In this document: piece by piece, positions 1 to 55,298 of the stretch
How positions within the stretch are numbered: position 1 is the first letter of the stretch
How the letters are laid out: every line of letters starts with the position of its first letter
Virus record (IMG/VR): IMGVR_UViG_3300046167_000533
Span: 1-55,298 of that record
Source: a virus
Lineage: Duplodnaviria > Caudoviricetes
Length of the DNA stretch: 55,298 nucleotides
Strand: one strand, 5' to 3'
Position numbers and translations under genes: made by a program
The notes under the pieces: model-generated
What the model was told of the DNA's origin: nothing
Database searches by the model: none
The model's input: the letters and a program-made list of their open reading frames with translations, nothing else

Positions 1-11
1 TAGGAGTAAGC

Positions 12-608
12 ATGTCTTTTTACAGTGAGTTTATGGATGCCGCCGCTACTCAGTTAACGCAAAGATCAACTGCGCCGTCGCTGACCGCCTACAAAGATGG
101 GCAGGTAGATGCTGAGCAGACTCTCGCGAATATTACGCAGCGTGAGTATCAAAACTATGTTCGTGATGTGCGTCCCATCGAGATGCAGTTGATTGAGAAG
201 GCGAAGACGGACACCAGCCTCATTGATGCCGCTTATGAGGACCGCGATCGTTCGAATCAGCTGACTCAGGGCATCGTAGACCGCAACGCTGGTCGTTACG
301 GAGCTCAGCTGACCCCCGCTCAGATGCAACAGCAGCAGCGTGAGCTAAGTCGCAGCACGACACTTGGGGGTATTCAAGGCATCGCAGACGCACGTATTGC
401 ACAAAAAGACGCAAACAGAGCGCTGATGGCGGAACTTATTGACATTGGCCAAGGCGTAAACCGAGCGTCTTTAGGCGAACTAGGTAACGCCGCACAGAAC
501 GCCGCTAATCGAGAGTCTGCATATAAGAGCGCTCGCGCCCAGAACAAAGCGCAGACGTACAGCACGTTGGGCACGATCGGCGCAGCAGCCCTCATTTTTG
601 GCATATAA
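12..608 (+). CDS. Putative internal virion / DNA ejection protein
   Basis: 198 aa, Ala/Gln-rich helical with a hydrophobic C-terminus (LGTIGAAALIFGI), RBS AGGAG. Lies between the adaptor genes and the giant virion gene. Confidence 0.6.
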   Translation: MSFYSEFMDAAATQLTQRSTAPSLTAYKDGQVDAEQTLANITQREYQNYVRDVRPIEMQLIEKAKTDTSLIDAAYEDRDRSNQLTQGIVDRNAGRYGAQLTPAQMQQQQRELSRSTTLGGIQGIADARIAQKDANRALMAELIDIGQGVNRASLGELGNAAQNAANRESAYKSARAQNKAQTYSTLGTIGAAALIFGI

Positions 609-631
609 AGCACACTACCCGAGATCAATCT

Positions 632-2839
632 ATGTCAGCTTTAAGCAGTTTCTTTTCAGGCGCAAATGCCAACCAGAACTACCGCAACGACATCCGTGCA
701 GCAACGTATCAGCAGAAGCAAATTGATCTCCTTGAGGGCGAGCAAGCTCTACAAGATGACCGGCGTGCTCTGAATCAGACGCAAGCGATTGCCAGTCAGC
801 TGGGGGTTTTGTCGACCGATGGATTATCTATTGATACTAAGAAACTGACTGAACGTCTGGCGGCACAGCGAGAAAGCGGTCAAGTAGATCAGTCGCTCGA
901 AAACCTGCTGACTACGGTAGGTAACACTGATTTTTCCGTTAAGACCAACCCAGGTTTTAAGTTCCGGCAATTCAATGTAGGCCCTGATGGCTCGTTTTCT
1001 ATGATCGGTTCGTACGACGGTCAAGAAGGTAACCCTAGAGCCGCTACTGTTAATGGCGGTACAGATGATAGTGAAGATGTCTTGTTTGCTTCACCTGAAC
1101 AGGTCGCTAACGCTGCAAGTAATGGGTTCAACCAGCTTTTGCAGAAAAAAGGCAACGCGGATTACTACTTGCAAGTTAGGAACAAGGTTAGGTTAGGCAA
1201 CTCAGCTATAGATATGGCAGAAAATGAGACTCGCGCTTCGGTCGGCCAGTTAAGAAACCAAGTAGACCTTTTCTTGGGGCAGTACAAAGGCACTGATCAA
1301 GAACAAGCGGCGCAACAAGCCGCAAGAAAGCTAACGAGTGCGCTTGCAAGCGCTGAAGGTTGGGAAGCGCAGTTCGATGTGTTGCAAGATTTTGGCGAGC
1401 AGCTTGGTGTGGACGGAATAACTGAAATCGCAAACGCTGCAAAAGCTGATACTACTGGCAGTACTACTGGCAATACAGCGGCTCCTACTGCCACTGCTCC
1501 AGCTGGTCAAGCTGTTCCAGCTGCTGCACCTGCGCCCGCACCTGCCGCACCTGCGCAAGTAACCGATGCTGATATAGAAGCTTATAAAGAGGCTAATCCG
1601 CTCGAAGCGAACTTACCCGATAGGGTTATAGCGAGCAGGCTTCGTGGGCAGCAGCGTAAAGAAATGAGTCTTGCGGAGCGTGCAGGCGCAAGAAACAACG
1701 CAGGCGCAGAAGACAACAGCGCACGCATTGCAGAGATCGAACAGATCCTCGCCCGCCCTCTTCCCAAGAACGCTCGTTCGGGAGTGGCAAGACGTCGGCA
1801 AGCGCTGCAAAAAGAACTTGAAGGGCTACAAGGTAAATCGTCTGCACCCGCTGCGACTGAGAGCGCGCCAGCCAAAGACGAGGCCGCCGCCCCACCTGTG
1901 GTCGAGCTAGGGCAACAGGTGGCAGCCGCTCAAGCTAAAGGAGATACGAACGCACAAAACGTTAAACCGACACGCGAGCAGGTAGCGGCCCTTAAGGAAG
2001 CTTTGAACGACAAAGGAATAATGTCGTTTAGAGAAATGCCTAGAGCTTCGCTGGCGGAGCAGCGCGCTTTGTTAGCGGTCCTCTCTTCAGATGAGAGCGC
2101 CGACCCAGCACAGCGCGAGAGGTATCAGATCGCCCTGAACAACATGATCGAAACTGGCACGATGTCGTATGACAGAAAGTCTTTAGACGCGGCAGTTTTG
2201 GATGAGCGAAAGCAAACTTCAACCGAGTTTCAGGCCCAAACAGCGCGCGCAAACACTATACGTTTACGGGATGAATTCGTTGGAGGAGCGGTCCACAAGA
2301 GTTCCACTTTCATAAACAAACAAGGTGAGAACATTGCGAAGCTGTTTGTTGATGGCGACGGTAATGCCCTCGATCCCTCTGTTAAGCAGTATCAAACAGC
2401 CGCGCTCGGTCAGAACGGCTCCATTGCAAATCTTTTTCGACGCTTACAAGGCGCTATAACCCGTCAAAGATCTGGGGCTGGCGGACGCGATGTTGCAGGT
2501 GCCGAAAGCCGACAGCTTACTGATGCGCTCCTTGCCCAGATCAGCTTTGGTATGCAGTTTATAAGTCAAGACGACGACTTAGAGATTAGTTTTTTAGCTA
2601 CCGATTCAGGTGCAGCGCTGACGGCAAGCGACAGCCGCTTGTCTCGAATAGCAAGGGACGGTGCGCAAGATGCGCAAGGTCGCAGCGGCATAATTATCTT
2701 GAAGCCTGGCACTAACACGCAGGACGGCGACGCATTCAGCGCGAAACAGGTACAGGAGTTTTTTGGCGGCAACACTGAGCTGTCTCGATTCTTCTTTACT
2801 AAGCTTGATGAGATCGAGCGACAGAGGGCCGGTAACTAA
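632..2839 (+). CDS. Putative internal virion / ejection protein
   Basis: 735 aa, Ala/Gln-rich with PA-rich linkers. Position is typical of podovirus ejection proteins. Confidence 0.6.
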   Translation: MSALSSFFSGANANQNYRNDIRAATYQQKQIDLLEGEQALQDDRRALNQTQAIASQLGVLSTDGLSIDTKKLTERLAAQRESGQVDQSLENLLTTVGNTDFSVKTNPGFKFRQFNVGPDGSFSMIGSYDGQEGNPRAATVNGGTDDSEDVLFASPEQVANAASNGFNQLLQKKGNADYYLQVRNKVRLGNSAIDMAENETRASVGQLRNQVDLFLGQYKGTDQEQAAQQAARKLTSALASAEGWEAQFDVLQDFGEQLGVDGITEIANAAKADTTGSTTGNTAAPTATAPAGQAVPAAAPAPAPAAPAQVTDADIEAYKEANPLEANLPDRVIASRLRGQQRKEMSLAERAGARNNAGAEDNSARIAEIEQILARPLPKNARSGVARRRQALQKELEGLQGKSSAPAATESAPAKDEAAAPPVVELGQQVAAAQAKGDTNAQNVKPTREQVAALKEALNDKGIMSFREMPRASLAEQRALLAVLSSDESADPAQRERYQIALNNMIETGTMSYDRKSLDAAVLDERKQTSTEFQAQTARANTIRLRDEFVGGAVHKSSTFINKQGENIAKLFVDGDGNALDPSVKQYQTAALGQNGSIANLFRRLQGAITRQRSGAGGRDVAGAESRQLTDALLAQISFGMQFISQDDDLEISFLATDSGAALTASDSRLSRIARDGAQDAQGRSGIIILKPGTNTQDGDAFSAKQVQEFFGGNTELSRFFFTKLDEIERQRAGN

Positions 2840-5800
2840 TGGCTGATCCTGTAGAGTCGCTTTTATCCTTCGACTACTCAGAGCCGGATCGCGACTATGA
2901 CGTAACTGCGCGCACGGGAACCACGCCCGATGGCCTAGGGGAAACGTTTGCCCGAGGTTTTGACGTCGGTCTTGAAAACATCCAGACGGACAACGACTAC
3001 TTTAAAGGTCTGTTCAATACTGTAATTGGGGACGAAGAAGCAGCGGCTGAAAACATTGCAGCTGCTCGTGCCCGCGAACAACGCACCTCCACATCATTTG
3101 GGGAACTACAGGACTTCGAAGGGTTTGTTGAGAACCCGACTGTCGGTGGCTTCTTTACTCAGATATCTAAGAACCTCGGTCAAATTACGCCTTATGTAGG
3201 CGCGACGCTCAGCAGCGGCCTCGCTGGAGCCGCAGTCTCGGGCCTTACCAAACTCGGCGTCAGCGCGGGAAGCCGTCACGTAACAAAGCGCCTAGTGCGA
3301 GATGCTTTTGAGAAGAAGCTCAAGGGCGAAGCAACTCCCGAAGAGGAGCGCGTGCTTGCTGTTTCCTATCGGCTCGCACAACGTAATAACGCCGCCGACA
3401 AGATCACACTTAAAGGCGGCGCTGCCGCTGGCATGTACGGCCAAGAGTACAGCAGCATGGCTGGCTCAAATTTCGGCGAGAACCTCGACTTTCTAGATGA
3501 TGAAGAAGCAGCACTAAGGTCGGCCGGTTTGGCCGTGCCGCAGGCGTTTATTGGCCTCAAGGGCGAGCAGCTTCTGACAAGAATGCTGATGAAAGATCTC
3601 GGCGATCTCGCAGCAAAGCGGTCAACGAGAGACGGCTCCTCTTTTGCAAAGCTCGCAAAGAATTTAGCGAGGGGCGGCGCTACCGAGGGTGTGGCTGAAA
3701 CTTTGCAAGAAGGTATTAGTGTAGCTAATCGGTTCGACATTGACCCTGAATACACTACGCAAGACGCTGCCCTTCGAATGGGCGAATCTGCTTTTGCTGG
3801 TTTCTTCGGCGGACTTGGTATCTCAGGAGCCGGAAGCGCCACAGTAGGTACGTTTCGCGGCGCTCAGAACGTCATGGGTAAAGCCAAGGACTACATCGAG
3901 CAGGCCCGACAGCAGCAGGTCGACGCAAAAATTGATGGTGAGCAGTATGGCGTGGACTCAATGGGGTTCACGACACCGGAACCACAAAGCTCAGTAAACG
4001 CGCAAGTTAGAGCGGCCGTAGACCCCACTACCGCGCGGCACTCCATTTGGGTCGAAGGGCCAAACCCTGAATACGATGCCTCCGAGACGGAAACAAAAGA
4101 AGTCGAGATCGAGGCCGGCGTTGATGGAGACGGGAACGTCACCTATCAAAAGTTCTATACGCGTTTTATCCCTGGTCGCGGCACGATCATCTCTAAGAAC
4201 TTTGACATAGTCGAAGAAGTTGCTGAGTCACAAGCGAACGAGGAATCGCTTGCTGCGGCACTACAATACAGCGACGTTAAGCCAATAGACGGTGACATTG
4301 TTGTAGAAGCACTAGACCGCGAGGGCAACGTGGTTTGGCAGCAAGGTACAAACGAAGACGGATTGGCTGGTGCATTTAGCGCAGCTGGTTCTCAGGTTCC
4401 TGCTGGCGGATCAGTAAGACGCCGCTCGGTTCAAGAAGCGCTCGAAGAACGGCAAACGCTGTTTAACCAAGAACAAGGTCCGCAAGTAAGAAACATCGAT
4501 GCAGAAAGCTTCGAAGATGGCTTCTCAGATATCGATAACGAGCTAAAGGTCGACCAAGAGCTTGGTTTTGAAATTGACGAATTTGGCATCGGCAGTACTG
4601 AGCTTGGCGATGCGAAAGAAATAAACATTGGTAACGAGGAAACTTATAAACCTCGCTCCGAAGCTAATAGAGTTTTTGAGTCCACGGATGAGGCGCGTAA
4701 TGCGTTTGCGGAGGCCTTCGCAGACGTAGATTTATCCGACTTAGGGAAGGACGAGTTTACGGGGGTCTCGTTCGCAGAAGGCAGCAAGTTTGCACTAATG
4801 TCTGATGCTTTCTTGCGGCAAGCCGCGAAAGCAAAGCGCGAAAACCCAGGCACAGACATCTTCGTCATTGAGAACGAGGACGGTAGTCACTCGCTCATGC
4901 AGACGGTCAGCCCTGAGGCAGAGTTATTTGGGTTTGACTCCCGCACTGACACTCTCCTTGACCCTGCAGTCGAAGCAGAGATAGACGCTGAGGCCGCGCG
5001 CGCTGAAGCGCTTGAAGCTGAACTAGATGCAGAAGAAGCTGTAAACCAGATCAAAGACACGAACGAGCTACGCCCTGGGCTCGACTTATTCGACCAGCAG
5101 CCTAAAGAAGCCCCGCCCGCCGGCCCTGTTGAGCCGGATCCTTTGCAGCGCGGCGAAGACGCCCCACGGGTTATCGGCGGAGTAGCGACAGCAGCGCAGT
5201 TTATTCGCAACGCAATTAAAAAAGCGAAAGAAAGCCGGTTTGCCCGCCAGCGCCGAACTAAGAAAGGCTGGGTAAACAAGAAGCCAGAAGAACTTGTTAC
5301 CGTAGATGGAGTCGCTGTAAACCTTGTCGATCTAGTTAAAGATGGACAGCGTCTTTTTTCAATCGAACAGCGCGGCGAGTTCACCCAAGGCGGTCGAGTA
5401 ACAGCGATGCGCAACGGCCTGTTTCAGGTAATTGGTTCGCTGATTGCTGAAGGCAAAGTGGTTAAGATTGGCGGATACGACATTCGCTCCAAGCTCCTTA
5501 AAGACCTGCAAGACATATCGACCCAGATCGCTCAAGAAGAGCAAGCAGTGGCGGATGCAGCGTTGGAGTGGGACTTAGATCCTGACAGCCCCGATTTAAA
5601 TGCGCGTCTTGCCGAGGTTCAACAGTACCTATCTGAAGTTGAAGGCAGAGTCGCTCAAGGGCGTCGTGCTGACAGAGAGGCCCGAAGAAACTCGCCACTG
5701 GATCGATTAAAAATTCAGCGCGCGAAATGGGCACGCGACTACGCCGAGTATCAAAAGCTTACGGCGCAAGGCGTGAAAGGCCTGACGGAACCTGTGAAGC

Positions 5801-8800
5801 CGCCGCTTCTTGCGCTAATGGACGTGCAGGCTGGGATGGAAGACGGACGGTCAATCACCGTCGGCAAGCTCCTAAATAAAACCCCTGAAAACACGCCCTC
5901 TAAAGATGCGATCTACACGCTGACAAACGAAGACGGTTTTGTTGTTTTCGAAGGTAACAAGCAGCAGGTGCAAGAGGAGATTGAAAGCTCCAACAGGCCT
6001 TACATCATCAGCAAGAACGGCAAGCGCCTAACTGACGAAGAGTTTGCACAAGAGCGCAACGTGGGCTTCAACGACCGTCCGACTAATTTCCGGCCCGACG
6101 AGCCTGTGGCGGACACGCCTAGTGAAGACTTGAGGCCGATCGGCTTCTCAGAGCAAACCACGGACGCTGACGCTGATTACGCTTTTGACCCTGAAGCGGA
6201 AAACTTAGGTGACCTCAAGCCCCTTGGCGTAAAGGCTGGTACGATCGCTGCGCGGGTTGTTGATATCGCACGCCGAACGTTGAACTTGGATAAGCCTACG
6301 TCAGTCTTGTCAGTCCGCGAGTTGCTTCGTATGGACAACTTTGAAGACGCATTCAGCGACCCTAGGGTAGCTGCATACGTTAAGGAAGTCGCAGAGCAGC
6401 TTATAGCGGACCCACAAGGCGGCGGTCGATACATCGGATTTGGCGATGCGCACATTATTCTTATTGATGAAAGCGCGGGCAAGAACGACCTGGACACGGC
6501 GCTGATTGTTGCTCACGAACTCGGGCATGCCCTGTTCAAAGAGCAGCTCTCTTCAACTCTAAAGAACCCTGCGTTATATAACCGCCTGTTTGACGAGTTC
6601 CAAAAAGCGCGCGACGCCGACGACGCGCCTACTGCGTACCGAGGGAAGCACGGCTTCGAAGAGTGGTACGCAGATCAGACTGCTAACTGGGCGATTGCTG
6701 AATACGCCAAAGACAGAAAGAAAGGCTTGGTAGGCGCGCACTTCCAGAAAGTTGCTCGTAAGCTAAAGCAGTTTTACAAAGCCTTCTCTGCTGACATGAA
6801 GAAACGTTTTGGCCGTGACGCTGCTTCGCCAGAATTCCGTGGCTATATGGATGAAGTTATACGCCGTCGCTCCGAAGGCAGCACGGCATCTGGTGCGCAA
6901 ACAGCATCGATGCAAGAGAAAGTTATTGTCCGCAAGATGGCAGAAGTTGTTGAGAAACAGCAGCCAGGCTTCGTCGGCGCGGTTAACAAGAAAGTACAAC
7001 AGCTGATTAGAAGCGATGGCTTCACACCTGTTTATAACTTTATCTTCACCGCCGACTCACGACTCCGAAAAATCGCCGGCAATAAGGTGGCTGACCTGTT
7101 CTACGGCAGAGCGCAACAGGCCAACGGTAAAGGACGGAATAAGCTTGGCTTTATCAAGACCTCGATGCTTGAAGGCAACCGCTGGTTTAACAAGTTGGAG
7201 GACGCAATCGATGGCGACCTAGATTCGCCGGAAGTACAAGCTGACATTGATATAGCGTTTTCAGACACGCCCACGCGAGACCTTACGAATAAAAACGCGA
7301 TCGCGGTACGCAAGTGGTTTGACCAGTTCTACGATGAGTACATAGAGCCGTCTCAGGCTGACATCGGCAGGCAGACTGATTATGCGCCTGTCGTGCTAAA
7401 GCTCTCCGAAATTGAGCAAAACCCAGACGTACTTATTAAGCTGATCCTCGAATCTGATCCAGAAGCAAAGCCTGCGGACATCAAGTTTGCCGTGCAGAAA
7501 CTGGTCGATTATCAGCAAGCCGTTATGGACGGTGCCCCGATAGACATCAAGGGGACTAATCCTGCGCAATCAGCTGAAGCGGCAATTAAGCTGACGAAGG
7601 CTGTAGGACGAGACAAGTTGAAGGCTGCCGGTCTTCTCGAAGACACAGACGTCGCGTTGATGACCTACATCACGAAGACTGTGAAGCGCGTCGAGTGGAA
7701 GCGTAATACTGAAGACGAATTCGGTAACAGCATCTACGAAGAAGAACTGCGCAAACTGTCAGGCAAAGATCAGGCAGAAGTACAGAAAATTGTACATAAG
7801 TATCTCGGCTACCAAGAGTCTCCGCTTAGCCCTATGTGGCGGACGATCAACAGCTGGGGTTCTGTATTGCAGATCTTCGCTATTCTTCCACTGGCGGTAT
7901 TGGGGTCTATCCCAGAATTGGCTGGGCCTGTTATAGCGAGCAAAGAATTCAGTTCGGTTACTGAAGGTATGAAGGAGATTGTCAGAAGTATCCGCAACAG
8001 AGATGAAGCGCGAGCCTTAGCTAGGGATCTCGGAGTTGTAACCAGCCAATCAGTCGCGAACATCATGATGTCGCAGGCAGAACTAGATTTTATGAGCGAA
8101 GGTGCGCGCAAGCTGACAGACGGGTTTTTTCGAGTGACTCTACTAGACACATACACCAAGTTTACGCGCGAGTTTGCTTCGAATATGGGCGTACGGTTTA
8201 TTATTAAGCACGCTGATATCGACGGGAACGCGAACGCCTTTTCCAAGAAGTACCTCGATGAGCTAGGCGTGTCCGCTGCCGATGTGCAGGCATGGTCTAA
8301 GTCAGATCAGAACTTCAACACTCCAGAGGGTCAGCGCGTCAGAATGGCGCTTCAACGTTTTGTCGAGTCATCAACGCTACGACCGAACGCTGCTGAACGA
8401 CCTGTATGGGCGTCTGACCCGCATTGGGCGCTGTTCTGGCAGTTAAAAGGTTTCTTCTACTCGTACGGCAAAGTAATGCTTGCAGGCGCACGACGCGAAG
8501 CAGCTTCACGTTTGAATGGCGCTACCGCAACCGACGCAAGCAAGTACGCGGCATTGACCGGCGCAGCAGGCGTATTTGCCTTGATGGGTATAGCTACTAT
8601 GCCACTGGCTATGGTGGGCATGGAGCTTCGTGAATACGCCAAGTTTGGTCTTGCTTACGCCATTCCAGGCATAGACCACGACGCGAAAGATTACTTCCGC
8701 ACGGACAACCTCAGTTGGCCTGAATACCTAGGCGCTGCATTTGACCGCTCTTTTGCCGCCGGCCCCATAACGATTGCTCAACAAGCGATGCAGGCAGCTG

Positions 8801-8931
8801 ATTGGGGGCGCGGCGTTACAGGCGCTGCCGCAGTTGTCGCCGGCCCAACTGCTGAAACCGTGCAGCGTATCTTTACCGATGGGTTTTCCAGCACGTTTGA
8901 AAATCGAATGTTACCAACAGGACTTCTGTAA
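2839..8931 (+). CDS. Giant internal virion protein with zincin-like metallopeptidase motif
   Basis: 2030 aa. Contains VAHELGHALF (HExxH, nt 6511-6528) and downstream FEEWYAD. Translationally coupled (TAATG) at both ends. Confidence 0.7.
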   Translation: MADPVESLLSFDYSEPDRDYDVTARTGTTPDGLGETFARGFDVGLENIQTDNDYFKGLFNTVIGDEEAAAENIAAARAREQRTSTSFGELQDFEGFVENPTVGGFFTQISKNLGQITPYVGATLSSGLAGAAVSGLTKLGVSAGSRHVTKRLVRDAFEKKLKGEATPEEERVLAVSYRLAQRNNAADKITLKGGAAAGMYGQEYSSMAGSNFGENLDFLDDEEAALRSAGLAVPQAFIGLKGEQLLTRMLMKDLGDLAAKRSTRDGSSFAKLAKNLARGGATEGVAETLQEGISVANRFDIDPEYTTQDAALRMGESAFAGFFGGLGISGAGSATVGTFRGAQNVMGKAKDYIEQARQQQVDAKIDGEQYGVDSMGFTTPEPQSSVNAQVRAAVDPTTARHSIWVEGPNPEYDASETETKEVEIEAGVDGDGNVTYQKFYTRFIPGRGTIISKNFDIVEEVAESQANEESLAAALQYSDVKPIDGDIVVEALDREGNVVWQQGTNEDGLAGAFSAAGSQVPAGGSVRRRSVQEALEERQTLFNQEQGPQVRNIDAESFEDGFSDIDNELKVDQELGFEIDEFGIGSTELGDAKEINIGNEETYKPRSEANRVFESTDEARNAFAEAFADVDLSDLGKDEFTGVSFAEGSKFALMSDAFLRQAAKAKRENPGTDIFVIENEDGSHSLMQTVSPEAELFGFDSRTDTLLDPAVEAEIDAEAARAEALEAELDAEEAVNQIKDTNELRPGLDLFDQQPKEAPPAGPVEPDPLQRGEDAPRVIGGVATAAQFIRNAIKKAKESRFARQRRTKKGWVNKKPEELVTVDGVAVNLVDLVKDGQRLFSIEQRGEFTQGGRVTAMRNGLFQVIGSLIAEGKVVKIGGYDIRSKLLKDLQDISTQIAQEEQAVADAALEWDLDPDSPDLNARLAEVQQYLSEVEGRVAQGRRADREARRNSPLDRLKIQRAKWARDYAEYQKLTAQGVKGLTEPVKPPLLALMDVQAGMEDGRSITVGKLLNKTPENTPSKDAIYTLTNEDGFVVFEGNKQQVQEEIESSNRPYIISKNGKRLTDEEFAQERNVGFNDRPTNFRPDEPVADTPSEDLRPIGFSEQTTDADADYAFDPEAENLGDLKPLGVKAGTIAARVVDIARRTLNLDKPTSVLSVRELLRMDNFEDAFSDPRVAAYVKEVAEQLIADPQGGGRYIGFGDAHIILIDESAGKNDLDTALIVAHELGHALFKEQLSSTLKNPALYNRLFDEFQKARDADDAPTAYRGKHGFEEWYADQTANWAIAEYAKDRKKGLVGAHFQKVARKLKQFYKAFSADMKKRFGRDAASPEFRGYMDEVIRRRSEGSTASGAQTASMQEKVIVRKMAEVVEKQQPGFVGAVNKKVQQLIRSDGFTPVYNFIFTADSRLRKIAGNKVADLFYGRAQQANGKGRNKLGFIKTSMLEGNRWFNKLEDAIDGDLDSPEVQADIDIAFSDTPTRDLTNKNAIAVRKWFDQFYDEYIEPSQADIGRQTDYAPVVLKLSEIEQNPDVLIKLILESDPEAKPADIKFAVQKLVDYQQAVMDGAPIDIKGTNPAQSAEAAIKLTKAVGRDKLKAAGLLEDTDVALMTYITKTVKRVEWKRNTEDEFGNSIYEEELRKLSGKDQAEVQKIVHKYLGYQESPLSPMWRTINSWGSVLQIFAILPLAVLGSIPELAGPVIASKEFSSVTEGMKEIVRSIRNRDEARALARDLGVVTSQSVANIMMSQAELDFMSEGARKLTDGFFRVTLLDTYTKFTREFASNMGVRFIIKHADIDGNANAFSKKYLDELGVSAADVQAWSKSDQNFNTPEGQRVRMALQRFVESSTLRPNAAERPVWASDPHWALFWQLKGFFYSYGKVMLAGARREAASRLNGATATDASKYAALTGAAGVFALMGIATMPLAMVGMELREYAKFGLAYAIPGIDHDAKDYFRTDNLSWPEYLGAAFDRSFAAGPITIAQQAMQAADWGRGVTGAAAVVAGPTAETVQRIFTDGFSSTFENRMLPTGLL

Positions 8932-9308
8932 TGAGCATAGTAGGACAGCTGATAGGCCCTGTAAGCGGGCTGCTTGGCAAGGTTATCAAAGATAAGGACA
9001 AGGCGGCGGCTTTGGCCCACGAGATCGCCACGATGTCCGAGAAACATGGGCAGGAGATTGCGCTAGAGCAGATAGAAATCTTGAAGCTTGATGCAAAAGG
9101 CAACTGGTTTCAGTCGTCTTGGCGTCCCTTAGCCGGTTACACATGTGTGCTGGGGCTCATGGTGAACTTTCTAATAGCGCCCATCGCGGCGGGGTTCGGT
9201 GTTGAAATACCGCAGGCCGATGCAGGCGTCATGATGCCTTTGCTTCTTGGGATGTTAGGGCTGTCTGGCGGTAGAAGTTACGAGCGAATCAAGGGAGTAG
9301 ACAAGTAA
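8931..9308 (+). CDS. Holin (3TM / GTA-holin-like)
   Basis: 125 aa with WFQSSWRPLAGY and LLGMLGLSGGRSYERIKG motifs, hydrophobic segments, adjacent to the endolysin. Confidence 0.85.
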   Translation: MSIVGQLIGPVSGLLGKVIKDKDKAAALAHEIATMSEKHGQEIALEQIEILKLDAKGNWFQSSWRPLAGYTCVLGLMVNFLIAPIAAGFGVEIPQADAGVMMPLLLGMLGLSGGRSYERIKGVDK

Positions 9309-9655
9309 TGGAGTACCTGTACTTCAAAATCAGTGATTTCGATTGCCAAGAAACTGGCGAGAATAAGATGGATCCTGAGTTCATACGCAAGGTCGACGAG
9401 CTTCGATCAGCTGTCGGTAGGCCGCTGTATGTAACATCAGGTTACAGGTCTCCAACTCATAGTATTGAGGCCAAGAAATCGCAGCCAGGAACTCATGCGC
9501 AGGGGATTGCTTGTGATATCAAAGTGTCTGGCGGTGCCGAGAGACGTGAGCTTGTGAAGCACGCCTTTTATCTTGGATTTACGGGGATAGGCATAGCTAA
9601 GACCTTTGTTCACGTTGATATAAGGACCTCTACTCCTGTTTTGTGGTGCTATTAA
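9308..9655 (+). CDS. Endolysin, peptidase M15 family
   Basis: SGYRS...H...G.ACD...FVHVD Zn-binding motifs of M15A peptidases. Confidence 0.9.
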   Translation: MEYLYFKISDFDCQETGENKMDPEFIRKVDELRSAVGRPLYVTSGYRSPTHSIEAKKSQPGTHAQGIACDIKVSGGAERRELVKHAFYLGFTGIGIAKTFVHVDIRTSTPVLWCY

Positions 9656-9656
9656 T

Positions 9657-9685
9657 TTGCGGTAATATATTAGCAAAGCTAATAT
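9657..9685 (+). promoter_or_regulatory. Operator/promoter module (TTGCGG-N17-TAATAT; operator ATATTAGCAAAGCTAATAT 9667-9685)
   Basis: Perfect palindrome in the intergenic gap upstream of the tail genes; one of 12 copies. Confidence 0.8.
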
Positions 9686-9710
9686 ACAGCCGATACGTAC
9701 AGGTGAATAC

Positions 9711-10085
9711 ATGGCTTACTCGGACACATTGAATTTAGTAGTGGGGGACACTCTGCCCCAGTTGAACCTTACTCTTAAAGATTCAAATACTGCGGCGGCT
9801 GGGGTGACGCTAGACCCCAATAACAGCGCGACGTGGGCACCCATTGACCTGACGGGCGGTACGGTTCGTATCCGCATTCGCGAGCTTGGCGGTACGACTG
9901 TCAAATCAACTCTCACGGGCACCATAACGGACAATACGGGCGGCGTAGTGCAGACTAATTTTCCTACAGGGACTTTAGACACCGCAGGTACTTTTGAAGC
10001 AGAGGTTGAGATTACTTTTGCTAATGGTGGAATTCAGACCGTAAACGACCTTATAAAACTTAAGGTTAGGGCGGACTTCGACTGA
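9711..10085 (+). CDS. Virion structural protein, BppU-N-like
   Basis: GDTLP...PIDLTG...AGTFEAEVEITF pattern; tail gene context. Confidence 0.6.
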   Translation: MAYSDTLNLVVGDTLPQLNLTLKDSNTAAAGVTLDPNNSATWAPIDLTGGTVRIRIRELGGTTVKSTLTGTITDNTGGVVQTNFPTGTLDTAGTFEAEVEITFANGGIQTVNDLIKLKVRADFD

Positions 10086-11065
10086 TGCCGTCTAAGGTAG
10101 TCGTTCAGTATGTAGACTTAAAGGCGGAGGTCAGCGTAGTTGATCTCCAAGTTGCTGCTGCGTCTATCGAAAGCTCTACGATTACGATTGACCAAGTTAA
10201 CCCTACACTTACCGTTGGGGTCTCAGCGCCCTACGCCTCTATCTCTTACCGTGCATTAAAGAGCGTAACAACTTGGTTGCAGGCTACGCTTACGGACGTG
10301 TTCCTTGATCCCGATCCGAAGTTTGCCGTTCTTTTCGACGGCGTGTCAGTTAGCGATCTTTTCGCACTGCATTATGGCAAAGAAGAGTCAGAGCAAATTG
10401 CGCTTCAAGAACTTGTCGGTTTATCGCTGGCAAAGTCTGTTGTAGACACTGCCACCATCACCGAAGTTATCGACATCTTACTCACGACGATACGCGAGTT
10501 AGAGGAGTCGCTTGTTGTATCAGATACGTTAGCGAGCGCAGTCACGAAGCCTTTGCCAAGTGAAACGACTTCGGTCAGTGACGATGCCGTATTGGAACCA
10601 CAAAAAGGTCTTGATGAGACTATTGGGTTTGAAGATACAACTATACGCGCTACTGGGATTGCTCCAACAGATACGCCTGTTGTTTCTGATTTGGCACCCG
10701 TGCTGGAGCCAGCGTTAGTAAAAGAAGATGCGGTATCGCTGGTGGACGTACAGTCGCTCTCCTTGGGCGTGGTATCAGCCGATACTACTTCTTTAACAGA
10801 TGCTCTTGTTACCGCGTCAGTCAAAAGTTTGGCTGACAGTTTTTCAGTTGCTGAGGTCTTCTCTCGCGTATCTGTTTTCAATGTGCCGCTGTCCGACTCG
10901 TTCACTATTGACGACCTTGCCAACGTAGATGCTCTGGACGTTGATACAACGAGTACCAAAGGCAACGTTTTCAGTGTCACTGACTCCCTCGTCTCGACTC
11001 TCGTATCCACCAACAGTGGCGTGTTAAACGCCAACACTCTTAATCAAGGAACCTTAAATGCTTAA
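10085..11065 (+). CDS. Repetitive acidic virion/tail protein
   Basis: 326 aa, V/S/D/T-rich with roughly 19-aa periodic units. Confidence 0.55.
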   Translation: MPSKVVVQYVDLKAEVSVVDLQVAAASIESSTITIDQVNPTLTVGVSAPYASISYRALKSVTTWLQATLTDVFLDPDPKFAVLFDGVSVSDLFALHYGKEESEQIALQELVGLSLAKSVVDTATITEVIDILLTTIRELEESLVVSDTLASAVTKPLPSETTSVSDDAVLEPQKGLDETIGFEDTTIRATGIAPTDTPVVSDLAPVLEPALVKEDAVSLVDVQSLSLGVVSADTTSLTDALVTASVKSLADSFSVAEVFSRVSVFNVPLSDSFTIDDLANVDALDVDTTSTKGNVFSVTDSLVSTLVSTNSGVLNANTLNQGTLNA

Positions 11066-11483
11066 TGAAGATTTGAAGCTGAAAGGGCATCTGGCCATTC
11101 GTTTAAACGACGAGGTAGTGCAAGAAGTCCCTAACTTAGTAGTAACCGCTGGTAAGAACTTCGTAGCTAGTCGGATCAAAGATACGACAGAAGATGCAAT
11201 GACCCACATGGCTATTGGCACGGGCACTGCAGCTGCAGTCGCATCACAGACGACCTTGTCCAGTGAGGGCGACCGAAACGCTTTGACAAGCACCACCGTA
11301 GCTAACAACACCGTGACTTACGTGGCCTCTTTTGGCGCAGGCGAAGGCACAGGTGCTGTTGTAGAAGCTGGTCTGTTCAATGCGTCAAGTGCTGGAACGA
11401 TGTTCTGCCGCACGGTTTTCAGTGTGGTCAACAAAGGCGCGTCAGATTCTATGACGATTACGTGGACGATTACCGTTAGCTAA
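11058..11483 (+). CDS. Tail structural protein
   Basis: 141 aa with NLVV..GK, HMAIGTG, EAGLFNA and TITWTIT motifs typical of phage tail proteins. Confidence 0.65.
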   Translation: MLNEDLKLKGHLAIRLNDEVVQEVPNLVVTAGKNFVASRIKDTTEDAMTHMAIGTGTAAAVASQTTLSSEGDRNALTSTTVANNTVTYVASFGAGEGTGAVVEAGLFNASSAGTMFCRTVFSVVNKGASDSMTITWTITVS

Positions 11484-11492
11484 GAGAAGTTT

Positions 11493-14400
11493 ATGGCTGT
11501 TCAGTTTAGTAACAACGCTGCGACTAACCTGTCGGCAGCTATAAGCGCGTCCGCAACCAGTATTACGGTAGCTGACGCTTCTGAGTTCCCTACGCTAAGT
11601 GGTTCTGACTACACCTACGTCACGCTCTCCAATTTATTGGAGACGGTAGTAGAAGTTGTAAAAGTTACCGCTATAAGCGGGAACACGGTGACGGTCGTGC
11701 GCGGTCAGGACAACACAACTGCGTCTGCGTTCGCATCTGGTGACAAGTGTGAGCTTAGGGTCACGGCGGCGTTGCTAAATGATGTTGCGGAACAAGCCGA
11801 TACCAACACCACCTACACCGCAGGCTCTGGTATTTCGTTGTCGGGCACCACGTTCTCAAATGCTGCCCCAGACCAAACAGTGTCGTTGACCGGCTCTGGC
11901 GCTACCAGTGTGAGCGGGACGTACCCCAACTTCACCATCAGCAGCACGGATACCAACACCACCTACACCGCAGGCACAAACCTCAGCCTGTCAGGAACCA
12001 CGTTCAACCTGAACACCAATCTGTCGGGATTGGGAACCATCTCCAGCGGTGCTATTACCAGCTCTGGCAGGGGTACGTTTGATGAGCTAACTCTGACCGG
12101 CGGTTCCGGACAATCTGACCTTCAACGAGGCTTCTGGTGATTGGACGATCAATAACGCCCAGCAGAACAACGGCATCACAATCTACGACGGCACTGCTGG
12201 GGTGTGCCAGGTTAACTACAACGGAGCAGCCGTTGCTGAGTTTGACGGCAGCGGCGGAATGAATTTGATCAGTGGGTCGCTAAGAGTCGGCGGAACCGCC
12301 GTCATCGACTCCAGTCGGAACCTGACCAACGTCGGAACCATCGCCTCGTGGCGCGATTACGAGCAGTGGCACTGTCACTTGTCAGGCGGCAGTTCCACCA
12401 ACCAACACACGCCTACGGCTGGGGGAACCAGGCAAGTCGGGGTATTTGACTAGCCTATCTTTACCAACTTGACTGGAAAAACGTCAGGTCACTGGGGATA
12501 CTCCACATCGGGTAATCTTGCAGCGGGGCGCGGGTCAGGCTCTATTGCGCTTACAGTGAACGATGGAAAAGGCAACAGTAACCTCACCTTTAACCATGAA
12601 AACGGTGTTCCAGACCAAAGCGGTAACGCTGCAAGAATCGAGGTCAACACTGACAGCAGTTCCAGCGCGACGATGTTCTTCGAGGTCAAATCGAATGTTA
12701 CTGGGGGAACCAGTGTCGATTTAACGCCGATAGTTGCTATCAATGAAAGCGGTTTAACCTTAGAGCCAAACATGGCTTTGAAGGTTGGCAGCACAACCGT
12801 CATCGACTCAAGCCGCAATGTGACCGCAAACTTATTAACAGTTAGCGATGGAGGGGTACATTCAGACAGTACTTTTAAATTCCTTACTACAGCAAATGCC
12901 GCACAAAACATTCGCACAAAGTCAGTGTTCGCAGGTACGTCGTATGGCGACACACCGCCAGCAGGGTCGTTTAACGCAACAAATACTTACGAGTTAAACG
13001 GCACAACCGTCATCGACTCAAGTCGCAACCTTACAAACATCGGAACCATAAGCGCAAGTGGTCAAGTGACCGCCGACAGATTCCTGTCGGGTATCGGCTC
13101 AGTGGCATCACCCGCATATAAAGTTGGCGACGCAGACTCAGGGTTTTACGACAGCGGCGCTAACATGATCGGCGTGGCTCTTGGTGGCGTTCTGGAATAC
13201 GACTTCCAACCAACCAAGCTGGATATGAAAGGGAACCAACTTGATAACGTTGGAGACCTACAAGTCGATGTCACTTCTTCCAACGGTGTGCGGGTAACGG
13301 GCACAGATTCGGTCGCTGACGCGGCGTTTACAACCATGTTGATTGACCACAATGCTAGCGGCTCAACTGCGCTAACCGCAGACCGAAGCCATATTGGTCT
13401 GGCGATTGACATGGATAGTTCCGCGACAGGGGGTGATACCGCGAACGAGCACCGGCTCTTCGGCATTCACAGCCATGTAAAATCGACGGGCGATCTGACT
13501 CTCATTTACGGTCGTCTATGCCATCGCAGAAGCCGAGCAAACGGCGGGGCAAGTGTCAGCCCTTTACGGAGGGTATTTTCAAGCCAGAGGTGATGTAACT
13601 GGCGGCACTTTAACTAACAGCTACGGAGTTTACGGCTACAACTCTGTGGCAAATGCCAGCGGTACAACGATCACCAACAATTACGCGCTCTACGGAAAAA
13701 CACTCGTGGGCGCAGGGCAAGACTCCAATGTCAATCTGGCGGTTGGGGTCTACGGTGAGGTTGAGATTGATCCATCGGGCGCGAGCACAACGCTATCGAG
13801 CGCACACGTTTTTCAGGCGCAGTTTGATAACGACTCCGCTGGCGATGTCACCATTAATACCGGCTATCTCTATTACGGCAACTATGCAGGCACACTGCCT
13901 TCTACCGCCTACGGCGTGTACATTGCTGACGCAGTTCGTAACTTCTTTGGAGGCACTCTTACCGCCGGTCTGGGTTCAACGACTGCTGCTTCTTATGGCT
14001 TCAATGGCGACCTCAACACTGGGATGTACTCGCCTGCAAACCACGAAGTTGCTTTTGCAGCTAACGGCACCCAGCGGCTGAACAGTCAACGCCAGTGGAG
14101 CGCAGGTTACTGGGTCGATTACAGCTACTGGGTCGATTACAGCTACAGGCGGCACTTACAGTCGGTGCCTCTGCTGACATCTCCGGCACAGTTTCTATAG
14201 GAAACGACAGTAGTCCTTACGGCGAAAGCACAGACCGCGCAGACTTGTTGCAGATTACTGGCACCACATCATCTTGGGCGGGTCTTCAGATCCGCAACTC
14301 GTCAGGCGAGGGCCGTTGGTCGTTTATGACCCTGATGGCGCTATGGCGGGGATCTATGACGATGAGAACGGCGATTGGTATTTGCAGTTCAACGAGCTTG

Positions 14401-15627
14401 GCGCTACGGAGCTACACCATAACTCCGTTGAAAAGCTAACAACTACAACTGGCGGAGTTACGGTTACGGCGCAGACGTTGGCACTTCACACCGTTACGGC
14501 TTCCGGCTTGAGTCACAGCCGACAGGTTTTTCTCCGGCTTAGGCACAGCGGCGTCTCCTGCGTTTCAGGTCGGCGACACCAACACCGGCTTCTTCGACAG
14601 CGGAGCAAACACCATCGGTGTCGCGTGTAACGGGGCGCATGAGTTCAACTTCACCGCCGCCACGTTGGACATGAAGGGCAACACGATTACCAACGGCGGA
14701 AACATCACCCTTTACAACAACGCGACCGATGCACGATACCTGCATCTGCCTCGCGGTGGCGGAATTACGATGTATGGCGATCAAAGCGAACATCACGGCA
14801 TTTTTTCAAGGAACTCATCCAACACCGCTACCGATGACATCCTGATTAGCTCATATGGTGCAATTTACTTCGACCTAGACTCAAACTCTAACAACAGCAG
14901 CGGTGCTAACTTTGAGATAACAAAGCACAACGGAACCGCTGCTATTTTCACGGTAAACGGGGAAAACGGAAGAGTTACTCTTACTGAAGACCTATACATC
15001 CCAGATCAAATTGTCCACTCAGGCGACACCGACACCTACATTCAGTTCCACGCAGCCAACCAGTTCCGCGTTGTAACGGGCGGCGCAGAGCGGCTTGAAG
15101 TAAATCAAGGCACGACCACCATTGCCGGTACCCTTAACGTCCGAGCAGCAATCGACCTAGCCGACAACGACATACTGCGCCTTGGCTCTGGTGACGATGT
15201 GGAGTTCTTCTGCAACGGCTCGCACATGTACATGGATCTCAACTCTGGGATCGGAAACTTTTACATTCGAGACGGAACGACCGCTCGCTACACCTTCAAC
15301 GACAACGGGACTTTCACCGCCACCGGCAACATCACCGCCTACTCTGACCGCAGGGTGAAGGCGCAGTTTGAGCCGATCACTGACGCGCTCGCAAAGGTGC
15401 AACAGCTTAACGGTCAAACCTACATCCGTACCGATATGGATGACGCTAACCGACGATACGCAGGTCTGATTGCTCAAGACGTTGAGGCGGTACTGCCCGA
15501 AGCCGTCAGCGAGGTAGAGGATCATTTGACCCTCGACTACAGCGGCACGATTGGCTTGCTGGTTGAGGCGATCAAAGAATTGAAGCAAGAGGTTAACGAC
15601 CTCAAGGCACAGCTAGAGGACAAGTAA
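11493..15627 (+). CDS. Long modular tail fibre with C-terminal intramolecular chaperone (peptidase S74); split by frameshifts
   Basis: Same-strand fragments 11493-12140, 12202-12453, 12469-13593, 13553-14200, 14095-14439, 14274-14630 and 14665-15627 share repeats (VIDSSRN x3, DTNTTYTAG x2). C-terminus has SDRRVK...GLIAQDVEAVLPEAV...LLVEAIKEL. Confidence 0.8.
14108..14146 (+). repeat. Tandem 18-bp duplication TACTGGGTCGATTACAGC x2 (TGSITA repeat in the tail fibre)
   Basis: Read directly from the sequence. Confidence 0.85.
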
Positions 15628-15888
15628 ATGGCGATCACACGAGTACGGACGGTGAACCGATTAGAGGTTTTCCCAAGAGATCCAGATTGGCTGGTGACGG
15701 TGGTTTATGAGGAAACTTTTGACGATACCGAGGACGCACAGCTTCCGTTCACCTCAGATCGCAAGGTGGTGCTGAAGCGGTATACCGAAAGCACAGACGA
15801 GAATGGCAACAAAGTGCAGAGTGTTACTGATATCAGCGGCGAAGACGCTGCGGTTCAAGCAGTCTGCAACGCGCTCTGGACTGACTGA
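15628..15888 (+). CDS. Small tail-fibre-associated protein
   Basis: 86 aa directly after the fibre gene; ends in VQAVCNALWTD. Confidence 0.6.
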   Translation: MAITRVRTVNRLEVFPRDPDWLVTVVYEETFDDTEDAQLPFTSDRKVVLKRYTESTDENGNKVQSVTDISGEDAAVQAVCNALWTD

Positions 15889-16406
15889 TGCCACTTCAGA
15901 CCTCTGGCGCTATCAGCTTGAATCAGATCCACGTCGAAGCAGGAGGTCCGTCTGGGGGTCAGGTCAGTCTTAATGACCCAGATGTTCGCGGTCTGATCGG
16001 TAAAGGCTCTGGCGCGACGATGAGCTTTAACGAGTGGTACGGGGCAAGTGCCTCAACAAGCTACACGCTTGGTCAAGGGAACAACGGTAGCGGAACTGTT
16101 GGTTTCGCTTCAGGCTCTTACGGCTCACTCAGCCCGACAACCTTCGATGGCGTGACTGTGAGGTCAATCGGTGTTCTCACAATCGCGGTTAAAGGCGGAA
16201 GCACCAGTTACACCCTCATTGTTAGTATTAACGGCAGCCGATCACAAAATTTCTTCACGTCCATTCAAAACACCGGGATTGGCACACTGCAAACGTCAGC
16301 CGCAAACCACAGTTCCAGCAGCAGTTATAGTTCATGGTCATGGTCACTCGGCAGCAGCCCGTCGGGATGGGACGGCTCAGGAAACCTTACAGTGACGATA
16401 GCTTAG
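15888..16406 (+). CDS. Putative fibre-tip adhesin
   Basis: N-terminal MPLQTSGAISL...SFNEWYG motif, then a G/S-rich domain; follows a chaperone-bearing fibre. Confidence 0.6.
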   Translation: MPLQTSGAISLNQIHVEAGGPSGGQVSLNDPDVRGLIGKGSGATMSFNEWYGASASTSYTLGQGNNGSGTVGFASGSYGSLSPTTFDGVTVRSIGVLTIAVKGGSTSYTLIVSINGSRSQNFFTSIQNTGIGTLQTSAANHSSSSSYSSWSWSLGSSPSGWDGSGNLTVTIA

Positions 16407-16407
16407 T

Positions 16408-16941
16408 ATGTACACGATAGCCGAACATACAGATCTACCGTCAGGATTCGATTCACTGGTCGATCATTCTATACCGGCGATGGATGCAGGCACCTTCGAC
16501 TGGAGTTTTGTCGGCTCGCCAACAACGGTAGATCAGAAAAAGGCGTCCATGCGCGAAGCCTTTGAGGTCTATTGTGATGCGCCATTTGGCAAAGTTATTA
16601 GCTGGCAAAAGGACGGGCATCTCGTGCAGGTCAATGCAGGTTTGGTGATGCCAGAAGATCCCCAATTCATTCAATACACGCTCAACGTCTGTGGTGACGA
16701 TTCCACAGGGAGCAAGGCGTGGATACACGACTCCGCGTATATCAGTTCTTCGCGTGAATATATGCGGGACACGATGAGTCTGCTTGGCTACAAGGTCGTC
16801 TGCTACAAGAATCAGAGCCTCTACAACTACCATGCGAACAAGATAGACGCGGAGTTGAACTACGCTGTCACTGAGGAGAATGAGTCTGTCGATCCGTCCA
16901 ACGGCATGACCATCACGACGTTAAAATTCACCTACTTATAG
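16408..16941 (+). CDS. Hypothetical protein
   Basis: 177 aa ORF abutting the previous gene. Confidence 0.6.
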   Translation: MYTIAEHTDLPSGFDSLVDHSIPAMDAGTFDWSFVGSPTTVDQKKASMREAFEVYCDAPFGKVISWQKDGHLVQVNAGLVMPEDPQFIQYTLNVCGDDSTGSKAWIHDSAYISSSREYMRDTMSLLGYKVVCYKNQSLYNYHANKIDAELNYAVTEENESVDPSNGMTITTLKFTYL

Positions 16942-16969
16942 CTACCTGCGCCTCATAATTTATGTACGA

Positions 16970-16988
16970 ATATTAGCGCAGCTGATAT
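16970..16988. promoter_or_regulatory. Operator copy ATATTAGCGCAGCTGATAT
   Basis: Intergenic match to the 19-bp palindrome. Confidence 0.7.
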
Positions 16989-17018
16989 TATTAAATACCA
17001 ACAACTAGGATTGTAAAC

Positions 17019-17267
17019 ATGGCTGAAGAAAGCATCGAACAAGAAGCAACAATTATCGTAGACGACGTCTCTTATCCAATATCCACGTTAAGTGAGTCGA
17101 CTAAGGAACTACTGTCTTTGCATGCTGAAGCAACTCAAGAAATGCTGAAGGCCCGACGGGCGGCGGCTATCCAAGAGATTTCAGTAAAGAGCTTGGCGAC
17201 GATGATTTCGGCTTCTGTAAAAGAAGGCGAACAAACTGATGCTGAATCCGATGTCAACGCAGCGTGA
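17019..17267 (+). CDS. Hypothetical protein
   Basis: 82 aa ORF with RBS AGGA. Confidence 0.65.
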   Translation: MAEESIEQEATIIVDDVSYPISTLSESTKELLSLHAEATQEMLKARRAAAIQEISVKSLATMISASVKEGEQTDAESDVNAA

Positions 17268-17463
17268 CGATGAACGTTATTTTGAAGCGGTGCAGCGGTT
17301 AACTGCACACGAGGCTATGTGTGAAGAGCGGTCAAAAACAATTTTTAACCGTTTGGAATCCATAGAGTCCCAGTTGTCGGCTATAAACAACAACATGTTT
17401 ATTGTTGCTTTTAGTCTTATGGCCGGCATGGCTGGGGTTATCGTCACGTTACTTTTGAGGTAG
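17239..17463 (+). CDS. Small coiled-coil protein with C-terminal TM helix (XhlA-like, possible lysis accessory)
   Basis: HEAMCEER coiled coil followed by MFIVAFSLMAGMAGVIVTLLL. Confidence 0.55.
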   Translation: MLNPMSTQRDDERYFEAVQRLTAHEAMCEERSKTIFNRLESIESQLSAINNNMFIVAFSLMAGMAGVIVTLLLR

Positions 17464-17465
17464 GC

Positions 17466-19184
17466 ATGGCGTATTTTAAAAACACACGGTTTTCTGGTGT
17501 TGCTCCTGGGGTGGCTCCTAGACTACTGGCCGAAAATTTTGGTCAGACCTCTCAAAACATAGATTTTGAGTCTGGCCGACTTGTACCTACGAAAGAAGAT
17601 GTCGACACCTACACTCTTCAGAACGGGGCTCGTCGCTCAATTTACTTTTACAGGGACACAAACTGGCTGGAATGGTCAGAGGACGGTGTTGACGTAGTCC
17701 CTGGGCCTATCCCCAACGACACCAACGAACGATTGTATTTTACTGGGGACGATTACCCCCGTGTGGGCACGGTCACCTCTATGGTTAGCGGCGGTAGCGG
17801 TTACCCCGTGGTCAGCTATAGGCTTGGCGTTCCCGCGCCATCAGCGGCTCCGACAATTAGCAAGAGCGGCACAGCGGCGGGTGCGGAGACCCCTGAAACT
17901 CGCGCATACGTTTACACATTGGTTACCGATTTAGGGGAGGAAGGTCCACCTAGCCTTGTCTCAAGCACGTTAGACGTTACAAGTACTGAGACAGTTACGG
18001 TCTCCATGCCGTCTGGCGCTAATCCTTCGGGTAACTACTTCTTCAGTACTAATGCGAAGAAGCGTATTTACCGTAGCAACACCGGCTCGCAGTTTACTGA
18101 TTTTCAGTTTGTCGTCGAAGTCCCATTTACGACTACGTCTTATCAGGACTCCGTGGCGTCTACATCTTTAGCGGAAGTATTACCAAGTGGTACGTGGATC
18201 GGCCCACCAGATGACGACACATCTCTTTACCCTGACGGGCCAATGCTTGGGCTAACAGCTGTAGGTAATGGGGTCATGGCTGGTTTTTCTGGTAAACGGT
18301 TCTGTCTTAGCGAGCCGTTTCTACCTCATGCGTGGCCGATCCAATATAGGATTACGCTCGAAGACGATATCGTTGATATCGCCGCGACGGGCAACGGCGT
18401 TGTCGCTCTTACAGACGGTACGCCGTATTTTATAACAGGCACCGACCCCGCAGCGTTGACTCCAATACGAGTAGATTTGGCGCAGGCTTGTGTAAACAAA
18501 AACAGCGTCGTCGACATGGGCGAATATGTTTTGTATGCCGCACCTGACGGATTGGTAGCAGTGTCAGGCAGTACTGGCAAAGTTGTGTCGCGCGGTTTGA
18601 TTTCAGTTGATCAGTGGAACACTGATTTTTACCCTACGTTGATACGAGCGTTTCGCCATGAAGGTACGTATGTGGCGTTCTACAAAGATGGGAGCACTCT
18701 TGGTGGTTGGGTTTATGACCCTCGCGCTGATGAAGCCGCGTTCGCCACAATAACTGTATCCAATGAAATACGTGGTGGGTTTGAAGACCCTAAATCTGGG
18801 CAGTTGTACGTCATTGAAGGCAATAAAATTCGCAAGTACCGAGGCGGATCAGCGAGCAAGACTCTTACGTTTAAGACTAAGAAGTACACGACCTCCAGCC
18901 CAGGCAGCATGGCTTGGGTATCTGTACACGCCGAAGGCTACCCAATTACGGTCAAAGTGTATGGAGATGGGGTGTTGGTGGCACATTATCAGCTGTCCGA
19001 ATCTTCCGGTGTCTACACGCAAGCGACAACCGTTCCTAGTGGTATCGGGAGTGGCACGTTACGGGAACCAATTATGAGGCTTCCTGCTACTGTTGCCACG
19101 GAGTGGGAGGTGGAAGTTTCTGGAGCCGTGACAATCAACGAGATTTGTTTGGCACAAAGCATGGATGAAATCCGTGACAGCTAA
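17466..19184 (+). CDS. Putative tail nozzle / stabilisation protein
   Basis: 572 aa beta-rich protein with FSGVAPGVAPRLL, YVYTLVTDLGEEGPPS and SEPFLPHAWP motifs. Confidence 0.65.
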   Translation: MAYFKNTRFSGVAPGVAPRLLAENFGQTSQNIDFESGRLVPTKEDVDTYTLQNGARRSIYFYRDTNWLEWSEDGVDVVPGPIPNDTNERLYFTGDDYPRVGTVTSMVSGGSGYPVVSYRLGVPAPSAAPTISKSGTAAGAETPETRAYVYTLVTDLGEEGPPSLVSSTLDVTSTETVTVSMPSGANPSGNYFFSTNAKKRIYRSNTGSQFTDFQFVVEVPFTTTSYQDSVASTSLAEVLPSGTWIGPPDDDTSLYPDGPMLGLTAVGNGVMAGFSGKRFCLSEPFLPHAWPIQYRITLEDDIVDIAATGNGVVALTDGTPYFITGTDPAALTPIRVDLAQACVNKNSVVDMGEYVLYAAPDGLVAVSGSTGKVVSRGLISVDQWNTDFYPTLIRAFRHEGTYVAFYKDGSTLGGWVYDPRADEAAFATITVSNEIRGGFEDPKSGQLYVIEGNKIRKYRGGSASKTLTFKTKKYTTSSPGSMAWVSVHAEGYPITVKVYGDGVLVAHYQLSESSGVYTQATTVPSGIGSGTLREPIMRLPATVATEWEVEVSGAVTINEICLAQSMDEIRDS

Positions 19185-22062
19185 CAGTAACACGCGGACA
19201 AATACGCCTACGCAAGTACCTTCAATGCCTAAGGTGCCTGCAGATGCCTCGCCTGAAATGCGTAGGTACCTTGAGACTTTATCTCAAGTGGTGTCTATTC
19301 GGTTGGGCAGACGGGGCGATCCACGAGACCGAGCGGTAACTCTTCGTGAGTTAATCGATAGCGGTTTAGCGGATGAGTTAACGTCGTCGCCTTTCAATCC
19401 AAACAGTGCGGGAGCTGTAGGATTTGCTCGTCCTGGAGAGCGTCTTACAGACCTAGCTGTACCGCCAGCCCCAACTGGGTTTACGGTCGATGGCGCTTTC
19501 TCCCAGATACATCTTCGTTGGAATTTCCCCGCCTATTCCAATCATTCTCACACCGAAGTGCATGTACACACGTCTGATGTGATTGGCGATGCTACTTTGC
19601 TGGGCATACAGACTGGCAGGGTCTTTATTGACCCTGTAGGTTCCGGTCAGACTCGCTATTATTGGGTTCGGCATGTAAACACGCAAGGTATAGCTGGCCC
19701 GTTTAACGCTGCTGCTGGTACATCCGGTCAGACAGCTATTGATGTAACTCATATTCTTGGTCTTTTGACTGACTCTATAACGAGCAGTCAGCTGGCCCAG
19801 TCTTTGACAGATGCGATTGACGGAGCTGGTTCAGCAACGGACATATCTAACCTTGAGTCGTTCGTCGGGTTTGTTTCTAGCTATTCCGGTAGCAGCTTAC
19901 TTTCTCGAATAGGTAGCGCTGAAACAGGTATTACGAATCTAAATAGCACATTCGGTAGTACGACTGCAGCAGCAGCTTCTGCTACAGCTGCAGCGCAATC
20001 GGAGAGTGCTGCAATAGCTGCTAAAGCGGATGCTCTGCTTGCCCAAGCTGCAGCAGAAACTGCTCAAAGCAACGCGGAGACCGCAGAGACTGCAGCGGAA
20101 ACTGCCCAAGCGGCGGCGGAAACATCTCAAACAGCTGCTTCCGCATCAGCAACCGGTGCAGCTGGCAGCGCTTCTACTGCTTCTCAAGAAGCTACTACTG
20201 CAGCTAACTCAGCCTCAGCGGCAGGTAATTCAGCGTCAGCAGCAGCGACCAGCGCCACAAATGCAGCGACGTTTGCTACAGCGGCGGGTTCTTCAGCTAC
20301 TGCTTCCCAAAATTCTAGGCTCGCCGCTGAAACTGCAGAAGGCAATGCGGAAACTGCGGAAAGCGGAGCTGCGTCTTCTGCTAGTGCAGCAGCGACTAGC
20401 GCAACAGCTGCTAGTGCCTCGCAATCAGCAGCAGCGTCTTCGGCATCAGCAGCCGATTCAGATCGGATAGCTGCGCAGACAGCTAAGGCAAACGCCGAGA
20501 GTGCAGAGACAAGCGCCGTGTCGGCTAAAAACGACGCAGAGTCTGCTGAAGCAAATGCTGCGACATCAGAAACCAATGCAGCCAACTCAGCGACGTCTGC
20601 GGGTAACTCAGCAACTGCGGCAAACACTAGTGCATCGAATGCAGCTACATCTGCAACGGCTGCCGGTACTGAGAGTAGCGCTGCGACAACAGCGCGGACA
20701 GAAGCTCAGTCTGCGAGGAACACTGCACAAACTGCTCAAGCAGGTGCGGAGCAGGCTGAAACAGATGCGGTCGCAGCAAAAAATGCTGCTCAATCAAGTG
20801 CATCTGCGGCGGCTACTTCTGCGCAAACAGCTTCTACGCAGGCAACTGCAGCAGGTACTGCAGCTACAGCGGCGTCTACTTCTGCAACTAATGCGGCGTC
20901 GTCTGCAGGCAGCGCGTCTACGTTTTCGCAAAACGCATCAGCTTCCGCTACGTCTGCGGCGGGCAGCGCGACAAGCGCAGCACAAAACTTCAATTCCATC
21001 ACGGCTCGATTAAACAATATAGATGGCGCTGGTTCTGGCGTCACCGTTGAGCAGAAATTTACTGCGGTTGCGTCGGACGTTTCGGGCCTAGAAGGTCAGT
21101 ACACCGTAAAGATAGATAGCAACGGCGCTGTCGCTGGGTTTGGTTTAGCCAGTTCTACAACCGCTGCTGGCGGCATTACGTCAGAGTTTATCGTCAACGC
21201 TGATCGGTTTGCGATTATGCGAGGCGGGTCAAATACCACTCCTGCGACTGTACCGTTTGTTGTACAGGCCCAGCCAACAACACTTAACGATGAGTCTGTT
21301 CCCGCAGGCGTTTACATGGCTGATGCGTTTATCAAGAACGGATCAATTGAGTCTGCAAAGATTGGTTCTCTAGCCGCAGATAAAATAAGTGCGGGTTTTA
21401 TAAGCTCTGAGCGTATCGACGTCAACAGCATCGAGGCGTCGAAGCTAAAACTCGACAGCAACTACATGTCGGTTAATAGCAACAATCAACTTCAGTTAAT
21501 TACTAGCAACGGCTCTAACGGGATTAAAGTTGAAAATCTGTCGAACGACGCAGTGGGGACGATACATTTTGCGAACGGCGGGTACGTTTCAGCAGCCAAT
21601 ACGACCTACTACACTGGATCGGGTTTATCTTTTAACGATTTCACCAGTAGCTCGCCGTATAGCAAGCACTCAGCATTTTCGATCTACTTGCCCTTGATTC
21701 TTACGACTACAGTTTCTAAGGCTAAGATCAAGGAGTCAGGGAATTATCAACTGGACTTTGGCTCTCAAGTAGTTGGGATTCAAAGCGGCAGCGGTAAAGT
21801 CGGTATAGCGTGCGTAATAAAGCGGAGTACCACTTTAAGTTTCCCCTCAAGTACATACAACAATCGAGCCACCTCCTACATGTTTGGTGACTACGCTATC
21901 GCTCTTACGCCGATGACTTCGCGCTCGTCAATATACCTCTACAAAAACTACAACTATCAATTCAACCTTTACGGATTCAAAGACGGGATCACTGCTACTA
22001 ATAGTAAAAACGGGTTTGCAGGCACCCATCTACGACTATTCAGGATCTTTTCTGCGACATGA
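19165..22062 (+). CDS. Tail fibre / host-specificity protein (FN3-like, A/S/T coiled coil, DUF1983-like)
   Basis: 965 aa with YYWVRHVN, a long Stf-like Ala-rich stalk and GQYTVKIDSNGAVAGFGL...FIVNADRFAI. Confidence 0.8.
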   Translation: MKSVTANSNTRTNTPTQVPSMPKVPADASPEMRRYLETLSQVVSIRLGRRGDPRDRAVTLRELIDSGLADELTSSPFNPNSAGAVGFARPGERLTDLAVPPAPTGFTVDGAFSQIHLRWNFPAYSNHSHTEVHVHTSDVIGDATLLGIQTGRVFIDPVGSGQTRYYWVRHVNTQGIAGPFNAAAGTSGQTAIDVTHILGLLTDSITSSQLAQSLTDAIDGAGSATDISNLESFVGFVSSYSGSSLLSRIGSAETGITNLNSTFGSTTAAAASATAAAQSESAAIAAKADALLAQAAAETAQSNAETAETAAETAQAAAETSQTAASASATGAAGSASTASQEATTAANSASAAGNSASAAATSATNAATFATAAGSSATASQNSRLAAETAEGNAETAESGAASSASAAATSATAASASQSAAASSASAADSDRIAAQTAKANAESAETSAVSAKNDAESAEANAATSETNAANSATSAGNSATAANTSASNAATSATAAGTESSAATTARTEAQSARNTAQTAQAGAEQAETDAVAAKNAAQSSASAAATSAQTASTQATAAGTAATAASTSATNAASSAGSASTFSQNASASATSAAGSATSAAQNFNSITARLNNIDGAGSGVTVEQKFTAVASDVSGLEGQYTVKIDSNGAVAGFGLASSTTAAGGITSEFIVNADRFAIMRGGSNTTPATVPFVVQAQPTTLNDESVPAGVYMADAFIKNGSIESAKIGSLAADKISAGFISSERIDVNSIEASKLKLDSNYMSVNSNNQLQLITSNGSNGIKVENLSNDAVGTIHFANGGYVSAANTTYYTGSGLSFNDFTSSSPYSKHSAFSIYLPLILTTTVSKAKIKESGNYQLDFGSQVVGIQSGSGKVGIACVIKRSTTLSFPSSTYNNRATSYMFGDYAIALTPMTSRSSIYLYKNYNYQFNLYGFKDGITATNSKNGFAGTHLRLFRIFSAT

Positions 22063-22427
22063 CGATTATCTATAACACAGACACAGGCCTCATACGCATT
22101 AGTGCTTCTTATTCAGAGGAAGAAGTGGCTATGAATCTTAAAGAAAACGAAAGCTCGGTAGACGGTTTTGCTGATCCTGACCTATTTCAAGTTGTAGACG
22201 GGGCAGTTGTGCCATTAGGAAATACAATCCCATTCCAGATCGAGCTTAGAGTTGCACGGGACGCAGAGCTAAGCGCCTGTGACTGGACACAAGTACCTGA
22301 CTCCCCACTGACTGCCGAACAGCGCAGCGAGTGGCAAATGTATCGGCAACGACTGCGCGATTTACCTAGTGATTATTCTCACGTCACGTCATTGGAAGAT
22401 GTGGTTTGGCCTGACCCACCGAGTTAG
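22059..22427 (+). CDS. Tail fibre assembly chaperone
   Basis: RDAELSACDWTQVPDSPL...WQMYRQRLRDLP...WPDPP signature. Confidence 0.85.
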   Translation: MTIIYNTDTGLIRISASYSEEEVAMNLKENESSVDGFADPDLFQVVDGAVVPLGNTIPFQIELRVARDAELSACDWTQVPDSPLTAEQRSEWQMYRQRLRDLPSDYSHVTSLEDVVWPDPPS

Positions 22428-22429
22428 TC

Positions 22430-22894
22430 GTGGTTATCGAATCGGTAGCCGCCGCTGGGATGCTGTTAAGTCAGATTAACTCGGTCATAAGCCAAGTTAA
22501 CGAAACGGGATCCGGTGTTCAGCAGGCTATGGGCTTGATCTCAGATTTTGGCGAAGCCCTAAATCAGTTTGAAGTCGATAGAAAAGCATCGACGTTTAAG
22601 CCTTTGAGTCAGAACGACCTGCTCAAGATTCAAATGCTTCGCAGACAGTATGAGCGGCACTGGCAGTCGGTAAATGATCTCCTGCTAGTGGCAGATCCGA
22701 AGCTACTCGACGACTTTAAACGGGCAAAAGCTGAGCAGGAGCAGGCCCGTCAGCAGCACATGGCTTTGCTAGCTCGAAAGAAAAAAGAGCGGGATAAGTT
22801 GATGAATCAGCTACTCGTCGGTGGCGTGACGTTGGTGATTGGGGGCGGCATTGCCATCGCGGTGCTGTATCTCACGATTAGAGCATTTACCTAA
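22430..22894 (+). CDS. Hypothetical protein with C-terminal TM helix
   Basis: 154 aa, coiled coil plus hydrophobic tail. Confidence 0.65.
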   Translation: MVIESVAAAGMLLSQINSVISQVNETGSGVQQAMGLISDFGEALNQFEVDRKASTFKPLSQNDLLKIQMLRRQYERHWQSVNDLLLVADPKLLDDFKRAKAEQEQARQQHMALLARKKKERDKLMNQLLVGGVTLVIGGGIAIAVLYLTIRAFT

Positions 22895-23217
22895 TGAACA
22901 AACGTTTAGAACCCAACAGTGAATATGCGGCTTACGACGCTGATGGTGACGGGATCGTCACAGATGAAGAGCTGAACACCAGCAAAGAACTGCAAGAACT
23001 GAAGATTAGCCACGAGCGAGCAGACGCGCAGCGGGCTATGTCTTGGTTCGCGTTGTGGGGAATGCTGCTTTACCCGTCGCTTGTAGTGGCCAGCAGTATG
23101 TTTGGGCTAGAGCAAGCGGCATCAATTCTTGGTGACATGGCGTCGGTCTACTTCGTCAGTGTTGCCGGTATCTTGGCCGCGTTCTTCGGAGCGCAGGCTT
23201 GGTCTAATAAAAAGTAA
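22894..23217 (+). CDS. Membrane protein with EF-hand-like loop (holin-like)
   Basis: DADGDGIVTDEE followed by two TM segments. Confidence 0.6.
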   Translation: MNKRLEPNSEYAAYDADGDGIVTDEELNTSKELQELKISHERADAQRAMSWFALWGMLLYPSLVVASSMFGLEQAASILGDMASVYFVSVAGILAAFFGAQAWSNKK

Positions 23218-23229
23218 ACGGAGACTGAT

Positions 23230-23331
23230 ATGCACAAAGGCTACTCATGCATCAATGCAAAACAAAAGCCCGCCAAAAAATCTAAGGCGAAGAAAACCAA
23301 GAAGAAGGCGAAAAGAAATTATGGGTACTAA
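23230..23331 (+). CDS. 33-aa Lys-rich peptide (not in the ORF track)
   Basis: MHKGYSCINAKQKPAKKSKAKKTKKKAKRNYGY with RBS GGAG; fills the gap before the HNH gene. Confidence 0.55.
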   Translation: MHKGYSCINAKQKPAKKSKAKKTKKKAKRNYGY

Positions 23332-23554
23332 ACGGAACTACGACAAAGAGTACGAGTACCACGGAACGGCTGAACAGAAACGACGACGCGCGGGCCGTAA
23401 CAAAGCTCGCCGCGCTGCGCTGGCTGCGGGTAAGGTTAAGAAAGGTGATAAGAAAGATGTGCATCACAAAGACGGCAACCCGCGTAACAACAAATCTTCG
23501 AATGTTACTGTTGTAAGCCGCAAAAAGAACCGTGGTAAATATCGCTTTGCATGA
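23321..23554 (+). CDS. Small HNH-motif protein
   Basis: DVHHKDGNPRNNKSSNV motif; start reassigned to the ATG at 23321. Confidence 0.75.
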   Translation: MGTKRNYDKEYEYHGTAEQKRRRAGRNKARRAALAAGKVKKGDKKDVHHKDGNPRNNKSSNVTVVSRKKNRGKYRFA

Positions 23555-23575
23555 GTGCGTCAATTGACGCACTCA
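23552..23575. repeat. Perfect 24-bp palindrome TGAGTGCGTCAATTGACGCACTCA (probable integrase arm sites)
   Basis: The half-site TGACGC(A/T)C recurs as a direct pair at 23771 and 23782, on the other side of the att core. Confidence 0.7.
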
Positions 23576-23701
23576 AAATTAATGTAATGTGAAATATGTA
23601 GCAATAACATGAGGTTACGCTGCATTGACTTCGTAGGGTAGATAGAAGCAAATAGACTTATAACCTACGTCGTATATGGGTTTACAGGGTTTTCGCCCAT
23701 A

Positions 23702-23721
23702 GAATCCCTCTCTCTCCGCCA
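23702..23721 (+). other. attP: attP core matching the 3' end of a tRNA-Ser (GAATCCCTCTCTCTCCGCCA)
   Basis: T-loop remnant GAATCC, acceptor strand and GCCA end typical of tRNA-Ser, about 80 bp upstream of the integrase. No 5' tRNA half is present. Confidence 0.85.
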
Positions 23722-23798
23722 TTATTTCAGCCCTTGTCACAGCTACGTTTCCCAGCGAGTATCTGTTTACTGACGCTCATATGACGCACGGAGGCGCA

Positions 23799-24794
23799 AT
23801 GGCAACGATTCGGCAGCGCGGAAAAAGCTGGTACGCAGAGGTACGGCTGAAAGGGAAAGTCTCGCGCAAATCATTCAAGACTAAGGCTGCTGCTAACTCA
23901 TGGGTGCTCCAGACTGAGGGGGCCATAGACAGTAACAAGTGGGTCGATGTTCGCGAATCGCGGGCCGCGCTCATCGAGAACATTATCGACTTACTGATTT
24001 ATTCCTATGAACGGTTTGGGATTCAGGTCGCTGGGCCGAAGCTGTCTGCCCTCACTCAGATCAAAACATACTTCCAAGGCACATCAATTCACCTGCTTAC
24101 AGTAGATGAAGTATTGGACTTCGCTGCGTATCGACGGCGCACGGTTTCAGGAAGCACGTTGCAGAAGCAGATGTACTACTTCAAGCAGGCGATCGACAAC
24201 AGCCGTATCCGTACGGAGGTCGCTGCGGTCGACATTGCGATCGAGGAGTTAAAGCGCAAGAAAATAATCAAAGGCAGCAGACTTAGGGACAGGCGTTTGG
24301 AGCCTGGAGAGTATGAGTCGTTAATGCGTGAGGCCGAGGGACATTGGATTGGCCCAGTCATCGACTTTGCGCTAGCTACGGGTATGCGTCAGGGCGAAAT
24401 CTGGGCGTTTAAGTGGTCTGACATAGACGAAAAAGCAGGCACACTTACCTCAATGCGAAAAGACAAAGACGCTGAATCAGGTAAATCCAAGCATGAAATA
24501 CCGCTGTTAGAGGGCGTGAGAGAGGCGCTCCAGCGTGCACAAAACTTAGTTCCGCAAGGGCCAAAGCTTGTTCCTGTAAAGCAAGCGGCTTCAATTTCAG
24601 ACAAGTTTGCGAAACTTACGAAAGCCGCCAACATCGTGGACTTAAAGTTCCATGATCTGCGCCATGAAGCTATTAGTCGGATGTTTGAACGCGGTATGAC
24701 TATCGAGCAAGTGCGTGTTGTTTCAGGTCATCGCTCGTTTGAACAGTTGGCACGATACGTCAACTTGCGGGCTGGGGATCTAACCGGCTTGTAA
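23799..24794 (+). CDS. int: Tyrosine integrase
   Basis: TGMRQGE, FHDLRHEA, SGHRS and RYV catalytic motifs; RBS GGAGG before the ATG at 23799. Confidence 0.95.
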   Translation: MATIRQRGKSWYAEVRLKGKVSRKSFKTKAAANSWVLQTEGAIDSNKWVDVRESRAALIENIIDLLIYSYERFGIQVAGPKLSALTQIKTYFQGTSIHLLTVDEVLDFAAYRRRTVSGSTLQKQMYYFKQAIDNSRIRTEVAAVDIAIEELKRKKIIKGSRLRDRRLEPGEYESLMREAEGHWIGPVIDFALATGMRQGEIWAFKWSDIDEKAGTLTSMRKDKDAESGKSKHEIPLLEGVREALQRAQNLVPQGPKLVPVKQAASISDKFAKLTKAANIVDLKFHDLRHEAISRMFERGMTIEQVRVVSGHRSFEQLARYVNLRAGDLTGL

Positions 24795-24972
24795 AAAACT
24801 CAGCGACCATTGGTGTCGGAAACAGGTACTTTTTGCCGTGTTTAACGTGGGGGATTTTTAAAGTACCTCGGTAGATTTGCTGGTAGATGCTTTCTTTTTT
24901 GATTCTCATTAATGTGGCTAATTCTTCAAGATCCATGAAGGGGCCGAACCGTTCCAGTAGTAGTTGTTCCAA
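24760..24972 (-). CDS. xis: Excisionase-like HTH protein
   Basis: MDLEELATLMRIKKESIYQQI...KHGKKYLF; convergent with and overlapping int. Confidence 0.75.
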   Translation of the reverse strand: MEQLLLERFGPFMDLEELATLMRIKKESIYQQIYRGTLKIPHVKHGKKYLFPTPMVAEFFTSRLDPQPAS

Positions 24973-25013
24973 TGCTATTCGCCATTTTAGTGCTAAGTCG
25001 AACTCGGTAGTAG

Positions 25014-25042
25014 ATATTACTTATACTAATATCCGCCGTCAA
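25014..25042 (-). promoter_or_regulatory. Operator/promoter for xis (TTGACG-N17-TAATAT)
   Basis: Operator ATATTACTTATACTAATAT at 25014-25032 covers the spacer and -10. Confidence 0.8.
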
Positions 25043-25050
25043 ATTTCAGG

Positions 25051-25593
25051 TTAGCTAAGTCGGTTGATACCCGAATGGACGGCGAGTATTGGGTACTTTT
25101 TCTTGATTTTTGCTTTAGCAGGAAGCTCGTCGTGCGAGCATATGCGGCCTTCTTTGTCTCCCTTTAGGACAACAATGTATCGAGCTGCATCTAGCCCATC
25201 GTCTTCACATACCTCTAGTACAGCATCTGGCCAGCGAGCTGAAGAATCCAGTTCAACAAAGAAAGAATCCCTTTTCCGTTTGAAATGGACTTTGTTGTTA
25301 GTTTTACGCGTCATGTTTTTTGAGCTGTAGCGCGTCGTGATGGTCAGTACTTCTGGCAAGTGCTCGGTGATGTTTGGATCAATTTCATGCGGGTCAACTT
25401 CCATGAAATTAGCAAGCTTGATGATGGCTGCTGGGTTCATCTCGGTGATGTTGTTTAGGTACTGGGAAATTGCACCTTGTGTCCACCCAAGTTTTTTTGC
25501 CGCTTCGATTTGTGTGTATTGCGGTTTGATTTTTTTGTTCCAAAGCTTGCGTAAATTAGTCACGCTGTTTGGTACTTGAGTGTTTTTCGTCAT
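25051..25593 (-). CDS. XRE-family HTH repressor
   Basis: TQIEAAKKLGWTQGAISQYLN helix-turn-helix; located near int/xis. Confidence 0.85.
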   Translation of the reverse strand: MTKNTQVPNSVTNLRKLWNKKIKPQYTQIEAAKKLGWTQGAISQYLNNITEMNPAAIIKLANFMEVDPHEIDPNITEHLPEVLTITTRYSSKNMTRKTNNKVHFKRKRDSFFVELDSSARWPDAVLEVCEDDGLDAARYIVVLKGDKEGRICSHDELPAKAKIKKKYPILAVHSGINRLS

Positions 25594-25987
25594 AGCCTGG
25601 TCCCTGGCAAACGGTGGAATAAATCCACGAAGCGACATCCTGTCGCGGTATGTTTTGTTCTACATACTCAGACTTGCATATATTAGTAGAAAAGTCATCC
25701 GTTAATATTAGCGCTGTATCTCCAACACCTAATATTAGTGCTACTGGGGTACTTAGTCTTATGCGTTCTAACCAGGCACACTGGAGCGCGGACAACGAGT
25801 GTCGAATCACTGTGCTGTCTTTCTTCGGTAATGCTTTGACATATTTGTATTCGACAAACAGCAGTCCTGCGGGCCCTGCATACATGGCGTCGGGCACGCC
25901 TCCCGTGTAGGTATCGTGGATCTTCCACTTGTACACATCAGGGTGAAGAGCGTTATGTATGGACCTAACAAAACTGTGTTCGTTCAT
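25556..25987 (-). CDS. VRR-NUC-like nuclease / Holliday junction resolvase
   Basis: MNE...GVPD...FVEYK...LSALQCAW motif. Confidence 0.8.
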   Translation of the reverse strand: MNEHSFVRSIHNALHPDVYKWKIHDTYTGGVPDAMYAGPAGLLFVEYKYVKALPKKDSTVIRHSLSALQCAWLERIRLSTPVALILGVGDTALILTDDFSTNICKSEYVEQNIPRQDVASWIYSTVCQGPGYDEKHSSTKQRD

Positions 25988-26033
25988 AAATTCAGTGATC
26001 CGTTGCGGCACCAAGTGGATCAGGCTTGGGGAT

Positions 26034-26070
26034 AAAACTGCCGCGTGTAAAAGGAGAAAACACACGGCAG
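26034..26070 (-). terminator. Intrinsic terminator-like hairpin with CU-rich loop
   Basis: Minus strand CTGCCGTGTGT-TTTCTCCTTTT-ACACGCGGCAG-TTTT, just after the 26086 gene. Confidence 0.6.
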
Positions 26071-26085
26071 CTCCTGCCATAGATG

Positions 26086-26775
26086 TTACTGCGCGTACTG
26101 CTTGTACAGATCTTCAGCAACTTTGTAGTCGGCTTCCTGTGCCCAACCGATGAACGTGACTTCGCAATTCATAAATGCTTTGCCCATCTTGTTCTCGGTA
26201 GGTACGCCGGACACTTTCCACAAGCCAGCGAAACGGTCACCGCCTTTCATACCGATCTGTGAGTTCCATGCTTTGGATACGCGTAGCTTGGAGCTAGCGA
26301 AGTCCATGATGGCTGGTGAGCGTTCTAGCTCTCCGGTCACAGGATCTTTGATCAGGATGACGTGTGCGTGCGTTTCGTTGATGTCGTACTCATCAGGCTT
26401 GTCTTGAGCAGACACGTACGCGTCAGCTTCTGCCTGAGATGTATATGCACCACCGTAACCGCCGCCAGCTTCTAGCTTGCGCCAGACAACGAACTCAGTT
26501 CTGAAGTGCAGGCTGATGCAGTACAGATCATTACCGTAGTTGTGGTTGGTCAGGGTGTTGACCAAGTGGCCTGGCTCGCAGCCCTCAACGTATGATTGAT
26601 GGTGCTTGTCGACCTCATTGGACATCTTCTGCAGAAGTTTGACCCGAGGGATCTGTACATTCTGGCCGACGTTCTCGTTGCCACGACCTACGCCTTCGAC
26701 AGCTTTGAGGTGGGCAGGAAGTTTGTCGGTTGATGCGACAAGGTTTGCTGTTGTAACTGCTACTGATTTACTCAT
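26086..26775 (-). CDS. Putative single-stranded DNA-binding protein
   Basis: 229 aa with IPRVKLLQ motif; replication-module context. Confidence 0.55.
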   Translation of the reverse strand: MSKSVAVTTANLVASTDKLPAHLKAVEGVGRGNENVGQNVQIPRVKLLQKMSNEVDKHHQSYVEGCEPGHLVNTLTNHNYGNDLYCISLHFRTEFVVWRKLEAGGGYGGAYTSQAEADAYVSAQDKPDEYDINETHAHVILIKDPVTGELERSPAIMDFASSKLRVSKAWNSQIGMKGGDRFAGLWKVSGVPTENKMGKAFMNCEVTFIGWAQEADYKVAEDLYKQYAQ

Positions 26776-26799
26776 AGAAATACTCTTCTTTATTCGTGT

Positions 26800-27165
26800 T
26801 TAAAGGGATCGAAAGTTAATGCGTCGTATGTCGCGAGGGGCTACGCCTGGGACTTCCTGCCCTAGCTTCCACATTTCTTTGCAAGCCGTAGAACTCGCAC
26901 GACGTTGAAGGTAGCTGTAGTCCTCGGTTGCTGAGCAGTGCGCATAGAGCGCATCCCAATCAGTAACGTCAGGTACAGTGTCTTCGTTTATGGACACGCT
27001 GGCTTTGCTGTTCGCGGTGCGCGACAAACCCTGCTCGTCCAATTTGGCGAAGAGTTGGTGATCAAGATCGTCCTTGGCTTTACCCAACTCTTTTAGCTGA
27101 GCGTTGAGACGAGCGATCTCGTCTTTGACGCCAGCGTATTCGTTAATTAGTTCATCAATTGTCAT
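26800..27165 (-). CDS. Hypothetical replication-module protein
   Basis: 121 aa coiled coil with V.DWDALY...LQRR...VPGV. Confidence 0.65.
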   Translation of the reverse strand: MTIDELINEYAGVKDEIARLNAQLKELGKAKDDLDHQLFAKLDEQGLSRTANSKASVSINEDTVPDVTDWDALYAHCSATEDYSYLQRRASSTACKEMWKLGQEVPGVAPRDIRRINFRSL

Positions 27166-27182
27166 AAGGTTTTCTCTTCGTT

Positions 27183-28532
27183 TTAGGCTGCAGGTTTAAG
27201 GTTGTTTAAAATTCCTAGTAGCTCGTCCATGCGATCGACTTTGCTTTGGAGCTTTTCGTACACGTCGGTCTCCCAGGTATCGCGTGCTGCAATCTGTATG
27301 ACTTCGGTCTTTTCGGTTTGACCGGCTCGGTAGATGCGGCGATTGAATTGCTGGTAGTGCTCGGCGTTGTACGTGGGTGATGCCCAGATAATTGTTTTAG
27401 CCTTGGTCATGGTCAGACCATGACCGGCTGATTGAGGATGGCAGAACACAACTTGCAGCTGACCAGCTTGTAGTCGGTCTACAATTTCTTTGCGCTTGGG
27501 AGCGGCTGTACCGCCGTCGATTGTGGCGTGTGCAAGGCCAAGCTTGTCTGCAAGCTCAGCCATGTAGCGTTGTTCGTGCTTCCAATTGAATGCGACAAGT
27601 GTCTGTGCGCGCTCGGAGACCAACTGCATGACAAGGTCGTAGCGTTCTTTGTGGATACGTTGAGTGTCGCCGTGTTCGTCGTAGACAGCTCCGGTACACA
27701 GCTGCAGTAGCTTTTTGACTTTACTGCCTGCATGCACGGCGTTGATTGTTGCAGCACCCGTGTATAACACTGAGTCCTCACTCAATGTTCGGTACTGCTG
27801 CATGATCTTTTTAGGCAGTGTTACGAACATTGTTTGGATACTTTGCTCAGGCATGTCGATACATTCCGTAAGCTCGTATCGGATGTTGATGTCACTGAGC
27901 GCGGCAGCTACTACTTCTTCTGCGTTTTCTTTTTGGACCCACTCGTTGGCAAATCCGTTGAAGCGGGGTGTGCAAACTGATGAGCGGAAGCTGTAGAAGC
28001 GATGACCTAGTCGCTGACCATCGTCTACGATAAGTGTTGGGTGCCAGACGTCGAGTATGCCGTTGCTGTTTGGTGTGCCGGACATAGCAATCCGGTGGTC
28101 AAACGCCTGTGCAATTTTGTAACAAGCTTTGCTGCGCTGGCTGTCTTTGTTTTTGAACGCGGTGAACTCGTCGATAACTAACGTGTCGAAGTTCTCAAGA
28201 ACGTGTGCATTCTTTGCGATCCACTTAACTGCGTCGTGGTTGGTAATAACTACTCGTGCATCGCTTTTGAATGCTGCTTCACGGTTTTTTGCGTACGCAA
28301 TTGCGTACGTTAGTTCTGGTTGGAACTTATCGATGTCATCGCCCCACGACGCTTCGAGTATGGACAGCGGTGCGAGAACCAAGGTACGCGATTCGCGGCC
28401 CACGATTGCATCGAGCACAGAACGAGTCTTGCCTGTGCCAGGGTCAGAGGTGATCAAACAACGTGGCTGCTGCTTGATGAAGTCAGTTGTGACTTTTTGA
28501 TGTTCGAATGGTTCGTACATAGCATCACTCAT
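27183..28532 (-). CDS. SNF2-like (SF2) helicase
   Basis: DPGTGKT, VIDE, SGTP, SAGHGLT and QFNRRIYRAGQ motifs. Confidence 0.92.
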   Translation of the reverse strand: MSDAMYEPFEHQKVTTDFIKQQPRCLITSDPGTGKTRSVLDAIVGRESRTLVLAPLSILEASWGDDIDKFQPELTYAIAYAKNREAAFKSDARVVITNHDAVKWIAKNAHVLENFDTLVIDEFTAFKNKDSQRSKACYKIAQAFDHRIAMSGTPNSNGILDVWHPTLIVDDGQRLGHRFYSFRSSVCTPRFNGFANEWVQKENAEEVVAAALSDINIRYELTECIDMPEQSIQTMFVTLPKKIMQQYRTLSEDSVLYTGAATINAVHAGSKVKKLLQLCTGAVYDEHGDTQRIHKERYDLVMQLVSERAQTLVAFNWKHEQRYMAELADKLGLAHATIDGGTAAPKRKEIVDRLQAGQLQVVFCHPQSAGHGLTMTKAKTIIWASPTYNAEHYQQFNRRIYRAGQTEKTEVIQIAARDTWETDVYEKLQSKVDRMDELLGILNNLKPAA

Positions 28533-28544
28533 TGATGGATTGTA

Positions 28545-28573
28545 ATATTAGCAGTACTAATATTAGTGCTCAA
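28545..28573 (-). promoter_or_regulatory. Operator/promoter for the helicase operon (TTGAGC-N17-TAATAT)
   Basis: ATATTAGCAGTACTAATAT at 28545-28563. Confidence 0.8.
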
Positions 28574-29250
28574 GAAAAACTACTGGGTCTGAGGAAGACC
28601 AGCAGTAGCCACATGTGGTGCAGCTGGCGGTAGCACCTGTTTGCTCTGGGCAGACAATACCGCCACCAGTGTTTACGGTTGCTCTGAAAGGAGTATCCAT
28701 GTCATCAGAAAACCGGATCGCCGCTCTGTCGGGATAGCTATTGTTTAAGCTGGCGTTGATGTATTTGCCTAGACCCCTCTTGCTTTTGTGGTGGGTATAA
28801 CCAAAGACTTTTAGATCTGGCAGCAGATCTAACATGATGTGCCAGAACTCTACGTACTCATCTGAAAAGAAATCACCAAGGACGTGCAGTCCGTACGACG
28901 ACGCCTTGTTGTTTCTTTCGATGTTTGTGTACGAGGCGAGCTAATTGTGTACCGAGGTTCTCAAGGAACAGTGGTCCTGTGTGATCAAACCGGTGCGCAA
29001 ATGGCATGTTGTTACCGTAGCAGTTGTCCCATTGGTCACAGTCGGATGGGCACGTCTTGCGTTCTTCAAGTGTAAGACTGTACATGACGTGGTTCTTCCA
29101 CTTCTTGACCGAGACAATGTCACCAAGCTTTGCGTTTTGTTTTCCGCGTTTTAGCATTTGCAGGCTTGGCGGCTTTACGCCTTTTCTGTACCTCGTTCTC
29201 GGTGGGTGCAGATTTTTTGCTGGGATTAGGTTCACGGCTGATGATGTCAT
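28563..29250 (-). CDS. GP88-like Cys-rich (Fe-S / radical-SAM-like) protein, one frameshift near 28890
   Basis: Joining the two frames gives NAKLG...TCPSDCDQWDNCY...VRLHVLGDF...FGYT...CPEQ...CTTCGYCW. Start codon uncertain. Confidence 0.65.
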
Positions 29251-29416
29251 CGAGTATCTCCTGTCGTAACGCTGCTGCAGTTTCACGGTCGCACTTCGTC
29301 ATGATTTTTATTTCAGATTTTTTCAGGCGATGGGTTGTCCAGTACTCAGCTTCCGACGGGTCGGTAACCAATTTGTATTGGATGAATTTGCCTTTCCGTT
29401 TGTAGTACATGTTCAT
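29120..29416 (-). CDS. Hypothetical protein
   Basis: 98 aa, coupled to the upstream gene (ATGA), RBS AGGAG. Confidence 0.55.
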   Translation of the reverse strand: MNMYYKRKGKFIQYKLVTDPSEAEYWTTHRLKKSEIKIMTKCDRETAAALRQEILDDIISREPNPSKKSAPTENEVQKRRKAAKPANAKTRKTKRKAW

Positions 29417-29703
29417 GGCTGAACTCCTACCCAGCGCACTGCGCGGTACGGGAACTGCGATACTTTGACCACGCGTAGTTCTTCGCGGTTCATGGTCCGC
29501 TTCATGATGAACAACGTGATGGAAACGATGAGCCCGCCGATCATGGCAGCGAACATGCCGCTATATGTGCCGGAGAATGCCCAGATGAGGAAGCCGGTTA
29601 CGGCGATGTCGATAGGTATGTCGTATGCAATGACACGACGAACACCAAATTTAAAGATCAGAAACAGAAGACCGAGTGCTGAAAGAAGACCGGCAAGAAT
29701 CAT
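29413..29703 (-). CDS. Small membrane protein
   Basis: 96 aa with three hydrophobic segments. Confidence 0.7.
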   Translation of the reverse strand: MILAGLLSALGLLFLIFKFGVRRVIAYDIPIDIAVTGFLIWAFSGTYSGMFAAMIGGLIVSITLFIMKRTMNREELRVVKVSQFPYRAVRWVGVQP

Positions 29704-29775
29704 AGGCTACTCCGATAATAGCTGCGACGAGGAAAAGAATTTCGTAAACGCTGAAAAGCGAAAATATGGCTTGGA

Positions 29776-29949
29776 TCAATGTGAACTCCTGATAAGTAGA
29801 AACACCAACGCGCCGGCCGCAGCAATGAGCAGGAACATGTAGAGCCCAAGCGCAAGTGCTTGGCCGACGATGGTGAGGAAAAGAACGATAGCGGTAACGC
29901 TTGCGATGAACACAAGCGCGTTATTGCAGATGGTTTTGAATAGTTTCAT
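29776..29949 (-). CDS. 57-aa membrane protein (not in the ORF track)
   Basis: MKLFKTICNNALVFIASVTAIVLFLTIVGQALALGLYMFLLIAAAGALVFLLIRSSH. Confidence 0.6.
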   Translation of the reverse strand: MKLFKTICNNALVFIASVTAIVLFLTIVGQALALGLYMFLLIAAAGALVFLLIRSSH

Positions 29950-30001
29950 TGGGATTCTCTCTTCATGTTTCGTTTGGATCAGTTGAATTCCGATCGGGAA
30001 T

Positions 30002-30047
30002 AAAAAAGCCCCGACTAAACAGTGGGAGAGATGTTTAATCGGGGCTT
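30002..30047 (-). terminator. Intrinsic terminator with CU-rich loop
   Basis: Minus strand AAGCCCCGATTAAACA-TCTCTCCCAC-TGTTTAGTCGGGGCTTTTTT. Confidence 0.8.
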
Positions 30048-30078
30048 AGCTACTTGCTTGGAGGGAAAGCAAGTTCGG

Positions 30079-30828
30079 TTAGCTCACACCCCATGTGCAT
30101 TCGGGTTCATCACCTTTACGGAACGAACACCATCTGCATGAGTCTTTGCTGGGCGTGGGAGCAAATTCTGTTTCGGTCGTCATTTTTACAGCACGTCGAT
30201 GGAAACCAGGTGCGAACTGCATAGCTTGTTCTCGTGTGTAGCCCTTCTTGGTTGTCTCGCCTTTATCGAGATACCAAAATTCTGTTTGTACGAACTGCAA
30301 ATGTGGGTAACGAAAGAACGTACCAATGGCATAAAGCAGACCTTGTTGACCGTGGGCGATTTCGTTCCCCCACTTCTTTCCGGTTTTGTAATCGATGACA
30401 CGCGCGGATTGTTCGTCTTCATTAACAAGGGCATCGAGTTTGATGCGGGCCCATGTTTCTTTTTGCATCCAACCAACAGGTGCCCAGTCAAGGTCAAAGC
30501 CCCATTCGCCTTCTAGTTCTACTTTCGCTTCCGCAAAGAGCGCACGTAATTCCTCAAATTCATCTTTAAACTTGAGAAGCTCGTCTGCCATTTCGGCCAT
30601 AGTCCCATTAACGTAGTCTTCTGCGTACTGATGTACTTGCGTGCCACGATCAGCTGCTGGACCACTCGGCTCTTTAATGCCTTTAACGCGGGCAATGTAC
30701 GTGCGATAAGGACATTCTTCGTAGACTTTAAGCGCGCTATAACTCCAAGCTCTGACATCTCCTAACTCCTTTGGTTTTTCGAAATCAACAACTGAATCCG
30801 GCCGAACATCCTGCGTAAGCTTGATCAT
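30079..30828 (-). CDS. PD-(D/E)XK nuclease, Cas4/AddB-like with four Cys
   Basis: WSYS...CPY, GTQVH, LDA...IDYKTG and C-terminal CRWCSF...C motifs. Confidence 0.88.
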   Translation of the reverse strand: MIKLTQDVRPDSVVDFEKPKELGDVRAWSYSALKVYEECPYRTYIARVKGIKEPSGPAADRGTQVHQYAEDYVNGTMAEMADELLKFKDEFEELRALFAEAKVELEGEWGFDLDWAPVGWMQKETWARIKLDALVNEDEQSARVIDYKTGKKWGNEIAHGQQGLLYAIGTFFRYPHLQFVQTEFWYLDKGETTKKGYTREQAMQFAPGFHRRAVKMTTETEFAPTPSKDSCRWCSFRKGDEPECTWGVS

Positions 30829-30862
30829 TCACACTCCTGATGTGTGTAGTACGAAGTCGATA

Positions 30863-30881
30863 ATATTAGCACAACTAATAC
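30863..30881. promoter_or_regulatory. Operator copy ATATTAGCACAACTAATAC
   Basis: Intergenic match to the palindrome. Confidence 0.7.
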
Positions 30882-30886
30882 TTGAT

Positions 30887-33387
30887 CTACACGGCAAGCA
30901 GTCCACGATCTTTATCAGTGAAATGCTTGTTCGTTACTTCGTTGAATTGGTCTTCAGGCAGGGACCAGTTTGTTACAACTCCACGGATTGGAGGGTTGCT
31001 GCGCGGAGCTTTGAACTCTCGTTTCTGTGACTTAGTTACGCCACATCGCTCTGCTTTCTTTTGGAACTCACGTTGCGATAATCGGTCGTCTGTCAGTACT
31101 CCATACACAACGCGCAGATGCTCCATTGGTATAACTGAGTACTCCCATTTAGATTCAGCAATCCATTGCTTAACGAAACGTTGTGCCGTGGTAATTTCCT
31201 GGCCCTGCATTACGTTGGTTACACTGATGTCGAGTACTTCGGTGAAGAAGTCTAGCTTTCCATGCCGCACTGCTGCGAAGAACTCTTCCATAACAGACAT
31301 CGTAACTTGTGCCATTTGCGCTTTTGCGTTGTTGGCAATTGGTGTGCGGACTAGCTGCTTGTTCACGCTGTAGTGGCGTAGCAGTGCTGCAAATCTGTGC
31401 AGCTCCTTGTCGATGTCATCAATACCTTCGATGACTTCTGGGTACACATGTTCGAGTTTCTGCTCTTGGCGAGGCGCGATGTTGTATCGGCGGTCGCCTT
31501 CTTCGATTTTTACTGCGTCCATCCTGTTCGTGAGGAAGATGAAGTTCGTATAGTTTGGTAGTTCAACTTGATTAGAACGCATCGCACGAATAGTCATGGT
31601 GTTTTCTGTGATTGCGTTCTTGAGCTTGTCAGCAATCTTCATAGTCCCTGAATTAGCAGATGCCATGTGGAACTCGTCAACTACAAGGAACAAGGCTTGT
31701 CGCATGTACAAGTTGAATTGTTCTTCGATGTTCTGCAGCGCACGCATAGGTACATGTTCGTTGCCGAACAGCGGTCTGAGTACTTTGGTATAAAAGATGC
31801 CTTTACCTGTACCTGGTACACCTTGTAGAACCCAAGCAGTCATGGCTTTCTTTCTGGTCTGAAAGATGTATGCGAGCCAGTTGGTGAAGTGTTCTACTTC
31901 TAAGTTTTCACCACCGAGTATGTGCTTCATCAGTTTGTAGATCAGCGGACAGGAATCCGCGATCTTGTGTGCGTCGCCCATGCTTAGCGATTCGTGCTCA
32001 CGGTTCGATAACAGATACTCGCTTTTGCGGAACATGTTGATGAAATACGGCACGTTGGTCAGGTTGACTGCGTTTTCTTCTGACGCTGGGTCGAATACGA
32101 CTTTGGCATCGGGTACGAAAGTCTGGTTTGCTGCGACCGTGTGACCGCATAAATCCTTCGAGGCTAGACTGCGATGCAGGGTTGAGCGGAAAGTCATCGC
32201 AGAACTGGTTCAGATTAGGGTCGAATACACCGTTGTAGTAGGTGTCGGTCATGTAGTCTCGCAGGACTACAGGGAACGACGGCACGTCCTTCCTTCTCCA
32301 TTTCTTCTTGATACACATCAAACAGTGTCTTGTAGAACTCTGGGTCAGCATCTTCGATGGACCAGATCGGCTCACCCTTGAAGTTGTACATGTATGTTGG
32401 GTCTTCAAGTTTGAAGTAGTACGCGTTGCTGTCTCCGCCGTTGACGTTGCACCGGATGTACGGAGGGTTGGTATCGTCTGCTATTGCGATCGACATGCGG
32501 TCAGGGGTTTTTTAAGACTTCTTCTGTCTTGGCGTTGACCGTAACAATCTCTGTGCGTTCTTTCTTTCGCGTTGAACCCGCGTTGTGTACGCAGCTTGTT
32601 TTTTAACTCACGCCCTTTTTGGCTGACTAGCTCGGGGCTTATATCGTTCATGAGCGCAGCTAAGTCCAACGTATCGGAGAGACCGGAGACGCGCACGATC
32701 CGCTCGGAGGAAGAGCCGAACGGATCGTGGGTTCCGTCTTCGAAGGTAGGAGGGGCTACGAAGATCAGCTTTTGAGTTGTCAGCTACGCTGGTGTCCAGT
32801 GGGTACTTCAACGAATGACCGTTGGAAGATAGCTCTAACTGGGATGAGAACAGCTTCGACTCAAAATTGCAGTTCTGTAACCACAGCTTCACAGCCGCAG
32901 CTGGCATCGCATAGGTCAACAGAATAAAAATATGGAGCGATACCTTGTCGCCTTTTAAACCAAGACTCGAAGACGCTTGTGCGATAAAGCTGCAGTCCTG
33001 CACTTCCGGTGGCAGTTCTCGCATCACGGACTTCGCAATCGAGCCGACATCTTTGTCGGTGAATTGTTTTGGGTTTGTGTGGTTCGGCAGAGTTATACCG
33101 TCGATATCTAGAACAAGGAGGCTGGTATAGCCAACGCGATCAGTCTTACCTGCTCGCGATTCGTTCTGGAGATTTCGTTTTAAGTTTCCTTTCAGTAAGC
33201 AAAAACCTTGTTCGCCTTTATCCCGTATTGACTGCTCAAGCATGGCTAGGCCAGTGACGTCAGTGGGCAGCTGTTCGGTATGCGACGTTACGTTTTTTAC
33301 ATGTGGGTAAGGGGTAAAACCATTTGTTGGGCTGTGCCGTTTACTGAGCCGCTGTCCATTAGCGGCTTCTAAAAACGTTATTTGCAT
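30887..33387 (-). CDS. Primase-helicase (SF3/D5-like C-terminal NTPase), frameshifted in 32.1-32.8 kb
   Basis: N-terminal LVLDID...SLHIF primase-like motifs; C-terminal GVPGTGKG, VVDE and FLTN...DRRY. The intervening fragments tile the gap on the same strand. Confidence 0.82.
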
Positions 33388-33409
33388 GACTCCTCCTACA
33401 GAGCTACGC

Positions 33410-33428
33410 ATATTAGCATGGCTAATAT
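33410..33428. promoter_or_regulatory. Operator copy ATATTAGCATGGCTAATAT
   Basis: Perfect palindrome upstream of the primase gene. Confidence 0.8.
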
Positions 33429-33431
33429 AAA

Positions 33432-33626
33432 TTAAGTAGGATTTGCGTCTTTTTCAAATACTTCCTGTCGGTCGATCCTGACCGATTCGTCTGCTTCAAA
33501 TGTCAGACGAACTTGATTCCTGTCAACTTTGGAGATTTTAACTCTCGCGAGGACGCCGTCATCGCTGTGGATGACTACTGTTTCTTGGATTTTTCTCGTT
33601 AATACCAAACGTGGCATATGGCTCAC
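33432..33626 (-). CDS. csrA: CsrA/RsmA-family RNA-binding protein
   Basis: LVLTRKIQETVVI...VKISKVDRNQVRLTFEADESVRIDRQEV matches the CsrA pattern. Confidence 0.82.
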   Translation of the reverse strand: MSHMPRLVLTRKIQETVVIHSDDGVLARVKISKVDRNQVRLTFEADESVRIDRQEVFEKDANPT

Positions 33627-35440
33627 TTGCTGTAACTAACGTCATAACCGCCTTCGGCATCCAAGGGGATGTCTGGTGCCCATGCTGGCGGGGTACACAT
33701 GTGCTGTATTAGCTTCCGCATTGTAGCATCAGGATCATTAGCTTCACTAATAATAATGATCTCGTCATGCACGGTGAGTACGATGTCAGCGTCCAGTGTT
33801 GGGTCGTTTTTGATACGGAGCATTGCGTCTGTAACAACGATACGCGATAGCGCTTGTACGACATTTTCTGCGATGCGCCCTCCCCAAGTGGTTTCAGGTG
33901 CTAGCCCTCTGCCTTTGTAGGTGAGTTTGCCGTGCCACAAGTGTAGCTCGTTGTAATGTAGGGCCATTCCATTAGGCAGATGGATCTTTTTGTCTTTGAA
34001 TTTTAGGCCGTGCCAGTCTTCTTCGTGGCTTGCCTGCAATGTCTGCGTTAATTTGAGTTCGAGTTTTTGCCAAAGCAGCGGGATACCGAAGTAAGTGTTG
34101 CGATAGGTCGATACAACACCAAGTGCCTGGTCATTGGTGAACGTCATTGGGGGGCCCATTGCACCAGTCTCCAAAGTGGACTGGAATTTTGCTGCGCCCA
34201 TCCCGTAACCCAGCCCAAGTACTGCGGTCTTGCCAACAAAGCGCTCTGTTGGATCATCGTTTTTATTGATTGGTCGGTCGTAGATGATGCTGGCGAGGTT
34301 GCTGTAGATGTCGTCACCATTACGGAACTGATTGAGTAGATCTTGTTCGTCTGCGAGCCATGCGAGCATACGGGCTTCGATGTTCGACAAGTCAGCAACA
34401 AACACAAGTTTGCCTGGTGGGGCGCACAACGCTTTGCGCATCGGTGAGTTGCGGGGCATGTTCTGCATGTTAATTTTTTCGGTGCCCCCGAAGCGGCCGG
34501 TGTGTGCTGCGTAGTATCGCAATGGGACTGAGAGCGTGCCGTCTTTATTGGTAGCATCAATGAAACGCTGAGCCCTGGTCTCGTTGATGCGACTCTTTGC
34601 AGCTTTGCGGGCATCCCATATCAGTTGATGCTCTGGGTACATACTTTGTAGCTGGGTAAATGCTTTGTCGTTCTTACCAAGAGCGGGTATGAATTTACCA
34701 GTTGTAGGGCTGCGTTTGGTTGGCGGGACTAGGTGTAGCTCGTTCTCAATGTACGCAGCGAACTGTTGATTGGAACTGAGAATTTTTCGTTCGACGCCGC
34801 TTTTTTCAATTGCTGTCTTACTGGCAGTGATTTCTGAGTCGCGGAACTCGATCAGTGCTTCGTGGTCCACGACAAGCTTTGGCTCGCAGAACATACGGCA
34901 AGTGATGTCGATAAGATCCATCTCTGACGTAGGCATATCTACGACCCATTGGTCATAGATTGCGCGGGTCAAGTCGACATCTTGGATGCAGTAGCCTGCA
35001 ATAGATGCTTCGAGTTCGGGATCAAGGTCATAGATACCTTTTGCGTCTGAAAGCTCGTCGCCTTTTCGCATGGTGTCGTCTGTTGGGAACGCGCGTATTG
35101 CGCAGTCTTTCAAACGTGCGCTTTGCCCTGGAAAGAGGCCGCGACTCATTGCTGCAGTGTCGACGTAATACTTGGGGGTTAGTCCGTAATACTGTGTGAG
35201 TATGTACGCATCGAATAGTGTGTTGTGACATAGGAGCGTTACGTTGTCCCAGTCCAGGGCACGTAGCGCGTCTTCGCACTCATCTTCTCCGTACCATTCT
35301 GTAGCATCATGATTGATCTTGATGCCAACACCCCAGACCTTGAAGCGATCGTCTTGGACGTACTCCATCGTCGTCATCTTGGTCAGGGAAAAAGATTTAT
35401 CGTAGAACGTTTCGAAATCCAACGTGACGAGGCAGTTCAA
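33623..35440 (-). CDS. polA: DNA polymerase family A with 3'-5' exonuclease
   Basis: LDFET and HNTLFD exonuclease motifs; polymerase motifs A DLSNIEAR, B RFVGKTAVLGLGYG and C TVHDE. Confidence 0.95.
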   Translation of the reverse strand: MNCLVTLDFETFYDKSFSLTKMTTMEYVQDDRFKVWGVGIKINHDATEWYGEDECEDALRALDWDNVTLLCHNTLFDAYILTQYYGLTPKYYVDTAAMSRGLFPGQSARLKDCAIRAFPTDDTMRKGDELSDAKGIYDLDPELEASIAGYCIQDVDLTRAIYDQWVVDMPTSEMDLIDITCRMFCEPKLVVDHEALIEFRDSEITASKTAIEKSGVERKILSSNQQFAAYIENELHLVPPTKRSPTTGKFIPALGKNDKAFTQLQSMYPEHQLIWDARKAAKSRINETRAQRFIDATNKDGTLSVPLRYYAAHTGRFGGTEKINMQNMPRNSPMRKALCAPPGKLVFVADLSNIEARMLAWLADEQDLLNQFRNGDDIYSNLASIIYDRPINKNDDPTERFVGKTAVLGLGYGMGAAKFQSTLETGAMGPPMTFTNDQALGVVSTYRNTYFGIPLLWQKLELKLTQTLQASHEEDWHGLKFKDKKIHLPNGMALHYNELHLWHGKLTYKGRGLAPETTWGGRIAENVVQALSRIVVTDAMLRIKNDPTLDADIVLTVHDEIIIISEANDPDATMRKLIQHMCTPPAWAPDIPLDAEGGYDVSYSK

Positions 35441-35631
35441 AATAGCTCCTCATTTTTGGCAGCTTCAGATTCGTAATGGGCATACAAATTGCCCTCGATT
35501 GCTTTGAACTGTTCGTTGAGTTCGTTGAAGGTGCCAGGCATACGAGACTCGACCCACACTTTTACAAAGCTGGCTAGCTCAGGGGGGGACGATTGCTCTT
35601 CGTTCAAACGGATGTATTCGTCGATATCCAT
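35437..35631 (-). CDS. Hypothetical protein
   Basis: MDIDEYIRL..., RBS AGGAG, coupled to the polymerase gene. Confidence 0.6.
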   Translation of the reverse strand: MDIDEYIRLNEEQSSPPELASFVKVWVESRMPGTFNELNEQFKAIEGNLYAHYESEAAKNEELF

Positions 35632-35659
35632 ACTAGTACTCCTTACGTTGGATATTTTT

Positions 35660-35842
35660 TTAGGGTTTGAAGATCTCCAGTACTGTGACTGCACTCCATT
35701 CAGCGGTTTCGTATTCGGGACGCGATAGAACAATTAGCTGACCGGTTTTATCGTGCGCGATCATTGCTGTTTCGTGTAGCTGATCGGCTATGAACTCGGC
35801 TTCTTCTATTGCGTACTCGATGGTGGTGAACTTAGTTGCCAC
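35660..35842 (-). CDS. Hypothetical protein
   Basis: GTG start; FTTIEYAIEEAEF. Confidence 0.55.
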   Translation of the reverse strand: MATKFTTIEYAIEEAEFIADQLHETAMIAHDKTGQLIVLSRPEYETAEWSAVTVLEIFKP

Positions 35843-36152
35843 CTGAAAGGCGCTCAATTTCGGCGTCGATGTAAAATTTAATCTTCTTTGCATCGCGCAG
35901 TTGGTTACTGTGGGATGCTTCGCCGTATCTGTAGCAGCTGCGAAAGATCTCACCGATTTGCGCGTTCATGTTTTTATCGGAGATAAGGTGTTGAAGCTCA
36001 GTGGCATGACTTGGCAGTTGGTAGTACGAAGCGGTTGATCCGTCAGACCGTGATGCGTTAGGGGGTGCATCATCGGTGGGGGCAACGGTTTGTCGAAGAT
36101 ATTTGCGATTGAGGTTGTCCCAATCGGCGGGGTTGGCTTTATCGATGCTCAT
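35832..36152 (-). CDS. DUF3310-like protein (possible nucleotide kinase family)
   Basis: ASYY...GEIFRSCYRYG...RDAKKIKFY motif; RBS GGAGG. Confidence 0.6.
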   Translation of the reverse strand: MSIDKANPADWDNLNRKYLRQTVAPTDDAPPNASRSDGSTASYYQLPSHATELQHLISDKNMNAQIGEIFRSCYRYGEASHSNQLRDAKKIKFYIDAEIERLSGGN

Positions 36153-36177
36153 CTTGTTACCTCCTGATAAGCATTCA

Positions 36178-36206
36178 ATATTACTGTTACTAATATTAGC
36201 ACTCAA
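36178..36206 (-). promoter_or_regulatory. Operator/promoter for the polymerase operon (TTGAGT-N17-TAATAT)
   Basis: ATATTACTGTTACTAATAT at 36178-36196. Confidence 0.78.
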
Positions 36207-37324
36207 GATAAATACGCCACTTGTTTCATTTCTTCCATTTGGATTCGGCAGATGCTGCCCCACGGGGCATCGCGGTCTGTTGTTGATACCCACAGAACTG
36301 GGTAATTTGGTTCATCGCCAAAGTCGTCGCTGATTAAGTCGGTCAAGTAAATTGCTGCATCAACGTCGTGGTGTTCGTTGAGGTACTCAAACGCTGGAGC
36401 GAATGATGTGCCGCCACCTCCTTTGATCGGCGTCATGGGGAACGCTTCGTCGGGTTCGACCTCATCTATATGAGCTACTTTTGTATCTACATGTAGAATG
36501 GTGAGCTTAGATGGCTGTAGCTCGGTATGAACTGCAGCAACTTCACTTATGAATTGATTCCAGTAGGCACTGCATGACCCAGATGCATCGATAATGAATG
36601 CTAGATGGCCAGCACCTTCTGAGTACAACGAGGGAAGATACTCGTCTTCACTGATGTACGCGCGGTTAGGCTTGCGCCAGCTGTAATCGTTATTCACAAT
36701 TTCTGTGCAGAAAGGCCACATAACAGATCGCCAGTCGATGATTGGCTTGACCACATCTTTGATAAAAGTCTCAAGGTGACCAGGCAGCTTGCCTGCTGCT
36801 TTTGCAACTTGCGCTGCTTGTGTCACTGCGACTTGCCATTCTGATTCTAGCGAGGCATTCGAGCCTGCATCGATTTGGGAAGCATTAGCATCGAGGACGA
36901 TGCCCCAAGCACATTGCTTAACGCCTTCGTCTTTGATTTTGTTGTAGATCGCTTCGGCGCTCATGTCATCGTACTGCGAGTCAATGAGTCCACCTTCAGG
37001 GAGTATGAATCCTGATTGCACTAGGTGGCTATTGATCGCGAAGTCACATGCTGCGTTCCAGATCTTATGATCGCGTTCTTGCCGTCGCGTCATATGATTG
37101 AACACACAGTGCATGACTTCGTGTGCGATGAGCCCTTTGCGAGTCAAAGGGTCGAGCTTGCCGATGAACTTGCTGTTGTACACAAGCTGCTTACCATCGG
37201 TAGCAGCTGTGTCGCAGCCGTCATCGTCTTGCACTAGTTTAAGCCGCAACGCCAGCGTGCCGAAGAACGGATGTTCCATCAGCAGCTGGGCTCGGGCTTT
37301 TACCATGTCAGCTTCTGCGGACAT
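36203..37324 (-). CDS. Metallopeptidase-vWA protein (DUF2201-like)
   Basis: TAATDG, AHEVMH (HExxH), WNAACD, MIDAS DASGS, GGGT and YLTD motifs. Confidence 0.9.
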   Translation of the reverse strand: MSAEADMVKARAQLLMEHPFFGTLALRLKLVQDDDGCDTAATDGKQLVYNSKFIGKLDPLTRKGLIAHEVMHCVFNHMTRRQERDHKIWNAACDFAINSHLVQSGFILPEGGLIDSQYDDMSAEAIYNKIKDEGVKQCAWGIVLDANASQIDAGSNASLESEWQVAVTQAAQVAKAAGKLPGHLETFIKDVVKPIIDWRSVMWPFCTEIVNNDYSWRKPNRAYISEDEYLPSLYSEGAGHLAFIIDASGSCSAYWNQFISEVAAVHTELQPSKLTILHVDTKVAHIDEVEPDEAFPMTPIKGGGGTSFAPAFEYLNEHHDVDAAIYLTDLISDDFGDEPNYPVLWVSTTDRDAPWGSICRIQMEEMKQVAYLS

Positions 37325-37325
37325 A

Positions 37326-38051
37326 TTAGCCTCCTAGGAGTTTTGCCGTTAGCACGGCTTGGTTTGCAACAGTTGGGTCGAAAGAGATTTCTTCTTTGAT
37401 TGTTTGAGCACGTTGCGCACGAGTAACCTTGCGGTGTAACTCTTGCAGTTTGTTGTTTGGGACAAGCGACTCAGCGCCAGGCCAAATCTGCAGCAACTGC
37501 TTGAGTGTTGTGCATTTGCGCACCAGATCTTTGATCTGTTTTTCGTACTGGTCTTTTGCTTCGCGGTGCGTTTTTTCCGAGTCTTTGAACTTGGTGAACA
37601 TATCGATGACATCTGACTTGTCTTCGTCACGGAAGTCGTTGATATAAATGGTTGCGTCGCTCCATGAGTAACCGCCTCTTGGGGTCATTGTTCGGTAGAG
37701 CATTGGAGTTGCAAGAGTGATGTCGCAGCAAGGGTCACGATCAGGGTTACGGATGGATGAGTCTGCAAGTACATTCGAAAGAGATTTGAGCTTGACCTTT
37801 ACGTTTGTGATGTCGTTTCGCTTAGGTAAGCAATGGTCACCGTAGATATATTCGCCGGTAACCTCTTTATCCGCTGCATCTTGCGCAACTTTCTCAAGGA
37901 ATTTTTGTACAGGTGAGTTGGTTATACCGTCACGCACAGCTTGTACAAACTCGTTGCTAGGCTTGGGCTGAGGGTTTGCGGTGTCGTACGCATCTCGCGC
38001 GGCTCGAAAGATGTCATCGCCAAGTTGAATTGTCATTCTTACTGAGGCCAT
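37326..38051 (-). CDS. Nmad5-like protein
   Basis: C-terminal TTLKQLLQIWPGAESLVP resembles Nmad5; sits between the AAA and vWA genes. Confidence 0.55.
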   Translation of the reverse strand: MASVRMTIQLGDDIFRAARDAYDTANPQPKPSNEFVQAVRDGITNSPVQKFLEKVAQDAADKEVTGEYIYGDHCLPKRNDITNVKVKLKSLSNVLADSSIRNPDRDPCCDITLATPMLYRTMTPRGGYSWSDATIYINDFRDEDKSDVIDMFTKFKDSEKTHREAKDQYEKQIKDLVRKCTTLKQLLQIWPGAESLVPNNKLQELHRKVTRAQRAQTIKEEISFDPTVANQAVLTAKLLGG

Positions 38052-38060
38052 AAGTTTCTC

Positions 38061-39059
38061 CTAAAGTAGTACGTCTGCGTTTTTTACAGACCAGTCAGTG
38101 AAGGTTTGGGATTGGATTAAGGTGCGGTCTTTTGCGAGAGCGTCTTTCATAACTAACACGCCATACTCTGTAGGCAGTCGGTTTGCGTATTTGACGATCG
38201 CCGCAAAGTTTTCTTTGGTTACACGAACGGTCAGCGCACCAATAACAGCGAAGATGACCGAAGTACTGGTCGGTACTTTCGCAGTGGTTGGATTAGCGAT
38301 GACATCATCGATGTCGGGTAGATCTTGGTAGATTGATTTGAATGCAGCGAACTCACCTGCAGCTGCGTCGCCTACCAGGGACGCAACGCCGTAAAACTCG
38401 TCGTGCATGAATGGCAGTTTACGATTGACGTATGCCCATGCGCGCGGCGTTGGGAATGCGTTTTGTGTTGCGTCCACTTGTGACAACAGCTGTGGTCGGA
38501 AACGTAAGAAGCTGATTAGGGTCTCGTCAATGCCGTTGTTTACAGCCCACGCAATCCAGTCATCGATGTTTGATTCGAGAACGAAGTGCGAGAAGCGGTT
38601 TTTGACAGGTGTCGGCATCTCATGCACAGCGGCTCGGTCAGTGGATCGGTTACCAGCAGCGATGAAGGTGGTGTTTGGCGGGCAGGTGTATGTACCAATC
38701 TTGCCAGTGGTGAGCAGCTGCAGAAGTGAGTTCTGTGTTGCTTTGGGAGCAGTTGTAAGCTCGTCGATTAGGATGGTAACAGCGCCTTGGTAGTTGCTGT
38801 CTGGGTAATCCTCGGGCACACCATATCGCGTTCGGTATGTGCCATCTTCTTGCTCGACAACTTTTAAGCCACCACGCACGTCGACTGGGTCAAACAAGTT
38901 GGCGCGGATTTCAAAGAGTTTTGAGTTCAGGTCCTCTGCAACTTGGTATGCGATTTCAGACTTACCCTCGCCGGGTGCGCCGTGCATCATGCTTGGGATT
39001 CGGGCTAAGGCATTCGCCTTGAGTTCTTCTTTGAGGGCGGAAGGACGGATAGTTCTCAT
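38061..39059 (-). CDS. MoxR-like AAA+ ATPase
   Basis: GAPGEGKS, LIDE, AAGN, NRFSH and TPRAW motifs. Confidence 0.9.
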   Translation of the reverse strand: MRTIRPSALKEELKANALARIPSMMHGAPGEGKSEIAYQVAEDLNSKLFEIRANLFDPVDVRGGLKVVEQEDGTYRTRYGVPEDYPDSNYQGAVTILIDELTTAPKATQNSLLQLLTTGKIGTYTCPPNTTFIAAGNRSTDRAAVHEMPTPVKNRFSHFVLESNIDDWIAWAVNNGIDETLISFLRFRPQLLSQVDATQNAFPTPRAWAYVNRKLPFMHDEFYGVASLVGDAAAGEFAAFKSIYQDLPDIDDVIANPTTAKVPTSTSVIFAVIGALTVRVTKENFAAIVKYANRLPTEYGVLVMKDALAKDRTLIQSQTFTDWSVKNADVLL

Positions 39060-39292
39060 ACGTTATCTACTCCTAAGATAAAGGTTTGATTCAGGCTTGA
39101 TGCCATGTCATAGATGAGTTCCCAGATTTGGTTGGGCTCCCAGTGCTCAAAAGGCTGCCAAGCCGTATCGGACACAAATTCCATCAAGCGGTCTTCAGAA
39201 AGGTGCATCCAGTTCGGTGGCAACGGGTGGCTTAGATAGTGTGTCGCTGCGTAAGCAATTAACTGTTCTCTATTCCACATTTGTTTTTGCAT
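39056..39292 (-). CDS. Hypothetical protein
   Basis: Coupled to the AAA gene; AWQPFEHW motif. Confidence 0.6.
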   Translation of the reverse strand: MQKQMWNREQLIAYAATHYLSHPLPPNWMHLSEDRLMEFVSDTAWQPFEHWEPNQIWELIYDMASSLNQTFILGVDNV

Positions 39293-39494
39293 CGGCATCT
39301 CCTTCTAGTGCAGTGATGTATGGATCGAGGGACGACTTGAGTGCATTGAACAGCCAATCATCCTTCGCGATTTGCGCATCGCGGTCCGCGTCTGGGTCTC
39401 CTTCAGTCACGGGCGCAAATACGCCTTCACCGTCTAACCAGTCCGAGTAATCGGAGTAAGGGTCGTCGGTGTTCCGGCAGGGCATTCGACTCAT
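39270..39494 (-). CDS. Hypothetical acidic protein
   Basis: 74 aa, coupled to the upstream gene by ATGA. Confidence 0.55.
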   Translation of the reverse strand: MSRMPCRNTDDPYSDYSDWLDGEGVFAPVTEGDPDADRDAQIAKDDWLFNALKSSLDPYITALEGDADAKTNVE

Positions 39495-39970
39495 GCATGT
39501 CTCCTAAATGAATCGTTTCGGAATTGACGGAATGCTTTGTCTGATTCGATGAACTGTTTCATTAACTGTTCAAGCACGGCTTTTTGGCGTTCTGTGACGC
39601 GGCAATCCATCAGCTGTGTGATTATGTTGATGTTGAGAAGCTCGCGCGGTTCAGGCCGTTTCATGTTTATGGTTTTGCCGTCAGCCGCTTTGATTTGCTC
39701 CGTTTTTGGTGATTCCGCACGTGGAGCTGGTTGCGGAGGCGCTGCTTTTACTTTGCTAGAGCGTTTTTTGCTGGTGATGGTGCCGACTGGCACAGACAGC
39801 AGTTCAGCAACTTCAGTTGCATATTTCTTACTTACGCCATGAAAACACCATTGGCTTACGCTTGTTGGGTGAACACCTAATAGGTTCGCTAGCTCGCCTT
39901 GGTTGATGCCGTTGGCTTTGAGCGCGGCTCGGGTGTTATGCCCTTTTGCGCATTGGATTAGCTTGGTCAT
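39491..39970 (-). CDS. Cro/XRE-like HTH protein
   Basis: INQGELANLLGVHPTSVSQW; RBS AGGAG. Confidence 0.78.
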   Translation of the reverse strand: MTKLIQCAKGHNTRAALKANGINQGELANLLGVHPTSVSQWCFHGVSKKYATEVAELLSVPVGTITSKKRSSKVKAAPPQPAPRAESPKTEQIKAADGKTINMKRPEPRELLNINIITQLMDCRVTERQKAVLEQLMKQFIESDKAFRQFRNDSFRRHA

Positions 39971-39990
39971 AGTGACTCCTTTTGTTTGGG

Positions 39991-40230
39991 TTAGAGGGTG
40001 CGGTTTACTGTGTTGTAGACCGAGTAGTACGAGAGGTTTAACTGCGCGGCGATTTCGCGGTATCCGAGTCCTGTGTTTCGAAGTTCACGGATCGCTTCTT
40101 TTTCTTTTTGTGTCAGCGCTGCACGTCTTGATTTACGTGCGCCCCATCCGTCGTATAACGCATGCACATGTTTGCCGCGTTCACGTACAAATTCTTGAGC
40201 TTGGATTGCTTCGAGGAATTTCTTTGACAA
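39991..40230 (-). CDS. Small HTH DNA-binding protein
   Basis: LTQKEKEAIRELRNTGLGYREIAAQLNLSYYSVY. Start uncertain. Confidence 0.7.
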   Translation of the reverse strand: MSKKFLEAIQAQEFVRERGKHVHALYDGWGARKSRRAALTQKEKEAIRELRNTGLGYREIAAQLNLSYYSVYNTVNRTL

Positions 40231-40245
40231 CGTGTTTCGCCTTTT

Positions 40246-40425
40246 TTATTTGTAATTTTGGTTGCCAGAAACAAGCTTTGCGAAGCTTGCGTTTTTCCGA
40301 CCTCGTTTGATTCCGCCCCAAGTGTTTTTACGCACGGGTTCTACCTGGGGAATCGTGTTGTTCGACGCTTTGGCGACGGATTTGCGGAAAGCCTTCGTGT
40401 TCCGCGATGCGCGTTTCTTGCTCAT
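40246..40425 (-). CDS. Small basic protein
   Basis: MSKKRASRNTKAFRK..., RBS GAGG. Confidence 0.5.
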   Translation of the reverse strand: MSKKRASRNTKAFRKSVAKASNNTIPQVEPVRKNTWGGIKRGRKNASFAKLVSGNQNYK

Positions 40426-40549
40426 GGTCTTCGTACCTCGGTTTGTGATTCGCGGTTCACGGGCACGACGGTCGGAAATGATGATAGTGAAGCAGGCACA
40501 CCATCTCCGCCCATCGCGCCCCCCTGCCGCCGGAGCCATACAGCGGCAT

Positions 40550-40582
40550 AAAAAAACCCACACACTCGAAAGAGTGCATGGG
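40550..40582 (-). terminator. Intrinsic terminator
   Basis: CCCATGCACTC-TTTC-GAGTGTGTGGG-TTTTTTT after the 40594 gene. Confidence 0.85.
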
Positions 40583-40593
40583 CTTTGGTGGTG

Positions 40594-41391
40594 CTAAGCG
40601 GCTTTGGCTTTAGCATTGCGCTTGATGGTGCGCTTGTTGGACAAGTTGGATTGCAGCGCTTCGAGGCGTTCCTGCGACGGGTGGCGAGGATCGTCTTCGA
40701 GCGAGAAGTCTGCGTTGAGGTCAGACTCGTCGAGTGCGTCGGCGCGCTGCAACTGCTTGGCGATCTCGTCCATGTAGGACATTGCCTCGTCCCAGTCGCG
40801 TGTCTGAATCTCGTTGACCCACTTATCGTCTTTGAGGGTAGAAGGCGCGAACAGATACAACGGCTCGCTGTTCGAGACTCGAAGTTTGGCGCTGATCAAC
40901 ACTGCGGTACGTTCGAGCAGCGTGTATACGTGCTCAACCTCGCTTTTGATCATGGCCTGCGACTCGGCGTTGAAGCCGTGCTCTTCGCCAAAGTCGTTAG
41001 CGAAGTCGAGACCGTTGCCGCCGAGCATCATCTCCTCAAGCTCGTCAACGTCGTGGCGTTTGGTAGCGCCTTTACGAACGTTCCAGCAGATTTTGTCCAT
41101 GACATTCTGCAAGAAGCCGTAGAACGAGATGTCGTAATACTCAGGTTTGAACGCTTCGCCAAGCTCGTTGGCTTTCTCTTCAGCGCGGCGGTTGTCGATT
41201 GCGTTACGGATAGACGCTTTGTACAGCGCGTGGAAGATCGTCGGTGCGGCGTTGTCGCCGTGTGTCGCTTTGGACATCTCGGCGTGAACTGCGATAGCCA
41301 TGCCGGATTTGTAGGTGGAGTTGCCGTTGGCGATATCAGTGATAGCGGTTTCGACAATGAGATTAACGTTGTTTACGTCTACGTTTTCCAT
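40594..41391 (-). CDS. Hypothetical early protein
   Basis: 265 aa with strong codon bias, an RBS and its own terminator. Confidence 0.8.
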   Translation of the reverse strand: MENVDVNNVNLIVETAITDIANGNSTYKSGMAIAVHAEMSKATHGDNAAPTIFHALYKASIRNAIDNRRAEEKANELGEAFKPEYYDISFYGFLQNVMDKICWNVRKGATKRHDVDELEEMMLGGNGLDFANDFGEEHGFNAESQAMIKSEVEHVYTLLERTAVLISAKLRVSNSEPLYLFAPSTLKDDKWVNEIQTRDWDEAMSYMDEIAKQLQRADALDESDLNADFSLEDDPRHPSQERLEALQSNLSNKRTIKRNAKAKAA

Positions 41392-41498
41392 GATTGGAAT
41401 TTCCTATTCAAGTTTAAAAAAATGAAACAGATCCTCTGTTTCAAAAACAAAACCGACGCGCCACGTCGGAGACGTAGGCGCAGGTTTACGGGCTTACC

Positions 41499-41687
41499 TC
41501 AAGAGGCGCTGGGCTTTGGATTCCAAAAACCGATGTCCTCGCTGAAATGCGACTCAGCAAATATATTAGCATCGCTAATATCGTCAGCCAAGTTTAAGAC
41601 GTCCACGGACTGAGGCCGTGCCTCCGCGTGATCGATTACTGAATCCAGTAGAGACCAACGCTCTACGTTGAGATTAAGTTCTTTCAT
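41499..41687 (-). CDS. Hypothetical early protein
   Basis: MKELNLNVE..., RBS AGGAG. Confidence 0.55.
   Translation of the reverse strand: MKELNLNVERWSLLDSVIDHAEARPQSVDVLNLADDISDANIFAESHFSEDIGFWNPKPSAS
41563..41591 (-). promoter_or_regulatory. Operator/promoter inside an ORF (TTGGCT-N17-TAATAT)
   Basis: Perfect palindrome ATATTAGCATCGCTAATAT at 41563-41581, upstream of the 41391 gene. Confidence 0.75.
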
Positions 41688-41711
41688 ATGATTGCTCCTA
41701 CGCAATTGAGA

Positions 41712-41963
41712 TTAACGGGAATGATAGTCGTGCAGATCCACTGCGGCTGAGACGCCAGTGTGGTCTTCCAGATCGTCGACATCGGACTCAATATCCATGA
41801 GCAGCAATGTCATGATACCTAGCATTACGTCGCTAGGATTTTCTTTTGCATACGTTGCAGCGCGTTCTGCGTACGGACGAGCTGCGCTGATGTATGCATC
41901 TTTGCGTGCGAACACACGGCTCGCGGTAGCTTTGAGGTTACTAATCAAGGGTGATACCTCCAT
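41712..41963 (-). CDS. Hypothetical early protein
   Basis: 83 aa ORF in the early cluster. Start uncertain. Confidence 0.55.
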   Translation of the reverse strand: MEVSPLISNLKATASRVFARKDAYISAARPYAERAATYAKENPSDVMLGIMTLLLMDIESDVDDLEDHTGVSAAVDLHDYHSR

Positions 41964-42228
41964 TGGTTTTGTAAGAAAGATAGGTCTCTTCGTGATCGAG
42001 GCGTCCTATCCGTGGGACTACATCTGTAGTCAAGAAAGAAGGTGCGAACGGGTGGAGATCGTCTTGGTCTTGGACGCAGAGATATGCGTCGTTCCACTCG
42101 TTATGCAGACAGATGAGGTTGCCGTGCGGTAGATCGGACGAGTACATCATTTCGCGATTGAAGTGGTTGTTGAGCATCGCGAGTACCAACACGATGAAAA
42201 TTATAGAAGCGGTGAGAATACGGGTCAT
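41941..42228 (-). CDS. Hypothetical membrane-anchored protein
   Basis: N-terminal hydrophobic helix; RBS GGAGG. Confidence 0.6.
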   Translation of the reverse strand: MTRILTASIIFIVLVLAMLNNHFNREMMYSSDLPHGNLICLHNEWNDAYLCVQDQDDLHPFAPSFLTTDVVPRIGRLDHEETYLSYKTNGGITLD

Positions 42229-42407
42229 CAGTGAACCTCCGGTTGGTGTTGTTCGGTGTCATCGGTGACAGCGTTGAACATGTAGAACATTGCGTTGCGG
42301 TAGTCTTCGTTGATCACGAACATGACACCTGCGATAACGAGTGCAGCGGTCGTGATAAGCAAAGCTCCGCATAAAAAAGCGAAGAAAATAGCGAAGAAAG
42401 TAGCCAT
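42228..42407 (-). CDS. Small membrane protein
   Basis: MATFFAIFFAFLCGALL..., RBS GGAGG. Confidence 0.6.
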   Translation of the reverse strand: MATFFAIFFAFLCGALLITTAALVIAGVMFVINEDYRNAMFYMFNAVTDDTEQHQPEVH

Positions 42408-42462
42408 ATGGCCCTCCAATTGATGATAGTCATTAATGACCGTGATTCGTGGTTCGCGGTCA

Positions 42463-42776
42463 GTGTGTAGCAGGAACGGGGGGTGTGTAGCAGCTTGGTA
42501 GCAGCTTTGGTAGCAGGTTCAAAACACACAAAATGTAATGAAAACAATGATGTAGCAGTGTGTAGCATGTGTAGCAGGTAAATTTGAGTTGAAGTTCGAT
42601 TTAGAAAAAAAAACGGTGTTTTTGAAAAACGATCTGAACAAGTCAAAAAAGCTGCTACACATGCTACACATAGGGTGTTTAGACCTAAGTGGTTGAATAC
42701 AAAGGAAAACTTTGTGTAGCAGAATCGGAAAAATAGCTGCTACACACCTGCTACACACTTCAAAGCTGCTACACAC
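42463..42776. repeat. Iteron-like array: 13 x (GTGT)GTAGCA(G) around an AT-rich core; putative replication origin
   Basis: Eight forward and five reverse copies; A/T tracts at about 42580-42650. Confidence 0.78.
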
Positions 42777-42962
42777 CTAAATCTGTAACAGACCGCGAGC
42801 GTGATCCAAGAGCCGCGCTTCACGAACCGAGAGCTTTGTTCTCCCGAAGTACTTGTCGAAGATCTTCCAACAGGCATCTCGGAGGTAATCGTTGTCGGTT
42901 ACTTCGTGGCAGTCATCGATGCTCAAGAGCATGCGTTCTACTGGGGTGTAGAATAGTTTCAT
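42777..42962 (-). CDS. Hypothetical early protein
   Basis: 61 aa, RBS GGAG. Confidence 0.6.
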   Translation of the reverse strand: MKLFYTPVERMLLSIDDCHEVTDNDYLRDACWKIFDKYFGRTKLSVREARLLDHARGLLQI

Positions 42963-42974
42963 GGGCTTTCTCCG

Positions 42975-43163
42975 TTACAGTTTCGAGGTGTGATAGTGAT
43001 AGGCCTTGAACGACGCTTCTCGGGGATCGAACCCCATACGTAGATAGCGACGATATGCCTTACGGATTGCTGCCCGCTGGGGCGCGGATCGCGGATCGCG
43101 AGCCTCCTGGCGAGCGAGCGGCGTACGGGCGAAGTGTTGTTCGAACATGTCTGACGTGGTCAT
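42975..43163 (-). CDS. Hypothetical early protein
   Basis: 62 aa, coupled to the upstream gene by TAATG. Confidence 0.6.
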   Translation of the reverse strand: MTTSDMFEQHFARTPLARQEARDPRSAPQRAAIRKAYRRYLRMGFDPREASFKAYHYHTSKL

Positions 43164-43498
43164 TACACTTCTCCTTGCTTAGCGGCTTTGTAAGCGGCGG
43201 CCTGCTCAGCGCGTTTCTGCTGGATCAGCAGTGCAGCTTCGGTCGGTGGCAGTTGAGCGCGCATGGGCTTCGCGGATCGTGGTGCTTGGGGCGCGGCCCG
43301 TACTCGCTTCCACCCGTTGAGTAGCAGCGCGCCTTGTGCGTTGATGAACTTGATCCACTGATTAGCGTCTCTACGTGACGGGGCGTTCAGTGCCCACACG
43401 CTGCCGTTCTTTAGCTGAGCGTAGATTGTTGCACTGCCTTTACTCTTGCCGAGGGAAAGCTGTACTGGGTTACCGATAACGTTGTTCAACTGTGACAT
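43163..43498 (-). CDS. Hypothetical early protein (first leftward gene)
   Basis: MSQLNNVIG..., RBS AAGGAG. Confidence 0.65.
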   Translation of the reverse strand: MSQLNNVIGNPVQLSLGKSKGSATIYAQLKNGSVWALNAPSRRDANQWIKFINAQGALLLNGWKRVRAAPQAPRSAKPMRAQLPPTEAALLIQQKRAEQAAAYKAAKQGEV

Positions 43499-43765
43499 CT
43501 CTGTCTCCTTGATTGTGATTGGACGAACCATTCATCCAATTCATAACGACACCGACGACGAGCGACGCTAGGAGCGAGGCGTTTTTCCGACAAGGTTCCA
43601 CAGATGAATACGGGACAAGGTTCCAACACTGCGGATCGGGGTACGGGGGGCGCGATGGGCCAAGGGGGGAGATAGTCCGTGAGCGATACAGACGTAAAAA
43701 TGAAAAAAATTTTTTGAAATTTTTTTGCAGGAACATGCAGTTAAGCGTGTATGCTCCGGTCCGTA

Positions 43766-43784
43766 TTAATAGTGACGCTAATAT
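43766..43784. promoter_or_regulatory. Operator copy TTAATAGTGACGCTAATAT
   Basis: Immediately upstream of the first rightward gene. Confidence 0.7.
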
Positions 43785-43793
43785 TCATACGTT

Positions 43794-44264
43794 ATGCCAG
43801 CAACCACTCTCGTATGTTCAGGCTGCGGTTCCGCAAAGCCAAAAAAGGAATTTGAGCGCAACCGAGTTCAGTGCCAGGCGTGTCGCACGACCGCAGCCCA
43901 AAAACGCATATCCGCGAGCTACAAATCGTACTTGCGGAACCTCTATTCAAAATCCAAGAACTCCAACAAACGCGATCCCCGAGCCGCGAACCGTGATTGG
44001 CACATAACGTATGAAGATTTAGTTGCGAAGTGGACTGAGCAAGGTGGGCGCTGCGCGCTTTCCGGTGTATACCTAACGCATCACGTTGATGGCTCTGGTG
44101 TAAAAGACAACAACGCGTCAATCGACAGGATTTCACAAGAAGTTGGCTACACCGCTGCAAACACGCAGCTGGTTTGTTATCGCGTCAACATAATGAAGCA
44201 CAATTTGCCTGAAGATATGTTCTTTTGGTGGATCAAGACCATCGGTGATTTCACTTGTGATTAA
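43794..44264 (+). CDS. His-Me finger (HNH-like) endonuclease with N-terminal Zn finger
   Basis: CSGC...CQAC, QGGRCALSG and SIDRI...GY...NTQLVCYRVNIMK motifs. Confidence 0.75.
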   Translation: MPATTLVCSGCGSAKPKKEFERNRVQCQACRTTAAQKRISASYKSYLRNLYSKSKNSNKRDPRAANRDWHITYEDLVAKWTEQGGRCALSGVYLTHHVDGSGVKDNNASIDRISQEVGYTAANTQLVCYRVNIMKHNLPEDMFFWWIKTIGDFTCD

Positions 44265-44283
44265 ATATTAGTGACGCTAATAT
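44255..44283 (+). promoter_or_regulatory. Operator/promoter for the packaging operon (TTGTGA-N17-TAATAT)
   Basis: ATATTAGTGACGCTAATAT at 44265-44283. Confidence 0.8.
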
Positions 44284-44289
44284 GCCGGA

Positions 44290-44556
44290 ATGAGCGAAGT
44301 AGAAGTCATCACTATTGAAGGTCTTGACGCCGCAATCATCGGGTCAACCATTCGCGATGGCCGTGAAGTCCTCGCATATGACATCGACAAAGCTGTCGAA
44401 ATACTTGTGTCCCACGGGTACTCCGAGGAGTACGCGGAAGAATGGATCACGGAGATGTGTTCGAACGAGTTCGACGGATCACCTGCATTTGTGTATGTAA
44501 ATGAAGAACCAGAGTTTCATGGAACAGGCACCCCAATCGGAGTCACAGTCCACTGA
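44290..44556 (+). CDS. Hypothetical protein
   Basis: GLDAAIIG...VLAYDIDKAVEIL. Confidence 0.65.
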   Translation: MSEVEVITIEGLDAAIIGSTIRDGREVLAYDIDKAVEILVSHGYSEEYAEEWITEMCSNEFDGSPAFVYVNEEPEFHGTGTPIGVTVH

Positions 44557-45034
44557 CTTAGTGAGCGAACATACGGAGTTTCAATCGCACCTGCCCTACA
44601 TGGGCCTGACGCGCGGTTCACTGACCATGCAGCAGGAAAAGCTGGTCTCGCTTATCAGTTCAGGAATGACGATCGCGGCCGCAGGTCGCGGCGCTGGGTA
44701 CTCTTCGCCCCAAGCAACCTACGAAGCCGCAAAACGGCCCTCTGTGGCACAAGCCATCGAGTATTTCCGTCAAGAAATGCGTGAAGAGGTGAAGTTTACC
44801 AATCAGCACGCGCACATGATGTACATGGAGGCGTACAACTCGTCGGCAAACGCCACCGAGATGAAAAACACCACCGATTCCCTGGTCAAGCTGCACGGTT
44901 TGGCCGCGCCGGAAAACGCCACGCAGGTAAACATCAGCATCAACGGCACCAAGCAGCTAGAGCGCATGAGTGACGAGGATCTGCTGAAGATTGCAGGTAA
45001 GGATCTGGACTACCTCGAACCTAAGAGCGATTAA
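44519..45034 (+). CDS. terS: Terminase small subunit (putative)
   Basis: LTMQQEKLV...AAAGRGAGYS helix-turn-helix; directly upstream of terL. Confidence 0.75.
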   Translation: MEQAPQSESQSTDLVSEHTEFQSHLPYMGLTRGSLTMQQEKLVSLISSGMTIAAAGRGAGYSSPQATYEAAKRPSVAQAIEYFRQEMREEVKFTNQHAHMMYMEAYNSSANATEMKNTTDSLVKLHGLAAPENATQVNISINGTKQLERMSDEDLLKIAGKDLDYLEPKSD

Positions 45035-46677
45035 TGACAGATGTCATAAAGATCGAATGCGTACGCTGCAAAGCGTCTCATCCCGAGACTTTGTACTCGG
45101 GAGACGACCGTCTCTGCGTGTACTGCAAATCTGATATCGCGGAGCAAGAACCGCAGCCCGCGAGCCCCGAACCGGAGGTCGAGCAGGAATCCACTGTCGA
45201 AGAGAAGGCACGCGCGGAACTTGCTCTACGGTTCCTGACTCGTCGTAAGTTACTGCCTTTCGTCGAGCGGTTTAACCCAGATTATCAAGCCGGTTGGGTA
45301 CATAAGGACATATGTAAACGATTAGAGGAGTTTTCCCGAGATGTTGCAGCAAAGAAGTCGCCTCGACTCATGCTCTTCATGCCCCCACGGCACGGTAAGA
45401 GCACGCTTGCATCGGTTGGATTCCCAGCTTGGCACCTTGGGCGACATCCTGAGCATGAGTTTATTAGTTGTTCTTACTCGGGTTCACTCGCAATGGGCTT
45501 CAGCCGCAAGGTTCGTGGCCTCCTTCGCGAGGAAGGATATAAGTCTGCCTTCAAGACCCGCCTCGACCCTCAGTCTCAGTCTGCTGAAGCGTGGCTTACT
45601 ACTGTTGGTGGTGGTTACGTTGCTGCCGGCGTGGGCGGCGGTATTACTGGTAAAGGGGCTCACATCCTCGTTATTGACGATCCGGTAAAGAACCGAGACG
45701 ACGCGGAATCACAAAACGCGCGAGACAGTGCCTGGGACTGGTATACGTCAACCGCTTACACACGTCTCGCGCCAGGCGGGGGCGTGTTGGTAATTCTGAC
45801 GCGCTGGCATGACGACGACTTGGCGGGTCGTCTGCTTAAAGCTGCCGCAGATAACGGCGAGCAGTGGGAAGTTGTGAACTACCCAGCCAGAGCCGAGGTG
45901 GACGAGGAGTTTCGTCAGCAGGGTGAAGCCCTCCACCGCGAGCGATACGACGAAGAAGCGCTCGCACGGATTGAAAAAGCGGTTGGGCCCAGAGACTGGT
46001 CAGCACTGTACCAGCAGAACCCCGTAGCCGATGACGGTGACTACTTCACCAGAGACATGATCCAGTACTACGACCGCGACGAGGTCGACGAGGATCGCAT
46101 GCGTTACTACTGCGCGTGGGACTTGGCGATCGGTAAGAACGACCGGAACGACTACACAGTCGGAATTGTCGTTGGCGTCGACGAGTACGACCAGATGTTC
46201 GTTATGGACATGGTGCGCGGACGGTTTGACGGCTTTGAACTGGTTGAGCAGATCCTCGATCTGTACGAATCGTGGAAGCCGTCGATCATCGGGATTGAGA
46301 AAGGACACATCGAGATGGCGCTCGGGCCGTTCCTAGAAAAGCGCGTCCGTGAGCGTGGGCTCTACGAGGCGTATTTCAAAGATTTGAAAACTGGCCGCAG
46401 GGACAAGGAGGCACGCGCCAGAGCAATCCAAGGCCGGATGCAACAGGGCATGGTCTTCCTGCCCAGAGATGAGGAATTTACTGGGCCATTAGTCGCAGAA
46501 CTTCTGCGCTTCCCGAATGGGGTCCACGACGACCAAGTAGATGCCTTGGCTTGGATCGGTCTGATGATGACCGAGTTCAGCACCTTCGTAGAGAAGATTG
46601 AACACGTCCCAAGCTGGAGAGACCGGCTCCCTGGATTACTTAAGGGCGAACGCAATAAATCAGCAATGAGCGCATAA
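45034..46677 (+). CDS. terL: Terminase large subunit
   Basis: MPPRHGKS, IDDPVK, TRWHDDDL, YQQNP, AWDLA and HDDQVDA motifs. Confidence 0.96.
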   Translation: MTDVIKIECVRCKASHPETLYSGDDRLCVYCKSDIAEQEPQPASPEPEVEQESTVEEKARAELALRFLTRRKLLPFVERFNPDYQAGWVHKDICKRLEEFSRDVAAKKSPRLMLFMPPRHGKSTLASVGFPAWHLGRHPEHEFISCSYSGSLAMGFSRKVRGLLREEGYKSAFKTRLDPQSQSAEAWLTTVGGGYVAAGVGGGITGKGAHILVIDDPVKNRDDAESQNARDSAWDWYTSTAYTRLAPGGGVLVILTRWHDDDLAGRLLKAAADNGEQWEVVNYPARAEVDEEFRQQGEALHRERYDEEALARIEKAVGPRDWSALYQQNPVADDGDYFTRDMIQYYDRDEVDEDRMRYYCAWDLAIGKNDRNDYTVGIVVGVDEYDQMFVMDMVRGRFDGFELVEQILDLYESWKPSIIGIEKGHIEMALGPFLEKRVRERGLYEAYFKDLKTGRRDKEARARAIQGRMQQGMVFLPRDEEFTGPLVAELLRFPNGVHDDQVDALAWIGLMMTEFSTFVEKIEHVPSWRDRLPGLLKGERNKSAMSA

Positions 46678-46679
46678 CG

Positions 46680-48815
46680 ATGGCTAAGACACGAAAGATT
46701 GACCCCGCAAAAGAAGAAGAGATTACACGCACCCAGTGGGCGCGTTATGAACGCGCTCGGGATAACGGCCACCTCGATTACGTGGAGATGGCACTCAAAT
46801 GCGACGAGTATTACCAAGGCGACCAGTGGGACCCAGATGATCAGGCTGTGCTTGAGAATGAGGGCCGCCCTGCTCTCACGATTAATACTATTTTGCCGAC
46901 CATTAATACAATTCTGGGCGAACAGTCGACTCGCCGCGCAGACATTAAGTTCAAGCCCCGTCGCGGCGGCGACGAAGAAGTAGCACACACGCTGTCCAAG
47001 CTGTACATGCAGATTGCTGACAGCAACAAGCTGGACTGGGTCGAACAGCAAGTCTTCAGTGACGGCCTGATTATGGACGGTCGCGGATACTTTGACGTTC
47101 GCATGGACTTCAGCGATCACGTTGAAGGTGAGATCCGCATCACGGCTAAAGACCCACTGGACATTCTTATCGACCCAGATGCTAAGGACGCCGACCCAAA
47201 GACTTGGAACGAGGTGTTTGAGTCTAAGTGGATGACGCTCGACGAGATCGAGGAGCTATATGGCGAGGACAAGGCGGAGCGCCTGCTGTTCGTCGCTGAG
47301 AACGGTATGAGCTTCGGCCCTGATTCGGTCGAATATCAGGAAACCCGCTTCGGTGATACCGAAACAAACGACGATTACTTCGGCGCAGGCGTCCCTGGGG
47401 ACGAGGAGTACCGTAACGTTAAGGCACTGCGCGTCGTCGAGCGCCAACACAAGAAGCTGCACCGTGCATCTTTCTTCGTCGACCGACTGACTGGCGACCA
47501 AAGGCAGTGCCCTTCCGAGTGGGGCGAGGCGAAATGTAAAAAATTCGCCAAGAAATACGATATGGAGCTCATATCCAAGGTCATCCGCAAGGTTCGGTGG
47601 ACTGTTACGTGCGATCAGGTGGTCTTACACGACGACTGGTCTCCCTATGACCAGCTGACCATCGTCCCGTTCTTCTGCTATTTCCGTAGAGGGCGTCCGT
47701 TTGGCGCAATCCGCAACCTGTTGTCCCCACAGGAGCAGCTGAACAAGATCGCGAGCCAAGAACTGCACATCGTGAACACCACCGCGAACAGCGGATGGAT
47801 GGTTGAGAGCGGATCGCTCGTTGGTATGACGGCCGATGACCTCGAAGAGCACGGCGCAGAGACCGGATTGGTGCTTGAGTACAATCGAGGAACGAATCCC
47901 CCATCGAAAATACAAGCCAATCAGATCCCTACTGGCCTCGATCGTATTGCACAGAAAGCAGCAGCGAATATTCAGGCCATTTCGGGCATCAACGACTCAA
48001 TGTTAGGCACAGATAGTGCTGAAGTGTCTGGAATTGCTATCCAAGCTAAGCAAAATCGCGGCGCAATCATGATTCAGGTGCCTTTGGATAACTTAGCGAA
48101 GGCTAGACAGTACCTAGCAGAGAAGATCCTGAACCTGATCCAGACTTTCTACACCGAAGAGCGCGTTATTCAGGTCACAAACGAAGAAGACCCGCTACAG
48201 CCGCGTGAGCCACTGGTTTTGAACACAATGTCGCCCGAGGGAGACATCATCAACAACCTCACGCTGGGCGAATACGACGTAATTGTCTCCACTGCCCCTG
48301 CGCGGGACAGCTTCGACGAGACTCAGTTCGCAGAAGCACTGAGTTTACGCCAAGCAGGTGTCGCAATACCTGACGACGCAATCATTCAGTACAGCCATCT
48401 AGTGAAGAAGCAGGAACTGGCCAAACGTATACGTCAAATGACCGGTCAAGAGCCACCAACACCAGAACAGGCACAGGTAATGCAGCAACAGCAGATGCTG
48501 GCGATGCAAAACCTGCAGCTGGAGACCATGAAGCTCCAAGCTGAAGTCGAAAAACTCCAGTCCGAAGCGGCTGTAAACGTCGCCAAGGTACAGGAAGTAG
48601 CGGAAGTGAATCCGCAAGCGCGTCTGGCTGAGCTACAAGCGAAGCTCCAGATGAACCAAGAGCAGCTAGCCCTCCGCAGAGAGCTTTCTGCTGCTACCAA
48701 CGAAATCCGCCAAGGGCAAAGTGAGACTACTGCCGCAGCCAAGATAGCTGCGGAGGCTATGAAGCAAGGTAGAAGCGCTACGCGCACAGCTGGACCAACC
48801 CAACCAACCCAATAG
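46680..48815 (+). CDS. Portal protein
   Basis: 711 aa with YYQGDQW, GRPALTIN, PQEQLNK and SGIAI motifs plus a C-terminal Gln-rich barrel helix. Confidence 0.92.
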   Translation: MAKTRKIDPAKEEEITRTQWARYERARDNGHLDYVEMALKCDEYYQGDQWDPDDQAVLENEGRPALTINTILPTINTILGEQSTRRADIKFKPRRGGDEEVAHTLSKLYMQIADSNKLDWVEQQVFSDGLIMDGRGYFDVRMDFSDHVEGEIRITAKDPLDILIDPDAKDADPKTWNEVFESKWMTLDEIEELYGEDKAERLLFVAENGMSFGPDSVEYQETRFGDTETNDDYFGAGVPGDEEYRNVKALRVVERQHKKLHRASFFVDRLTGDQRQCPSEWGEAKCKKFAKKYDMELISKVIRKVRWTVTCDQVVLHDDWSPYDQLTIVPFFCYFRRGRPFGAIRNLLSPQEQLNKIASQELHIVNTTANSGWMVESGSLVGMTADDLEEHGAETGLVLEYNRGTNPPSKIQANQIPTGLDRIAQKAAANIQAISGINDSMLGTDSAEVSGIAIQAKQNRGAIMIQVPLDNLAKARQYLAEKILNLIQTFYTEERVIQVTNEEDPLQPREPLVLNTMSPEGDIINNLTLGEYDVIVSTAPARDSFDETQFAEALSLRQAGVAIPDDAIIQYSHLVKKQELAKRIRQMTGQEPPTPEQAQVMQQQQMLAMQNLQLETMKLQAEVEKLQSEAAVNVAKVQEVAEVNPQARLAELQAKLQMNQEQLALRRELSAATNEIRQGQSETTAAAKIAAEAMKQGRSATRTAGPTQPTQ

Positions 48816-48824
48816 GACTTTGAT

Positions 48825-49853
48825 ATGAGCACCAAAGACGAATCAACTGAAGACAAGCCGCTGGAATTTGACGTAATGCCAGGGGCTGATCGCCCCGAAG
48901 AGGACGACACGCCTGCGCTTGACCTAAGTTTTACGCAGGAAGAGGAACCAGAAGCCGTTGTCGAAGAGGAACCCACTGTCGCTGAAGCCGAAGAATCGGA
49001 AGAAGAACCTGAAGCCGAAGATTCCGAAGAGGACGTGGCCGAAGATGAAGCCGAAGAAACCGAAGCAGCTGTCGAGGAGGTAGAGGAAGCCGAAGAAGCG
49101 CCGGAAGAACCTGCCCCCGAGCCTAAGAAAGCGACTAAAAGCAAAATGGTTCCTAAAGCCCGCCTCGATGAGGTGCTTGCAAAGCAGAAAGCCCTACAGA
49201 AGCAGCTTGATGAGATAAATGCTGCCAAAGAAAAAGCTGAAGAAGCGCCCGAAGCCTACGATTTCGATGAGAAAGAAGTCGAATACCAGAACATGGTGCT
49301 CGATGGGGAGACAGAAAAAGCTGTAGCTCTGAGACGAGAGATTAGAAAGGCGGAGCGCGAGCAGCTTGAGTACGAAATGCGCCAAGAAATGACGCAAACC
49401 GTAACTCAAGACCGCCAAATGAACGCGCTTCAGCAGGCTGCGACCGCTATGGAAGAAGCGTATCCCGTTTTCGACCGTAACTCAGCGGAGTTCAACGAGG
49501 ATTACACGAACGAAGTCCTCGAACTGCGTGATGCGTTCATGTCCACCGGCTATGACGTAGTAGACGCGCTGTCAAAAGCCGTCAAATACGTCGTGAAAGA
49601 CCACGATTTAGATCAAACGGAAGAAAGCGCACCGAGTTTGGCTGGGAAAGCGCCGTCTGTAGACGAAGTTGCCAAGAAACGCGCGCAAGTGAGCAAAAAA
49701 CTGAAGGCCGCAGAAGCCCAACCACCTGAATTGCCAGGTGAAAGTTCCTCGGTTCATGGAGAGAAAGGTCTAGACGTCTCCAACATGACCGAAGAAGAGT
49801 TTGATGCGCTGCCTGAAGCCACCCTGAGACGCCTACGCGGCGATATTTTGTAA
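48825..49853 (+). CDS. Capsid scaffolding protein
   Basis: Very acidic, VPKARLDEV coiled coil; lies between portal and capsid. Confidence 0.8.
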   Translation: MSTKDESTEDKPLEFDVMPGADRPEEDDTPALDLSFTQEEEPEAVVEEEPTVAEAEESEEEPEAEDSEEDVAEDEAEETEAAVEEVEEAEEAPEEPAPEPKKATKSKMVPKARLDEVLAKQKALQKQLDEINAAKEKAEEAPEAYDFDEKEVEYQNMVLDGETEKAVALRREIRKAEREQLEYEMRQEMTQTVTQDRQMNALQQAATAMEEAYPVFDRNSAEFNEDYTNEVLELRDAFMSTGYDVVDALSKAVKYVVKDHDLDQTEESAPSLAGKAPSVDEVAKKRAQVSKKLKAAEAQPPELPGESSSVHGEKGLDVSNMTEEEFDALPEATLRRLRGDIL

Positions 49854-49865
49854 GGAGCAGCCTAA

Positions 49866-50156
49866 ATGGCGAGTGAAAGAGACCCACGATTAGCCCGAGC
49901 AGGTGTCTCGGGCTTCAATAAACCTAAGCGGACGCCTAATCACCCGAAAAAATCGCACATTGTTGTGGCTAAAGAGGGAGATAAGATCAAAACCATACGG
50001 TTTGGTGAGCAAGGGGCTAAGACTGCGGGCAAACCCAAGGCTGGGGAAGGCGACAAGATGCGTAAGAAGCGCGCCAGCTTCAAAGCACGCCACGCTAAGA
50101 ACATATCCAAGGGCAAAATGAGCGCGGCCTATTGGGCCAATCGCGTGAAGTGGTGA
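49866..50156 (+). CDS. Basic small protein
   Basis: K/R-rich; IRFGEQG...SFKARH...SAAYWA..VKW. Confidence 0.75.
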   Translation: MASERDPRLARAGVSGFNKPKRTPNHPKKSHIVVAKEGDKIKTIRFGEQGAKTAGKPKAGEGDKMRKKRASFKARHAKNISKGKMSAAYWANRVKW

Positions 50157-50160
50157 TCTG

Positions 50161-50586
50161 ATGGCTAGAACAGACGAACCTAAATGGAAACGCATTGTCG
50201 CGTCGGTTAAGGCGGGCTCAGCTGGCGGAAAACCTGGCCAGTGGTCAGCCCGTAAGGCGCAAATCGCGACGCAGCGCTACAAAAAGTCAGGTGGCGGTTA
50301 TAAGGGCCCCAAAACAAAGGCTCAGAAGTCGCTGTCTAAGTGGACTAAAGAGGAATGGGGGACAAAGTCCGGTAAAAACTCAACTCAAGGAAGTAAAGCG
50401 ACAGGTGAAAGGTATCTCCCGAAGAAGGCTCGAAAAGCTTTATCAGACAAGGAGTACGCTGCCACTTCCCGAAAGAAGCGGGAAGACACAAAGAAAGGCA
50501 AGCAGTTCTCAAAGCAGCCAAAAAAGATAGCGAAGAAGACAGCGCGGGTTCGAAAAGCGAGCCACCGCCCTAGCCGACGCAGTTGA
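50161..50586 (+). CDS. Basic protein (DUF5872-like)
   Basis: GGKPGQWSARKAQ...YKKSGGGY...SLSKWTKEEW...RYLP. Confidence 0.75.
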   Translation: MARTDEPKWKRIVASVKAGSAGGKPGQWSARKAQIATQRYKKSGGGYKGPKTKAQKSLSKWTKEEWGTKSGKNSTQGSKATGERYLPKKARKALSDKEYAATSRKKREDTKKGKQFSKQPKKIAKKTARVRKASHRPSRRS

Positions 50587-50594
50587 TTTAGGTG

Positions 50595-50623
50595 TTGCAT
50601 ACGTATATTAGTATCGCTAATAT
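50595..50623 (+). promoter_or_regulatory. Operator/promoter for the capsid transcript (TTGCAT-N17-TAATAT)
   Basis: ATATTAGTATCGCTAATAT at 50605-50623. Confidence 0.8.
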
Positions 50624-50634
50624 TCTATGTATAT

Positions 50635-50800
50635 TCGTCCATCAGAGCGATATCTGATCGGCCCGTAGCCGTAAAAAACGTAACCATCGCCTGCACAAGG
50701 CGTTAAACCTGCCGAGGTCGCTCTCGTTAAAACGCGCTAGTTCGTCGTCCCACGACACGGGAACACGGATTAGCCGCTCCAGTAAGTCGGCTAAACGAGC
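50635..50800 (+). ncRNA. Candidate structured RNA: six tandem H-type pseudoknots in the capsid leader
   Basis: Six consecutive stem-loops, each with a loop-complementary segment just 3' of the stem (pairings listed in findings). Confidence 0.65.
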
Positions 50801-50805
50801 AGGCT

Positions 50806-50824
50806 TTATTAGCTGCGCTATTAA
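50806..50824. promoter_or_regulatory. Operator copy TTATTAGCTGCGCTATTAA
   Basis: Degenerate copy just before the capsid RBS. Confidence 0.55.
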
Positions 50825-50848
50825 TACGACAATTTTATGGAGGCCATC

Positions 50849-51994
50849 ATGGCTTTAACGAACTTCGGTACGCTTACGGGCGACCAACTGCAGATGTGGT
50901 CGCGTGAATTCTGGAAAGTAGCACGCAACCAATCTTTCATTAACCAGTTCGCTGGTACTGGCTCTAACGCGATGGTTCAGCGAATCACTGAACTGACCAA
51001 GAACCAGAAAGGCACGAAAGCAAACATTACGTTGCTTGCTGATATGACTGGTGACGGTATCACTGGTGATAACACGCTAGAAGGGAACGAAGAAGCCCTA
51101 CGCGCGTATGACATCACCATTGAGCTAGATCAGCTACGTTTTGCTAACCGCATCGCTGGCCGTATGACGGACCAGAAGACAGTGGTTAACTTCCGTGAGC
51201 AGTCTCGCGACGCCCTTGCGTATGCAATGGCTGACCGTTGTGACCAGTTGGCATTCTTGACTCTGTCAGGTGTTGCTTACACTCACAAAAACAATGGTGC
51301 TCTGCGTACTACCTCTTCTTCTGCTGGCCACGAGTTGGTAGATCTGGAGTTTGCGTCTGACGTTTCTGCACCTACTGGTGATCGCCATCGTCGAATAAGC
51401 GGAACCTCGATAGCGGCTGGCGACACTACCGCTGTTACAGCTTCTGACAAGTTGGCCTACCGCCACGTTGTAGAACTGAAAGCCTACGCTAAGGATAACT
51501 ACATCCGAGGTATTCGCGGTGCTGGTAACCAAGAAACCTTCCATATGTTTGTTACTCCGCAGCAAATGGCTGACCTCAAACTTGATAGCGATTTCTTGGC
51601 CAACGTGCGTAATGCCGGTGTCCGAGGAACTGGCAACAGCTTGTTTGCGGGTTCTTCAAGCCTGATGGTAGACGGCGTGATGATCCACGAGTTCCGTCAT
51701 GTGTTTAACACTACTGGCGCAACTTCTGGTGCTTCCGCTAACGCTGGTGCAGCTGGCTACAAGTGGGGTGCTGACGCTGACGTAGACGGTGCTCGCGCAT
51801 TGTTCTGCGGTGCGCAAGCGCTCGCACTGGCTGATATCGGTCTGCCTGAGATGGTTGAAGACACCTTCGACTATGGCAACCAGTCAGGCATCTCTGTAGG
51901 CAAGATCTTCGGTCTCCGTAAGCCTAAGTACAACTCAGACATTTCTGGTAGTGCTCAGGACTTCGGTGTTATCGCCCTCGATACTGCCCAGTAA
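50849..51994 (+). CDS. Major capsid protein (DUF4043 / N4-gp56-like)
   Basis: GDNTLEGNEEAL...IELDQLR...ALFCGAQALA...DYGN...DFGVI motifs; RBS GGAGG; followed by a terminator. Confidence 0.93.
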   Translation: MALTNFGTLTGDQLQMWSREFWKVARNQSFINQFAGTGSNAMVQRITELTKNQKGTKANITLLADMTGDGITGDNTLEGNEEALRAYDITIELDQLRFANRIAGRMTDQKTVVNFREQSRDALAYAMADRCDQLAFLTLSGVAYTHKNNGALRTTSSSAGHELVDLEFASDVSAPTGDRHRRISGTSIAAGDTTAVTASDKLAYRHVVELKAYAKDNYIRGIRGAGNQETFHMFVTPQQMADLKLDSDFLANVRNAGVRGTGNSLFAGSSSLMVDGVMIHEFRHVFNTTGATSGASANAGAAGYKWGADADVDGARALFCGAQALALADIGLPEMVEDTFDYGNQSGISVGKIFGLRKPKYNSDISGSAQDFGVIALDTAQ

Positions 51995-52001
51995 GACTGT
52001 C

Positions 52002-52028
52002 GCCCCCTCTTCGGAGGGGGCTTTTTTT
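52002..52028 (+). terminator. Intrinsic terminator after the capsid gene
   Basis: GCCCCCTC-TTCG-GAGGGGGC-TTTTTTT. Confidence 0.95.
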
Positions 52029-52039
52029 GGAGTGTACGG

Positions 52040-52564
52040 ATGAGAAAAAGACCCTACGCGAAGCCGAAGAGCTCACCTACAACCAGCCGTAGCGCCCGAT
52101 TGAAAGCGACGGTGGCTCGTATGAAAACGAAGAGACAGGCGGCTAGAGCTGAAGAAGCGAAGAAAGAAGCTGAGAGGCTAAACACTGTATCTAGGAAGAG
52201 AAAGGCCCCTGCGACAACTGGGCAAAAGAAAAAGGCCGGCTCCTCTACCAAGAAGGTCGCGGCCAAGAAGCCGGTTCCACCTAAAAATCCAAGAACAGGT
52301 CGTAGAGGTGGTTCAGTAGATTCAAAAACCAATATGGACTTCGACGCGGCACCTCGAAACACGAATAGAAACCCCCGTGCTCGTGCTCTTAGTATGCAAC
52401 GCGACAAGACCGGTGGCGTAAAGACCAAAGCAGGCGAGTACAAAGTATTCAAGAAGAAGTCACAGGCTGCAGGCAGCTTTCGCTCAGCTTTCGCTACGGC
52501 GAAGAAAGCAGGCAAGAAGACATTCACTTGGAACGGCAAGAAGTACACCACCCAAACTAAGTAG
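52040..52564 (+). CDS. Very basic protein
   Basis: 174 aa, K/R-rich; ends SFRSAFATAKKAGKKTFTWNGKKYTT. Confidence 0.75.
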   Translation: MRKRPYAKPKSSPTTSRSARLKATVARMKTKRQAARAEEAKKEAERLNTVSRKRKAPATTGQKKKAGSSTKKVAAKKPVPPKNPRTGRRGGSVDSKTNMDFDAAPRNTNRNPRARALSMQRDKTGGVKTKAGEYKVFKKKSQAAGSFRSAFATAKKAGKKTFTWNGKKYTTQTK

Positions 52565-52574
52565 GCAATAAATC

Positions 52575-52952
52575 ATGAAGATTGTTAGCAGCGAAGGCTT
52601 ACGCGTCACAACAATGGGCGGAACCGCCGTCTTGTTCGAAGCAGGCGTACCTCGGGAAATATCTGAGGAGATTGGTCTTTTAGCGATCCAACAGGGAGCA
52701 AAAGAACTCAAGGGTTCTACTGTTGTTGAGGAAGAAATAGATGTCTCGGTTGTCGAAGAAACAGCTGTCGAGGAGATCGTGCAGCTGGACTCAGAGTTAG
52801 TAACCGTCCTTGAAAAGATGATGGATGAAGGTGACCCAGACAATTTTAAGACGGACGGCTACCCGAAGGCAGCGGCTGTAAACAAAGCTGTTGGGAGAAC
52901 TGTTGATACAGACGCCCGAGAAGCTGCTTGGGAATCAATTCTGAACTCATAG
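52575..52952 (+). CDS. Hypothetical virion-module protein
   Basis: 125 aa with NFKTDGYPKAAAV. Confidence 0.7.
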   Translation: MKIVSSEGLRVTTMGGTAVLFEAGVPREISEEIGLLAIQQGAKELKGSTVVEEEIDVSVVEETAVEEIVQLDSELVTVLEKMMDEGDPDNFKTDGYPKAAAVNKAVGRTVDTDAREAAWESILNS

Positions 52953-52961
52953 GTATATGAC

Positions 52962-53648
52962 ATGACAGTATCAGTACAAAGCGTAATCGACCGAGTGCAG
53001 ACCGTGCTCCAAGATACAACAGGTGTCAGATGGCCCATAGTGTCCGAGCTTGTGCTTTGGGTGAACGACGCTCAGCGCGAAATCGCTTTGCTGAAGCCCG
53101 ACGCGTCGGCTAAAAACGAGACCATAACTTTGGCCACGGGCACCAAGCAGGATATACCTTCTGGCGGCAACCGCCTGTTAAAGGTCGTACGCAACATGTC
53201 TGCTGCGTCTGGTGGCACGGGTAAGCGCTCTGTAAGGCTCGTAGATGCTGAGGTGCTAAACGGTCAGACCCCCGACTGGCATGACCCCTCCGTAACAGGC
53301 GACGCTGCTCACACTAATATCGTGAAGCATTACGTCTATGAAGAATCGAATCCTCGAAACTTCTACGTCTACCCAGGTGTCGCAGGTAGCGCGTACTTAG
53401 AGATTATCTACTCTGCCAACCCCGACACAGTTGCGCAGGACGGGAATCTAGATATCCCAGACATTTTCGCGAACGCTGTAATGAATTACGTGATGTACAT
53501 GGCTTATATGAAGGATGCCGAGTACGCAGGAAATGCTCAGCGCGCTGGCACTCATTATCAGATCTTTCAAGCGCAGGTAACTGGGAAAGGCCAGATTGAC
53601 GCGATCACGAACCCCAATATAGAACGCAGAGAAACAGCGGGAGCGTAA
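52962..53648 (+). CDS. Head-tail adaptor (DUF6682-like)
   Basis: LQD..GVRW...EL..WVNDAQREI...PD...FYVYP; located after the capsid gene. Confidence 0.75.
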   Translation: MTVSVQSVIDRVQTVLQDTTGVRWPIVSELVLWVNDAQREIALLKPDASAKNETITLATGTKQDIPSGGNRLLKVVRNMSAASGGTGKRSVRLVDAEVLNGQTPDWHDPSVTGDAAHTNIVKHYVYEESNPRNFYVYPGVAGSAYLEIIYSANPDTVAQDGNLDIPDIFANAVMNYVMYMAYMKDAEYAGNAQRAGTHYQIFQAQVTGKGQIDAITNPNIERRETAGA

Positions 53649-53651
53649 CGC

Positions 53652-54332
53652 ATGGCGATTTCGTACGAAACGCTACTTCCTGAGATTCTACCGATGGTGT
53701 CTGGGTGCTCCGACACAATGGTAGAGAACAGCGTCCGCGCGGCCGTTATCGAGTTGTGTGAGATGTCTGAGGTATATCAGTCTGAGCTTGATCCAGTGAC
53801 CACTGTCGGTGGCATTTTTGAGTATGACCTCGAACCGCCAAGCGGTACTTCGGTCCAAAAGATCCTCTGGGTTACGCACGAAGGGAAAGATTTAGAACCG
53901 CTGTCAAGCACGTTGCTTGAACAGCGGATCCCCAAGTGGAGAGAAGGCAACGGTGTACCCGAATACTTCGTGCAGCAAAGCTCCCAGACGTTTTGGCTAA
54001 CCCCTGTGCCTACAACGACGTCTGTATCTAGCACGATTGTGCGCGCAGTGCTGAGGCCGACTCACACAAGCACCGCCTGTGACGACGATGTAATGGACCG
54101 TCATAGGGACACGATTGTCAACGGAGCCTTATTCCGATTGCTGCGGATACCAAACAAAGATTGGACGGATTTGACAGGCGCAGGCATGTACGGGTCTTTA
54201 TTTAACGACGGTTTGAAGCGCGCTGAGTTACATGCTCGCGGAGCGGACACCGGCATAGCTAGGAAGGTTCGATATGGCGGAAGTTCAGGCGCTTTGCGCA
54301 CAAGACGCCGACGTTACGGTAGCGGAGGATAA
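53652..54332 (+). CDS. Head-tail adaptor / tail tubular protein
   Basis: 226 aa with VRAAVIELCE...GALFRLLRIPNKDWTD. Confidence 0.65.
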   Translation: MAISYETLLPEILPMVSGCSDTMVENSVRAAVIELCEMSEVYQSELDPVTTVGGIFEYDLEPPSGTSVQKILWVTHEGKDLEPLSSTLLEQRIPKWREGNGVPEYFVQQSSQTFWLTPVPTTTSVSSTIVRAVLRPTHTSTACDDDVMDRHRDTIVNGALFRLLRIPNKDWTDLTGAGMYGSLFNDGLKRAELHARGADTGIARKVRYGGSSGALRTRRRRYGSGG

Positions 54333-54729
54333 ACCAGTTTTCGCGCAGGTCCGTGAAGAATGGGACTGGGTGAAGTGCGGAATAGAAGAAATTTTAGCTG
54401 AGCAGACTCAGCTTACGTTTAGACCAGAAGATGTATATGCAGCTTGTCTAAACGGAGAAGCCCACCTTTGGGTAGCACCAGAGGGGTTTGTAATCACCAC
54501 CACAGAGGTGGACGAATTCACTGGTGCAAAGACATTTTTGGTGTGGCTTGCATGGGCAAAGAAACGCGGAGCTAGTTGCGTGATTAAGTACTACTCCTTC
54601 TTTGCGCGGGTCGCGAAAGACAGCGGCTTCTTAAATATAGAAGTCAGAACGCCCCTAACGGCGCTGGAGGATTACCTACTCGCCGAGGGTTGGAAGAAAG
54701 ACACAGTGGTTTATACGAGAGAGTTGTAA
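54274..54729 (+). CDS. Putative GNAT-like virion-module protein
   Basis: PEDVYAAC..G.AHLW...FLVWLAW...GWKK. Start uncertain. Confidence 0.5.
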   Translation: MAEVQALCAQDADVTVAEDKPVFAQVREEWDWVKCGIEEILAEQTQLTFRPEDVYAACLNGEAHLWVAPEGFVITTTEVDEFTGAKTFLVWLAWAKKRGASCVIKYYSFFARVAKDSGFLNIEVRTPLTALEDYLLAEGWKKDTVVYTREL

Positions 54730-55298
54730 TGGGTAGCAAACCGAAGAGAAGCGATTACAAGGCATCTCCTGCAGAGATCGCAAACGCGAAGATCGGGGCC
54801 GAGAAAGCAGAATTTTTTGAAAGGAACTACCAGCCTTTAAACGTGGCCGAGCTAAAAGACGCTCTGTCCGATGATGTGACAAAGCTGGCCCGTAGCAGAG
54901 CAAACGCGGACGTTATGCAGTCCTTGACCTCCGCGCCAACCTACCAACAGACGCAGAATGCAGGGCAGTTTTCGCGAGATTTCTCGCAGGCATACCAAGG
55001 TCAACTGGGCAAAGCCACTGCCGGTGCTGAAACGCTGCAAAACCAACGCGCAGCAGCAGCTGTGGGTGTAGCTCAGGGTCAGAGCGCGGCGAGTGGAACC
55101 GCGCGCTCTGCGCTCGCTGATATCGGCACGTCCCGACAACTTGATCGAGCTAAAAATAACGCACTGGTTCGGGCGGCTAAGGTCGACGCCGGTATGCGTA
55201 TCGCGGGTGCAGCTGGGGATAAAGCCTTCGGTTCGGGTGATCCTACGAAGCCCAACGCCTGGGACAACATGCGTAACGCGTATAACAAAGCGTCAGGG
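54729..55298 (+). CDS. Putative internal virion protein (stop codon is TAG at 1-3 across the junction; not in the ORF track)
   Basis: 190 open codons, MGSKPKRSDYKAS...NAYNKASG, Ala/Gln-rich. Confidence 0.8.
   Translation, partial: MGSKPKRSDYKASPAEIANAKIGAEKAEFFERNYQPLNVAELKDALSDDVTKLARSRANADVMQSLTSAPTYQQTQNAGQFSRDFSQAYQGQLGKATAGAETLQNQRAAAAVGVAQGQSAASGTARSALADIGTSRQLDRAKNNALVRAAKVDAGMRIAGAAGDKAFGSGDPTKPNAWDNMRNAYNKASG

What the first reader, a model, noticed from the sequence alone, without database searches (positions are those of the whole stretch)
50635..50800. Six back-to-back H-type pseudoknots in the 5' leader of the major capsid gene
Seen: the ~220-nt gap between a predicted promoter (-10 ends at 50623) and the capsid ATG (50849) is tiled by six units of stem1, loop, and a downstream loop-complement. 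Class I has an A-rich linker: CGGC-cCGTa-GCCG-taaaaa-ACG (50659-50680), CGCCT-GCAca-AGGCG-ttaaacc-TGC (50688-50712), CGAG-gtCGCt-CTCG-ttaaaac-GCG (50713-50736) and AGCCG-CTCcagtaagt-CGGCT-aaac-GAG (50772-50799). Class II: TCGT-cc-ATCAGA-GCGA-ta-TCTGAT (50635-50658) and TCGT-cg-TCCC-ACGA-cac-GGGA (50742-50762). The units differ in sequence but keep their pairings, which amounts to internal covariation. Known: A-rich loop 3 is typical of H-type pseudoknots, T4 gene 32 autoregulates through a leader pseudoknot, and tobamovirus UTRs carry tandem pseudoknots. Inference: an RNA element I cannot assign to a known family. It could be a capsid/scaffold autoregulatory operator, a translation enhancer or nuclease block, or a processed structural RNA. 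Several second stems are only 3 bp, so the repetition is the main support.
Basis: partly seen in the sequence, partly recalled or inferred. Interest (0 to 1): 0.88.

Follow-up and report, generated by a model that had tools for sequence, protein, structure and literature searches.

The report
Pseudoknot-chain leader RNA before capsid gene
The roughly 220 bases between a promoter and the major capsid gene of this marine phage encode a conserved, tightly folded RNA leader made of a chain of small pseudoknots and hairpins, a new RNA family whose job is probably to control the stability or translation of the capsid message.

Summary
The element is real. Model R1 hit 100 of 100 and 78 of 79 related viral loci. 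Many pairs change on both sides and stay paired (97.8% of cells paired against 89.7% shuffled, 0/500).

Of the six loop-to-flank second stems:
- Supported by compensatory changes: unit 1 (PK1) and unit 3 (PK3). Unit 5 (PK5) is supported only in the wider family.
- Mixed: unit 4.
- Not supported: units 2 and 6.

A seventh variable hairpin (P7), an AU-rich spacer and a strong Shine-Dalgarno site follow. G-U pairs place the structure on the + strand RNA. There is no Rfam match.

More distant capsid clades carry the same building blocks. By eye, so do cultured phages KPP25, phiA008 and AP1.

The phage encodes a CsrA homologue, and the leader has ACGGAU plus a GGA-containing Shine-Dalgarno site. 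But six complete and four partial pseudoknot-bearing relatives carry no detectable CsrA gene, so CsrA cannot explain the pseudoknots.

My best reading is a cis-acting stability/translation element, at moderate confidence.

The scan had noted the same motif in three other genomes, as first-reader notes only.

The parts
50595..50623 (+). Promoter-like TTGCAT (50595-50600), 17-nt spacer and TAATAT (50618-50623). It overlaps the 19-bp palindrome ATATTAG-N5-CTAATAT (50605-50623).
   Evidence: TTGNNN-N16-18-TANNNT is present in 104 of 104 distinct extended leaders. 99 have a 17-nt spacer and 88 have TAATAT. The palindrome occurs 11 times in the window against 0.06 expected. No transcription start has been mapped.
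50636..50658 (+). Unit 1. Hairpin P1 is 50641-45 with 50654-58 (a sixth pair, 50646/50653, forms in the window only). Pseudoknot PK1 pairs the 5' CGU (50636-38) with GCG in the P1 loop (50647-49).
   Evidence: All 5 P1 pairs change on both sides. The PK1 core is never unpaired in 89 distinct rows (UA77/UG8/CG4). Compensated variants are UCGC/GCGA, CGCG/CGCG and CUUG/CAAG.
50659..50680 (+). Unit 2. Hairpin P2 is 50659-62 with 50668-71, with loop CCGUA. An A-rich linker (50672-77) and ACG (50678-80) follow.
   Evidence: P2 pair types are GC54/UA23/CG12 and CG66/GC21. The proposed loop-tail third pair is UA67/other19. Only CG:CG is invariant.
50688..50712 (+). Unit 3. Hairpin P3 is 50688-92 with 50698-702. 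Pseudoknot PK3 pairs the loop GCA (50693-95) with UGC (50710-12) across the A-rich linker 50703-09.
   Evidence: Pair 50693-50712 is GC59/AU20/GU10 with 0 unpaired. It ranks 13th of all column pairs in an unbiased scan. In L275 the third pair changes from A-U to C-G.
50713..50736 (+). Unit 4. Hairpin P4 is 50713-17 with 50722-26. The possible pseudoknot PK4 pairs loop CGC (50719-21) with GCG (50734-36).
   Evidence: Three P4 pairs change on both sides. The PK4 third pair is CG70/UA5/UG2/other12, which is mixed.
50742..50762 (+). Unit 5, the core module. UCGU (50742-45), a 2-nt gap, then hairpin P5 (50748-51 with 50759-62) with loop ACGACAC. PK5 pairs UCGU with ACGA (50752-55).
   Evidence: All 4 P5 pairs change on both sides. 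The module was found in 70 of 73 parsed regions. In the wider family the upstream base and loop base are U-A 47, C-G 24, U-G 1 and non-pairs 6. There are at least 7 changes on the capsid tree, and 3.9 of 4 independent pairs go the same way.
50765..50770 (+). Conserved single-stranded ACGGAU between P5 and P6, a possible CsrA site.
   Evidence: 92 of 99 distinct leaders have CGGA and 7 have CGGG. Its likeness to a high-affinity RsmE/CsrA site is recalled, not tested.
50772..50792 (+). Hairpin P6, AGCCG/CGGCU, with an 11-nt loop that starts with CUCC.
   Evidence: Invariant in close relatives. Compensated to GUCU/AGAC in L271/L280. RNAalifold predicts it independently.
50799..50816 (+). Hairpin P7, variable in sequence. 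The window copy has one extra G (50803) relative to near-identical relatives.
   Evidence: Nearly all of the 80 distinct tails fold into a hairpin at this position with different sequences. Clear exceptions are L224 and L266. No U-tract lies directly after it.
50817..50851 (+). AU-rich unstructured spacer, Shine-Dalgarno GGAGG (50839-43) and the capsid start ATG (50849-51).
   Evidence: Sequence. GGA lies within 17 nt of the ATG in 98 of 99 leaders. Folds leave this stretch mostly open.
50849..51994 (+). Major capsid protein gene (PF13252).
   Evidence: Pfam E 1.8e-49. The leader accompanies capsid genes that are 70-100% identical.
52002..52021 (+). Terminator-like hairpin with a T-run after the capsid gene.
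   Evidence: Found. A crude test finds a similar site in 52 of 92 distinct relatives.
33432..33626 (-). Phage CsrA-family gene (64 aa), a possible trans factor for the GGA sites.
   Evidence: PF02599 at 47.7 bits against a cut-off of 27. Homologues occur in 5 of 5 long leader-bearing contigs.

Best explanation
This is the 5' untranslated leader of a self-contained capsid transcription unit: promoter, leader, capsid gene, terminator.

The RNA folds from its first few bases into a chain of small pseudoknots and hairpins. In order these are PK1/P1, P2, PK3/P3, P4, PK5/P5, then P6 and P7. An open AU-rich spacer and a strong ribosome-binding site follow.

Inferred mechanism: the chain acts in cis. 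PK1 ties the 5' end into the first hairpin loop, and the compact chain leaves almost no single strand. That would protect the long leader from 5'-end-dependent decay and from endonuclease or Rho entry. The ribosome-binding site stays free, so the capsid message is long-lived and heavily translated.

The ACGGAU site and the GGA in the Shine-Dalgarno site may add control by the phage's own CsrA protein.

Shown here: the structure, its strand, its conservation and its linkage to the capsid gene. Inferred: every functional step.
For: Structure:
- Covariation of P1-P6 and of PK1, PK3 and PK5.
- RNAalifold independently predicts P1-P6, with 14 of 33 pairs compensated.
- An unbiased column-pair scan ranks the same pairs at the top.

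Strand: frequent G-U pairs, for example UG38/UA29/CG19 in P1, fit only + strand RNA.

Linkage to the capsid gene:
- There is one copy in the window.
- Hits lie upstream of the capsid gene in 100 of 100 and 78 of 79 loci.
- The gene upstream of the promoter differs between contigs.

5' end: the promoter motif is in 104 of 104 leaders, and the first CG of PK1 lies mostly 7-12 nt after the -10 box. PK1 would therefore use the first bases of the transcript.

Open ribosome-binding site: an AU-rich spacer and GGAGG follow P7.

Own unit: a terminator-like site follows the gene.

RNA-library contigs from four studies cover the leader. Two of them join it to the capsid coding region: X3 50668-50925 and X7 50813-50963.
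Against: - No transcription start, half-life or translation data exist. Contigs cannot show RNA ends and may contain carried-over DNA, and one contig runs upstream through a relative's promoter.
- A single 5' hairpin is enough for protection in known cases (recalled). The invariant loops (ACGAUA twice, CCGUA, UCGCA) and linkers argue for a specific partner or tertiary fold that this explanation does not need.
- In the window the predicted 5' tail before PK1 is about 5-7 nt, longer than in most relatives.
- Two of the six proposed pseudoknots lack support.
Confidence: 0.42

Rival explanations
1. The leader is a translational operator for a capsid-module protein. Free capsid or scaffold protein, or another conserved neighbour, binds the repeated modules (two ACGAUA-loop pseudoknots and three hairpin-plus-CGU(A/U)AA units) and tunes capsid synthesis to assembly.
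For: - Loops and linkers are more conserved than a pure shield would need.
- The modules are repeated.
- The core pseudoknot module follows the capsid gene across clades, including ones with no CsrA gene.
- The promoter-leader-capsid block moves together while upstream genes vary.
- Precedents are recalled, not tested: T4 gene 32, the MS2 coat operator and P22 scaffold autoregulation.
Against: No binding data exist. No RNA-binding domain was found in the flanking proteins (Pfam found nothing for four of them). The ribosome-binding site is not visibly occluded by the structure.
Confidence: 0.2
2. The leader is mainly a target of the phage-encoded CsrA. A dimer bridges ACGGAU (50765-70) and the GGA in the Shine-Dalgarno site to repress translation, or to stabilise the capsid mRNA.
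For: - The window encodes a CsrA homologue.
- Homologues are in 5 of 5 long leader-bearing contigs and in one further 68%-complete contig.
- 92 of 99 leaders have CGGA and 98 of 99 have GGA at the Shine-Dalgarno site.
- In Bcep22-type phages with the same capsid family, csrA lies 140-1050 nt upstream of the capsid gene.
- The Bcep22 leader has a hairpin with GGAUG in its loop.
- Burkholderia hosts of such phages are reported to lack chromosomal csrA (PMC7366521, passages read).
Against: - 7 of 99 leaders have CGGG instead of CGGA.
- ACGGAU lies in a linker, not in a hairpin loop.
- KPP25, phiA008 and AP1 have no detectable CsrA gene (0 of 3). Ten relatives' contigs, six of them 100% complete, also have none (0 of 10). 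Their leaders still have the core pseudoknot module.
- CsrA would explain only about 10 of roughly 190 structured bases.
Confidence: 0.2
3. The leader is a ligand-sensing riboswitch-like element built from small pseudoknot aptamers with A-rich tails.
For: Units 2-4 have the outline of small H-type aptamers: a G+C-rich stem, an A-rich 7-nt linker and a short second stem. The loops contain invariant bases.
Against: - No Rfam riboswitch hit, even at E up to 10.
- No expression platform. P7 has no adjoining U-tract and the Shine-Dalgarno site is open.
- No alternative pairing is conserved.
- A metabolite switch before a capsid gene has no obvious logic.
Confidence: 0.05
4. The structured part is released as a stable non-coding RNA that acts in trans, for example as a decoy for a host nuclease, a defence system or CsrA.
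For: The domain is compact at about 190 nt. It ends in hairpin P7 followed by an AU-rich stretch that could be an RNase E site. It is highly abundant in marine viral contigs.
Against: RNA-library contigs join the leader to the coding region. It has only one to four GGA motifs, too few for a sponge. It always lies in cis to the capsid gene.
Confidence: 0.08

Closest known systems
T4 gene 32 mRNA leader (5' pseudoknot plus an unstructured AU-rich stretch up to the ribosome-binding site); recalled, and mentioned in passages of PMC10690425
   Same: A phage 5' leader with an H-type pseudoknot upstream of an AU-rich open region and the ribosome-binding site of a highly expressed gene.
   Different: It has one pseudoknot, not a chain. 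[quoted passage not shown] Here the gene is a capsid protein and no binder is known. There is no sequence likeness.
Tandem pseudoknot arrays (tmRNA PK1-PK4; tobamovirus upstream pseudoknot domain); recalled
   Same: Several small H-type pseudoknots placed head to tail.
   Different: Those lie in a trans-translation RNA or in a eukaryotic viral 3' UTR. ARAGORN finds no tmRNA here. This array sits at the 5' end of a bacterial-type mRNA.
5' UTR stabilisers such as the ompA leader; recalled
   Same: Structure at the extreme 5' end of a long leader before a strongly translated gene.
   Different: Those are simple hairpins. Here there are seven helices with invariant loops and at least three pseudoknots.
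CsrA/RsmA-controlled leaders (glgC, flhDC, hag, hcnA); recalled
   Same: One GGA motif upstream and one in the Shine-Dalgarno site. A CsrA protein is encoded by the phage.
   Different: The upstream GGA is not in a hairpin loop and is GGG in 7 of 99 leaders. Most of the element has no GGA. The pseudoknot module also occurs in relatives with no detectable CsrA gene.
Guanidine-II (mini-ykkC) and preQ1-I riboswitches; recalled
   Same: ACGA-type loops whose CG dinucleotide pairs outside the hairpin. Small pseudoknots with A-rich tails.
   Different: Loops here are 6-9 nt rather than tetraloops. No Rfam hit at E up to 10. No expression platform.
Candidate structured RNAs catalogued from IMG/VR (PMC10690425; passages read, supplements closed)
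   Same: Comparative prediction of cis-regulatory RNAs upstream of phage structural genes from the same kind of data.
   Different: The text names five candidates upstream of the capsid family PHA00201, not PF13252. Whether this motif is among the 10,006 candidates could not be checked.

Membership tests
H-type pseudoknot (structural class) | A hairpin stem supported by covariation | tested here: met
   P1, P2, P4 and P5 have many double changes. P3 has 7 UA and P6 has 2 compensated rows.
H-type pseudoknot (structural class) | Loop bases pair with a flanking single strand, shown by compensatory change | tested here: met
Met for PK1, PK3 and PK5. Mixed for PK4.
Any Rfam 15 family | A covariance-model match | tested here: not met
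   0 matches at gathering scores in the whole window. 0 matches at E up to 10 in 50400-51000.
preQ1-I riboswitch | A small pseudoknot with an A-rich tail and the family's conserved loop bases | tested here: not met
   The outline is similar in units 2-4, but there is no Rfam hit at E up to 10. The family's features are recalled.
Guanidine-II (mini-ykkC) | Two hairpins with ACGR tetraloops | tested here: not met
   Loops are ACGAUA(C)-type and 6-9 nt long. No Rfam hit.
CsrA-regulated leader | Two or more GGA motifs, one overlapping the Shine-Dalgarno site | tested here: met
   94 of 99 leaders have at least 2 GGA motifs. 98 of 99 have GGA within 17 nt of the ATG.
CsrA-regulated leader | The upstream GGA is presented in a hairpin loop and is conserved | tested here: inconclusive
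   ACGGAU lies in the P5-P6 linker. It is CGGG in 7 of 99 leaders.
CsrA-regulated leader | CsrA binds and changes expression | not testable with these tools
   Only gene presence and synteny are available.
Intrinsic terminator / attenuator | A G+C-rich hairpin directly followed by a U-tract | tested here: not met
   P7 is followed by AUAAAUUA-type sequence. The terminator scan lists none between 50600 and 50850.
tRNA / tmRNA | ARAGORN detection | tested here: not met
   0 genes in the window.

The most novel reading that the evidence does not exclude
The pseudoknot chain is an old RNA operator linked to the capsid gene and shared, in modular form, by a wide group of podoviruses with PF13252 capsids.

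Its core is a CG(Y)-N2-stem-(R)CGA-loop pseudoknot just upstream of the ribosome-binding site. Either a capsid-assembly protein reads it to match capsid synthesis to assembly, or it forms a nuclease-proof 5' end, a bacterial counterpart of viral exonuclease-resistant RNAs.

In some lineages a phage CsrA was then recruited to the same leader.
Probability: 0.25. Interest if true: 0.85.

Novelty: new variant of a known kind. Interest (0 to 1): 0.72.

Why it matters
Capsid protein is the most heavily made product of a phage infection, yet RNA-level control of capsid genes in tailed phages is little described.

Here a large, well-supported RNA structure sits before the capsid gene in hundreds of environmental viral contigs. 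It has no Rfam family. Its building blocks recur before the capsid genes of distant relatives, including cultured Pseudomonas, Aeromonas and Acidovorax phages, so it can be tested at the bench.

It also gives a concrete candidate target for the unexplained CsrA genes of phages. In Bcep22-type phages these lie next to the same capsid gene family and have been treated as morons of unknown role (PMC9144972, passages read).

Tried and rejected
- **Rfam:** nothing found.
- **DNA search of the leader against named phages:** no match.
- **tblastn of the window's CsrA against named phages:** no match.
- **Model R1 on KPP25, phiA008 and AP1:** no hit in the leaders, with filters off. On 80 loci of other capsid clades there were only four weak hits with E up to 0.04, the best 17 bits. 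The wider family was therefore read by motif parsing.
- **14-mer scan of bacterial genomes:** 120 rows returned and none carries the full motif.
- **RNA runs:** contigs only. They show no transcription start. The gap in cover at 50559-50632 proves nothing.
- **CsrA in contigs with the GGG variant:** 0 of 5 plus 0 of 1. These fragments also lack the DNA polymerase region, so the result is uninformative.
- **P6 loop CUCC pairing with the Shine-Dalgarno GGAG:** the fifth pair shows no covariation, with 46 pairing and 30 not. CUCC is absent in L266 and L271.
- **P2 loop pairing with UACGG, and U50666 with A50769:** no consistent helix.
- **Alternative helix UAGCCG (P2 3' strand) with CGGCUA (P6 3' strand):** it appears in the single-sequence fold, but P2 covaries away from it in 35 of 89 rows.
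- **5' CG with the CG of ACGG:** RNAalifold proposes this pairing. It is invariant, and the L275 change fits PK1 instead.
- I mis-set PK1 by one column, which gave 7.5% paired.
- **Independent-pairs test for PK5:** only 4 pairs on supported branches, p 0.125.
- **Literature:** searches found no description of this leader.
- **44284-44500:** the long gap after another operator holds an 88-aa frame. I did not follow it.

Full report
**Setting**

The window is a whole viral record of 55,298 bases, estimated 94% complete. The capsid gene runs from 50849 to 51994 and belongs to PF13252. It follows a P22-like portal gene, a scaffold-like gene and two small basic proteins. The gap 50587-50848 has no credible + strand reading frame. 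A terminator-like hairpin follows the capsid gene at 52002-52021. No Rfam family matches the window at gathering scores or the region at E up to 10. No tRNA or tmRNA was found.

**The observation**

Single-sequence folding is only modestly better than shuffles:
- z -2.25 for 50625-50860 on the + strand
- z -1.28 on the - strand
- z -2.48 for the core 50631-50795

The case therefore rests on relatives.

**Relatives**

A capsid-protein search of viral contigs found 415 related stretches, and the best 80 were kept. Of the 71 with 330 nt upstream, all align through the promoter and leader, while the DNA upstream of the promoter falls into several unrelated groups. A 14-mer from P6 found 117 more stretches. 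74 of them carry the full motif next to a capsid start, and 43 look like chance matches. Capsid identity among carriers runs from 70 to 100%.

A covariance model of the six hairpins (R1) gave these results:
- One hit in the window, at 50630-50794 with 179 bits.
- 78 of 79 further loci hit. The 79th has no upstream DNA.
- 100 of 100 chosen sources hit.

**Hairpins**

On 79 distinct rows of A1, the full structure is 97.8% paired against 89.7% in shuffles (0 of 500 reach it). 18 pairs change on both sides, and slid controls give 27-41%. RNAalifold predicts P1-P6 without guidance, with 14 of 33 pairs compensated. My own G-test scan with average-product correction over all column pairs ranks P1, P5 and P2 pairs first. 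P6 is invariant among close relatives but becomes GUCU/AGAC in L271/L280. G-U pairs are common, for example UG38/UA29/CG19 at one P1 pair. The structure is therefore on the + strand RNA, not in DNA or the antisense strand.

A seventh hairpin, P7, is present in nearly all of the 80 distinct tails, with varied sequence. It is followed by 25-35 AU-rich bases and the Shine-Dalgarno site. No U-tract adjoins it.

**Pseudoknots**

*PK1* pairs the 5' CGU with the P1 loop. The three core pairs are never unpaired in 89 distinct rows, and the third pair is UA77/UG8/CG4. Divergent members replace the helix with UCGC/GCGA, CGCG/CGCG or CUUG/CAAG.

*PK3* has these pair types:
- GC59/AU20/GU10
- CG74/UG8/other7
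- AU75/CG1/UA1/other12

Its first pair ranks 13th overall in the unbiased scan.

*PK5* is invariant in this clade, so I looked further out. A profile search gave 80 loci of other capsid clades, 56-66% identical to KPP25. R1 barely sees their leaders, but they contain the same blocks. An objective parse of 101 loci found the module in 78. The base after the upstream CG and the base before the loop CG are U-A in 47, C-G in 24, U-G in 1 and non-pairs in 6. On a capsid tree the upstream base changes at least 7 times. In 4 independent pairs on supported branches the loop base follows in 3.9 and opposes in 0, which is too few for significance (p 0.125).

*PK4* is mixed (CG70/UA5/UG2/other12). *PK2* keeps only an invariant CG:CG (third pair UA67/other19).

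**Promoter and 5' end**

TTGNNN-N16-18-TANNNT precedes all 104 distinct extended leaders. 99 have a 17-nt spacer and 88 have TAATAT. The first CG of PK1 lies mostly 7, 8, 11 or 12 nt after the -10 box. PK1 would therefore engage the first bases of the transcript.

The -10 box is half of a 19-bp palindrome found 11 times in the window against 0.06 expected.

**RNA evidence**

Contigs of four metatranscriptome studies cover the leader:
- X3 50668-50925
- X4 50674-50825
- X6 50674-50841
- X7 50813-50963

Those of X3 and X7 join it to the capsid coding region. They cannot show ends or exclude DNA. One X6 contig runs upstream through a relative's promoter.

**CsrA**

The window encodes a CsrA-family protein at 33432-33626. 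Homologues lie in 5 of 5 long leader-bearing contigs and in one further 68%-complete contig. 92 of 99 leaders have CGGA in the P5-P6 linker, and 98 of 99 have GGA at the Shine-Dalgarno site.

In Bcep22-type phages, which share the capsid family, csrA lies just upstream of the capsid gene. The same 31 Ralstonia, 10 Burkholderia, 5 Erwinia and 2 Serratia records appear in both the capsid and the CsrA searches. The Bcep22 leader has a hairpin with GGAUG in its loop. Published work calls this gene a moron of unknown role (PMC9144972, passages read). It also notes phage csrA in hosts that lack a chromosomal copy (PMC7366521, passages read).

Against a general role:
- 7 of 99 leaders have CGGG.
- KPP25, phiA008 and AP1 have no detectable CsrA gene.
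- Ten contigs of the other clades, six of them complete, have none either.
- Those clades still have the core module, and by eye so do the three cultured phages.

**Reading**

The structure is established. Its function is inferred. I favour a cis-acting stability and translation element whose 5' end is locked by PK1. A protein operator and CsrA control are live rivals that are not mutually exclusive. The invariant loops are the main unexplained feature.

**Novelty**

I found no description in five literature searches. A 2023 catalogue of 10,006 candidate viral RNAs may contain this motif, but its supplements were closed (PMC10690425). This scan had flagged the same motif in three other genomes, as first-reader notes only.

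Noticed in passing
window 9667, 16970, 25014, 28545, 30863, 33410, 36178, 41563, 43766, 44265, 50605: A 19-bp palindrome, ATATTAG-N5-CTAATAT, occurs 11 times against 0.06 expected. It overlaps the -10 box of the capsid promoter and is probably a shared operator-promoter module.
   Followed up: partly
window 33432-33626 (-): A phage-encoded CsrA-family protein (PF02599, 47.7 bits) lies between the DNA polymerase gene and the next gene. It is conserved in related long contigs.
   Followed up: partly
L488 272-562 (Bcep22) and records: In Bcep22-type phages csrA lies 140-1050 nt upstream of the capsid gene on the same strand. The Bcep22 and Ralstonia Gerry leaders both start near AUCGGACC and carry GGA motifs; the second sits in a hairpin loop in Bcep22 and, by my reading only, in Gerry.
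   Followed up: partly
window 49866-50156, 50161-50586, 52040-52564 (+): Three small, very basic lysine- and arginine-rich proteins flank the capsid gene. Pfam finds no family for any of them.
   Followed up: no
window 50803 and 50806-50824: The window's P7 has one extra G compared with near-identical relatives, and RNA-library contigs lack it too. The P7 region of this sub-clade resembles a degenerate copy of the operator palindrome.
   Followed up: no
L002-L081, upstream of the promoter: The gene upstream of the capsid promoter differs between otherwise close relatives, so the promoter-leader-capsid block behaves as one recombination module.
   Followed up: partly
window 2839-8931 (+): A 2030-aa reading frame with no Pfam match.
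   Followed up: no
L446, L447, L449, L452, L453, L464 upstream of the capsid start: Another leader type in a distant capsid clade. It has hairpins followed by UAAAA-type linkers, and a GGAG/CUCC hairpin whose loop CGAC can pair with GUCG or GCG downstream.
   Followed up: partly
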